The notes: generated from the sequence alone by a model not told the origin. DNA of 64,000 nucleotides from Amoeboaphelidium protococcarum X5 (GCA_023515725.1 JALDTO010000235.1:1-64000), one strand, 5' to 3'. Shown: positions 1-64,000, counted from the first letter of the stretch. Made by a program: numbers and translations.

Positions 1-118
1 CCCTACCCCTACCCCTGCCTACCCCTACCCCTGCCCGCCCCTGCCCTGCCCTGCCGTGCCCTGCCCTGCCCTGCCCTGCCCTGCCCTGCCCTGCCCTGCC
101 TGCCCTGCCCTGCCCTGC
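1..118. repeat. Telomere-like C-rich terminal repeat: irregular CCCCTA/CCCCTG units distally, regular CCCTG units proximally
   Basis: Seen directly at the window start, with the C-rich strand 5' on +, as expected for a left chromosome end. Could instead be a microsatellite at a contig break. Confidence 0.6.
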
Positions 119-205
119 ATCTCGATTAAGAGCAATTTATTCAAGATTATCAATCTACTTAAATTCTTCAATAGAAATCTCACTGCTTCATCTAAAGTGT
201 TGAAA

Positions 206-1255
206 ATGCCTCCAGTCGCCAATTCCGAAAAGCTTGTGCACAAGGTTGTTATTATTGGTAGCGGGCCGGCTGCGCATACTGCGGCAATTTACTTGGGACG
301 TGCTTAGCTGAAGCCTGTGCTGTATGAAGGATTCCTGGCCGGTGGAGTGGCTCCTGGTGGATAGCTTACCACTACTACTGAAGTTGAAAACTTCCCTGGC
401 TTTCCTGAAGGTATCACCGGCTCGCAGCTGATGGACCGGATGCGGGAGTAGAGTGTGAAGTGTGAGACCACCATCCACACGGAGACTATTGCTAAAGTGG
501 ACTTTTCGCAGCGACCGTTCAAGCTATGGACTGAAGCGTAGGTTGAAGAGAATGCAGAGCCTGTGCTCACTCACTCTGTCATATTGGCTACTGGTGCCAC
601 AGCTAGACGCATGCATATTCCGGGCGAGGACAAGTACTGGAATGCCGGTATCTCCGCTTGTGCTGTGTGCGATGGTGCAGCCCCAATATTCCGTAATAAG
701 CCTCTAGCCGTGGTTGGTGGTGGTGATACTGCTTGTGAAGAGGCTACCTATCTGACGCGATATGCATCTAAGGTGTTCCTGCTTGTTCGCCGTAATCAGC
801 TGAGAGCCAGTAAAGTTATGCAGGAGCGTGTGATGAAGAATCCAAAGATTGAGATCAAGTGGAATTCTGTGCCAGTTGAAGCACAGGGAGAGAAATTATT
901 GAAGAAGCTGGTCATCCATGCCAGCGAGCCTACTACTGGTAAGCCTTATGGTAAGGATCATGCTAGCTTTCAAGAGTCGACTCTGGAGGTTAACGGATTG
1001 TTTTATGCTATTGGACACGTGCCAAATACTAGTTTTATCAAGGATGGAAAGACTGGAAAGTTGCAACTGAAAACTGATGCTGAAGGATACATTTTGCATG
1101 AACATCCTGGCCAAAGTACCATGACATCGATTGAAGGTGTGTTTGCCGCTGGAGATGTTGTTGACAAGCAGTACAGATAGGCTGTTACTGCTGCCGGTAG
1201 TGGATGTGCCAGTGCTTTGGATTGCGAAAGATGGCTTGAGGGGCAGGATCAATGA
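206..1255 (+). CDS. TRR1: Thioredoxin reductase (low-Mr, fungal/bacterial type)
   Basis: VVIIGSGPAAHTAAIY, GG(TAG=Q)LTTTTEVENFPGF, redox CAVC, GGGDTACEEA, GVFAAGDV..YR(Q)AVTAAGSG; ends at TGA 1253-1255. Confidence 0.96.
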
Positions 1256-1374
1256 TTCTTTCATCAGGATCTGAAGCATTTACTTTAATGAGTGTTAACC
1301 GACTCCAATGAAGGCAATAAAACTTTAAAATCAATTATCAATTTCACTTAAATCTTTATAGATTATTGTAAATA

Positions 1375-2373
<999 letters not shown>

Positions 2374-2513
2374 AAAGTTAATGAAATTGCAGATCCTCTT
2401 GCTTTGCCAAAAACTTGACGCGTTAAAGATATCAAAACTATCATAACAATAAAAAACAATATATAAGAGTTGCTGTATTTCAACGAATTCACCTAAGATG
2501 ATGAACACCGTAA

Positions 2514-3452
2514 TCATATTTCAAACTTTACTTTGGTCAACTCTTCACTCAAATTCCAGAGCTTCTTGGCAACTTCCATGTCTTGACCAACTGGGGCAGT
2601 CTTGGCCACAACAACTCCGTTGCCGCGAAATTCTTTGAACCCGTTCGGGCCATAATATTCACCTGGCTGGACACCATCATCCACCGCTGCGTATACGGAA
2701 GGCAATGCTCCATTATCAGCTCCTTACATGAACGGAATAAATGGCGAAATCAAGATTATCTGCCAGAAAGAGGCATTGCGACCCAGATTGGTCAGGCTAA
2801 CTCCAGGATGAACAGAGCACACAACTAGCTTCTTTAAATCTTGACTCTCTGCGGCGCGTCTTTGTAACTACTTGGTGAACAAAATATTGGCTAGCTTAGA
2901 ATTAGAATACACTGGCCATAGAGAGTACGATTTCTCACTCTGGAAATCCTCAAAGTCAATTTTACCATTCTGATGTGCCAGAGAAGAGACATTAACCACA
3001 CGCGGAGCATCCGACTTCTTCAACAGAGGCAGCAACAGGCCACTAAGAGCAAAATGCCCCAGATGGTTAGTACCAATAGTCAGCTCGAACCCATCCTTGG
3101 TTTACTCGCGAGTAGAACCAGCCACCACACCAGCGTTATTAACCAGAATATCAACACGCGGATACTTGTGCTTCTCGCTGACATCAGTGACGAACTAGCG
3201 CACACTATTCAGAGAGGCCAAGTCGAGACTACCAACTTGAACCTTATCAACATTACCAATTGCCTTCTTCATTTCATCCACAGCCTCAAATCCCTTCTTT
3301 TCAGACCTTACAGCCAGCAGCACGTTGGCACCCTTTCTAGCAAGCTCTAGCGCAGTATAGTAACCCAAACCTTTCACGCTAGCACCAGTCACAATAACAT
3401 ACTTATCGCTCAAATCTGGAATATCACTTAATTTCCAATCTTCTGGTTTCAT
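2514..3452 (-). CDS. Short-chain dehydrogenase/reductase (retinol dehydrogenase/WWOX-like), paralog 1
   Basis: [44 protein letters not shown]. Confidence 0.92.
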
Positions 3453-3605
3453 TATGATTAAAATGCTGTTGTTCGTTAACTGTTTAAATCAAAGGAGAAT
3501 AGATTGAATCAGAAATCTTATCAAAGCTTACGCGCCCCAGTTTGAAGGGCTGAAGTAATCAAGTTAAAACAATCCGCATTTAATTATGAAAACTTTTCAT
3601 CGTGC

Positions 3606-4541
3606 TCAGATTGAGAACTGAACTTTAGTTAGTCCCTCTGACAATTCCCACAACTTCTTTGCATAGTCGGCATTCTCAGCGTCCGCAGAAGGCTTTTCCT
3701 TCTTGACATTGTTGCCCCACAATTATTAGAAGCCATCCGGACCGAAATATTGTCCACTCTCCGCCAAGTCAGACGTGGCAGCAAATAGTTGTGGTCGAGC
3801 CCCCTTCTCAGCTGATTAAGCAAAAAGAGCGTTGGACAATTTCTAACCAATCTAAGGGATTCCAGTATTACTCTACAATTGCGTCGCACTGTAACCAGGA
3901 TGACAAGCCGTTACAACAACATCCTTACTGGCCTCTGCAAATTTACGCGCCAGCTCCTTCGTAAACAGGATATTGCACAGCTTTGAGAACGCGTAAGATC
4001 CCCATTGGCTGTATGATTTTTCGGAGTTACAGTTATCGAAATCAACTTTAGCACGTGTGTGCAAGAACGAACTCACATTAACAATGCGCGGCTTCTGGGA
4101 CTTCAATATCAGCGGCATCAAATGAGAAGTGAGTGCAAAATGGCCCAAGTGATTAGTACCAAACTGCATCTCAAAGCCATCTTTAGTCTCGATGCGTTTC
4201 GGAAAGGCCATAACTCCGGCATTGTTCACCAGAATATCCACCTTGTCAAAATGGTGCTTATTCGCCACGTCTTCAGTTGCAAACTTCTTCACGCTCTCCA
4301 GCGAGGCCAGATCCAGATGTCCAACTTGAATCTTCTCACACTTGACACCTTCCTATTTCAACTACTGCAAAGCCTACTCGGCCTTCTCGGCAGATCTGCA
4401 CGCCATCAGAACATCAGCACCCTTGTTCGCGAGCACCTTCACAGTCTCATAGCCGAGACCGCTGTTTCCCCCAGTCACGATAGCATTCTTACCATCCAAC
4501 GAGGGAATTTGGTCAACACTCCACTGCTGCTCCACAGTCAT
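3606..4541 (-). CDS. Short-chain dehydrogenase/reductase, paralog 2 (tandem with paralog 1)
   Basis: [51 protein letters not shown]. Confidence 0.92.
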
Positions 4542-4637
4542 TGATAGATATTATTATTATTGATTGCGTTATTATTAATTGCTCAAACCACAAGAAGGGA
4601 AATCACGATAGATGCCTATAATAATGATGATGATGAT

Positions 4638-5025
4638 GAAGGAAAGAGAACGTTGTGAAATTGACTCACATCAACAGAGAGTCCCTGAAAATCACGTAAG
4701 CTTCGACTGCGCCATACCACTTCGCTCTCTCTCGCTCTTCTTACTTTCTCCGTATTAAAATCTCCTTGGACGAATTTATAGCAAGGAGTTCGTTCTATCC
4801 ACGTCATGTGGGTTATTCGATCATTGGTACACTTTAAAAAAGCTCCAGCAATCTTTTCATTGGGGTCCCCACATAGCCCCTTAATAGCAGAGTAACAGTA
4901 TAGTACGAGCATAACGATAAGCAATTATAAAACACTTCTATGATTTAGTGATCAGATGTTAAGCAAGGCGCAATAGAGTCTTTTGCAAGACCTTCATATG
5001 GACATCACGAACTCCTTGCATAGTG
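4638..5025 (-). ncRNA. Candidate Fanzor omegaRNA scaffold overlapping and following the Fanzor 3' end
   Basis: Perfect 13-bp inverted repeat 4781-4793/5007-5019; 11+4-bp terminal stem 4638-4652/4723-4740 with G-U pairs that work only on the - strand; hairpins 4762-4788 and 4978-4991. Position matches TnpB/Fanzor omegaRNAs. Boundaries approximate. Confidence 0.6.
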
Positions 5026-7216
5026 TCTAATCCGCTTAGTTCGCAGTAACCAATTTCACTTCTTCCTTAGAAAAACTTCGAGACATAACATTATATGATC
5101 CAACATTATCCCGATATGCACGAGAATCACCCAACATGAAGTACTCATCAGCACCAAGACAGTTATGTAGCACATTCTGAAACGGATGTTGTTTCCACGT
5201 AAACTCCTCCGTTGTCACGAGCACTTACTTTCCAGATCTAAATATATTAGCTTATGCCATTGCAATAAGTTTCATACGACACTTGTAATGGCAAAACGCC
5301 AATAGAGTCTTCCGCGTATTTTTATGGAGAAGATGCCCAGAATTTTATTAACCACGCGAGTGTGTTACCAGTACATCGGCCGTATCACTTAGAACGGGAG
5401 GTAGATTCAAACGCTTTCTCCGTTTCTTCACCATCTTAATAGTCAGAAACTCGGGAAGAATGATTAGATCATAATGTCGCATCAAAAAGTTGCCAATTCG
5501 GTTATGCAAATTAGATACATATGCAGAGAATTTGGTGTAAGCACGACTAATGCCAATATCAGTGGGAACAACATTATTCTTTGATTACTTCCATGTGTGC
5601 CATAATTCTTTCTTCTACGCTTTAAACTCCTCCAGACTCAATTGTCCATTCTGTAAAGCAGCTGCGCGATTATCCATCTAATCTTTCAGAGACTATGCAT
5701 TGGAAATCTATTCACTCTTATTCTTATATAGCTACTTGAAATCAGGCGCAATCGCAATGAATGACCTGCGATCCAAATCGAAGACGGTCATGCTCACTCT
5801 AACACCTGGATCCACCGAGCAAGTGTTTCCAGTTTAACGGCAACGCGCATCACGGCGGCTTATAAATGATCTAGCACCTTCAAGATTCTCATCTGCATTA
5901 TTCATATCTTGCAGTTGCTAGTAATACCAATCAGTGAATGGACCTTATATACAGGAGGCATCATACGAAACAATCACAAAGAACTTTTTTCTTCTTTTCA
6001 CGAGCTTGAACTCTCTTCCTCTGCCATAGCCAAACTTGATGAAACGGGGCCAGTAGTCAATCTTGCCAGGCTTTTAGAATAGAGGATCTTTGGCATACAG
6101 TTTCCCAAAGCTCTTGAGGAATGAAGGCAGTAGGCGGACGCGATTGCTATCTGGATCTACACGGGCATCTTACGCTTGAAACTGGAGCATCTAAAACTAA
6201 TCATCATCTCTATTTGGCATAAAGTTGTAGTCTTTGATATCACCCTTTGTATACTTCTCATGAGCCGCATAGTAATACGTGCGAGTCGCATTAATAATCT
6301 CATCTTGCACTGTAGATGGCATTCGCATCCAACGCAATCTTGGGTCGTCATCAGGCACGCGGCACTTTTTGGCTTTGACTTAACTTAGCGCAACATGGTT
6401 CCTTAGCGCTTGTATTGACACCTTTTCTCCTTAATCTCTGGAATCATTCAAAATGTTAATGATGAAATTGACCATTTGAAACTTGAGATCCAGCCATTCA
6501 TTGAATTTGTGTATGAACTTCTTATCAGGGAATATACGAATATTAATCGAGCGTATCTGATCATACTGATTCAGTTCGGCAATCTCTCGCCTATTTTTCA
6601 TCTTGCCGACTTTTGGTTTCATGTTTTGCAATGCCACTAGAGACTATTCCGAAAGCTGTAGAATTTTCTTCTTCTTCAAACTCTTAGATGACGACTATTA
6701 CTGCTTATATTTCCATTTAGCCATTAGAGAGTCTGTATCTGATGCAATCTACTGATTCCGCATTTTGGATTCAATGATATTCTTCATTTAATGCTGCACC
6801 TGACTAAAACTTTACTTCTCCTGGCTCTCACTTACGTTTTGTCCCATGTCTTTACGATTCAAATTAGGATTGAACTTTGCTGTTAAGGAGTGTTCTGTTT
6901 ATTAAGATTACGGTATTTGCCAGTCCTTGTCAGTGCATTTTAACAACAGTCGTTAATTGAACGCGTCTGTGTTGCCATTCCAAACATAATGTCCAAACCA
7001 TTCAGATTTAGTATTATACCAAGGGGCAAATACTGGAGCAAATGCGGCAAATGATGATGCGCCAAGTTCTTTGACTATCCGAATATCAACTTCATTGATC
7101 ACCTTAGCACACACGGAGAGAAATCCGGGAATATCTTGATGATATGCTTAAGTTTTGAAATCTTCTTGTGCTGTCTTTGCAGCCGCAGATAATTCACGGT
7201 TTTGGCTTGGCTACAT
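4994..7216 (-). CDS. Fanzor1-like (TnpB-derived) RNA-guided RuvC endonuclease, ~740 aa
   Basis: Uninterrupted frame with TAR=Q. N-region RSINIRIFP; RuvC-I CSVDPGVR (Asp 5810-5812); LHNRIGNFLMRHYDLIILPEF; KTLLAFCHYKCRMKL; TTEEFT (relocated Glu); RuvC-III RDNVGSYNV. Confidence 0.85.
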
Positions 7217-7705
7217 TTTCAAATGATCAGTATTGCGATGAAAGAATTAGAACACTGTCAGTAAGCATTGAATACAATGCAATGATGAGATGTGACACGA
7301 CCAGTCATCATTTCATTGTGATATCAATGAGGATGGTCGCAGCTTAAAACCACTCAGGAGTTATTGGTATTGTTAAGGTATTGAGACAAGCTCAGAAGAT
7401 TGGCAATAAAGTAAACGAGTAATTAGATTATTGACTTGTATTGAAGAGTATGTAAAAATATATAGAATCTCATTAATAATCGTATTTAAAATAAGACTAA
7501 CTATCATACAAATACTTTATGGATAAAAAATTTCAAAAGGACTTGGTGCACGAATGATTGATCCACGTCTCTTTTCGCCCTTTTTTCAAGATTTTGTTTC
7601 AACTTTTTTTCTCCTTCCATTCTTCTCTTTTTGACATTGAAATTCTCATTTTATCTTCTTATTATTCTAGGTACAATATATCACAATAGAATACTATTAA
7701 ACAGC

Positions 7706-9892
7706 ATGTCTAACAGTGGTAATGCACCGTACACTAAATTGAATATCATTGGCAAAGGATCGTATGGAGAGGTCTACAAGGGAATGAACACCAGGACTGG
7801 AGAGATTATTGCTATCAAGGTGATCAACTTGGAGTCTAAAGATTTTGTTGATGCAGACTTGTCGGAAATATAGAAGGAGGTTCATGTACTTAGTACCATT
7901 ACCAGTGGAAGTAATTCTGTGACATAGCAGAATGCCGCCGGCTCAGAGTATATTGTGCGGTATCGAGAGTCCGTTCTAATGTCCTTTGAGTTGTGGATCA
8001 TTATGGATCATGCAGGTGGTGGTTCAGTCAGAAATCTGTTGGAAATGGGCCCAATGGAAGAGAAGTACATTGCTTAGATTACAGTTGGAGTGTGTTATGC
8101 TCTCTCTTACCTGCATAGAATCGGTGTTGTTCATCGAGATATAAAGAGCGCCAATATATTACTCACTGAAGATGGATGTGTTAAGCTATGTGATTTTGGT
8201 GTTGCTGGTCAGATAACAGCGAGGCACATGAAGAGATTTAGTTTTGTTGGAAGTCCATTCTGGATGGCTCCGGAGGTTATCAAGCGGTCGGCTTACAACT
8301 TCAAAGCTGATATTTGGTCACTGGGTATTACCGTTTATGAGATGGCTGAGCAGGTACCTCCTTATGCTGACGTGGATCCGATGAAGGCTCTGTTTTTGAT
8401 TCCCCGTAATCCTCCTGCCTAGTTGGAAGGAGATTAACATTCTAAGCCTTTGAAAGAATTTGTATCTGCATGTTTGAATGATGATCCAGAGCTGCGACCG
8501 ACAGCTGACGATTTACTGAAATTGAAGTTTGTAAAGTCTTAAACTAAACGTAAGCTACCAGGTTTGAGTAGTGTCACGTCTAATAACAGCGGAAGTGGTC
8601 AAAACAGTGGTGCCAATGCTGAACTGGCTGAATTGATTGTGGAATACAGAAAATGGAAGTTGGAGAATTAAGAGCCTGATTTGCCAGCTGGTGCAAACGA
8701 TTCTTCATAACCTGAAGATGGCGATTATGATGATGTCTAATAATCGTAAGATGCGCAGATTGAGCCGTGGTCATTTGATACTATAAAGTCAACTCTGAAT
8801 AGGCCCAGGAACTCTCAATAAAATTTCGAAAGTAATGACAAGAGATACGAAACTGTGCTTCAGTTATCCTAATAAAATTCAACCTCATCTCATGCTGTCT
8901 CGCTAGATAGACCAGAGAGAGTTCAGTCTTTCTATGAAGATCCTGACGCTGATGACTCTATTGATCCTAGTGCTTTGATTGTGAATAATGACTCTGTACA
9001 TATAGAATGGGCCCAGGATGGTATAGTCATTACGCGAAAGAACCCAAGTGGCCACAAAAATATTTCATCTGATGAAGAAGATGAAGATGATAACTCTGTT
9101 AATAGTGCAGACTCATAGGTAACTCCGAAGCGAGCGACACTTGCTGAGCTTTCGCGATTGAAAAGTCTCTCTGGCTCTACAGATAGTTCACAGCTCTTGG
9201 TGGATCCCAACGCGTACTCTGGAGCGGGCTTTGAAGATTCTCGACGCCTTCCTAGTGATGTCGTTGATACTACGTACGCCAATCTCTAACAAATCAAGTC
9301 TCCTGTTGATTACAATGGGATCAAGTCACCAGGGGAGTACAATTCATCATCCAGTCACTCAAACTCCACTTTCAGTGATGTTAAAGCAAGGCTACCTGTC
9401 AGTATAGCCGTGGATCTGGATAAGTAGCAATAGTCATAGTAGTAAAAATCCTTCTCTACTGGATCGCCTGATTTATCTAATCATTTGCACAAGTTTAAGC
9501 GGTAATAACGGCAGAAGAGAGGATTGCCTTCGCAGTAGAATAGAATATCGTCTCTGCAAGTGCCATTGAAATCTGATACTACATCATCTTCTGACCATCA
9601 GAAATACGTGGATACGAGTCCGATGGATATAAGAAGACGAATATTGAGCAACTCTCATTTTGTCGCGCCTTAGAGTCTTTTGAAATCTGAAGGGAAAGAT
9701 GGGAACAATATTGAGTACTTACATGCTCTTATGCGTGATCCTCTTATCAAACCGCCACGAATTGAGAAGATTTAAAACGATGATGTGATGAAACTATCAG
9801 AGATGCTCCAAGATACGTTTGTACATGGCGAGTAGTGGGCCTCGAGTCTGAAAATTATTCTGTAGCTGTAGCAATCATAACAACGCTCATGA
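7706..9892 (+). CDS. STE20/GCK-family Ser/Thr kinase (Kic1/Nak1-like) with long low-complexity C-terminus
   Basis: [52 protein letters not shown]. Confidence 0.92.
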
Positions 9893-10188
9893 AATTGATA
9901 TTCTATTAAACATTATATCTCTACATTGAAAGTAAGGATGTCATTTTTACTTGCACAACCACCTCCATCAAACTCCACCGAGCCGTCGAAATCAACTGAG
10001 AAAAGTGCGCGCGCGTTTCTGTTTCAACTTCTCCCAACTTTCCAAAGAACTGCTCACCTTTCTCCTCCATCATTCATCTTTTGGTAAAGTTATTATCAAA
10101 ATTAACTCTATTGGAATCGCTTTAGAATACAATTTAGGCGATCCCCTTTTAGTATTATTATTCTGAAAGCGAACATTCTAATAAAACT

Positions 10189-11880
10189 ATGGAGACTAGA
10201 AAGAGAAGAAGCGGCCGGTTTAATCCTCATACTCCAGTGAAGCCATCCCCTTTGACTACTGAGTTGTACAATTCAACGGTGGATTTCGGATTTGAAGAGT
10301 CTGCCGAATTTGACAAGAGCCGCGATGATGCTGACAATGTATTTATGCCGCCCAAGTAGAGCAGTACGTCTTCTTCTTCGCAGCGTCTGTTGCATCATGC
10401 TGATGGTAGTGCTGGAGGTCCATCCGGCCTGGCGAATTCCATTATGAGCCCATTCAAGTAGGGAGTTGAGATGTTCTTGCAGTCTCCTGGTCCACAGGCG
10501 ATTCATAAACGATTAAAGCAATCTTTTGTAGGCGGTGGCTCTTCCGATGCTCCACTAGCTGCCAGAAGTCAACGTTCTGCCAACTTGCGTCTGGATATTG
10601 GCGATGCATAAGGATCTGCTGCATCTCACTAATCTCGCCTACAGTCTAGTAAAAAGGGAAAACATTCAGGTTTATCATTAAAATCTGATAAGAATGTTCG
10701 ATCAACTTTGGATAAATGGCTCGTTGCAGCTCAAGATTAGCTAACGCACATTGTCTAAAAGTTGTAATTTGGTGTGAACTACACTCAATAGTTTTTGCGC
10801 AACTATGGCAAGGTTGTTGGTCAAATTCTGGCACTATCAGCGGCCATACTTGCCTTAATGTTCCTAGCTCGATATCTGGTTAATTCTATCGTTGGTGAGT
10901 TGGAAAGTTTTGAGCCGCACTCTTAGACATCTTCTGCTGATACGAATGGACTACACGGTGACCAGTACATCCAGCATGAAGATTATGCGTTTCCATATGA
11001 GTAAATGCCATCACCGTAAGAGGAAGAATCTAATGAGCTTGAGCTATTTCAAAGAGATTCTGACTCGGTGCCTTTAAAATATCTCACTTTGGCTGTCAAT
11101 AAATTATTTAATGATAGAATGCAAGAGCTGGAGATGAAGATCAGGGCCAAGTAAACAATATTTGATATCAAGGAGACTGCTGACTATGCTCTACTTAGTG
11201 GCGGGGCATCTTTTGTGAGGGAACTTACATCGAAAACTGTTATTGATAATAGATTGCTGCAAGAGTATCAACTATCAAAGACCAAGTGGGCACTGTTAAA
11301 GAGAATGCTTGGATTTGAACATTAATCAGCTGAAGGTGTCAAATCCTAGATTAATTCATGGCTGAATCTACACGGCCCCAATATTGCTCTGTCTTCTGAT
11401 ATTGAAGCCGGCAAGTGTTGGATGATGAAAATGGTGAACGGTAGAGGTCAACTTACTATTCAGTTATCGGAACAAATTATTCCGGTCTCTTTCAGTGTGG
11501 AGCATATTTTCAAAGAAGTTGCTCTTAAGGGTGATATATCCGATGCACCAAAGTCTATCCAAGTATTTGGCCTGTTTAAAGATCCCGCTGCTGCTCATTA
11601 AAACTTTATCTCTTTGCATTAGAAAGCTGAGCTATTAGCCTCGATTGAGTTGAAGGAAGAGCATCTGAGTCAAGATTATGTAAAGAGCGACGCTGAGAGT
11701 ATCAAGTTCTATGACAGTTTGATTAGTCGAACATTCACATTTGATGCCAATATTTCAGATGATCTACGTGCTAAAATCAATCAAATTGGAGGCTTGAAGT
11801 ACATTCAATTTCGTATTCAGTCCAATTTTGGGAATCCTCAGTAGAGCTGCATTTACAGATTGCGTGCTCATGGACATTGA
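10189..11880 (+). CDS. SUN-domain (Sad1/UNC-84) nuclear envelope protein
   Basis: C-terminal DYALLSGGA, GKCW, FSVEHI, SDAPKSIQVFG, SNFGNP..SCIYRLRAHG; hydrophobic segment near 10820-10890. Confidence 0.88.
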
Positions 11881-12992
11881 GTGAACTTGGACTCTGAAGG
11901 TGATATAATATTAATAAGTGGAGTATGAATGAACACATGTTGTTGAATTGGATAAAGATAAGCTGGCTCTGACTGTAAAACTTTCTAATCGGTCAAATTT
12001 TATTTAGATTCCTCAGGCTATAACAATAATACCAATGAATTTTTCAAGAGCTTGCGGATGATGGTAATTCCCATGATACCAGCGATTTTATATATACTGG
12101 TACTGATAATACAGTATGTGACCGTAGAGATAATGAACCAAATTAGAGAGCTAGCAAAAGGCAGCAAATAAATTCGTTCACTTGCCGTATTCCAACTTGC
12201 TTTACATCAGCTTTCTGCAAGTCCGCGTCAATGAGTCGTGTCAGATCACCGGCTACGATCAACTAATTCCCTTGTGAGTATAGGTACAGTAGTTGTAGGA
12301 AGATCGATTGCGACAATCAAGTTACGAATATTATCCCAGCTGAACCACTTGACATACGCGTCAAATATTTTGCCCTGCAAAAATGGATTCGAAGGATAGA
12401 TCTTATATGATCTACCCTGAAACTGAGTCATTTGTCACGTCTAATTATAATGTACGTGCTGCTGTATAAATGGTTCTTATAATATACCGTATACTTTTCA
12501 GTATTGATATAGTGAATTAAAGTGTTTAATTAAATTTTTATACGGGAGTAATATTCCATGACATGTTTGAAAACTGTGTTTATTAGATCGGTGGCTCCCC
12601 TGTCCTACGTACTCTCTTGCATCTCAAAGCTCACGCGTTACTGTTGTTGTAACTCCCTGTGCTGAAACAGGGGTTTACATATACATATATGATTGCCATG
12701 GAACATGACCACACCTTCCGGACGACACTCTTGATATATGTACACCTGGGTACATGATAATCTACATCCGCCAGCTGCTTAAATGATTCTTCTCACTCAA
12801 TTAACAGAAGCAACACCGGTAATAAATGTCATTCACGCTCCCAATCAGAGTATTATCCAATCACGGTTCGAGTAACGTTTAGGCGCTTGGCTGATTTTTA
12901 TTTCTCCATTATTATCGTTGATATAAAAAAGCTCACAAAAGATTTACTAAAGATATAACAATCAAGTGAATAAAGAGTCTGATAGTGTATCC

Positions 12993-14693
12993 ATGGGTGA
13001 CTTTAACCATGATTATCCCAATGCTAGAGAGCATGCAGGATATCAAAGTGCATCTGGAAGCTCCTGTATTGGTAGTGGAATTGCTGCTGCAATTGTCCTC
13101 TGTGTTGATCTGATATTAAGTGGTGAAAAGCATCTATTGAGATATTCGAGCGATATTGACAGTAGGAGAATCAGTTAGCTTACTGAGCTGATGCGCGTAA
13201 AATTGATGGATTTGGACCAACTTCCTTAAGACTCGGATGTGAATAACACGTAGGAGCATGTGAAATAATTGCTACAATACGCGACTGATCAAGTTCAAGT
13301 AACGTCTAACAGTTACGAGTGGAAGTATAATGTGGAGATGCCACCGAGTGTTGCCGGGCATTTAAAGTAGAATGTGCAAGACAGCTATATGATGAGTAGA
13401 ATATATTGGCCTCGTTCAAGCTTCTTTAACTTTATGCTATCAAGAGCTGGTGTTGAATCAGTTATCGGTCCTCTAGCATAATGTAAGCCGGATAGTGAAT
13501 TGTCCAAGAAGTTGGATTAGTATACTCAGCAAGCTGGGCTGAATGGTGTCGGTTTTATGCAGCGCGTATTCCCTATGCTATCAAGCAAGGATGTTAGCAG
13601 TATATTTGGAGAGGAGTGGTATGTTTATGTGCCGCTGATGTCTCATAAAAGCCTCTATATCTTGCGCATAGATCTGCGTGACATTTATAGCAGTGGCAAA
13701 ATCATCATATTTAGGTCTGATCCTCTCAAAGGCGCGTAAATGGCCCGTTGGCTGACGGTCTGGATAACGTGGGCTATCGGAGTTTATGATCAGTTATTGG
13801 AACGTGTAAATTAGCTGAATTATCCAGTTGCCTAGTATTGCTGGATTCCGCCTCACCTCTTATGCCGAGTTTTCCCACAGGTGAACCCGTCCAAGTTGGC
13901 AGCTCGTCCGTCATTCTACAACCCTATATACATTGAAATGGATGATGAGAATGATAAGGATTAAAAGGATGGTGGTATAAATGGATATGTTTATAAATTA
14001 TACAGTACATGGACTGCGAATGCGACTCTTGTTGATTCTGAAATTGTTAATGATAAGACGCTTTGTCAGGGCTGGACATTAAAGAGGAATGTCTTGAAAA
14101 TGCCCTATTATCACCGTGGCGATTTGTATAAGAATCCTCCTCGTGACTTTAAGCAGCTAGTGGACGTGGTACTGTAAGTCTTAAATATATTGATGCATCT
14201 TCAAGAGAAGCACCAACTTTGCCATTGCGACATTAGAGCCCCAAATATCTGCTGGTATACTGAGAATTCTGTTACGTTAATTGATTATGATTTGGCTACT
14301 ATAATAGGCAACTCTTCGCCAAAGGACAAAGAAGCTCGTGATAATGCTCCGGAATAGGACATATACGTAAATCACGATTTGTGGCTTCTTGGCGTAATGA
14401 TACTCCAACTCACATCCGATTACTTTACCTGGCGCGGGATTACTACGCATCGAGATGAATTAGTAAGGTTATTTAAATATTGGAAGCAATAATAAAGCCA
14501 AAATCAGGATAGGGCGCCTGCTGAACCATACTTTTATCCATTTGATTTTACCTCTGTTTAGTGGAAGGAGGCCTTTGTGCCTTATGTGAACCAATTGCAA
14601 ATCATTATTGAGAAATGCTTGTAGTTGCACAATCTTCGCTGGTAGATGGATGAGTTGAAAACTCACTTGGAAACCTTGAAGAAGAGCATTTGA
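12993..14693 (+). CDS. Divergent protein kinase with unknown N-terminal domain, copy 1 (start uncertain; frame open to ATG 12738)
   Basis: HCDIRAPNI, LIDYDLA, NAPE, DLWLLGVMI; TGA 14691-14693. Confidence 0.8.
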
Positions 14694-15100
14694 TCATTGA
14701 ACATTAGTTGCACGTAATGAATTGACAGTTGTAGTGGTATGAATAAATTGCATCTAAATATCAAAATCATCTATCTTTATTAACTATGGAGTAACTTAAT
14801 TAATGTTGTAACAACACGTTAGCAAATCAGCTATCAAATCCTATCCCAATTTTTAAAATCTCTCGCCTGTTATTTTCTATGCCACTGAGATGTACTGCAG
14901 TTTTGTAAAGCATAAGAAGATTAGTGCAATTAGTGCCTCATTATAATTTGCCAGCGATAAAAAAAAAATATAATAACTAGAGTATGATGCTTAATCCTGT
15001 GTCACACTTTAAGATTGTTTTAATAATAATCTCAGAGTTGGCTTAATAAGAAACGTCCAAGCGTAAAAAAATAATATCTCCTGATGCAAAAATAAAATTC

Positions 15101-16405
15101 TCATTTATTGCCACATGTCAATTTCTTGCCCTTTACAGAGTAGAATACACAACGACCGCCAGTGCGTGCCTTTCCAGTCTCAGCACAGAACGTGCGGCAA
15201 ACCTCGATTGGTGGTGAGTAGAGATGAAGCGATACTGCAGGCTAATCTTCATTAGGATTCGACACGCGATGAAGACCTAATTTGTCATGCATATACGCCA
15301 CCTAATTAGTCTTCATGGTGAACTGAGATTTTACATTTAGTGAACTAGCGCACAAAGAACTATCGCTGTCATCCTCACCAGCATTACCATTGCAGCCATT
15401 ACTATCAATATCACCACAGAGTAAGCTCTACGACATTGATTTTTGCAATCCAGCAGGCGGCATAACACGTCCCTACGGCCAGTCATATCTTGTCTCCTGC
15501 AATTCGCCGCTCATAACTTTCAGCAGGCAATGACTACCGCTATGATCATGAACAGGGCTAACTTGGCGGGGTCCCCAACAGAGAAGGAGAAGATTGTATT
15601 TGCCATTGCCATCGTCAACCAGATTCCTAGTGTATCTGTATGGATCATAGAAGGCGTACTATCGCCAGTCATTATAGTGATGCTCTTTGTTGATATTATG
15701 ATCTTGAGCGGTATCACAGTCATTTATAACATTCAACATACTTGCGTCAAACTTGGACATTATAGCCTACAACCTACTAATATCCGCATCATCCATGTCC
15801 ATCAGACCAAATTATTTCATTTCATTCCTAATCATCATCACAAGATCATTGAATGTCGCCGGAGTAGGAATCTCATCCTACTAACATTACTACATGCTAC
15901 CATTCCTGGCAGCGGTATGATCAAAAGCACTAGTAGAATGACGAGGAGGTGAGTGAGCAACAGCAAATCCAGTATTTACAGGAGATAATTGACGATCAGC
16001 TTCATCATTGTGCTCGCTACCAACCTAAAAGGCATTGATACTTTAATCATTAATAAGCAGCTTCTATGTCGGACTCTCATCGCATTGCTACGAACTAACA
16101 GGATGATCCATAACGCCATCCGACTCATCAGATTCTGCATCAGTATTGTTCGCCTGTAGATACGGAGCAGGAGTGAGAGATTGACTAGACATGACATCAC
16201 ATCCACTATCGTCGTGGTAAGAGTTTTGCTGATCATCTGCATGAGGAAGATGGAGATGATTATCATCTTTACGAGAGGCAGCGGAGGAGTACTTACAGAG
16301 ATGCTCCATTCTCGCAGGTGTCGCCTAAATATCGCTAAATGATAGAGGTAGTACTTTCTACTACTTTGGCGAGTCAATCACTTGTGTTTGTCGCAAGCTA
16401 TTCAT
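15101..16405 (-). CDS. CDO1: Cysteine dioxygenase with long low-complexity N-terminal extension
   Basis: [43 protein letters not shown]. Confidence 0.93.
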
Positions 16406-16998
16406 AGTAATCAGACAAATATCGCTATTTCCTATCTTTTAGGTAAACGTAACTCTTTTACACTACAGTATAGCCAAATGAACTACGAGGATAAACAAAA
16501 TATTCCCAGACTAGTTTAGTAAACACTTCAAAACACTTTCACTTGCTGTAAATAGATAAAGCCCAAAGAGTCTCTGAATGACAACAAAAATTTAAGATAA
16601 TAATTCAGAGCAATGTGAATATTTAAGAAACCAACACAATCGCTACCAAAATGATGATTAAATTAGAGTGAAGTGCGTGAACAAAGCTTGGGAAAGAAGA
16701 AAACGATTCAGCGGCGACTGGACTTGAAAAGGCGGGTGATCATCTTCGTCGGCTGTAAGATGTCGTGACAGATGGCGGCAACGGGGTCCCGTGATTGATC
16801 CACAAAGTGATTGGCAGGAGATATAAAAACACGTATCATTATGGTTGATGCTTGACTCTGCTTTGATTTTAGTTGCTAGTGCTAATAGCTGCGATCTATC
16901 ATAAATAATAAAGAGATAGAACTGATTTTGATAATAAAATGCAATTTATTCATACCACTACAACTGTCAATTCATTACGTGCAACTAATGTTCAATGA

Positions 16999-18708
16999 TC
17001 AAATGCTCTTCTTCAAGGCTTCCAGGTGAGTTTTCAACTCATCCATCTACCAGCGAAGATTGTGCAACTACAAGCATTTCTCAATTATGATTTGCAATAA
17101 GTTCACATAAGGCACAAAGGCCACCTTCCACTCAATAGAGGTAAAATCCAAAGGATGAAACTATGGTTCAGCAGGCGCCATTTCCCATTCTAAGTCATTC
17201 TGCGGCGGTACTAATATATCCCGATGCGCAGTAATAACACCCCAGGTAAAGTTCGCAGATGTGAGTTAGAGTATCATAACGCCAAAAAGCCACAAATCGT
17301 GATTTACGTATATGTCCTATTCCGGAGCATTATCACGAGCTTCTTTGTCCTTTGGCGAAGAGTTACCTATTATAGTAGCCAAATCATAATCAATTAACGT
17401 AACAGAATTCTCAGAATACCAGCAAATATTTGAGGCTCTAATGTCGCAATGGCAAAGTTGGTGCTTCTCTTGAAGATGCATCAATATATTTAAGACTTAC
17501 AGTACCACGTCCACTAGCTGCTTAAAGTCACGAGGAGGATTCTTATACAAATCGCCACGGTGATAATAGGGCATTTTCAAGACATTCTCACTTTACACCC
17601 AGCCCTGACAAAGCGTCTTATCATTAACAATTTTAGAATTAACAAGAGTCGCATTCGCAGTCCATGTACTATATAATTTATAAACGTATCCATTTATACC
17701 ACCATCCTTTTAATCCTTATCATTCTCATCATCCATTTCAATGTATATAGGGTTGTAGAATGACGGACGAGCTGCCAACTTGGACGGGTTCACCTGTGGA
17801 AAAACTCGGCATAAGAGGTGAGGCGGAATCCAGCAATACTAGGCAACTGGATAATTCAGCTAATTTACACGTTCCAATAACTGATCATAAACTCCGATAG
17901 CCCACGTTATCCAGACCGTCAGCCAACGCGCCATTTACGCGCCTTAGAGACGAACAGACCTAGAAATGATAATTTTGCCACTGCCATAAATGTCACGCAA
18001 ATCTACGCGCAAAATGTAGAGGCTTTTATGAGACATCAGCGGCACATAAACATACCACTCCTCTCCAAATATACTGCTAACATCCTTGCTTTCTAGCATA
18101 GGGAATACGCGCTGCATAAAACCGACACCATTCAGCCCAGCTTGCTGAGTATACTAATCCAACTTCTTGGACAATTCACTATCCGGCTTACATTATGCTA
18201 GAGGACCGATAACTGATTCAACACCAGCTCTTGATAGCATAAAGTTAAAGAAGCTTGAACGAGGCCAATATATTCTACTCATCATATAGCTGTCTTGCAC
18301 ATTCTACTTTAAATGCCCGGCAACACTCGGTGGCATCTCCACATTATACTTCCACTCGTAACTGTTAGACGTTACTTGAACTTGATCAGTCGCGTATTGC
18401 AGCAATTATCTCACATGCTCCAACGTGCTATTCACATCCGAGTCTAAAGGAAGTTGGTCCAAATCCATCAATTTTACGCGCATCAGCTCAGCAATCTAAC
18501 TGATTCTCTTACTGTCCATATCGCTCGAATATCTCAATAGATACTTTTCGCCACTTAGTATCAGATTAACCCTGAGGACAATTGCAGCAGCGATACCACT
18601 ACCAACACAGGAGCTTCCAGATGCACTTTGATATCCTGTATGCTCTCTAGCATTGGGATAATCAAAGTTAAAGTCACCCATGGATACGCTATCAGACTCT
18701 TTATTCAT
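16999..18708 (-). CDS. Divergent protein kinase, copy 2 (inverted paralog)
   Basis: Near-identical to copy 1 (MNKESDSVSMGDF...HCDIRASNI...LKKSI*); an in-frame TGA lies upstream of ATG 18708. Confidence 0.8.
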
Positions 18709-19181
18709 CTTGATTACTTTATCTATAATAAATCTTTAGTGAGCTTTTTGATATCAACGATAATGAAGTAATAAAAGACCAGCCAAAGCGTCTAAAGCGT
18801 AATGTGAACATTGATTGGATAAAACTCTGATTGGGAGCATGATTGATATTGACTGCATTGCTCCTGTTAGTAGAGTAAGAAGAATCATTTCAGCAGCGGG
18901 CGTATGTAGATTATCATGAATTCATGTATAAAGAACTTTGGCACGGTAGTAAGAATGGTCAGATTCAGGTCGCGAGCAGTATTCAAATTACAATTTTAAG
19001 GTTTTGGGACAGGGCGACTCAACTACGGAGCGATATCTAATCACGTTGGACAGAGGATACTTATATCCCCAGAGTAACTTACAATTTTCGATATTTTTAA
19101 GATATATAGTTCTTTAAAAAGCCTAAGATTTATTTAATCAATAGCTAAATGTGTATATCTTTTCATCATAGCAAAACCTAT

Positions 19182-20270
19182 TCAGCGGCGGGGAGTTTTC
19201 AACTCATCTTGCAGTTTATAACACAATTCCAGCTAACTTACAGTTTAAACCATGTAAGGTCTTTATCTTCTCAGAGAAGTGACAATATTTAAAATAATGT
19301 CTTTATGAAGATCTTCCTTATAGATTATTTCGTTGTTAGTGGCGAACTAATCTTGGTCAGTATCTGACCTATTCCTTACACCACCCTGATCTACATCAAT
19401 ACTCTCATGATGTTACGCATCATAACCACCACTTCGAAGGATAGATAAATAGTACGAGATAGCAATAAAAGTGCCGGTGCGTCCACATCCAGCGCTGCAG
19501 TGTACCACAACAGGAGATGGTATAAGAGTGCTAGTTTGGCACAGTTCAGTTACTCTGTCATGTAGCTATATAAGAGCTTAAGTATCAGAGGGCACTGAAT
19601 GATCAGGCCAGCCGGTATATTGCAACTAATAGACGGTCCTGTCAGGTTGACCAGGCGAGGAGAGTATAAATCGACGTAGTATACAGTCATTGGCAATGTA
19701 GTTGACGTCTAAAGACGGAGATACATTATTATGAGCAACAGACGCGTGTTCTGAGTGTAAGCGGACACGGACAGATTTCAATGAGCTCCTATTTCCCGAG
19801 CACGTAGTACTACCAGTATCAGTTTTATCTTCACAGTCGAAAGTCAAAACTGTATCCAGAGAATGAGGCCAATATCGCCAACACTTTTACATATCACCAT
19901 CTGTGAGGCCGGTCAGCATTAAAATAACACCAACACGTTCGCGATAAATCATTCGCCAGAAATCATGCACGGTATTCTACTTTGGTCCCTGCGTGGCAAT
20001 ATAATGACCTGTGGTGACTCGGTTGCTAAGGGAGGCGGCGTCGATCATTGCGGCGTCAAACGGATAATTGATATACGAAGCGTTGATATAGTTATTAGGA
20101 AGCCCACAATCGACATAATTGCCATCATACGGGAGTACATCCGAGTATCGGTTCAGCTAGTGATTAGTCCTGGCAATACTGTGATTAAAAAATTTCATCG
20201 GCAGATCTTTCGGGCTTCTACCAGCCGATCTTCCAGCGGCCTGCAGCTCAAACTAGATACCATTCAACAT
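19182..20270 (-). CDS. Classical protein-tyrosine phosphatase
   Basis: [48 protein letters not shown](Q)RPYMV(Q)T. Confidence 0.95.
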
Positions 20271-20636
20271 CTACACAAAGCGAATAACAGGAGTCAATAA
20301 AATATTCAGATTAATAATAAAATGAACTAATAGCGCAAATGCTTTACTTTAAACTTTCGAGCGTAAAGTGATGGCACTGATGACGGAGTGCCCATGACGT
20401 AGTGCTTATTATTAAATCGACGGCGATTCGAGAAATGTTTCCGCGGAGAGAAAACACAAAAGGGGCGCGATTTTATTGCCCTCAAATGACCGATTTGTAG
20501 ATTTCGGACAAGCCCTCTTACATGCTTTAATTGATGTAACAGAATTAGAAGAAAGGCTGGAGAAAATTAAAAACAGTATTACTGGATAGCTAGCTATTCA
20601 TTTGTATTCTTCAACTTTCACATATTTGTCAATTAT

Positions 20637-22598
20637 TCACATAGCCTTCACACGCGCCTTATCACTGTTATTCCCGCCGCCAAATATTGACGACTTTAAA
20701 CTTTTGAGTATGCCTTTGTCTTCCTGCTTCACCTTCTTCTGTTAGCCTGCAGAATTAGCAGAGGGTACCGAGACTTGAACACTCTCTCCGGAAGTTGCAA
20801 TACTACCGTGAACTTTGTACGGATTAACGAGCGTCGGAAGGCTTACAAAATCGTCACCAAACTTTTAGATTAGAGCTACATCAATCGCCAACACAGCGAA
20901 CCATAGCATCAGATTTACTTGATACCCAAACAGAGATGAGAATATCATTGCAATACTTATAATCAATAGTACAGAGAGCGCATAGAATACCAGTGATGCA
21001 GGCTTCACTAGACGGTGTGCAACCGTATCCAAATCAATAGACGTCAAAAGATCGAGAGTATCCTATCTAGAAGCATCAAAAAAGTTATTCTTCACGTAGC
21101 GAGCAATAGAATTACCCAAATCATTCACAGCTCCCTACCAACTCCTCTTACCCGTACGCGTGAAATCAGTCTTCAGAGCAGGAGTGCCACTATACATAAT
21201 AGAGATGACATCCGCATGATCAGCCCACATGTGTCTGTACAGAGACATAAACTCGGGTAATGCAACTTCAATCTGCGCAGAGCCGTCCAATAATGACAAC
21301 TATCCCAGCCAATCTGTCAGTAACAGCTTTGAAACCTCACTCTGCACGACATTAGTTCTATCCAGACAATCGATGCAATTAGTCCTGACAACACCATTCT
21401 ACATTCTCAACACCTGGCCACTCTTCCGGGAGAAATAGCCAATATTCCTAATCTCGGCAGCATACTTTTCAAACAATTTGACAATATTACCCCACTGCAT
21501 ATTCTTGCATTCGTGATGAAAATCGAAATGCGTATACTTGAACTGTTCATCCTTCATAAGCTCAACCTGATTCTCGAACTCTTTCGCCAGCACAAACTCT
21601 TTACCCTTGGAATTAACCAGATTGAACAAGAGCAAATCTCCACTCTCATTTATAGCGTACTATTTCTTCAAGTCTATCAAATGTTTACGTATAGCAGCAG
21701 AAGCATCAGCTACAATTTCCATAGATGGAGCATACTTTACATTGATCTTCTAATGCCAAAAGAGAGGGATAGATCCTCTAATCTGGACAAAAGAGAACAC
21801 GTGAGACTTGTCATTGGTCCATAGAATCTATTCAGTCTCTACGAAATTGGACACATTACCATCCTGATCAATACCACGACTAAAGTATCTGGTACCAATT
21901 CTAGAGACCCCTTTCCGGGACAGCAGCGTTAGGTTCACCACACGATCTCCACCAAGCGTAATCTAAATGTTCTAAACAAAGCCGCTCATCAGAGGCAAGA
22001 TGAACTTTGACAAATCCTAATCCTTCTACCCACTCTGAGTGATACCAATCAATTTGGTACACAGACGACGGTTGAAGAAGAATCTAGAATCAAACTACTT
22101 CCAAAGATGCTCCATCTTGCCATACGATTTATCCAGTGGCTTCTCAACAGACTGCACAGATCTTGACAAGTCACGATCATAGCTGTAATAGAAATGATCT
22201 TGAGCAAATAAATGTTCAATCTATCTAATCTAATTATACTCCACCTGACTAGTAACAGCCACTTGGCCCACTCTGTTCAACTTATTAAATGGCAATAACT
22301 TGACTTGCTTCACTCGCCACACCTCACCCAGGTAGTGCTGAGAGTTGAGCACCTTCTCTCGCTCACTCACCACCATCAGGTACTCATTCAACCACAGACT
22401 GATGGTTCCAATAATACCGTAAATAACCATCACCGTCTCTTGCTAAGTGGTAGGCACAGCAGGAACATTTCTTCTAATAGCACCCGACGATCTTGTGATG
22501 TACAGATTCTCACTCAACACCGAGGGATCCATGTACGATGGCTCAATGATAAAGTTTTCATCGGAGATGTACAATCTCAAAGACTCATGCACCTTCAT
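20637..22598 (-). CDS. SAC1: SAC1 phosphoinositide phosphatase
   Basis: GTRYFSRGID, SFVQIRGSIP, FDFHHEC, RTNCIDCLDRTNV, two C-terminal TM helices. Confidence 0.94.
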
Positions 22599-23238
22599 GC
22601 TTTAGCGATATAAGTAACTAATATATGGATGGTCTTCAAAAAGAGAATGTATAAACTACTATAGAGACAGGGAGTGAGTATGGAACTGCGTGGGGGTAAC
22701 AGAATGTTTGAAGAAAGAAGACCGCGAGATTCCCGACAGAGCGACAGACAGAGGCAGGCAGGCAGGCAGTCGGTGACAGCGAGCGACAGGGAAGACAGCT
22801 CTCTTAGAAATTTCCCGCTGCTTGATATTGCATAGAGGTGTACAAAGTAAATAAAACAGTTATGATCTACAGTATAATTCTGGGCAATATTCTTAGTTCG
22901 TACCAAACGTTTCTCTGGTAGTAATTTTCGTTTTCTATTTAAAGAGTAACATAGTGTGTGAATGAATGCTTACGTTCCATCGTAATAAAGGTGAGAAATC
23001 CATTTGATATGTAAATTGGCTGTGAGCACTGTCGGGTGGGCCCATTTGACAGCTTAGACGTTTGATAAAACCGCCCGCCGCAGGTCCAAGAGCAAGCGAA
23101 TGATTCTCTGATGGACGCGCTTAGTCACAGCCCAACTCACTCGCTCCGTCTCTAGTCGCCTCTGTTGTATTTTTCTGTCAATTTACACATTTGTGACAGT
23201 TCAAGCTTGTTGAAAGCAACTTTTCTGTGGAGTAGAAT

Positions 23239-23886
23239 ATGAATCTTAGCCCGTAATTTGGAGGTCATATTATCGGTCCTGCTGATGCTTCTCATTCAAT
23301 TCAAGTGTTTTTGGATTACGCTTGTCCGTTCTCTAAGCGTATGTACTTGATGCTGACTATGAATGTGATTCCAAAATGGAATGCTGAACATGGCGATGAC
23401 CTTAAGATAAAGCTAGTATTTAGTAATCAGGTACAGCCTTGGCATCCGTAATCTACTTTCCTGCATGAAGTCTCCCTGATTCCAGAACTGATTGGCTACC
23501 CTGCAGGATTTAAGTTAGTGTCTGATGCTCTGTTTGAGCATTATGATGATTTCACCGATGCTCAGACATATGACATGTCGCGTCAGTAGATTTATGATAA
23601 ATTGTTATAGACTGTTGTTGAGCCATCTCTACGTGAACATTTAGTTGGGTAGTAGAAGGTGGATAATACACTGGACCATCTGAGTGATTATGTAAAGTTT
23701 GATAAATCACTGAGTGGAAATAAGTGCACACTAGCACTCAAGTATCATTTAAAGATTGCAAGATAGCTGAGTGTTCACGTTACACCATCAGTGTATATTG
23801 ATGGAATTTTCGATTCAACGGTGCAAAGTTCTTATCAATATTCCGAGTGGGAAGAGTTGTTGACAAAGAAATTGTAAAAGTTCTGA
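23239..23886 (+). CDS. Thioredoxin-fold/DsbA-like protein (fungal-type)
   Basis: FLDYACPFS, QVQPWHP(Q)S, R(Q)LSVHVTPSVYIDG. Confidence 0.8.
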
Positions 23887-24015
23887 TTAGCTTTTTGAGG
23901 TGTTAATTGACAATAATAATTGCAATGAAATTCAATGACTTAATCATTAAAAATTTAAAATATCGACTAATATTATTTAACCACAAAAGCTGTCAACAAA
24001 TTCGATACAATACAA

Positions 24016-25206
24016 TCACTTTGCAGTGGACTTCTTTCTTCCTATTCCACCAGCGGTATTGCCACTGTGAGCACTAGTCTAGTCAGAGTCATTGGCAACT
24101 TCCAACTGTTCAACTTCAGCCAGCAATTGCTTGAGGGCAGCATGTTCAGACTCCAGATTCTTCATCAGCCTGTCTCTCTCACTAACCAACTTGGCTTCCC
24201 ACTATCTAAATCTAACCTCTTCAATCTGCACCTTCTGTGCCAGACGAGCTCTAAACTTCTCCTCCTCGTGCTTCAGATGGTTCTCAAACTAGTCTCTATT
24301 GATGGAGCCATCAGAGTCAGAGAATCGATTCTAACGGTAGTTCTCATAGTGAATGTCATGCGTAGTCTCAATTAAATCATTCATATGGGCACGGATGAGA
24401 AGAGTGCGCAGTTTCTTAAAGTCGCAGTGCTCCTCATTCTCAACCTCCACCAGGCCCCATGGATACTTGCGCCCAATAACTTTGCGCCCGTCGTTGGCAG
24501 TAACTTCTGAACCACCAATAACACCAAAAGGCATTGCACTCAGCACTGATATATTTCTCTTTTTCGAATCTTCATCATCAGTATCGAGAGGACATGCATA
24601 AACTTGAATGTTATAGTGTGCAATACACTACCTCACATTATCTTTCAATTGCATGAGAGCAGAAGAGGACAAAGTATCAGCCTTGGCAATCACTGGAATG
24701 ATATTGACAAGTGGACACAGCGCAGTAAGAGCCCGGATATCAAGAGGACGCAGAGTGGGATAGTGTGGAGAGATGAAATAGACCAGAGCATGAACTCTCA
24801 AATCGACAATAGCTTTGCTGCGATTAGGCTTACTCTCCTATCTCAAGTAGAATTCATGCTGATTCTACAGAAATTTCATAATTGGAACATATCCTTCAGT
24901 GTTATCGACAAAGTCACCAAAACCTTGAGCATCAATCACCGTCAAGTCCACTCTAAAGTTCTTCTCCTCCACTTGAGCTCTTATGAGATTCATCTTGACA
25001 CCCGATTCCGTGCTTTCAAATCTCTAGTCATATTTCTTACCCTCAAGCAGAGAGGAGGTGAACAATGTGTTGACAAACGTAGTCTTTCCTAAACCAGTCT
25101 CACCCACAACCATGATTGTGTATTTGCCACCCTTCTTGCTGACAATCTTATGAAGCTAATTCGGTAAATTGGCAATCCCCACAGAGTTGAACATTGGTGC
25201 AGGCAT
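24016..25206 (-). CDS. Septin (Cdc12/Spn4-like)
   Basis: VGIANLPN(Q)LHK, GETGLGKT, IAKAD, GRKYPWG, HCDFKKLR, HYENYR, C-terminal coiled coil. Confidence 0.93.
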
Positions 25207-25534
25207 ACTGTCTATAAGTGTTATCTGAATACCGTCCGTATATGTATAACACTTCAAACGAGAAAAACTATGAAGAAGAAAAAGAAGAAACGACACTTTG
25301 ACAGCAGAAGCGCTTTCTTGTGAGAGAAAGATAGCACGAACGAACGAACTGAAAAGTGTTGAAAGAAACACTAGAAAGGAACCAAACTTTCTTTTCTGAA
25401 ACGTTAAGGCTTATCGGAGACTTATCATTCCTGCTGAACTAAAACGCGCTTGATCATTCTTTCCCATTGTTGCTTACTTTTTTGTATAAACACTAGTATT
25501 CAAGTAACTTGGAAGTAGAAGATTAAATATCAAT

Positions 25535-25969
25535 ATGAATAGTGAAGATAGGGAATTGAAGAGAAAATTAGTGGACGACGAGAAGGAGAGCTCATCATCA
25601 AAGACCACTGAAAGCCCATCCAAGGCGGATAAGAAGCAGAAAAAGTTAAAGGAATTTGTAGTCTCAGACAGTGAGGAGCAAGATAGTGGCAGTGATCATG
25701 ATGAGGGTGAGGACAGTCTAGTACCAAAGAAGTAGAAGAATGACCAAGGTGAATACTTCTTCTCCATTGGAAATCCGCGTCATAAGAAGCGTGTCACTGT
25801 CCGCAGATTGAAGAATTCAACACTGATTGACATTCGCGAATTCTATGAAGACAAGGATGGAGATTTGAAACCGGGCAAGAAGGGAATTTCGTTGACAGCC
25901 GAGCAATGGTTAGATTTGACGCGTATTGTCGGTCCTGTTGATCAATTGATTGAGGAAGCTGATAAATGA
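25535..25969 (+). CDS. SUB1: Transcriptional coactivator PC4/Sub1
   Basis: KRVTVR, LIDIREFY, KPGKKGISLT..QW. Confidence 0.92.
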
Positions 25970-26030
25970 ACTTTATAATGGTTGCGTACTTTCTTAATAT
26001 CCTTTACTTACTTTTGCTGTATGTACATAT

Positions 26031-26894
26031 TCAAAAGTCGAGTAGCATTTTCATATCTTGATTTTCATCGTCATGAGATGAAGAGTTGCGGAAGAAGACA
26101 TGCTACCCACCATGTTCACCTGCATCGACACCATTTGTACCTTCAGAAACTTGATTACCATCTTGATTAAACTACTCCTGGTGTCGTGTCAAGTCTGCAG
26201 AATATTAATCTAAATTATTCATTACTTTAAACAAGAGACTAGATCTAATCTAATGTTCTTATACGGCGGGAAGCTGATGTCTACCAATAAACTCCAACGA
26301 CTCGTTCTATGACCAATTTAGAGGCGGTTTCGAGTATTACAACTACTGAGACAACTTTAAAACTCTATCAATACCATCGCGGCTATTCAATTGTTCACAA
26401 AGAGCACGTGATTGCTTTAAAATAGCCTTGGCATCTTACGCTATCTTTCGTAATTCAACTTGCAATTTGAGTAGATTCTTCATTGTATCCTATGACTCCA
26501 CTCTTCTCTATTGAGTCTACCGCGCAATTTCTGTAATTTCAGCAATCTTTTATTCATGTTAAGCAACCTGATGCTGTAAAGCATTCTATTCTCTGCGACA
26601 TTGGCTCAGTGTTTAGGACGCGTTAAGTATCTGGGCAAAGACTGACGGCATCTGTAATCTGGTGTCCCAACTTCTAAAATCAAGCAAATCTAATACTTCT
26701 TCATTCGCTAGCGATTGGAGAGCATCTTTTAGCTAAGATAAGGATTTCTAAGTTTTATCGGCATATTACTCAGAAAGCTTCTTTATAGAGTCGGTCATTT
26801 TCTTACTGAGGTGTTTGTTGATCCGCTCTTCGGAAAGAGATGATGATTGGGACTCATCGTGGATCTACTCGTAAATCATGGCGTCTTGAAACAT
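26031..26894 (-). CDS. Probable Mediator subunit Med4-like coiled-coil protein
   Basis: 287-aa frame absent from the ORF track; coiled coil, then KPPLNW...LPAV(Q)EH(Q)IRSSLL and an acidic tail, resembling Med4. Confidence 0.5.
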
Positions 26895-27135
26895 ATTTTA
26901 TGACTAAGCGAATAAAAGATATAGTTCGCCCTATTTTGAAATAGTTCAAAGTAATGCCAAAATTAGTTGACATCTATAGCATTGGCATTGTTACTCATTT
27001 CGATTGCACACGAGATTGTAACATCATGATAGATCGCACACATGGTTGTGATGAGAAAATTCAAAAGCATTTGTTCGATACCTTTGCCTTTTTCAAAGTC
27101 CGCCAAAATAAGAGCAGATATACATAGAATTAAAA

Positions 27136-28212
27136 ATGATGAAAATGGGTGTTTTCTAATTGATGCTGCTAATGCTATGCGTGATTAATAGCATCTAATC
27201 TTCCTTTTAGATTCAAGAGACATGTGCAGTGTCCAAGAACAATTTGAAAAGGACTGCTGATGGTAGTGAAAGGCCAAATTAAGATAATCGTCTGACCTTT
27301 CAACTATACGTTGGCGATATTTCTGTACAAGTAGTGGGGATTTTCGATGGTCATGGCGATCGTGGCCACGTTATTACTGAGCTGATTAAACGCGATCTTC
27401 AGACCTGGATGAAGAAACTCTCGGATATTCCTGAAATGTCCGCTGCCATTCAAAGTGGCGACGTGGACAAAATCAAGCGCGTCATTAGTAAGATTGTTCT
27501 CGCACTAGATCATATTTTATGCTCTAAAATAAATTACTGGTCACTTGCATACAAAAATGGATCCACCATGACTTTGGCCGTATTGATCGGGGATGATATT
27601 TTCTTTGCTCATCTCGGAGACTCTCTCTACGTGTTTGGTGAAAATTATGAGCATGGAGTGAATATTTTGAGTACAAATTTTGAATCCCTGCACTAGCCTA
27701 ACACGATGCCAGATGAATAAGAGAGAATTACGTCTAAAGGCGGGTATATTCAATAAGGATATATCGGATTTCCTGGAGAGAGATCTTTGCTAGCGATGAC
27801 TCGAGCTCTCGGTGACTGTGGGCTGAAAACTAATAAAGATATTGGCCATTATGTGCAAATAAAACAAGCGTTATATGATCATAAGGCGCGACTGGGGTAA
27901 GATCAGACTTCGCAGAATCGCGATCACGATCACGAGCTTGTCTCTCAAGGTTATGATAGCCATGGTGTTGCCTCTGCAAAGCCCCATATAGAACATGTAA
28001 AACTGGAATCTAAAAAAAGATACGCGCTTTTTATGTCTACTGACGGCTTGTACGCTGACGCAGAATTGAAAGATGTCATAATTGGCATGGAAAAGGAAGA
28101 AGCCAGACGCGATTCCTGCAACAAGCTGATTTAGAATTTCAGGCGTCGATCAACTGACGACACCACGGTTCTACTATTTGATATTTAGAGATCTGAAGGT
28201 TATTGGACATGA
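27136..28212 (+). CDS. PP2C/PPM-family phosphatase with predicted signal peptide, paralog A
   Basis: N-term MMKMGVFQLMLLMLCVINS; N(Q)D, IFDGHG, HLGDS, LAMTRALGD, STDGL, DDTTV. Confidence 0.88.
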
Positions 28213-28554
28213 AGATGGATTTGGATGAGTGAATGGATGATGCTTTGAATAAGAATATATAAGTTTTGTTTTTAAGCAGAGACTGTTCCGGGCTTCTAAT
28301 CACCCTGAAAATACGCGTTAGATTCTTAAATAATTGCAATAGAGGAGAGCTTTATGATATTAAGCTCACACATATCTATTATATATGACAAGTGAGTTGT
28401 ACTAGTGGTGAATTATTGATTATATTTACAGTTCCAATCTATCGGCTGAAACACTGTATTCACCTTGTCAGGGGTCAATTTAAGATCGAAATTTATAGAG
28501 ATTGAAGATCAAGCCTTTATTTTCCCGCCCTCATCAAAATCTATATTGTTGGAT

Positions 28555-29556
28555 ATGCTCTTCTTGAAATCTATATCTTTGGTCTCTCTCGCACTCTTTC
28601 ATGTTATACAGGCAGCTTTCTACCCGTAGCAGTTGTGTCTTGAAAGTGTGGAGAACAGACGTGGAATGCTTGGCTTCTTCCCCAAATATCGTAATCAAGA
28701 CACTGGTATGTACGATGATACCATTATAAATGGAAATCGCCTCACAATTGCTGCTATATTTGATGGACATGGTGATAGAGGTGATCTGATTAGCTTACAG
28801 GTGAAAAATATTCTATATCGTGAAATCAAAGGATTTCTCATGCGTGAGGATGCTGCCGCCGCTGTTCAGTCTGACGATGTTGAGTATCTTCATGAGGCCA
28901 TCAGTGATGCTGTGCTAGCTACTGATCGTGAGCTTTGTGTTCCTCGCGATGATGACGATTATTTGGATAAAGAGTCTACAGAAAGTGGTACCACTGGTGC
29001 ATTCGTAGTGGTGATTAATGAGCATATGTTCATGGGCCACATTGGTGACACGCTGTACGTGGTGCGAGAAGAAGACCCAATAACAGATACAATTAAAGTC
29101 TTTTCCAACTAGATAGAGTTTCACACTGTTGAGATTGAAGAAGAAAAGTTTAGAGTTGCGGGTAAAGGTGGCAGCATAGTGACGAATGGCTACGTCCGTG
29201 TGCCTGGCAAAGACAAAGTACTTGGAATGTCGAGAACATTGGGCGACTGTGAGTTCAAGATTGATAGGAGAAATCCAAAGATCTATGACAGCAATGGAAT
29301 CATCTCTGCCCAGCCATCGTTGAAGTACCATCGTCTGAAGCGCGGCTCCGATTACTACATACTGCTCGCGTCTGACGGATTGTTTGAGACGAGTGATGTG
29401 CGATATGTAGCTCGCCGTATGTCTTATTGTTCGGTTGATGTCAATACTTGTGACGACCTGATTGCTGAATGGAAGCGAAATTCTAGGGATGACACGACGG
29501 TACAAATTGTCAGTCTGAACGAACGTCTTTTACCAGAGGACTTTATCACAGTTTGA
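28555..29556 (+). CDS. PP2C/PPM-family phosphatase with predicted signal peptide, paralog B
   Basis: N-term MLFLKSISLVSLALFHVIQA; NQD, IFDGHG, HIGDT, LGMSRTLGD, ASDGLF, DDTTV. Confidence 0.88.
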
Positions 29557-29783
29557 ATAGTGTTAGTATATACATAGATAATGCAGTAGATGTTCCATCT
29601 TGATACGCGTGTAATTCTCGCTTCGGTTACGCTCTTCTTCTTTTCTTTCAAATTTTCATCATTGAAGCTTTGCTCTTTTTGTTGCGGTAAAAAATTTACT
29701 ATTCTCGTAAACGCCGCTCGGTTTTCTTCAACATCAATCGATTTTACTGAATTTAAGTCTGCCAGTAAACCCCCGCGAATATA

Positions 29784-32669
29784 ATGAGACCACCACATGG
29801 AGGATAATCTTTCAAGCCAGAGATGGTATTGAAGCGTGCTGAGGAGCTAGAGAACGCTGGCTAGGAATAGAATGCTTTGACTCAGTTGCACGAATGGGTT
29901 GTCAACAGAAGATACAAAACGTTTAATGAACATTATGAGGCACTGATGACAAAGTTGATCACTCTCAGTGTTCGTCAGGGTAAATAGAGAATGGCCAAGG
30001 ATGCGCTGTAGTATTACAGGAACAGTACGATGAATGTGAGCCTGCCTGCTCTCGAGAAGATGGTTGATCACTGGTTGATGGAGAGCGGATTGAATGTTCA
30101 GAACGCGTTGTCCAAAGCTGGAGTGGCGGCAGATGTATCTGGTACGGAAGCTGGTGATGGTAAAGCTGTATCTATTTCACTGCTGGACCTCGATGATGAT
30201 CTGACACCTCAGGCTGTCATGGAGGCAGCGTTGAGTTAGAATGATGAGCTGTAGACCAGACTGACTCGCCGTGAGCTTCTTCTACCGGCGTTTAGATTTC
30301 ACTGGGAGTCATTCAGATCTATTCTGGATTTGCTGAAGATGAACGCCAAAGTAGAGCTGATCTATCATAAAGTCGCACTGCAAGCCTTTGACTTTTGTGT
30401 AAAGTATTAGAGAAAGACGGAGCTGCGTAGAATTGCCGACCTGTTGAGAAATCACGTCCAGAGCTTGCACAAGATCCAAAGCAGTTCTAATGCTCAGACT
30501 TACAATATTGATCTGATGGATGATGGTAGTTTCAAGAATCATATTGAGGTCAGAGTCAAGTTGTTGTAGGCAGCGAAGCAATTGAATTTGTTTTAGGAGA
30601 TGAATAAGAGTATTGAAGATGTTCAGTTCCTGTTAAGTGTCGCGTAGTACGATCAATTGCTACCAGTGAATGGCATTAAATTAGAATGGATTGCGATCTA
30701 CTATGAAGCACTGGCTGATATCCTGTTGCAGGGTGAGCATTTCCTGCATCATTCAGTGGCTCTGCTGAGAATGTTCATCGCTATGAAGGAGTCAAAGCCC
30801 AATGATGCTGGTAAATTGAAGTAATTGGCCGATAGAATTCTGATTAGTGCCCTGGCATGTAGTGATATATCCAAGCTTTCAGTGGAGTAATTATCTGACG
30901 AGGATCGCGATCGTGAGTAAAAGTTATCGTTCATGGTCGGGTTCGAGTCTGTGATTGTGACGCGTCAATGGTTGGTATCGTAGATCAAGTCTTTGGATCT
31001 GTGCAGTGCTGCAAGTGACGGATGTTCAAAGTTTTATCGTGCTGCCGAGTCTGCTACTGACGCAAAGTCTAAATTGTCCGAGTTATAGTAAAGTAGTAAG
31101 GTGATTGTGGAGAGTAAGTTGACTGTTTATCTGAGTCCAGTGTATTAGTCTTTTGTGTTCTGCTATTGCATCGAGCTGGGGGAGAAGTCTGAGGCTATTG
31201 CATTAGATTAGTTGCTTGCAACTGCAAAAGTTGTCGGTGATTAGTCTTACACATCCATTTAACTGCAGTAGGCTTTAACCAAGGGCGTTAAATTGGGCAA
31301 GTTTAAGGGGCGTATCTGTCAAGCTTCTGCTTAGGTGAGATTCACTCCATCTTAATAGAAGAAGACTGTTGGTGTTAAAGTTACAGATTTACTGTCTCAG
31401 CTGCAAAGTCAGTTTAAGAGTGCTGCGGCTACTTCTAAGGATGGTGAATAGTCTGTCAGACGTGGAGGAGATGATAGAGTGAAGTTGGTGGAGAAGTAGC
31501 TTGAGAGCTGGAATCAGTTGGTTGAGCAGAGAACTCGTACACTGCAGCAAGAGAGAAAACTGAAAGCACAGTAAGAAGCTGATGCAGAGAAGATACGTCT
31601 GTTGAAGGAGTAGCGCGAGAAGGAGTTGGAGAATATCAAGAAACATCGCGAGCAGTTGGAGAAGGAGCGTGCCCAGAAGATTGCTGATGAGTTGAAGCAG
31701 AAGAATGTGAACATCGCCGCTGAAGATCTGGAGACTATGGATAAGAACAAGTTGCTGAAGATGTAGATTGAATAGATTGAGAGTGAGAAGAAGGCTAAGG
31801 AGCAGAAATTATCCGCTCTGTGCAAGAGAATAGATCATGTGGAACGTGCATGTCGCCAAGAAGAAGCTCCTCTAATTGCTGCTAGTTATGAGAAGTAAAA
31901 GTAGCTGGATGTCGAGTCTCATCGCAAAGCTCATGAACTGCTGTTAGAGGCTACTAAGCGCTAGTTTGACAAGAATTTTAAGTTGAAGTAATCTCTGGGC
32001 CGCTTGCAGTCAAGTTGTGATGAATTCAAAGAGGCCAAGTTGGCAGCGCTGCGTGAGAAGTCCAAGAAGAAGGTGGAAGAAGCCAAGAAAGCATACTAGG
32101 CAGAAAAGGAAGCCCTATTGGAGCATTTGAGAGTTGAAAAGTATGAACGTCTGCTGAAGGAGCAAAAAGATCGCAAGGAACGTGAGTTGCAAGAGTTTGA
32201 GGAGTAAAAGTAGCGTGAAGAACAGGAGAAGGTGCAAAAGGAGCGCATTGAGGCTTTGAAAAAGGAGAAGGAGGAGCGTGAGTAGTAGATGAAGGAGGCT
32301 CAGGAGATTGCCAGATTGAGAATGCAGAAAGAGCAAGAGGCCGAGAGAAGAATGAAGGAGCGTCTCTCATCAGCATCCAAGCCATCCTTTTCAACAGCTA
32401 TTCCGGCTACTACCGTCACATTGGCTGAGAGTGACGAAAGTTCATCTGACAAGTGGATTCCTTCGCAAAAGAAGAAGAGCTATCAGTCTTCAGGCAGCAA
32501 AGCATCTGATGTGGCAGTGGCTAATGGCGGTGGAGCTAGCTCTATGCAATCTAGTAGAAATGGATCTAGTTCCTCTCTAGATTAGAAGACCAGCTCTAAT
32601 GGAGCTGCTCCTAAAGACAAGTTTATTCCTCCTCACTTGAGAAAGAAGATGTAGTAGAATGGAAGTTGA
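29784..32669 (+). CDS. TIF32: Translation initiation factor eIF3 subunit A (divergent)
   Basis: KPEMVLKRAEEL, LRFHWESFRSILDLLKMN, RKTELRRIADLLRNH, KRIDHVERACRQEE, terminal KFIPPHLR. Confidence 0.88.
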
Positions 32670-32769
32670 ATCCAATGAGGTCTACAGATATTATATTCCA
32701 GGAAAGTTTAAGGGATTTGATATTGAAGATGAAGTGAGAAATAAGATCAACTTTATTACAACTGAATAT

Positions 32770-35085
32770 TCAATTTTGATTCTTTTTAGACTTAGCAGAA
32801 CTTCCACCACCACCTTTCTTTTTCGTAGCGCTATTACCAGCTTTCTATGACGAAGCCTGCCTCTACAATTGCTATTGAAGCTGCAATTATTACTAGGCTT
32901 GAAGTTGTAATTACTACTACGCCAACTATTGTTACTACTATTACTATTATTATAGCAATAACTGCTGAGCCTGCTACTAAACACCACCAAGAGGAATTGA
33001 CTACTGAGCCAGACTTTGCGGACTTCCACCCGCAGCAAGTTGAGCTTGTCGAAGCAACTACTACCGTAAAATAAACTGCTATACCTACGCCTGAGTCATT
33101 GTCATTTACATGTAAGGTACTGTTGATTTTGGCGCGCTTGCTGGAGATTCTTTCTTCTACTGCTGTTGCTACTGTTGCTGCTACTAAGGAGACTGGGATT
33201 ACTACTGTTACTACTATTATAGCTACATAATCTACTGAGACTGCGACTATTACTATTACAGCTACTGTTGCTGCTGTTACAACTATTATTAATGCAGTAA
33301 CTACTACTGCAGATTGTTGTTGTAAGCAGCCAAAAGATTACTCTGGTTTGGTCGAAGTGCAGCATTAATTTAATTAGGCACACTGACCGGAACTCCAGGA
33401 GCACCTCGAACAGGATTTTTGCCACCAGTAATACCACCACCCCCCGGTCCATCAACACCAGCGGCATTGGCTTACGCAACACCCAGATTACCATTGCTTG
33501 CATTCATCAGACTGTGCAGGAAACCTGGATTACTTGCAAGCAGTGTCGCATTAGCAGCCTTACTCTGATCCAACTTCATCTGCGACATTCTTCGTTCGTT
33601 GTGATCAAGCACAGATTGTACAACACTCAAATCAACACCAGCCCGAGATGCTATTGCTTAATGAGAGATGTGAGCATTATTCAAAATCTTCTAAATCGAC
33701 TCTTTAGTAGCTTTAGTCTTTGCAGGCCCAGTTATACCGACACTCACCGACTTGCTAGTTTTATCACTATCTCCTTTCTAGTCCGTTTATGATGATGATG
33801 ATGATGATGACTATTACTACATCTATTGGCTCTATTCAAGCTATTGTTATTACAACTATAACTTGCTTTAATCTCGCTTCTTGGCCACGACACTGAGAGA
33901 ATTTAAAAAGTTTTAATGACTTGCGCCTTGGAGTTTTAAGTAGTCCATCTTTATAACAATATTACTGTTGCCATTACTGCCAGTATTCCAATCATCACCT
34001 TGCCCATCCTTCTATATTCCCATAATCAAGTCAAGATCAAAATCTCTCCTTTTATAATCTTCTTGTGACTTTAAAGCAATAAATCTATTATGCAAGTCCC
34101 ACGCAGACTTACTCTATCTCCCCATAGATGCCGTATTACTAATATTACTGACACTATTAAAATTATTACTCTGCGTAAATTCAGACTAAACTACACTCGC
34201 AATAATGTCCCAATTGTAAGACAGATAGGGACTGAATGTGAGTATCTCATCTTCATCAAGAGTCCACTGCAGTTGAGCCATTCTTCCAGCCACATTCCTG
34301 GGCTAAAGTGGAATCCTAATTTCCTCCGAGACACCTCTAGTATTAGATTAATATGGGTATTCAAGAACCTATGTAGAACTATTCATCTACCGTGCACCCA
34401 TACTCAGCTTTGGTATATAACTGTACGGAACGACACTCAGGGGATCAATATAACGATTACTACCATCACTGGGACAATACACATTTTCCACTGACGAAAA
34501 GTCTCTCTAGCAATGAAATAGAGAGTAACTACTAAGCATAGCATGATCTTTCTATTCACACAGCTTATTACTAAATTATCCACTATTGACCACTTCCGCG
34601 CATTGTAGAGCCAAATACAGAGCAACAGATTACTTCCATCGACGTTCCTGGCGATAATCCATAGACAACCACAGAGCTTCGTCAAGCATATAATCCCATC
34701 TGGATTTCCTACGCTATGGTGGAATGAATCTCTTTGGCTATTTCAGTACTCGCATTTAATGCCCCAACAATCTATTATACAGAGCATCAGAGTGAACTAC
34801 CTGATAATCCTTGGTGGAAATGACTTTATTCGAACTCAATTGCAAAGGCTAATGAATAATCTTCAAATTCAATTCAGCCAGCTGCAAATCATGTACATTA
34901 ACTGGCTGAGCATCCTACAACTAACCGGAACTCGACACTTATAAAGGATGTGCTGACAGTTTAATTCGTTTAAATCGAAAGTTCTTAAGCTCTTCAAACT
35001 CCAATTACAACTTTGACTTTTACCTACTTAACTAGTCCAACTATGTCTAAACATCAGCAACATCAACAGTCGACCCAGATTCCAT
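32770..35085 (-). CDS. EAF1: NuA4 scaffold Eaf1/Vid21-like protein (HSA + SANT/Myb, Gln-rich tail)
   Basis: KSRWDYMLDEALWLSMDYRQERRWK (HSA); WTLDEDEIL...NWDII...RRSAWD (SANT); poly-Gln encoded largely by TAG/TAA. Confidence 0.8.
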
Positions 35086-35373
35086 ACTCGCCCGTATATA
35101 TGAACTAGAGTGTGTATATATGTAATGGCGGACGATATCTTAATACTCAAGAGGAAGATGGTTAAAGTAATAGAGAAACTCTAGCAACTTGTCGCAATAA
35201 AACGCGCGCGCGTTCGATGTGAAGGAAGAAGAAAGGGAAAAACGGGGGAAAGATTAGGCGGGCGATGGATGATGATGATCGAGATGGACAAGAGAGAAAC
35301 GTTCAGCAAGAATCAACGTGTATACAGACAGACAGCTCAGAGAGACTTTAATTATTGGCAACTTTTATCACTA

Positions 35374-35865
35374 TCATTATTGCTACTACATTTGAGATGA
35401 ATTTAATTTTGCAGAGTAGGTGGCATCTACGATTTTCTTTACATTCATTTTGCTATCGACAATTTTTTCGAGTTCTTCAAGCTGTGACTTGACGTATGCA
35501 ACTCGCCTGTTAAAGTACGATGTTGCACTACTACCGCCGTTCTCCTTCTAATCATCGCCCTTATCTTCAACAACCGCCATCTCTGCAAAGTAGCCCGTAC
35601 CAATGTCCACCATAACTTTATTGGTGTTGCACTTTTTAGCTGGAATGTACAGAGAACTGGTTAGTGGGATCATTACATCTTGACCACTGCGAGAGTAAGA
35701 TTAGATCGCGTCGAGACTATCTTGGTATCTAGCCGCAGCGATTTGCAACTTTTAATACGCCTAGTTCAAGCCTTGCAGCTCAGCATCTACCGACTATTTC
35801 ACCTCTTGCAATTACTAAAAATTTAATTAATCAATTCTAACTGATTACTACTTTTACGCCGACAT
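35374..35865 (-). CDS. PFDN5: Prefoldin subunit 5 (alpha type)
   Basis: VMIPLTSSLYIP, KVMVDIGTGYFAE, YFNRRV; absent from the ORF track because of TAR codons. Confidence 0.9.
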
Positions 35866-36133
35866 TTTAGTAGTTTCGCCTTTTAAGAAGTTTTAACTTC
35901 AAAGAGCGACGCGGCGATGCGTTAAACTTCAATTTAACGACAGTCCATCAGTTAAGATTGATAAGACGCCGTAAAGAGCATGAAGCTAATTGAAAAGTGG
36001 TTTAAACCAAAACTGATTTTATTATTAATCTCGTCACATTTTAAACCTTGTTTTATATCATTTCAACCTAAATACCTAATTACCATTCAATTCAATCCGA
36101 TCAAATACCTAATTACCATTCAATTCAATTCGA

Positions 36134-38677
36134 TCAAACCATCAAGTTCTCATTCTAAACCTCATTGACATCAGTTCTATCCTTGAACAGTGGATTGTCG
36201 TGAGCGGAGAACTGAGCAGCGTACAATGGATTCGTAGCAGCGGAGGTAGCATCAGCTCCAAAGATGTAGTTGATGTCACGAGCAACTGCACGACTACGAC
36301 GCAGCATGAACAGACCGAAAGCACTAGCAACAGCAGCAGTAGGAGCCAATACAGCCATCATGGAGATGTTGGATGGGTTGCTGGTAGAAGCCGGAGTACC
36401 GTTAGAGCCCTATGGAGCATCGGTAGCAACAACCTTAATAACAGCTGGAGTAGCTGGAGCAACTTCAAAGTTCACTGGAGGAGCAGCAACATTTTCGTCT
36501 GGAGGCATGATGAACACTGCACCAGCGCCACTCTCAGATCCGGACTCACCAACAGGGTTGTTCAACTCTTCCATCAAATCAGGGATGACAAAGTCCTTGA
36601 AGTCATTGGTTGGAGTTGCAGTTTCACTCTCAGTTGTAGTAGAAGTGCTAGTTTATTCAACTGCAGTTTCAGTCTCAGTAGCAGAAGTGGTGGTCTCTTC
36701 AGCGCTAGCACTGGAAGTAGTAGTAACGTCATCAGAGGCAGTAGAAGTGCTAGAAACTTCTTCAGTGGTAGAAGTGGTAGTTGGAGCTTCAGTGGTAGAA
36801 GTGGTAGTTGGAGCGCTAGTGCTAGATTCAGAGGTAGAAGTCTCTTCAGCGACGGTAGTAGAAGAAGAGGTGCTTGAAATCTCCTCAGTAGAGCTAGAGC
36901 TAGTAGAAGTAGTAGTCTCAACTGCAGCAGTAGAAGAGCTGGTGGTGACAGGATCAACAGTGCTTGAGCCAGAAGTGACTACAACTTCAGTGGTGGAGGT
37001 AGTCTCAGGGACAACAACCTCAGTAGTAGATGTAGTCTCAGGTGCAGCAGTGGAGGATGAGGTCGTGGTGGTGCTTGAGCTAGTTTCAGGAGCAATACTG
37101 ATACTAGTGGAAGTAGAAGTGCTTGAAGAGGTGGAGGTTGGCACCACAACTACACTTGAGGACGTGCTAGTGCTAGTGGAAGTTGGAACTACAGCTACAC
37201 TTGAGGATGAGCTAGTAGAGGTGCTAGTGGAGGTAGGAGTAGAGGAGGTAGAAGTGCTAGTACTAGTAGAGGTTGAAGTAGTAGTCGTGCTAGTTCTAGA
37301 ACTAGTGGATGTGGATGTCGAAGTAGAAGTGCTGGTACTACTGCTAGTTCTAGAACTAGTGGAGGTGGATGTGGAAGTAGAAGTACTGGTACTACTGCTA
37401 GTTCTAGAACTTGTGGAGGTGGAGGTAGAAGTGGAGCGACTAGTTGTGGTGGTGTCAGGCACGAATACACACTTCTGCTGGACATAGCTAGTAGTAGTCA
37501 CAAACTGCTCAAAGAAAGCATCGATGATAGCCTTGTTCTTTGCATCAATGAAGGTGTTAATATCAAACACTCTCATGAAGTTACCACTCTTCAGCATACG
37601 AGCCTGCAGAGAGTTACCCAAACCCAGAGCATTCAAAGCAGTCAAAGTCTTCTGACCATCAAAGTTGGCAAAAGTTTGCTAGTTCTGGCTCTAGAAGTTA
37701 GGATGACCAAACTGGTAAGAGACAACGTTAATGTTATCAGCATTGCTCAGCTTCTTGGTCAAGAAGTAATTGCTAGTGGCAGAAGAGTAGCCGCTGATAG
37801 GGTACACCTGATTAGTGTCAGCAATGAACTGCTCAGTGCCAGCAATCATGCTGACCAGACTGTTGACGATAACACCATTATCAGCCAACATCTTTGCAGT
37901 CTCAACGATCTCATTCTCGAAACCATCAGTCAGGGTCAGAGCATTGCCCTTACGATAGTAATTCTGCAGACCAGACAAACTGTAGTAACCAGCTTTAGTC
38001 TTACGATTACCAGAGTGATAGTAGATGTAGTCAGTTCTTTCGACAGGACCAAAGCCAGGCTCAAACTGAGCGAAAATGTTGTACAACCTGGTTAAGTAAC
38101 ATTTTTTAGCACCAGAGTCGTACAGCTAAACACAGAAAGCATCATCAACACCCTGATTCTTTGCATAGTAAGACGACACGGTAGGTAGGTCAGAGTCCTC
38201 ATCGGTAGCATGTAAAAAGACCTTAGTTGCACCTGTGCGCCAGTCCAGTATACAGTCGGCAGCATCAACCTTCTTGTCACAAGCCTTGTTCATGTCTCTA
38301 CCCTTGTTGGTCAGAGCCATACGCATAGCCTCAAAGGAAGCCTCCTAACCACCAGAAGTACAGTCAATAGCCTCCAGAGTAGAAACCAGCTGACCATGGT
38401 TTACGGTGAGAGGCAAACGAATCTCAGGTTTACCACCAAAGACAACCAAAGAGTATTGAGCATCAATCTTACTGGATTGAATCTTGTTAGCAAATTTCTT
38501 CATACCGTGTATGACACCCTTAATCTTGTCACACATGGATCCAGACGCGTCGACGAGGAAGAGGAAGTCAGCCTTCTGCATCTCTACAGTCTCAGTGACA
38601 GTCTCATCCTTGCACACGTAACCAGCACTAATAGTCTGAGCAATTAATAAAGCGGCTAAGCTCGTTAGCAATTTCAT
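36134..38677 (-). CDS. Integrin-beta/Sib-like type I surface protein, paralog A (signal peptide, vWA, Thr/Ser stalk, TM, NPLY/NPLF tail)
   Basis: MKLLTSLAALLIAQTISA; FLVDASGSM (MIDAS); GG(Q)EASFEA; DWRTGATKVFLHATDED; TM ...AFGLFML-RR; TNPLY..DNPLF. 847 aa. Confidence 0.85.
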
Positions 38678-39801
38678 TATTAATGTTACGATTGTTATTA
38701 GTTGTTGGGAGGATTGTGATAGGCGGGAGGATGAGAAGGACTCTGAAGTGTTTGGCGAGTGGTTACGACATTGATTTCAGCCATATGCTACGTAATCTGG
38801 TGCTGATTGGATGCTTTTGGACACGAAGATTGGATGGTTATTTATTTGTATGTGTGGAAGGAATATTCTAGAAAGATTAGAGATTGAAGTTTAAGTGAAA
38901 GGCATGTACAAAAATAGCCTATTAGATGCCTTTCAAGTGCGTGATATTTGGACTTCTACCGTGGACTTCTGCCGAGGTTCATTGATCTTGGTCGCTTTAA
39001 CAATGCCGCAGTTACAGCTAAGGGTCCAACCAAACTGAATCAGTGTGTCCACCTATAAAACATTGTATCTTAAATTATCTTATCTTATCTTGTCCCAATT
39101 AACAAAAATCTTAAGATTTGAGAGATAAGCATTAGTTTAGATGACTACGCTTTGTGAGATTTTGTTACCGGTCATAGAAGATTAGCGCGTTGCTGTGATC
39201 GATTGTGACCGGGTGGGATAAGACTGGGCCAATAAGCAGATGTGATGTTGTTGAAAAGGGGGAAGCATGAAATCTCACCTCCACCTACAAAACTGTTTTA
39301 CAAAATACGCACTCAATGAAAGCAATGACCATTTAAGCTGAAAGTTGCGGAATCCTTTTTAGGATAATCGCGTTTCCTGGCGCCGATATATAGGGCGATC
39401 ATTAAGAGCTCTCGGGGTGAAAGTAACTAGAATTTTCTGATAAAGTAAAATGGCACGTATCTCTCTGTATCATCTCTTAAAGCCTGTGAGGCAATCTACT
39501 TTTACTCGACTGTTTTAAGTCATACACTTGACACTTATTTTGACACTTATTTTTAGCAGAAATATTGTGGCTGAAATCAAGCAAATTGACAGTCTTGACA
39601 GTCATCTAACTCTTATACGACGTGTTCATACCTTTGCCTTCGCACCATTAACAGCTATGCGATGCGTTCAAAATATCAAAAATAGAAATGGAAGTTTTAC
39701 ATCCATCATTCATTCATTCATTATTCATCTTTCATCCCTATTATTCTTCTTCATTTCATTATTCAACATTTATCCCAACTAAAGCTCAGGCCAGAGCTTA
39801 T

Positions 39802-41281
39802 TCAAACCATGATGTTCTCAGTTTGAATCTCACCATCATCGGTTCTGCTCTTGAACAGTGGATTGTCGTGAGCAGCGAACTGAGCAGCGTACAACGGATT
39901 CGTAGCAGCAGATGTGGAATCACCTCCAAAAATGTAGTTGATGTCACGAGCAACTGCACGACCACGACGCAGCATGAACAGACCGAAAGCAGCAGCAGCA
40001 GCAGCTGTTGGAGCCAAGATTCCAATAGTAGCGTTGGATGAGCTATTATTGGAGGATGTAGACTGATTAGCACCCTATGGAGCGTCAGTAGCGACAACCT
40101 TAACAACAGCAGGAGTTGCTGGAGCAACTTCAAAGTTAACTGGAGGAGCAACAACATCATCCGAAGCAGGCATGATAAAAACTGGCGCAGCACCTTATTC
40201 AGATCCAGACTCACTAATTGGAGGACTGTTCATCTTCTCAAACAGCTTAGGGATGACAAAGTCACGGATTACCTTTGGAGAAGGAGATGGAGTTTCTTCC
40301 TCTTCCTCAGTCTCAGATGGGAGCTCTTCTTCAGGCTCAGTTGGGACCTCGACCTCCTCTTCAGGTTCGGAAGGAGCTTCAGTTTCCTCAACAATTTCAG
40401 TCGTAGAGGTAGCAGTTTCCTCCTAAATTTCCTCGGTGGAGGTTGTAGTTTCCTCAGCAACGGGCTCAGAAGAGGTAGTAGTCTCTTCAACAACAGGCTC
40501 AGAGGTAGCAATCACTTCAGATGAGGTGGTAGCTTCTTCAACAACCTCAGATGTGGAACTAGTCTCCTCAACTGCCTCAGTAGTAGTTGTGGTGATGACT
40601 TCCTCGATGGTGCTTGATGACGTTGTAGGCTCAATCACGACCTCTGAGGTAGAGGAAGTTGCCTCAACAGAAGACTCAGTAGTGGACGTCTCAGCAGCAG
40701 GTGTAGAGGAGCTAGTAACGTCTTCAGTAGTAGTAGTGGTGGTGGTCTCAACAGGAGTAGAGCTTGTCACTGCTTCAGTAGTAGAGGTAGTACTTTCCGT
40801 GGTTGACTCTGAAGTAGACTCAACAGCGCTAGAGGAAGAGGTAGTGGTTGGCTCGACAATTACAACAGAGGAAGTAGAAGTTTCAACTACAGCAGAGGAT
40901 GAGCTAGTACTTGTAGGCTCCACAATAGTGGATGACGTGATAGAAGTAGTTGTTGGTTCCACAGTGGTTGAGGTGGTTGATGGCTCAACAGTAGCAATAG
41001 AGGTGCTAGTAGAGGAACTAGTGCTTGAGCTAGTGCTAGTGGAGGTGGAAGTTGGAGAGGCAGAGCTTGTGCTAGTAGTAAACGCAGCGGTGGAGGAGGA
41101 TGTGATAGCAGCAACAGAGCTACTGGTGGAGGTAGAGCTAGGAGTAGTTAAAGTCCTGGTGCTAACAGTAGTGGAAGTAGGACGTGAGGAGGTGGTAGTA
41201 CTACGAGCAGGTGTGGTGGTAGTAGTGGTAGTTCTACGAGTAGAAGTAGTAGTGGTGGTAGTGGGTGTGGTAGTAGTACTA

Positions 41282-41326
<45 letters not shown>

Positions 41327-41327
41327 C

Positions 41328-41378
<51 letters not shown>

Positions 41379-42672
41379 TAGTGGTGGTAGGACGTGAGGT
41401 GGTGGTAGGACGAGAGGTGGTGGACGTGGTGCGCTTAGCGGAAGTGGTGTCAGGCACGAATACACACTTCTGCTGGACATAGCTAGTAGTAGTCACAAAC
41501 TGCTCAAAGAAGGACTCAATGATCGCAGTGTTCTTTCCGCCAATGAAGGTGTTAATGTCAAACACTCTCATAAAGTTACCACTTTTCAGCATACGAGCCT
41601 GCAAAGAGTTACCCAAACCCAAAGCATTCAGAGCAGTCAAAGTCTTCTGGCTATCAAAGTTGGCAAACGTTTGCTAGTTCTAGCTTTGATAGTTAGGGTG
41701 GCCAAACTGATAAGCAGCAACGTTTATGTTATCAGCATTACTCAATTTCTAAGTCAAGAAGTAATTACTCGTGGCAGAAGAATAGCCGCTGATAGGGAAC
41801 ACCTGATTAGTATCAGCAATCAATTACTCGGTACCAGCAATCATACTGACCAGACTGTTGACGATAACACCATTATCAGACAACATCTTAGCAGTCTCAA
41901 TGATCTCATTCTCAAAACCATCAGTCAAAGTCAGAGCACTACCAGTACGGTAATAATTCTGTAGACCAGACATACTATAGTAACCTGCCTTATTCCAAAA
42001 ATTGCCAGGGTAGTAGTAAATGTAGTCAGTCTTTACGACAGGACCAAAACCAGGCTCAAATTGAGCAAAAATGTCATACAGACTGTCCAGATAGCACTTC
42101 TTGGCAGCAACATCATACAACTGCGTACAGAAAGCATCATCGACACCCTAATTCTTCGCAAAGTAAGATGACACGGTAGGCAGGTCAGAATCCTCATCAG
42201 TAGCATGTAAAAACACCTTAGTAGCATCAGCACGCCAGTCCAGGATACAATTAGCAGCAGACACCTTCTTGTCACAGGCCTTGTTCATGTCTCTACCCTT
42301 GTTGGTCAGAGCCATACGCATAGCCTCAAAGGAAGCTTCCTAACCACCAGAGGTACAGTCGATAGCCTCCAGATTAGATACCAGTTAACCATGGTTGGAA
42401 GATAAAGGTACACGAATCTCGGGCTTACCACCAAAAAGGACCAGAGCATACTGAGCATCAATCTTGCTAGATTGAATCTTGGATGCAAACTTCTTCATAC
42501 CCTTGATGACACCATCAATCTTCTCACACATGGAGCCAGACGCGTCAATCAGGAAGAGAAAGTCAGCCTTCTGCACCTGGTTGGTTTAGGTCACAGTTTC
42601 ATCAGAGCACACGTAGCCGGCACTAATTGTTTGAGCTATTAACAATGCAGCTAAGCTGGTTAGCAATTTCAT
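39802..42672 (-). CDS. Integrin-beta/Sib-like surface protein, paralog B
   Basis: Same architecture as paralog A, 956 aa; long (ACT)n poly-Thr run. Confidence 0.85.
41281..41389. repeat. (GTA)n microsatellite encoding the poly-Thr stalk; shorter equivalent at ~51053-51113
   Basis: Seen directly; length differs between paralogs B and C. Confidence 0.9.
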
Positions 42673-43885
42673 CTTATTAACAGAAACGTAGTTTAGATAC
42701 ACAGACAGACGTAAGAGGAGTTGATTATAAAAGAGAAGGGAACAAGGCAGACTAGTCTTTAACTCAAGTGGCCCATGTTCGATATGCGCGCCACAATCCA
42801 GCTGATTGGACAACATACGATGATGCGATTCGCTCGCAATGAAATTCCCGAACTTTTATTTCAGATTTCGCGATCAGTTTCATTTCCATAGCAACGCTAA
42901 ATACCAGTAAGGGCTGTACAAAACAAAAAACGAATTTGTTACTCTATTAAACACGGCGCGCACCCGCGGGTGCGCGCCATGCCGTCCCGAACCGCTTTGT
43001 CCTTGATTAATTATACCCCATCAGAGCCGGAAATGAGCTGAAACGTCGAGGTCATTGAATCAGTTATGAAGTGGAAACAGTTGAGCTCTTGGCAGATGTT
43101 AAGAACGTTATTTTACTAATATGCTTTACCGCTAAAAAGCATAAAAGAGCCGAGCTTATCTTTAATTCTGGTTAGAGCGCTGCGAAACAACTAGATATTT
43201 GTTTATAAAAGATTATGGGCAATTTAAGGGAATTGCAGCCGTATCGAGGAGAGAATTATTGGGAATTTGTGAAGTCCTGTGACCAATTTCATATTTCAAT
43301 GCTAAAAACGCCGATATCGATATGCGATGCATACATCACTGTAGCCTGTGGCTGGAAATACGCGGATGAAAAGACATCAACAATGATCAGTGATCTTTTA
43401 GCAAATAGATTTTTTCTAATCGTATCCTACAATCACCATTACAGTAGCGAATTCTCTTTGGTTTAGTCTCAGCGGGGCGAATCTTCGCGTATAGAGCGTT
43501 GAGTGGACTGAGATCTCCGCAAAGTTATATCATGACTAAAGTTCATGATATGTTACCATTGTGAGCATCCACGACTAAGTTTAACCAACTCTAAACACCA
43601 TACTGATAATTGCAGATTTAGCGTCGCAATAACGCATTTTTAGAATAAATCGAGTTTTGCGAGCATTTAACATCCTGTTATACGTTCTATAAAATCAACT
43701 CTTCTGAATTAGCATGATCCACAACACTTGTCTTCAGTTTTCGCGACTATGAACCAGCCAAAATAGAAATTGTTCATTCGCACGTCGAAAAGGATAAAGA
43801 AGCACAAGCAGATCAGTGCCAACTTATGAAGGCTTTGTGAAATATTTCTTGGTTGTGTTGATACCGTGTCTTGGAGCTCAATGTC

Positions 43886-45073
43886 ATAATGAAATTTAAA
43901 AGAATAAAGGATCACTAAAAGTATGGCTCGATATTGATTAGGACACAATGACGCGTAATGCTTTCACCAGTTAGCACGTAAATTCATTGACTTAAGTGAG
44001 ATTTCCCAAAAAGTTATGATGTAAGCCCAACCGCCTATAATTATCTGACCACTATGTACGGCTTACAAAGATCTTGCATGGCTATTAAATTTGGGCTTAT
44101 GGACGAATATAAGTTGAAGGTCTATGAGATAATATATGAGTAACTTGAGAATTTAAATGAAAATCTCTTTAAATAATTGCATAATTTTAGCTCATTTCGG
44201 AGGCTATCCAACCAGATTAAAGACTGCTGGTACGTTTTAAAGAGCTTTCATACCTTTACTTCACGTATGTCACATATTGTCTATACGCGTATTAAGTATT
44301 GTACCTGCTCATATATGGGCCAATTCTGTCGCAATCATAAAATGCGCATAATTTCATAATGAACTAGTGTTTTCTGCCTAAAATGATCCATGGGCTATGT
44401 CCCGTGATCATAAACTGCCTACACAATTTCCATCCATCTGAGTGCAGCTCTGGCATGAGTGCGTTGTAGTACATAAAGAGTTGAAGTATACAGTCAAGTA
44501 ATTGGTTATGGATTCGTACAAAATAGGATGTATCACAATTCATTCCACGAATCTTGCTCAGATCAATTAGATAATCATCTATCTCTATCAGATCTGGTAC
44601 TGAACGTCTCATTAAGAAGTTACATTGATCACGCTTGACAAGAACATCAGACCTCAGCATGTGTGTTATTTACCATTGTTTCAACCGCTATCTTTCATGG
44701 AGTGCGCGAGTAACAGGCTGAACCCAGCGTACAGTATTTCTTGTTTCAATAAAAGCAATGCATAGTATGATCTCTAAGCTCTGACAACATCTATTTCTGA
44801 ATCAATTATGGAAAGGCAGTCGTAGTGGCCAGCAATTTTCTCATTGAAACGAAACTTCAGCTCACTATCGGGCATTAAATCGCCAGCCATGTGTAAAGAC
44901 GTATTATTAATTAAGTATGTCAGCAAGGCATACACAGTCAAAAATAAAGAAAATAATGCTAAGGCTCGTGATACATGGTAGAATAAAGCGAAGAATATCG
45001 GACGGACAGCATGTATGATACCAGACAAGTCCAAAGCGCGGAAATATTCAACGACATTGTTTGATGCAAGCAC
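43886..45073 (-). pseudogene. Unidentified frame-disrupted ORF(s) inside the insertion
   Basis: Two consecutive long TGA-free stretches; no family motif recognised. Confidence 0.25.
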
Positions 45074-45939
45074 TCAAATTCTCCGTAGTGATTTCTAGGA
45101 ATAAGTGGTGTCGGACGCACAAAAAAGACAGCAGACCCTCACCTTTTTCGCGGTCCTAGCAACGACAACTATATAAAGCAAACAACGAAATCTAATCCTG
45201 AAGCCCGAAAATTAACGGTTCGGGAATATAGAGCTTTTGTGTGCAGTTGTATGAGGTGAAACCCATTGCCTAACGACCGGTGTCGCTAAGGGCAATGTCG
45301 TAGTTCACTGCTCGACGACCGGGGTCGCTATGGCCTTAGCTAATTTTACATCCTTGCTGAACGGCTTGAAATTTATTCCGATCTGTGTCTTTTTGTAGCA
45401 GGAAACAAAGTGAAACTAGTGTTCAACAAGCACTAAATCTTTGACTATACAACTCCTTTTAGCTCTTTTAACACCGATGATTTTGCCTGCCCTTGACTTA
45501 TGACATATACCTTGTCAATTTAGGCATATTGGCATCGAGTATCATTTGATTGCAGATTAATAATACACACTAATGCTTATGGCAGTCGCTAAATAACAGC
45601 AGTAACCAGTCCTTACTTAGAAGTGTGTTTGCTCTTGTGGTGTCATTAGCTGAGCACGTCAACGACCTCTCGGTCAGGAACGTAACGCATGATAGAATTT
45701 TACGAAATTTGACACGGTTTAACCATATCACGTAATACAAATATATGTTATTCGCACTTTATATCACTTTTGGAGTCACTGTTTAGTTCGTTGTTGTCCC
45801 TTTACTTCTCCTTCGTCATAAACGATCCATACGACTTTTAAAAAATGCGTCAACAATCATCAGTAGACAAACTCATCTAATTTTCTTGTAGAAAGCGCAA
45901 ACTCTCAGTCTCCGATAATGTTCCAATTATTGATGGTTA

Positions 45940-48420
45940 TTAAAATGTGTCAGCCTTTGACGAGAAACATCCTCCTCAAGGTACTTAGAGTTGAGGTTAA
46001 AACTTAACTTGGGAGCAGCAGCCTGATTTTACAATTGTAGTCAACTTGTCAGAACCAGCTGCTATAAGTGCACCTAACTCCGTAATAGAACCATTTATCA
46101 TCGGAAATGTTCAGGCCAATATACACTTAGCAATTTGGTTGTGACTGGTTAAAATAGAGAGTTTTAACTCAATCGAGGAATGATTCGTTTCACCTCGCAA
46201 TTTATTACACTGATCCTTATCTAACGTGATGACAATGGGGATAATAAGTTCAAGGATATATGGTTGACATAGTTCGACTGGTTGGAATATGTTTTTGATT
46301 CGCAGTTATTCTTTTGTTTCCATTGCAGGATGTTTCCTGAGGCGTGTAAGAAGAATGACGCTTTCTGAGTGGTTGGTGACAGAAGGTTTAGAAAGCTCAC
46401 AGATGTTCTGAAAGCTCATGACAAGACGGCAGCGCATATTGCAGCAAGCACCAAGTTAGAGGATTTCGAAGGGCGGTTTTCTAGGATGGAATTGGTATTG
46501 GACTTTATATATACTATGCTGATATTGAGTAGGAAAGAATGTCATTAATTTAAACGAATCGCACAACTGTGGTATCTCTATTCGATCTAATTAGAAGTAT
46601 TGCCGTATCTCAGCAGCCCTTGAGACCACTCTGATTTCATCTCAAACATGTTTATCGTTAAGAAGAATAATGCGAAGCATCCGCTTGATATGAGACCTGT
46701 TGCTGATTATAAGTAATTGAATGATCAATGTCTCACTTGAGGCAATGATGAATCTGAAAGCAGTGACAACAAAAGCTTGTTCTTGAATCTGTATAATCAT
46801 TCTTAACGCAATTGTTAATCTATAAAGGAATGAGATGATAGACAGCCTGCGCATGATCAATACACCTCTTCTGAATTTTAAAATGAAATGATTACAGTAC
46901 TGGGAGGTATGGTTGAAACTTCAATCGTTTCAGTGATCAATTAAAACTAAATGTTTGCGCTGATTGCCGATGAGACAACGGATATCTCCTTAAAGAGCCA
47001 CAGTTCTACAGTAGTTAAATATGTCTACAACAATAATATTTAAGAGAGGTTGCTCAATACGACCCCAGTAGATTGCACTTCATGCGTGTCTATTTTTAAC
47101 CATATCAGTGCTGTGTTGCATAAAACTGGATTGCCTTTCTAATGGATCCGGGTCAATGTAATGATGTGCCGCTGGAGAGGTGGCTCAATCTGAGGGACGC
47201 AACGGCGATGAGATCAGAAAGAGTTGCATTGGCAGAAGCCGATAAAAGATCAGTCTCTAATAGCTGTTTATGTCTGGCTTACTGCCCATCGGTTTAATTT
47301 GGCTTTAGCAGAGTTTGCAAAAACAATGTGGATATCATGATCTGCTTATAGGTACTATGGAAGTGTTTATAGGCATTTCTGTTATTCTAATCAGAAGAAA
47401 GCGTAGCTGTAGAGTTTAGCTAAATCTAGTAATATTGTTGGCTCAACTGCTATTTCATCTTAGCGTGACACGCGGTGGTCTTCGCGTTGAAGTAATATTG
47501 CTAATTTTAGGAGGATCTTGGCTCGTTTTGCAACATTATGTCTCGACTCCTTGCAAGATGATATCGTGGCCTGCTCTGGTTTTTTCAACTCTATCTGTGA
47601 TATCAAGTTTTTGCAGCTCCTGAATTTTCTTGATGGTGTGTTTATGTAAGTGGATATTCTATACTAAATCTTATAAGGCAAGACAACGGATTCATCTAAA
47701 GCCATCACCGCAATCAAGTGTCTTAGAGCTTATATTAATGACTTTATTCTTCGCAATAACGTTATGTTAAAGACTTAGAAAAGGTAGCGTCTTAGTAGTT
47801 TGCTGAATTGAAATTGTTGTTGGAGTAACACAAGAACAAGTTTTTACGTGGTGAAGCCTCTGATCCTCATGCTAAAGGCAACTTTGATTTAAATGACTTT
47901 TATATCCACTTGCAATCAATTGTTAGAAGAATTAGATTTTAGATTTCTGACTTAGAATTAGTAGTTAATGATGGAGATCGCATCTTTAATTGATTTTACT
48001 ACAGCTTATCCTATAGGGTATCAATTCAGTTGTATTAATGAATAGTTTTTTTAGATGTTACGGAGCTTAAAAGTTAGTGGAGATTTGCTCGTGGTGTTAT
48101 AAAAGATAAGAGAATAGCTAGTAAGGATCCATCCCTGGAAAGAAGTGATCAACTGGGTATAGAATTTGCTCTTAAAGAATTGCGTTTGGGAAAGTTGGCT
48201 GATTAAGAGAGCTCTCTCATTATTCACTCATTCCAGTGGCGATGTTGACGATTGGCCTCCGTCTGAAAATTTGTTTGATTAGCTCCTAGCTAATTGCCCT
48301 GTTCTGCTCTATTCTCAAATCCGAGCCATCTGTTTACTTATCCCAGTTAAAGCATTGCTCCATATTTGCTATGTCTTCTACTGTATTATAACAATGCCTT
48401 AGTACCAGTACTATGCAAGC
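45940..48420 (+). pseudogene. Degenerate hAT-superfamily transposase (ZnF-TTF + DUF4371-type)
   Basis: KFKDIWLT(Q)FDWLEY...FFCFHCRMF (46247-46336); FALIADETTDIS (46954-46989); GQCND; AHRFNLA; frameshifted TRW-S-SR. Multiple TGAs and frameshifts; ends approximate. Confidence 0.8.
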
Positions 48421-48556
48421 TGTTAAGCCTGTAAATCTAATCTCGATAACGACTAGATTATATATTGCGATTATCTGTACGTTACCTGCGATCTGGCTTC
48501 ACTAAAGAGCTGTTGAAGTAAAATGCCCGATATTTGAATCAAGATACGATGTACTC

Positions 48557-48637
48557 CGAGCGCGTTTCACAGCCAGCGGATTGCCAAAATCCTTCTGGGC
48601 TGAAGCTCTCTAGTATGCTGTCGTCACCAAAAATTCG
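48557..48637 (+). mobile_element. Ty1/Copia integrase fragment
   Basis: RARFTASGLPKSFWAEAL(Q)YAVVTKN matches the Copia integrase motif GLPxxFWAEA. Confidence 0.65.
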
Positions 48638-49363
48638 TAGCTCGCTCAGCTCAGCTTTTATCGGTATTCGTTCTTTCACAAACGTCTATCGATCGACATC
48701 GTTCTAGGATGTCGGTATAATAACATACCGCAGGGAGAAATAACAATGTCGATCGATAGCCCAGTCTTTTGCACCTGAAGTTGAGCTTCCAAAATCATTT
48801 CAGTCAATTAATGTATCGCTTTATAACAAAATTAGACGTTATTATTGCGGCGTTGTGGCGTAATAGTTCATTCAACATCCCTGTGACGTAATAGCGCATT
48901 GTTCTCCGCACAGTACTGTATCATTGTTCTCCGCACAGTACTGTATCTGTAATGTTATTAAAACCACGGTCAAGGCTTTACTTTATGCGATAAATAATTC
49001 TTGTTCAAGGCTTTACTTTATGCGATATTTTGCAAAACAACGACAATCTTTATTATGCAAATATCGCATTTCATTATACAATAGCCGCCCGTCGTGTTGT
49101 TGATCAGAGAAAAAAATACCAGTTCGGGGCAGGCCCTCATCACACGATTGATGGACGAGTGCGCTCGCGCTTTCGACAACCAACGTTAGCGGGCCTAAAT
49201 TCTTAATGGCAACAGATCAACGGATCCTAAATTATACTCAACCAATCAGCAAAGTAAAATCAGCGTTGATGGTAACAACCAATCAGCAAAGTAAAATCTA
49301 CACATTAATTCATTCATCATTATTTCATCATTATTCATTCCCTAAGCTCAGGCCAGAGCTTGT

Positions 49364-51053
49364 TCAAACCATGATGTTCTCAGTTTGAATCTCACCATCA
49401 TCGGTTCTGCTCTTGAACAGTGGATTGTCGTGAGCAGAGAACTGAGCAGCGTACAACGGATTCGTAGCAGCAGATGTGGAATCACCTCCAAAAATGTAGT
49501 TGATGTCACGAGCAACTGCACGACCACGACGCAGCATGAACAGACCGAAAGCAGCAGCAGCAGCAGCTGTTGGAGCCAAGATTCCGATAGTAGCGTTGGA
49601 TGAGCTATTATTGGATGATGTAGACTGATTAGCACCCTATGGAGCGTCAGTAGCGACAACCTTTACAACAGCAGGAGTAGCTGGGGCAACTTCAAAGTTA
49701 ACTGGAGGAGCAACAACATCATCCGAAGCAGGCATGATAAAAACTGGCGCAGCACCTTGTTCAGATTCAGACTCACTAATAGGAGGGCTGTTCAGTTTCT
49801 CAAACAAGCCAGGGATGATAAAGTCACGAATAACCGCCTGAGTAGGAGATGGAGTTTCTTCCTCTTCCTCAGTCTCAGATGGGAGCTCTTCTTCAGGCTC
49901 AGTTGGAAACTCGACCTCCTCTTCAGGTTCGGAAGGAGCTTCAGTTTCCTCAACAATTTCAGTCGTAGAGGTGGCAGTTTCCTCCTAAATTTCCTCGGTG
50001 GAGGTTGCAGTTTCCTCAGCAACGGGCTCAGAAGAGGTAGTAGTCTCTTCAACAATCTCAGTGCTAGTGGTGGTTTCTTCAACAGCAGCAGAGGTAGTTT
50101 CCTCAACAATTTCAGTCGTAGAGGTGGCAGTTTCCTCCTAAATTTCCTCGGTGGAGGTTGTAGTTTCCTCAGCAACGGGCTCAGAAAAGGTAGTAGTCTC
50201 TTCAACGATCTCAGTGCTGGTGGTGGTTTCTTCAACAGCAGCAGAGGTAGTAGTCTCTTCAACAACAGGCTCAGAGGTAGCAATCACTTCAGATGAGGTG
50301 GTAGCTTCTTCAACAACCTCAGATGTGGAACTAGTCTCCTCAACTGCCTCAGTAGTAGTTGTGGTGATGACTTCCTCGATGGTGCTTGATGACGTTGTAG
50401 GCTCAATCACGACCTCTGAGGTAGAGGAAGTTGCCTCAACAGAAGACTCAGTAGTGGACGTCTCAGCAGCAGGTGTAGAGGAGCTAGTAACGTCTTCAGT
50501 AGTAGTAGTGGTGGTGGTCTCAACAGGAGTAGAGCTTGTCACTGCTTCAGTAGTAGAGGTAGTACTTTCCGTGGTTGACTCTGAAGTAGACTCAACAGCG
50601 CTAGAGGAAGAGGTAGTGGTTGGCTCGACAATTACAACAGAGGAAGTAGAAGTTTCAACTACAGCAGAGGATGAGCTAGTACTTGTAGGCTCCACAATAG
50701 TGGATGACGTGATAGAAGTAGTTGTTGGTTCCACAGTGGTTGAGGTGGTTGATGGCCCAACAGTAGCAATAGAGGTGCTAGTAGAGGAACTAGTGCTTGA
50801 GCTAGTGCTAGTGGAGGTGGAAGTTGGAGAGGCAGAGCTTGTGCTAGTAGTAAACGCAGCGGTGGAGGAGGATGTGATAGCAGCAACAGAGCTACTGGTG
50901 GAGGTAGAGCTAGGAGTAGTTAAAGTCCTGGTGCTAACAGTAGTGGAAGTAGGACGTGAGGAGGTGGTAGTACTACGAGCAGGTGTGGTGGTAGTAGTGG
51001 TAGTTCTACGAGTAGAAGTAGTAGTGGTGGTAGTGGGTGTGGTAGTAGTACTA

Positions 51054-51112
<59 letters not shown>

Positions 51113-52396
51113 AGGACGTGAGGTGGTGGTAGGACGAGAGGTGGTGGACGTGGTGCGCTTAGCGGAAGTGGTGTCAGGCACGAATACACACTTCTGCTGG
51201 ACATAGCTAGTAGTAGTCACAAACTGCTCAAAGAAGGACTCAATGATCGCAGTGTTCTTTCCGCCAATGAAGGTGTTAATGTCAAACACTCTCATAAAGT
51301 TACCACTTTTCAGCATACGAGCCTGCAAAGAGTTACCCAAACCCAAAGCATTCAGAGCAGTCAAAGTCTTCTGGCTATCAAAGTTGGCAAACGTTTGCTA
51401 GTTCTAGCTTTGATAGTTAGGGTGGCCAAACTGATAAGCAGCAACGTTTATGTTATCAGCATTACTCAATTTCTAAGTCAAGAAGTAATTACTCGTGGCA
51501 GAAGAATAGCCGCTGATAGGGAACACCTGATTAGTATCAGCAATCAATTACTCGGTACCAGCAATCATACTGACCAGACTGTTGACGATAACACCATTAT
51601 CAGACAACATCTTAGCAGTCTCAATGATCTCATTCTCAAAACCATCAGTCAAAGTCAGAGCACTACCAGTACGGTAATAATTCTGTAGACCGGACAAACT
51701 ATAGTAACCTGCCTTGTTCCTTCTATCACCAGGATAGAAATAAATGTAGTCAGTCTTTGCAACAGGACCAAAGCCAGGCTCAAATTGAGCAAAAATTCCA
51801 TACAGACTGTCCAAATAGCATTTTTTAGCAGAAACATCATACATCTGAGTACAGAAAGCATCGTCAACACCCTGATTCTTCGCAAAGTAAGATGACACGG
51901 TAGGCAGGTCAGAATCCTCATCAGTAGCATGTAAAAACACCTTAGTAGCATCAGCACGCCAGTCCAGGATACAATTAGCAGCAGACACCTTCTTGTCACA
52001 GGCCTTGTTCATGTCTCTACCCTTGTTGGTCAGAGCCATACGCATAGCCTCAAAGGAAGCTTCCTAACCACCAGAGGTACAGTCGATAGCCTCCAGATTA
52101 GATACCAGTTAACCATGGTTGGAAGATAAAGGTACACGAATCTCGGGCTTACCACCAAAAAGGACCAGAGCATAATGAGCATCAATCTTGCTAGATTGAA
52201 TCTTGGATGCAAACTTCTTCATACCCTTGATGACACCATCAATCTTCTCACACATGGAGCCAGACGCGTCAATCAGGAAGAGGAAGTCAGCCTTCTGCAC
52301 CTGGTTGGTTTAGGTCACAGTTTCATCAGAGCACACGTAGCCGGCACTAATTGTTTGAGCTATTAACAATGCAGCTAAGCTGGTTAGCAATTTCAT
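49364..52396 (-). CDS. Integrin-beta/Sib-like surface protein, paralog C
   Basis: Near-identical to paralog B, 1010 aa, with extra duplicated EETT-type stalk units at ~49955-50240. Confidence 0.85.
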
Positions 52397-52750
52397 CTTA
52401 TTAACAGTAACGTAGTTTAGATACACAGACAGACGTAAGAGGAGTTGATTGTAAAAGAGAAGAGAAGAAGGCAGACTAGACTTTGGCTCAAGTGGCCGAT
52501 GTTCGATATGCGCGCCACAATTCAGCTGATTGGGCACCATACGATGATGCGATTCGCTCGCAATGATTTTCTTAATGGCAACGGATCCAAAATTATACAC
52601 AGCGTTGATGGTAACAACCAATCAGCAAAGTAAAACAAACACAGCCTAAATGTTCTTTCAAAAAAATTCATATTGCGGCCCGCAAATGTGATAGTAAAGC
52701 TATTTAGCAATAGAAAAAAAGAGATACGCAGTTCATTGCTTGATGCACAT

Positions 52751-53484
52751 TCAATCGTTCATCATTTAGGGCCGAAGAAACTCTCGCAAGAAATCCTGAA
52801 ACATCAAAACGCGACCAAATTCCCCTGCATCATTAGACAAGTCAAGGTATGATGATAAATTCGATAAACATTGAGCCTTGCTACTTTAGATACAATCCCA
52901 ACTTGGTGGGGGTGTAATATACTATCCATTCGCAATCTACATTCATTAACTTGAGACATCTGATGCAGGAATATACATCAGTAAACTTACCATGTGTTTC
53001 CGATCAGAGCAGAAGAAATCCAAATATTTTCGAGCTGAAACGACACGAAACGCGCTAAAAAATTCAAAATAGAGTTACGACTTAAATAATTATTAACAAA
53101 CTTACGGCATAAATTATGGCAGGCTTAGATCAAACGTGGAATTTATATAAGTTCGCAACTTCACAGGAAACTCCAACTGGGAGTCTAAATCAAATACCTG
53201 GAAATTTTCAGTGCTTTCATCTTTTCTGAGCAAAACAACGTGGTAATCCCATATCACATGGTTCCTCTGAGCGTGATGTCTCAAGAGGACTTATTTCGCA
53301 TTGTTGGTGATAAATATCACGCTCAACTTATCGATATCGGATATCATCTAATTCACCATCATCCATACATTCTCTACATATCGTACATAATACAACTAGA
53401 CTTTAAAGAAAATAATTCAATAGAATTCGTACCTTCACAATAACACTTGGAGTATTTAAAGTCGCATTTTTACCATAGGTCCAT
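52751..53484 (-). CDS. NTAQ1: Protein N-terminal glutamine amidohydrolase; 4 exons (introns 53374-53432, 53055-53105, 52937-52990)
   Basis: Spliced product contains YSKCYCEENVW, VIWDYHVV, VFDLDS.LEFP, FCSDRKHM, PPPSW; all three introns are GT..AG and restore the frame. Confidence 0.88.
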
Positions 53485-53569
53485 GATGTCAACGACAGTT
53501 GCGAAGAAGAAGAAAAGAGACGTGAGAAATCACGCATTATCGATGTATTTCAAATCTCAATATTAAAAC

Positions 53570-55312
53570 TCACTTCCAAATGGACGGCCATATAGATTCC
53601 TGGGACTTCTCAGATTTCTTTTCAATCAACTCTACTTTCAATTCACCATCTTTAACGATAAGAGCCACTTTGTCGCCATCACCGATTGTTTCATCTTCGT
53701 ACGCGTTGGCGATAAGACTAATTATAGAGCGTTCGACTTCAAACTTTAGACTTCTGGCACCATATCGTTCATCATAGATTCGCTCATTTTAACATATAAA
53801 GTCAATGACGGCTTGATCCCAAGTCAAATTTATATTGTGGCGTCTTTGAGCCAATTATTTCCATCGGTGCATTTCTTTCATAGTGATTTGACGAATATGC
53901 TCCGGCTTCAGTGGAACATACACCAAAATGTCATTGATTCTACCGATGAACTCATCACGTCTGAAATGTCGCCTCAAAATAGGATGAAGGATATGGTCAT
54001 GGAAATCGTCCACCTCTTTCTTGGCCTCTTTATTTCGAAGATCTTCTGATGCCTTGACCAGAGATGGTGCAAAGTTGGCAATCTCTTTCTGAGCCAAATT
54101 AGAAGTCATGATGAATATAGCATTTCTGCAATCTATAGTCTAGCCTTTGCCATCTGTGAGTCTTCCTTCATCGAACACTTATAGCAGAATGGTGGTCACA
54201 TCAGGATGCGCCTTCTCAATCTCATCCAGCAATACCACTACAGGAACATCTCCCTTGCACAGTTCAGCCAGCTTAGAAGTCAGCTGCCCACCCTCTTCAT
54301 AGCCAACATATCCTGGCGGAGATCCAATGAATCTGTGAACAGAATGCTTCTCCTAATATTCAGACATATCACACTTAATCATATTAGGAGGGATGCGATT
54401 TCCAACGGATGACGCGTCGTCAGACCCCGTATTCTGATTTGTAAAATACCAACCTACGGCTTTAGCTGTCTATGTCTTGCCAATACCAGAATTACCCAAC
54501 AGCATGAACACTAGTGGGCGCTCTTCATCGTGCCATTTGTTCTCATAACGTCTTATAGCATTGGATATGACAGTGATAGCCTAATCCTGACCAATGACTA
54601 CTTGTTTCAAATACGACTCTATAGGATTCTACTTACGCCTCTTACGCGCTTCCTACTCTTGTAAAGACTTTGCCTTCGACTCTGCAGCCTGCAAAGCCAA
54701 GTATACACTCTTTGGCTAACTAATTTCATCAAATAGATCTAACGCCTTCAGACCATTGCTATCAGTAAGAAGAGCATTGGCGCCATTGTCAACCAACAAC
54801 TAAATCAATTGAGCATCCTCATCCGTCGCAGCTGACAGCGTGAGGTAATGGAGTGGAGTGAAGCCTTTAGTGTTTGCATTATGATGTAACAAGGTAGATA
54901 GTTCTCTCATTCTATGAACATACGCAGACATTCCATATCTCTTAATATCATAATCATCTCGACAATTGACGTCAGCACCATTATGGATAAGCAACTAAAT
55001 CATCTGATATCGCTACTTATAATCAATGTTTCGCGACATGGCTACCGTATGCAAAATATTCCATCCATACGTGTGCTTCTCGTTAACATCACCTCCACTT
55101 TCAATGTAATTTTTCAATGCCTTAAGCTTATCTGAATATCTAGTACCAAACGCGATATTATCATCGTGACTTGCAATTACACCACACAGTTTGTCAACTG
55201 CCTTTTATTAGCGGAACCTATCATCGCCACGACTATAGCAATTCAAACGGCTCTATGTACACCATTTAGATACCAGCGCGATAGTTATAGCACTTCCTAC
55301 GGCTCTGTACAT
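53570..55312 (-). CDS. CLPB: Ankyrin-repeat + single AAA+ (NBD2-type) disaggregase, CLPB/Skd3-like
   Basis: [22 protein letters not shown]; then [21 protein letters not shown](Q)[42 protein letters not shown]. Confidence 0.88.
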
Positions 55313-55477
55313 GATGAGTTTATTTCTACAGGCAGAATAGTTATGTTGTAATTCTCCAGGAGAATGAGCGCGCGGCAAAAAGTGCGAGCTCTTCTCACTA
55401 AAGAGGCATTTGTGGCAAGATGTTCAGAGTCTAACAATCTCTGACTCAAACTGAAAGAACAGAATTCAATTGAAATT

Positions 55478-56284
55478 ATGGGAGATCATGTTGAGGTAAA
55501 TGATCCTCTAAATTCCTAGGGAAATGTTAAACCACCAGCAAATGATTCAGATGGAATGCAGGCAGTGTGGGACGATGAATTATAAGGATACGTTAAGCCG
55601 GACAAAGATGATAGCAGTTTCCGATACTTATGGGATGCAACTGTGAGAGCGTGGTTTCCCGTGTTCAATGAAGATCATTAGTAGTAGTAATAGTCTGCGT
55701 ACACAAGCAATAATCACCTGTAGTCCGATATAAAACGATCACTGGATGAGAAGGAGTTACATGATACTGGTGCCGACTAGTTTAATGACACAAAGTCGCA
55801 AAGTGTATCAGATAACAAATAGGCTGGCAAGAAGAGGAAATAAAATAGAAAAGATCAGCCTAATTAATCCCGGAATAGCTCTGTGTACGTGTCAAAATTA
55901 CCGCCAGATGTCACTAAAGATGAATTGAAGCTATTCTTCAGCAAGTGTGGTGTAATAATGCCAGATCTTAGAAGCAGTGATAAGAATGATGTCAAAATTA
56001 AAATCTATAGGCAAGATGCGGATGATAATAAAGATTGTAAAGGTGACGCGTTAGTAACATATTTTAAACCAGAGAGCGTGGATCTGGCCATCACTATTCT
56101 GGATGATACTGAGTTACGACCGGGTGTCACTATTAGTGTACAAAAGGCTGATTTTAGCCACAAGAAGGCAAAGGAAGATGTTGATGTTGTAGGTCAGGAA
56201 TAAGTAACAGCAGCATCATCATCACTTGATAAAAAGGTGGTTAAGAGTCAAATGAAACGAATAGAGAAGAAACTCGGCTGGTGA
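55478..56284 (+). CDS. Cus2/HTATSF1 (Tat-SF1)-like U2 snRNP factor, RRM1 only
   Basis: WD...RAWFP, VYVSKLPPDVT, FSKCGVI, KIKIY, KGDALVTYFKPESVDLAITILDD, ends KKLGW*. Confidence 0.8.
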
Positions 56285-56579
56285 TGATGATGAAAGAGTA
56301 TGGCACTTTCTTGCTTACGCGCATCTTTTGAATCTATTGTATTTTTTAACCATATTATACTCATGTTACTTTCCAATGTGCACCTTAAATTATTATCTTC
56401 TTTAGTCATCATCAGTTGTTAATGCGTGTGACCAATCAGATGACTTGAGCAGATCGTTTTCAATTTCTGTTTCAGCTTTCAAAGTCGCGCCATTCTTTCC
56501 TCTTACTCTATTGATCACACATATTGATCCACCTTCATTGTATCTCATAACTTTCATTGAATTTTATTCCATAATAATT

Positions 56580-58646
56580 ATGGCCAGGAATATTTAAAGA
56601 TTGGTTGCGCGTGAATATTAACAGTTCAACAACAATTAATCATCAGAAGAAGATGATGTTGAAATGTAGAGACTTCGGATTGCTGATGGATAGGAGATGA
56701 ATTTGCTTGATGATCGGTTATCTTATGTACTTCGGTATAAGTAATACTTTGAAAGTGATGACTTTTATCATGGAATATACAATTATTATATCAACAATGG
56801 AATGACTGCTTTGATGCTCAAGCGACTATTAAATCTACTCATAGTCGCGTTTGTGGTCTCATTCTCCACCTTCCTCATCAGTTGCATTGATCACTCTGCT
56901 ATACCAAAGACGCGTCAATTAAGTGAAGCTCTTATACCTCATTGTCTATCCACCATAAATACATTTCAGACTATATCTCTATTTCTATTTGTGTGCTTCT
57001 GGATATATGAAATGATGAAAATGGTGTCTGATTGGAGTCGGTACAAACTGATTTAGCAATTCTATGATGATGTATTGCAGATTGATGATAGCCAACTGTC
57101 CGACTTGGAGTGGCACGTTGTCGTTGATAAACTCGTTGATTTAGTGAATCGTTATCATTAATCTCAAAGCGTTAATACGAAATTTAGTGCTCAAGATTTG
57201 ACAAATAGGCTCATGAGACGAGACAATTATCTGATTGCTCTTCTGAATTTGGACATACTTGACTTGTAGAGTCCTTGGTCGATAATGTTTTAGAGTAAAG
57301 ACGGTATTGGTTAGAATCAGTAATTGAGTAAAGCTTTGCAGGTGCTTCTCGATTTCTGTGTATTTGATTATTTATTTGAATCTCAGGATCAGGGCCCTTA
57401 GTTCGCCGCCAGCTAATCAGGAGACAATCGATAGCCTGGCTTAAATGCTAAAGTGCTTAAGGATATCCATAGAACTGCTTACATTGCCGGATTGAGAAGA
57501 CGATTTATTTTGGCTGGTTTGGCTGCTTTTGTACTTGCACCTTTCGTGTTGGTCTTTCTAATGCTGTATTTTATCTTCAAGTATGGGGAGCAATTTCACA
57601 AGAATCCTGTCAAATTATCGTCACGTAGTTTTACACCATTGGTGAAGTGGAAGATTCGCGACTTTAATGAATTACCGCACCAGTTTGAGCGAAGATTGAA
57701 TTAATGCGCTGATAAGGCGAGTCAATACATGAACATGTTCCCTTCCGCTTATGTTGGAGTGTTGGCGAACTTTGTTGCTTATATCAGTGGCTCTATCGCG
57801 CTGGCACTGACTATCCTGTCCTTTGTTGATGATGATTTTCTGCTGCATTTCCATATTACACCTGGTAAGAGTGTTCTGTTCTATCTGGGTTTGTTTGGTG
57901 TTATATACTCGGCATCTCGTTCGCTGGTACCTGATGCTTCAAGAGAGATTAAGAAACAATCAGCGGAAGATCTTGTTAGGGAAGTCATTGAACTTGTTCA
58001 CTATTATCCAAGTCACTGGAAAGTGCACAATCTGAATAGTAGGTAATTGCAGCAAGAGTTTAGCTCAATCTATCAGTACAAAGTGGTCATTTTCGCGTAA
58101 GAGATTTTGGCCGTTGTCACTGCCCCATTCCTGCTATGTTTCTCTCTACCATCTTGTGCTGAAGGTATTGTTGATTTCTTCAAAGAAAACACTATCCATG
58201 TTGATGGTTTGGGGTATGTCTGCAGCTATTCTGTATTTGACTTTAAATCCTTTGACAGCCGGCGAGGTGTGATTAAGAGTTTGGATGCAGATGCTTATAG
58301 TGAAGAAATCCGGGAATATTCACCAAATAAGATGGAACTGTCAGTGATGAACTTTCAAGATAATTATCCAAATTGGGAACCGGAAGATGATCAGGATAAA
58401 GAACACGTCTAAATGCTCCGAAGCATGAGGAATATTCAGCCTCGAACGCGTAAAAGAACATCGCTTCTATCGCCTAATTAGACTCGTTTATCGCAGTCTG
58501 TCGTTGTGAGAAGACCATCTGCCGTGGTGGAGAATGTAAAAAGCACACAAGCTGAATCTTTGTCTGTGTATAAACCTCCTAAATTGCCTTAAATATTTGC
58601 AGAAGACGTGTCTGACTTGAGTACTCCCTCTAAATAATATATTTGA
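56580..58646 (+). CDS. ATG9: Autophagy protein ATG9
   Basis: [79 protein letters not shown]. Confidence 0.95.
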
Positions 58647-58965
58647 GTATGTGAATGTATAATAAACATTTAATTGCTTGTCTTACATATCATCACGTTT
58701 GACTTGAAATGTGTTTTATATGCTTATTAACTATGTGTTAAAGAAGACGCGTAGTCACGTAGATATGATTAATTTGATTCAAGGTGCCAGCCGACGACAT
58801 ACCTAAACAAACAAAGGGGATATTGTTTGATCAGTGTCCACTACAGCCTTCCTAACAACCAAGTGTAGAATATTACAACCATCCAATTTCTTTTGAAAGA
58901 AATAACAACTTCCACAGTAGAAATAAAATTGCTCATTCTATATCAATAGTGATACTTTAAATAAA

Positions 58966-60039
58966 ATGTCTCACTATCCAGCTGGTCATTAGTAGTAGCC
59001 AATGTACGCCCCTGCTCAGGTCTCTTCTAGTGAAGGTTCCTCCGTGCCACCTCCTATTCGATCAAGAAACAACTCCAGGCAAAATCTGACTGGAAACAGT
59101 GATGCAGAGTACATGATCTAGTCTTCTTTTGCGCATGAAGCCAAAGACGGTGATCATCAACAAGATACTGCCAGTACCTGCTACGGTGGAATGATCAGCT
59201 CTTTCGGTAGCGTTCTGGGAGTGTTAGGCTCCATTCCTTGTTGCTTCTGCTTCCCTAATCCGTACAAGTCTATTAATCAGGGAACCGTGGGATTGTTCAC
59301 TGCATTCGGTCGTTATCGACGTACTGTGAATGCTGGCTTGGTCTACTACAACGTTATGACTGAGGCTGTGACTGTGGTTGATGTGAGAATGTAAACCGTG
59401 GACATTCCTCACCAGCAGACTATTACCAGAGACAATGTCTCCGTCACTGTAGACTCTGTGTTGTTCTATTCTATTTAGAACCCGTACAAGTCTGTGTTTG
59501 AGGTTGCTAACGTCCGCACAGCTTTGATTGAGCGTACTCTGACGACTCTGCGTGCGGTGATTGGATTGCATGATCTGCAGGAGGCGATCACTAACAGAGA
59601 GACTGTGGCGCGTGAGATTTACAAAAACATTACTGGAATAGCCGCACAATGGGGTGTAAAGGTGGAAAGTATTCTGATCAAGGATATTGGATTCTCTCAA
59701 GAGTTGCAAGACTCTCTGTCTGCTGCTGCCAAGGCGAAGAGATTAGGTGCCAGTAAGATTGTGCAAGCTGAGGCTGAAGTCCAGGCTGCAATGTTGATGA
59801 AGAAGACCGCCATGCTGCTTTCTAATCCTGCCGCTCAACAAATCCGTTACTTGGAGACGATGAAGTCAATGGCCGCTGAGAATAACACCAAGATCATCTT
59901 CATGCCGCCAAGTTTTGGTAATTAGCGCCAGATGACTGAGAAGGAGTTGAAAGATTTGGAAGAGATTGAAGATGAGACGTCCAAGAGTATGGGCAACATG
60001 CAAAAGGCCGCCTTGAACGATGTGATTGCCAAGTTTTGA
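58966..60039 (+). CDS. Stomatin/Band-7 (SPFH) protein
   Basis: GSIPCCFCFPNPY, ITRDNVSVTVDSV, WGVKVESILIKDI, AQQIRYLETM. Confidence 0.93.
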
Positions 60040-60342
60040 TGAGACTACTGATGATGATAATAATACCTTTACTAAAAGTTGAGAAATAAATTTCGGATTG
60101 AATAGATAAGTGTTTTTCAGTTCTCCTTTCGTGTAAGCGATATTTTATCAAGTTTGAGTGCCACATCTGTATGAGTTATCCAGCGGTATACATCACAGCA
60201 GTGTAAAGTGCGAAGATCTTCATCGGCTCTTCATCTTCACACAGCGAGCGACGAAAACTTTTTCGCTGATCTTCACTTGGATCTAAATCCTCATTATCTA
60301 TTATATTCAAAATCAAGCTATCGCTAGTATTAGACTTTAGAT

Positions 60343-62388
<2,046 letters not shown>

Positions 62389-62837
62389 AGGCGCTGGCTA
62401 ATTTATTCAATAGAAAGTTACATTTATTTTTATTTTGCTTTTATTGCATATAAATTTTGCCATTCAATTCTATTCTAATAAATAGACATGATAATTGTCA
62501 CGGTAATCATCTTCATCATGAAATTTTTGTAGTCATTGCTGACGCGATGTTTATAGGCGCAGCTGGTAGCTCAAGCTGAGACTCAGCATTCAGCAGGTTC
62601 GCTGTCCATTGAGTGATTTTGAAAGTACTCAACCAGCAAATTAATTATCATTAGTAAGTACAACATAAGAACGTGTGCATCAATCAAACCGTATCAATAT
62701 CACCATGGTTACTAAGAAGTCAGGCTGGACACGGCGATAAAAGAAGACAAAAACTTGGGAACCTCCCACTGAATGTCAAACTTTGCATCACCAGGTAATT
62801 TGTATTAGTATCGAGTCAAAACTATATATAAGCTATA

Positions 62838-64000
62838 ATGAGAACCCAACCCAGACAAACTCAGCTGGCGGCAATCCTTCTATTGGCTCTATGTCTGATA
62901 ACTTTTGCTGTCATTACTCTGCCGGCTGGAAGAAATTTGTCAGAGTCGTTTTTCACGCAGAAGGAAAGGCCGTTTCAAGATTAGTCCTCCAAGAATGTTA
63001 ACGCTTCAACTCCAGGTAATGGTAATGGTAGTAAGGTGGACACATCTGCACCTCCCTCTGCGCCTAAAGATGATCAACAACTTGCAACCACTGGAAAAGT
63101 GTGGACCGCTGTCAAGAGATTTGACTACACGGGAGTAAGTGCCCAGGATTTTGTAAAATCTTCGTTGACACCTGAAACATTTGCATCTAGTGTATTGTCT
63201 CCTGCAGATGGTCACTTATGCTGCAAAAAGTGGGTTGTGATTACAACTATTTTTGATCCATCAAAGACTATATAGCAAGTGATCAGATTATCTGGATGGT
63301 GTGCCGTTATTGTTGGTGACAAGAAAACGCCTGAAGATAAGTATCAGAGTTTGGTCAGTCAGTTCAAAGATAAAGTTGTCTATCTTACTGTAGAGATGCA
63401 GAAATAGTTGCCATACTATATGAATAGCAAGATACCGTGGAACCATTTTGGTCGCAAGAATTTGGGTTATCTCTATGCTATACATCACTGTGCCGTTGAT
63501 ATCTATGATTGCGATGATGATAATGAACTCACGTCTGATAGTCTCAGGACCGTTGGGGAATTTGTAAACTTGTCTGAAATCAAGATTCCAGGTACCGCCT
63601 CAAAGAATATTAGTCACACATTCTTTAATCCGTACGCTAGTTTTGTTGATAGGAGTGTCTATAATGCATCCGCGACATGGCCCAGAGGATTTCCTCTATC
63701 TTTGATCAAGTCACATTAGAACGCAGTAAGTGCGGGTGAAGTACAAAAGTTGACAGTGTCGAATAGACTCGCTCTTGTCCAATCTTTAGCCTCGATTGAT
63801 CCGGATATGGACGCCATTTATAGGTTGAGTCAGCCGCTGCCATTGTTATTTGATCAGACGGTCACACCTGTTGTCATGAATGAGCGTTAGTATGCGCCGC
63901 TGAATGCATAAGCGCTAATGACTACGAGGCAGTCCTTCTTCGGCCTTCTTCTACCTATTAGTGTTCATGGCCGAGTGACTGATATCTGGCGATCTTACAT
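62838..64000 (+). CDS. STELLO/DUF288-like putative glycosyltransferase (runs off window end)
   Basis: Type II anchor; KWVVITTI, IVGDKKTP, RKNLGYLYAI, DCDDDN, WPRGFPL, DPDMDAIYRL, RVTDIWRSY. Confidence 0.85.

Follow-up and report, generated by a model that had tools for sequence, protein, structure and literature searches.

The 64,000-nucleotide stretch of Amoeboaphelidium protococcarum X5 DNA analyzed here (GCA_023515725.1 JALDTO010000235.1:1-64000; hereafter the window) comes from an aphelid, a fungus-related parasite of algae, and carries three neighboring intronless genes, A, B, and C, at positions 36134-52396, all on the minus strand and each running from ATG to TGA (Table 1). The limits of this interval are exact, 36134 being the final base of the gene A TGA and 52396 the A of the gene C ATG. 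Each product is made up of a signal peptide, a head of ~390 residues, a Ser/Thr stalk, an Ala/Gly-rich transmembrane (TM) helix, and a 55-residue tail with NPLY-x8-NPLF. This is the architecture given in the original prediction, namely a signal peptide, a vWA domain, a mucin-like stalk, one TM helix, and a short tail with a double NPxY/F motif, and each of the motifs it named (DASGS, EASFEA, WR..ATKVFLHATD, TNPLY, and DNPLF) was found in all three genes. The presence of tandem integrin-beta/Sib-like receptor genes is confirmed.

The putative signal-peptide cleavage site, read from the sequence, lies between MKLLTSLAALLIAQTISA and GY. The stalks of A-C span 284-447 residues and contain 57-72% Ser+Thr, with lengths from 68 to 447 residues among the paralogs; the stalk of gene C is longer through a 153-nt tandem repeat (49943-50248). 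The TM segment is a hydrophobic helix of 20 residues (KD 1.8-1.9) followed by RRSR or RRGR.

Table 1. Positions of genes A, B, and C and of their encoded features in the window (residue numbers refer to the gene A product).
Feature	Gene A	Gene B	Gene C	Strand	Basis or remark
Gene	36134..38677	39802..42672	49364..52396	-	A: 847-aa type I receptor, TGA stop at 36136-36134, 7 in-frame TAG/TAA; B: 956-aa paralog, 72% identical to A, 97.8% to C; C: 1010-aa paralog
Signal peptide	38621..38677	42616-42672	52340-52396	-	Residues 1-19, MKLLTSLAALLIAQTISAG; sequence inspection, hydropathy 1.78; B and C identical in sequence to A
Head	37454..38620	41449-42615	51173-52339	-	Residues 20-408; vWA core plus two insertions, 8 conserved Cys; B and C homologous to A
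MIDAS DASGS	38537..38551	42532-42546	52256-52270	-	Residues 43-47
GGQEASFEA	38327..38353	42322-42348	52046-52072	-	Residues 109-117; Q111 is a TAG codon
WR..ATKVFLHATDEDSD	38189..38242	42184-42237	51908-51961	-	Residues 146-163; WR, betaD strand, and MIDAS Asp; motif, alignment
Mucin-like stalk	36602..37453	40270-41448	49832-51172	-	Residues 409-692, 72% Ser+Thr (A); 393 aa, 61% (B); 447 aa, 57% (C); composition
Conserved juxtamembrane block	36362..36601			-	80 aa; FKDFVIP...PPVNFEVAPATPAV...
TM helix	36302..36361	39970-40029	49532-49591	-	MMAVLAPTAAVASAFGLFML; Ala/Gly-rich
Cytoplasmic tail	36137..36301	39805-39969	49367-49531	-	55 aa; RRSRAVARDINYIFG...TNPLYAAQFSAHDNPLF...
Membrane-proximal NPLY	36221..36232	39889-39900	49451-49462	-	
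Membrane-distal NPLF	36185..36196	39853-39864	49415-49426	-	8 residues past NPLY

The three open reading frames are intact only if TAA and TAG are read as Gln, as they contain 7 (A), 11 (B), and 10 (C) such codons in frame. Under the standard code, genes with 7-11 in-frame stops each could be taken for pseudogenes or mis-read sequence. However, only TAA and TAG are found in frame and TGA invariably terminates, and talin, vinculin, and all other genes examined show the same pattern. Where a paralog has another codon opposite an in-frame TAA/TAG, it is CAG (33), CAA (2), AAG (3), or GAG (2), and the pairing with CAG and CAA indicates that UAR encodes Gln, as has been published for A. protococcarum (PMC6299283). 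The substitutions are also under strong purifying selection (see below). The pseudogene reading was rejected on these grounds, its probability being negligible. The Gln-reading translation (table 6) was used for coordinates and paralog alignment, while the profile searches took the stop-free pieces separately.

The head domain

The head belongs to the vWA superfamily: the stop-free N-terminal piece from the window scored 36.8 bits with VWA_2 (6.8e-9; cut-off 27) and 26.3 bits with Pfam VWA (cut-off 23.8), PF00092 gave matches of 5e-7 to 3.5e-6 in a six-frame genome search, and the head fold reaches a structural Z of 16-17 with many vWA domains. Across the wider family described below, VWA_2 and VWA matched 30/35 and 28/35 members, respectively. 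The MIDAS is intact, comprising D43-x-S45-x-S47, E112 (in GGQEASFEA), and D159 (in ATDEDSD). An AF2 head model, made from a 40%-identical stop-free homologue rather than from the window protein, reached a pLDDT of 91.3 and a pTM of 0.92. It places two family-specific insertions at ~150-220 and 246-340, after betaD and between betaE and betaF, and joins betaB (57-65) to betaC (70-76) by a 4-residue turn, the specificity-determining loop (SDL) of betaB-betaC being absent from the model.

Integrin beta I domains rank first among solved structures (Z 15.8-17.2 over 185-210 residues) and also make up ~40 of the top 50 Foldseek matches of the homologue model, but generic vWA domains tie with them in Z (Rpn10, 16.1, and pilus vWAs as well). 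A PDB profile search aligned integrin beta6 and beta8 alone across profile positions 10-153 (E 1.5e-4 and weaker), so the beta I motif parallels drawn in the original prediction are borne out. A sub-profile of the alpha3-betaD segment EA.[LF]EA...WR...TDEDSD returned integrin beta8/beta6 in 11 of 14 matches, at E-values (0.36-0.98) that are not significant alone, and the WR..ATKVFLHATDEDSD block aligned to 'IGWRKEAKRLLLVMTD' of integrin beta8. We take E112 to stand at the position of integrin beta PEGGFDA, where ordinary vWA domains have Thr, and the PDB profile search lends this partial support. A separate feature-cluster search returned generic vWA clusters and, at 0.89-0.91, a small number labeled 'integrin beta vWA'; these serve as leads only.

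Relation to integrin beta, Sib proteins, and other surface proteins

Six-frame searches of the genome with Integrin_beta (PF00362) gave no match, and neither did genome searches with vWA_SIBA-E (PF24909) or, for integrin alpha, with Integrin_A_Ig_1. The control genomes gave no match to any of the three profiles either, which makes these negatives weak. The result for the two integrin profiles agrees with a report that basal fungi retain talin without integrin, the integrin functional homologue being 'yet-unidentified' (PMC5042518). Searched against the family, Integrin_beta detected 10/35 members (best E 1.8e-3), with individual scores of 15.6-17.3 bits against a cut-off of 24.8 over only ~60 N-terminal positions, and vWA_SIBA-E detected 5/35 (best 2.2e-4), with an individual score of 14.2 bits against a cut-off of 27. 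The tail had no Integrin_b_cyt match above threshold (E 0.094). No PSI, hybrid, I-EGF, or beta-tail domain was detected by Pfam, the head following directly on the signal peptide and leading into the stalk, and the family consensus lacks a conserved ADMIDAS Asp. Given the sub-threshold scores, the lack of PSI, hybrid, EGF, and alpha matches, and the tie with generic vWA domains, we use integrin-beta/SibA-like as a working description of proteins that lie outside both families; the predicted likeness stands at the level of architecture but fails the profile thresholds of either family.

Likeness to integrin beta extends through the vWA fold, the DxSxS motif and MIDAS Asp, the WR before betaD, a second MIDAS element containing Glu (QEA[GS][LF]EA here versus PEGGFDA in integrin), a TM rich in small residues, and a tail in which 8 residues separate NPxY from NPx[YF]. 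The beta1 and beta3 tails have this NPxY-x8-N(P)x[YF] spacing too. These shared features could be explained if the window proteins were true but highly derived integrin beta chains, descended from an ancestral opisthokont integrin beta that lost its PSI, hybrid, EGF, and beta-tail domains and its alpha partner and exchanged its Cys-rich legs for a mucin stalk. The top structural rank of beta I domains, the exclusive alignment of beta6/beta8 beyond the generic MIDAS region, the predominance of beta8/beta6 in the alpha3-betaD matches, and a holozoan family member, Chromosphaera, with a tail of NPMY-x8-NDIY would all fit such a descent. Nevertheless, we consider it improbable, as neither the genome search nor the below-cut-off family scores place the proteins in Integrin_beta, the sub-profile matches lack significance alone, Rpn10 and pilus vWAs are equal in Z, the insertions lie after betaD and between betaE and betaF where integrin beta instead has an SDL between betaB and betaC, and the tail is not matched by Integrin_b_cyt.

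In SibA, a vWA domain is combined with a glycine-rich TM and two NPxY motifs; talin A binds the membrane-proximal one, and no alpha chain accompanies the protein (PMC9197732, PMC3279395, PMC12686525). The window proteins resemble SibA-E in their type I topology, N-terminal extracellular vWA domain with MIDAS, small-residue TM, and short, conserved tail of two NPxY-type motifs (PMC3279395, PMC9197732). On neither side is an alpha partner known, and both occur in amoeboid phagotrophs that possess talin and a MyTH4-FERM protein (a myosin in the Sib host) without integrin (PMC9197732, PMC3279395, PMC12686525). In contrast to the Sib proteins, the window heads carry two large insertions of their own and go undetected as Pfam Sib members, and a Ser/Thr mucin stalk separates head from membrane. 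Sib proteins are reported to have a long repeat region there instead.

Bacterial adhesin vWAs (the Aeromonas large adhesion protein 9das, SpaC, Mfa5, and PitA) are among the top Foldseek and structural matches and likewise form vWA/MIDAS adhesin heads with sub-domains inserted in the fold, but they are prokaryotic pilus or RTX-type proteins without a TM helix or NPxY tail, at 11-18% identity. The fungal mucins and sensors Msb2, Hkr1, Wsc1, and Mid2 have an O-glycosylated Ser/Thr stalk, a single TM, and a short tail, as here. Unlike the window proteins, they possess neither a vWA head nor an NPxY pair, and they belong to Dikarya and signal via Cdc42/Rho1 pathways rather than talin.

Family distribution, conservation, and genomic partners

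The genome holds 8 paralogs, and a search of it with the TM and tail returned these 8 only. A head profile run against 1.84 billion representatives defined a closed family of 71 cluster representatives, of which 30 were looked up and 18 were named, so that the taxonomic range given here is a sample. The named members come from aphelids (Amoeboaphelidium occidentale and Paraphelidium tribonemae), chytrids, Neocallimastigomycota (rumen fungi), and one ichthyosporean, Chromosphaera perkinsii. Those beyond the aphelids and the ichthyosporean are Synchytrium endobioticum, S. microbalum, Blyttiomyces, Caulochytrium, Rhizophlyctis, Phlyctochytrium, Polychytrium, Neocallimastix, and Pecoramyces. All are annotated as hypothetical, and blastp with the window head (~residues 16-410) matched family members at E 1e-86 to 1e-17. 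No amoebozoan was found among the named members and no Dikarya among the 18 named clusters; the latter parallels the reported distribution of talin (bioRxiv 10.1101/2020.06.12.142943). The original prediction of an integrin-like family in a fungal-lineage genome holds, but the family is confined neither to this genome nor to fungi proper.

The family is characterized by the head blocks GQEAGLEAIR, C.L.WR...TDEDSDLP, FEP.F.P, and NSLQA..L...MR.FDI and a C-terminal Cys, followed by the stalk, the TM, and the tail signature [DE]NPLY-x7/8-[DE]NPL[YF], all of which are present in A, B, and C. Of the 33 members whose TM and tail could be detected, 23 have the double NPxY-type motif, its two halves separated by 7, 8, or 10 residues, and the TM and tail are almost invariant among paralogs that are only ~50% identical overall. 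Head and tail differ from those of the homeolog by 52 synonymous and 10 non-synonymous codons, and third codon positions hold 28/40 differences from environmental contigs; as judged from these comparisons, head and tail are under purifying selection. This selection, and the recurrence of the whole architecture in other species, argue that the architecture is not due to chance. Expression is hinted at by freshwater metatranscriptome contigs from related strains, which span the coding region and end 27 nt upstream of the ATG, although DNA carry-over may account for them, and by the Paraphelidium member, which is derived from a transcriptome. On sequence grounds, these putative vWA-mucin-NPxY receptors are an unnamed conserved family of zoosporic Holomycota and at least one ichthyosporean, and we found no paper describing it.

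A genome search for talin, proposed as a check in the original prediction, recovered one bona fide talin gene with IRS/F3 (3e-29), Talin_middle (6e-36), and I_LWEQ (4e-40) domains and a conserved F3 (...LRRWAAA-NSFTLDFGDY..YYSVQT.EGEKISQLIAGYIDIILKKRK). Vinculin (1e-60) and a MyTH4-FERM protein are also present, so the genome is not devoid of candidate talin/PTB-domain partners.

Proposed function and ancestry

We think it probable that A-C are type I adhesion receptors with a MIDAS ligand-binding head, a stalk that acts as a spacer, and a talin-linked NPxY tail; as the membrane anchor of talin in organisms that lack integrin, the family is a good candidate. The head would bind a ligand on the substratum or on the surface of the host alga via the MIDAS metal, and the O-glycosylated stalk, at 68 to 447 residues among the paralogs, would set the head at varied reach from the membrane. 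The membrane-proximal NPxY would serve as a docking site for talin, through its PTB-like F3 subdomain, and possibly for the MyTH4-FERM protein as well, and the talin-bound receptor may couple to actin in amoeboid crawling, attachment, and engulfment. Such a mechanism would match that of Dictyostelium SibA and of animal integrin beta, minus the alpha chain.

NPxY motifs are also endocytic signals for other PTB adaptors, and A-C might instead be surface mucins or sensors without a talin link, such as glycocalyx or host-recognition proteins or stress sensors like fungal Wsc/Mid2/Msb2, their NPxY motifs being read by other adaptors for endocytosis or sorting and for nothing else. Fungal signaling mucins and wall sensors do show a similar combination of Ser/Thr stalk, one TM, and short tail, NPxY is a classical endocytic signal, and the rapid change in stalk length between paralogs is typical of surface coat proteins. 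A complex prediction of the gene A tail, supplied as 48 of its 55 residues (to an in-frame TAG), with the aphelid talin F3, supplied as two chains split at an in-frame TAG, reached 0.38 against 0.23 for the control, which lends a talin link no support but does not speak against it either. We nonetheless regard the mucin or sensor explanation as rather unlikely: two motifs held 7-8 residues apart throughout the family are more than one sorting signal needs, the MIDAS is intact as is typical of ligand-binding adhesins, and talin-retaining zoosporic or amoeboid lineages account for all named members, none of them Dikarya (18 named of the 30/71 looked up).

The talin-linked adhesion receptor that we favor would matter because chytrids, rumen fungi, and aphelids have kept talin, vinculin, and other focal-adhesion scaffold proteins while integrin is absent. 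The family offers a concrete candidate: its topology is right, its head is putatively a metal-dependent adhesion domain, and its double NPxY tail is conserved. Confirmation would account for the grip of wall-less zoospores and amoeboid parasite stages on surfaces and hosts, with relevance to the chytrids of amphibians and crops and to pests of algal culture. Talin force coupling was recently found to be older than integrins (PMC12686525), and confirmation here would extend such pre-integrin coupling to the fungal side of the opisthokonts and help settle whether Sib-like and integrin-like receptors reflect common descent or convergence. A more tentative reading, to which we attach a fairly low probability, is that this talin-coupled substrate or host receptor is specifically related by descent to the beta I domain and NPxY tail of integrins. 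It would then descend from an ancestral opisthokont or amorphean adhesion system of single-chain, beta-like talin-binding receptors that existed alongside or before heterodimeric integrins, with the ichthyosporean protein (NPMY-x8-NDIY) as a relic of the single-chain state.

Gene models, genetic code and protein layout

Genes A, B and C encode receptors with a vWA head, a mucin-like stalk and a double NPxY tail, and are co-oriented on the minus strand. The limits given in the original prediction were exact, as 36134 is the final base of the gene A stop codon and 52396 is the first base of the gene C start codon.

Locations of the receptor genes, their paralogs and candidate partner genes (positions without a contig name are those of the window; C205, C155, C98 and C249 are other contigs of the assembly)
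Feature	Location	Strand	Description
Gene A	38677-36134	-	intronless reading frame, 847 aa
Gene B	42672-39802	-	intronless reading frame, 956 aa
Gene C	52396-49364	-	intronless reading frame, 1010 aa
Second three-gene cluster	C205:679246-693275
Short-stalk paralog	C155:856123-859479		604 aa, 68-residue stalk
Short-stalk paralog	C155:146276-149629		604 aa, 68-residue stalk
Talin, one copy	C205:12.7-19.6 kb
Talin, other copy	C155:1064-1071 kb
MyTH4-FERM protein	C98:1212465-1215707
MyTH4-FERM protein	C249:235031

When read in the standard code, each of the three genes is interrupted by 7-11 stop codons, which are TAA and TAG only; TGA terminates every gene. Where six close paralogs differ at these positions, the alternatives are CAG (33), CAA (2), AAG (3), and GAG (2), and the TAG of GG-Q-EASFEA is common to six copies with a CAR Gln codon in its place in two divergent paralogs. 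Across the 23.6-Mb assembly, every gene examined, talin and vinculin included, contains such in-frame codons and ends at TGA (e.g., 36134-38677 in the window and 722630-725143 on contig C214). Given the TGA-only ends, the CAG and CAA of the paralogs, the CAR codons of the divergent copies and the recurrence in other genes, TAA and TAG are sense codons. The nuclear code thus reads UAR as Gln, and UAA and UAG have been published as Gln codons of the aphelid Amoeboaphelidium protococcarum (PMC6299283). With these codons read as sense, the interpretation of genes A-C as pseudogenes is excluded.

Each protein begins with a hydrophobic signal sequence (MKLLTSLAALLIAQTISA/GY) at its N terminus. The head spans residues 20-408 (389 aa) and contains eight conserved cysteines; the stalk is 284, 393 or 447 residues long, with Ser and Thr making up 57-72% of it. 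Next come a conserved 80-residue juxtamembrane block, an Ala/Gly-rich TM helix of 20 residues (LAPTAA[VA]A[SA]AFGLFML) and a 55-residue tail (RR[SG]RAVARDINYIFG..[AS]TSAATNPLYAAQF[SA]AHDNPLFK....) in which 8 residues separate NPLY from NPLF. The N-terminal piece is recognized as a vWA by Pfam (VWA_2, 6.8e-9; VWA, 1e-5), and PF00092 matches all three genes in a six-frame search of the genome. Gene C owes its longer stalk to a 153-nt (51-aa) tandem duplication (49943-50248), of which gene B carries one related copy (40381-40533); stalk length is evolving through the gain and loss of repeats. Between genes B and C, a 6.3-kb spacer (43000-49300) has no ORF above about 260 aa even if UAR is read as Gln; an intron-rich gene, a decayed copy and non-coding DNA are candidate readings of it.

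Fold of the head and its likeness to integrin beta and Sib

An AlphaFold model, based on a family alignment of 35 sequences (A3), was obtained for residues 1-385 of P0008, the closest stop-free homologue (40% identical to gene A), with a pLDDT of 91.3 and a pTM of 0.92. The model is one compact unit running betaA-alpha1-betaB-betaC-alpha2-alpha3-betaD, an insertion of ~70 residues, alpha5-betaE, an insertion of ~95 residues, and betaF-alpha7, and the predicted fold of the head is certainly that of a vWA. Searches with this model in Foldseek placed an Aeromonas adhesin vWA at the top (7.6e-8), followed by integrins beta8, beta6, beta1, and beta3, which account for about 40 of the top 50 matches. 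In VIA-align, integrin beta I domains (including Pactolus) lead with Z 15.8-17.2 over 185-210 aligned residues at an rmsd of 2.5-4 Å. As Rpn10 (Z 16.1) and a pilus adhesin (Z 15.9) fall inside the tie margin, the modeled preference for beta I over other vWAs is not decisive.

Comparison of the family profile with all PDB sequences aligned generic vWAs (collagen VI, anthrax toxin receptor, alpha-I domains) at positions 12-90 only, and integrins beta6 and beta8 across positions 10-153 (E 1.5e-4 and weaker). A sub-profile covering the 74 positions from alpha3 to betaD (consensus C...GQEAGLEAIRM....C.L.WR..A.K.II.ATDEDSDLP) drew 11 of its 14 hits from integrin beta8/beta6, at E values (0.36-0.98) that are not significant alone, and aligned C.lsWRsnAKkviilaTD with IGWRKEAKRLLLVMTD of integrin. 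The motif parallels to the beta I domain proposed in the original prediction are backed by this longer span and by the sub-profile hits. Pfam Integrin_beta (15.6-17.3 bits, cut-off 24.8) and vWA_SIBA-E (14.2 bits, cut-off 27) scored the family below threshold and at the MIDAS end only, with no match in the genome. We read the head as a vWA of integrin-beta-like flavor that belongs neither to integrin beta nor to the Sib family, and class the receptors with a known kind, the single-chain, vWA-headed, NPxY-tailed adhesion receptors of Sib/integrin-beta type.

Family members within and beyond the genome

Eight family members were found in the genome: three in the window, three on contig C205, and two on contig C155. 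Genes B and C share 97.8% identity, and gene A is 72% identical to either. The C205 cluster has the order and orientation of the window cluster, with 89.5-93.6% protein identity between counterparts, and is thus its homeologous or allelic copy. Gene A and its counterpart there differ by 52 synonymous and 10 non-synonymous changes in the head-coding region. The assembly seems to be a duplicated genome, either hybrid or polyploid, whose copies have diverged. The short-stalk paralogs on C155 are ~50% identical overall, with the TM helix and tail almost unaltered (AAFGLFMLRRSRAVARDI.Y.F.GD....NPLYA..F...DNPL[FY]); their heads carry four N-glycosylation sequons versus none in the window genes, and their tail has the form NPLY-x8-NPLY. 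Talin, vinculin and the short-stalk paralog are each present in two copies in the assembly.

The window proteins were searchable in pieces, and the query for other genomes was a staggered alignment of stop-free head pieces (A2, residues 112-330). Its profile matched 71 proteins at E <= 1e-3, 38 of them at E <= 1e-10, among 1.84 billion cluster representatives. The match starts near residue 110 in many of these proteins, as it does in the window genes, and blastp detected homology across the entire head (about residues 16-410) at 25-40% identity. Of the 71 clusters, 30 were looked up, and 18 of these gave organism names. The named members comprise the aphelids Amoeboaphelidium occidentale (KAI3656767.1, KAI3657175.1) and Paraphelidium tribonemae (transcriptome-derived); the chytrids Synchytrium endobioticum, S. 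microbalum, Blyttiomyces helicus, Caulochytrium protostelioides, Rhizophlyctis rosea, Phlyctochytrium planicorne, and Polychytrium aggregatum; the rumen fungi Neocallimastix species and Pecoramyces ruminatium, the latter with a 3539-aa protein containing five stretches that match the head profile; and a single ichthyosporean (Holozoa), Chromosphaera perkinsii. No Dikarya, animals or amoebozoans are among the names looked up, most hits being metagenome proteins without an organism name. All named members are labeled "hypothetical" or "VWFA domain-containing protein" in the databases.

The double motif NPx[YF] then N(P)x[YF] is present in 23 of the 33 hits for which a crude scan detected a TM helix and tail, with spacers of 7 (12 proteins), 8 (9), or 10 residues (2) and a typical form of [DE]NPLY-x7/8-[DE]NPL[YF]. 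This recurrence indicates that head, stalk, small-residue TM helix and double-motif tail are a conserved whole rather than a coincidence of one genome. The Chromosphaera tail reads NPMY-x8-NDIY, a layout (NPxY-x8-NxxY) like that of integrin beta.

Candidate cytoplasmic partners, proposed mechanism and transcript matches

The genome encodes one talin gene, in two homeologous copies, with IRS-type F3 (3e-29), Talin_middle (6e-36), and I_LWEQ (4e-40) domains. Its F3 sequence (...VPRLLGVTRDSIMRMDAETKEIVKIWPLTTLRRWAAA(Q)NSFTLDFGDYADSYYSVQTNEGEKISQLIAGYIDIILKKRK) closely resembles that of animal talin and shares the RW of the NPxY pocket. Vinculin matched as well (1e-60). The second IRS/PTB-type match falls in a MyTH4-FERM protein. 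It may be the tail of a myosin, and its C98 locus showed no motor domain. This protein is relevant here because a talin A/myosin VII complex binds the Sib tails in Dictyostelium (PMC3279395), and by analogy it may be a second binder of the NPxY tails. Candidate talin or PTB-type partners, whose absence the original prediction named as a refutation, are thus encoded in this genome.

Basal fungi "invariably lack" integrin although they possess the scaffold proteins, and its functional homologue there is "yet-unidentified" (PMC5042518); most chytrids keep talin, which may serve zoospore crawling, and one chytrid is noted to be without it (bioRxiv 10.1101/2020.06.12.142943). The receptor family is a candidate to fill this gap, which is explicit in the literature. 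Full-text literature searches on aphelids and chytrids yielded no account of such a receptor.

The topology elements, an intact MIDAS and the conserved tail are established for these receptors, as is the presence of talin, vinculin and MyTH4-FERM genes. By analogy with SibA (PMC12686525, PMC9197732), the receptors probably act in adhesion: the head would bind a ligand on a surface or host wall via the MIDAS metal, the O-glycosylated stalk would be a spacer of a length that varies among paralogs (68-447 residues), and the proximal NPLY would enter the talin F3 pocket, so that the receptor would be linked to actin during crawling, attachment and engulfment. Prediction of a complex between the tail and talin F3, entered as two chains split at an in-frame TAG, gave 0.38 versus 0.23 for a control, a score that speaks neither for nor against binding. 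A talin-independent mucin or sensor, with NPxY motifs serving endocytosis, would likewise have the Ser/Thr-rich stalk, and is unlikely. That the receptors are a true but derived integrin beta, as the beta6/beta8 alignments might suggest, is quite unlikely, and would bear on ancestry and not on mechanism. Unlike integrin beta, the window proteins lack PSI, hybrid and EGF domains, and the family head in the P0008 model lacks the specificity-determining loop between betaB and betaC; a genome search for integrin alpha signatures found none, a weak negative.

Regarding expression of the adhesion receptor genes, contigs of a freshwater metatranscriptome and three other runs align with the part of the gene that encodes the head, sharing 90-97% identity with it. 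Their coverage spans 37400-38704, with none in 38716-38800, and thus ends 27 nt upstream of the gene A ATG. Among the differences from gene A that were listed, 28 of 40 are at third codon positions, a pattern that would fit a transcribed, selected gene in related strains.
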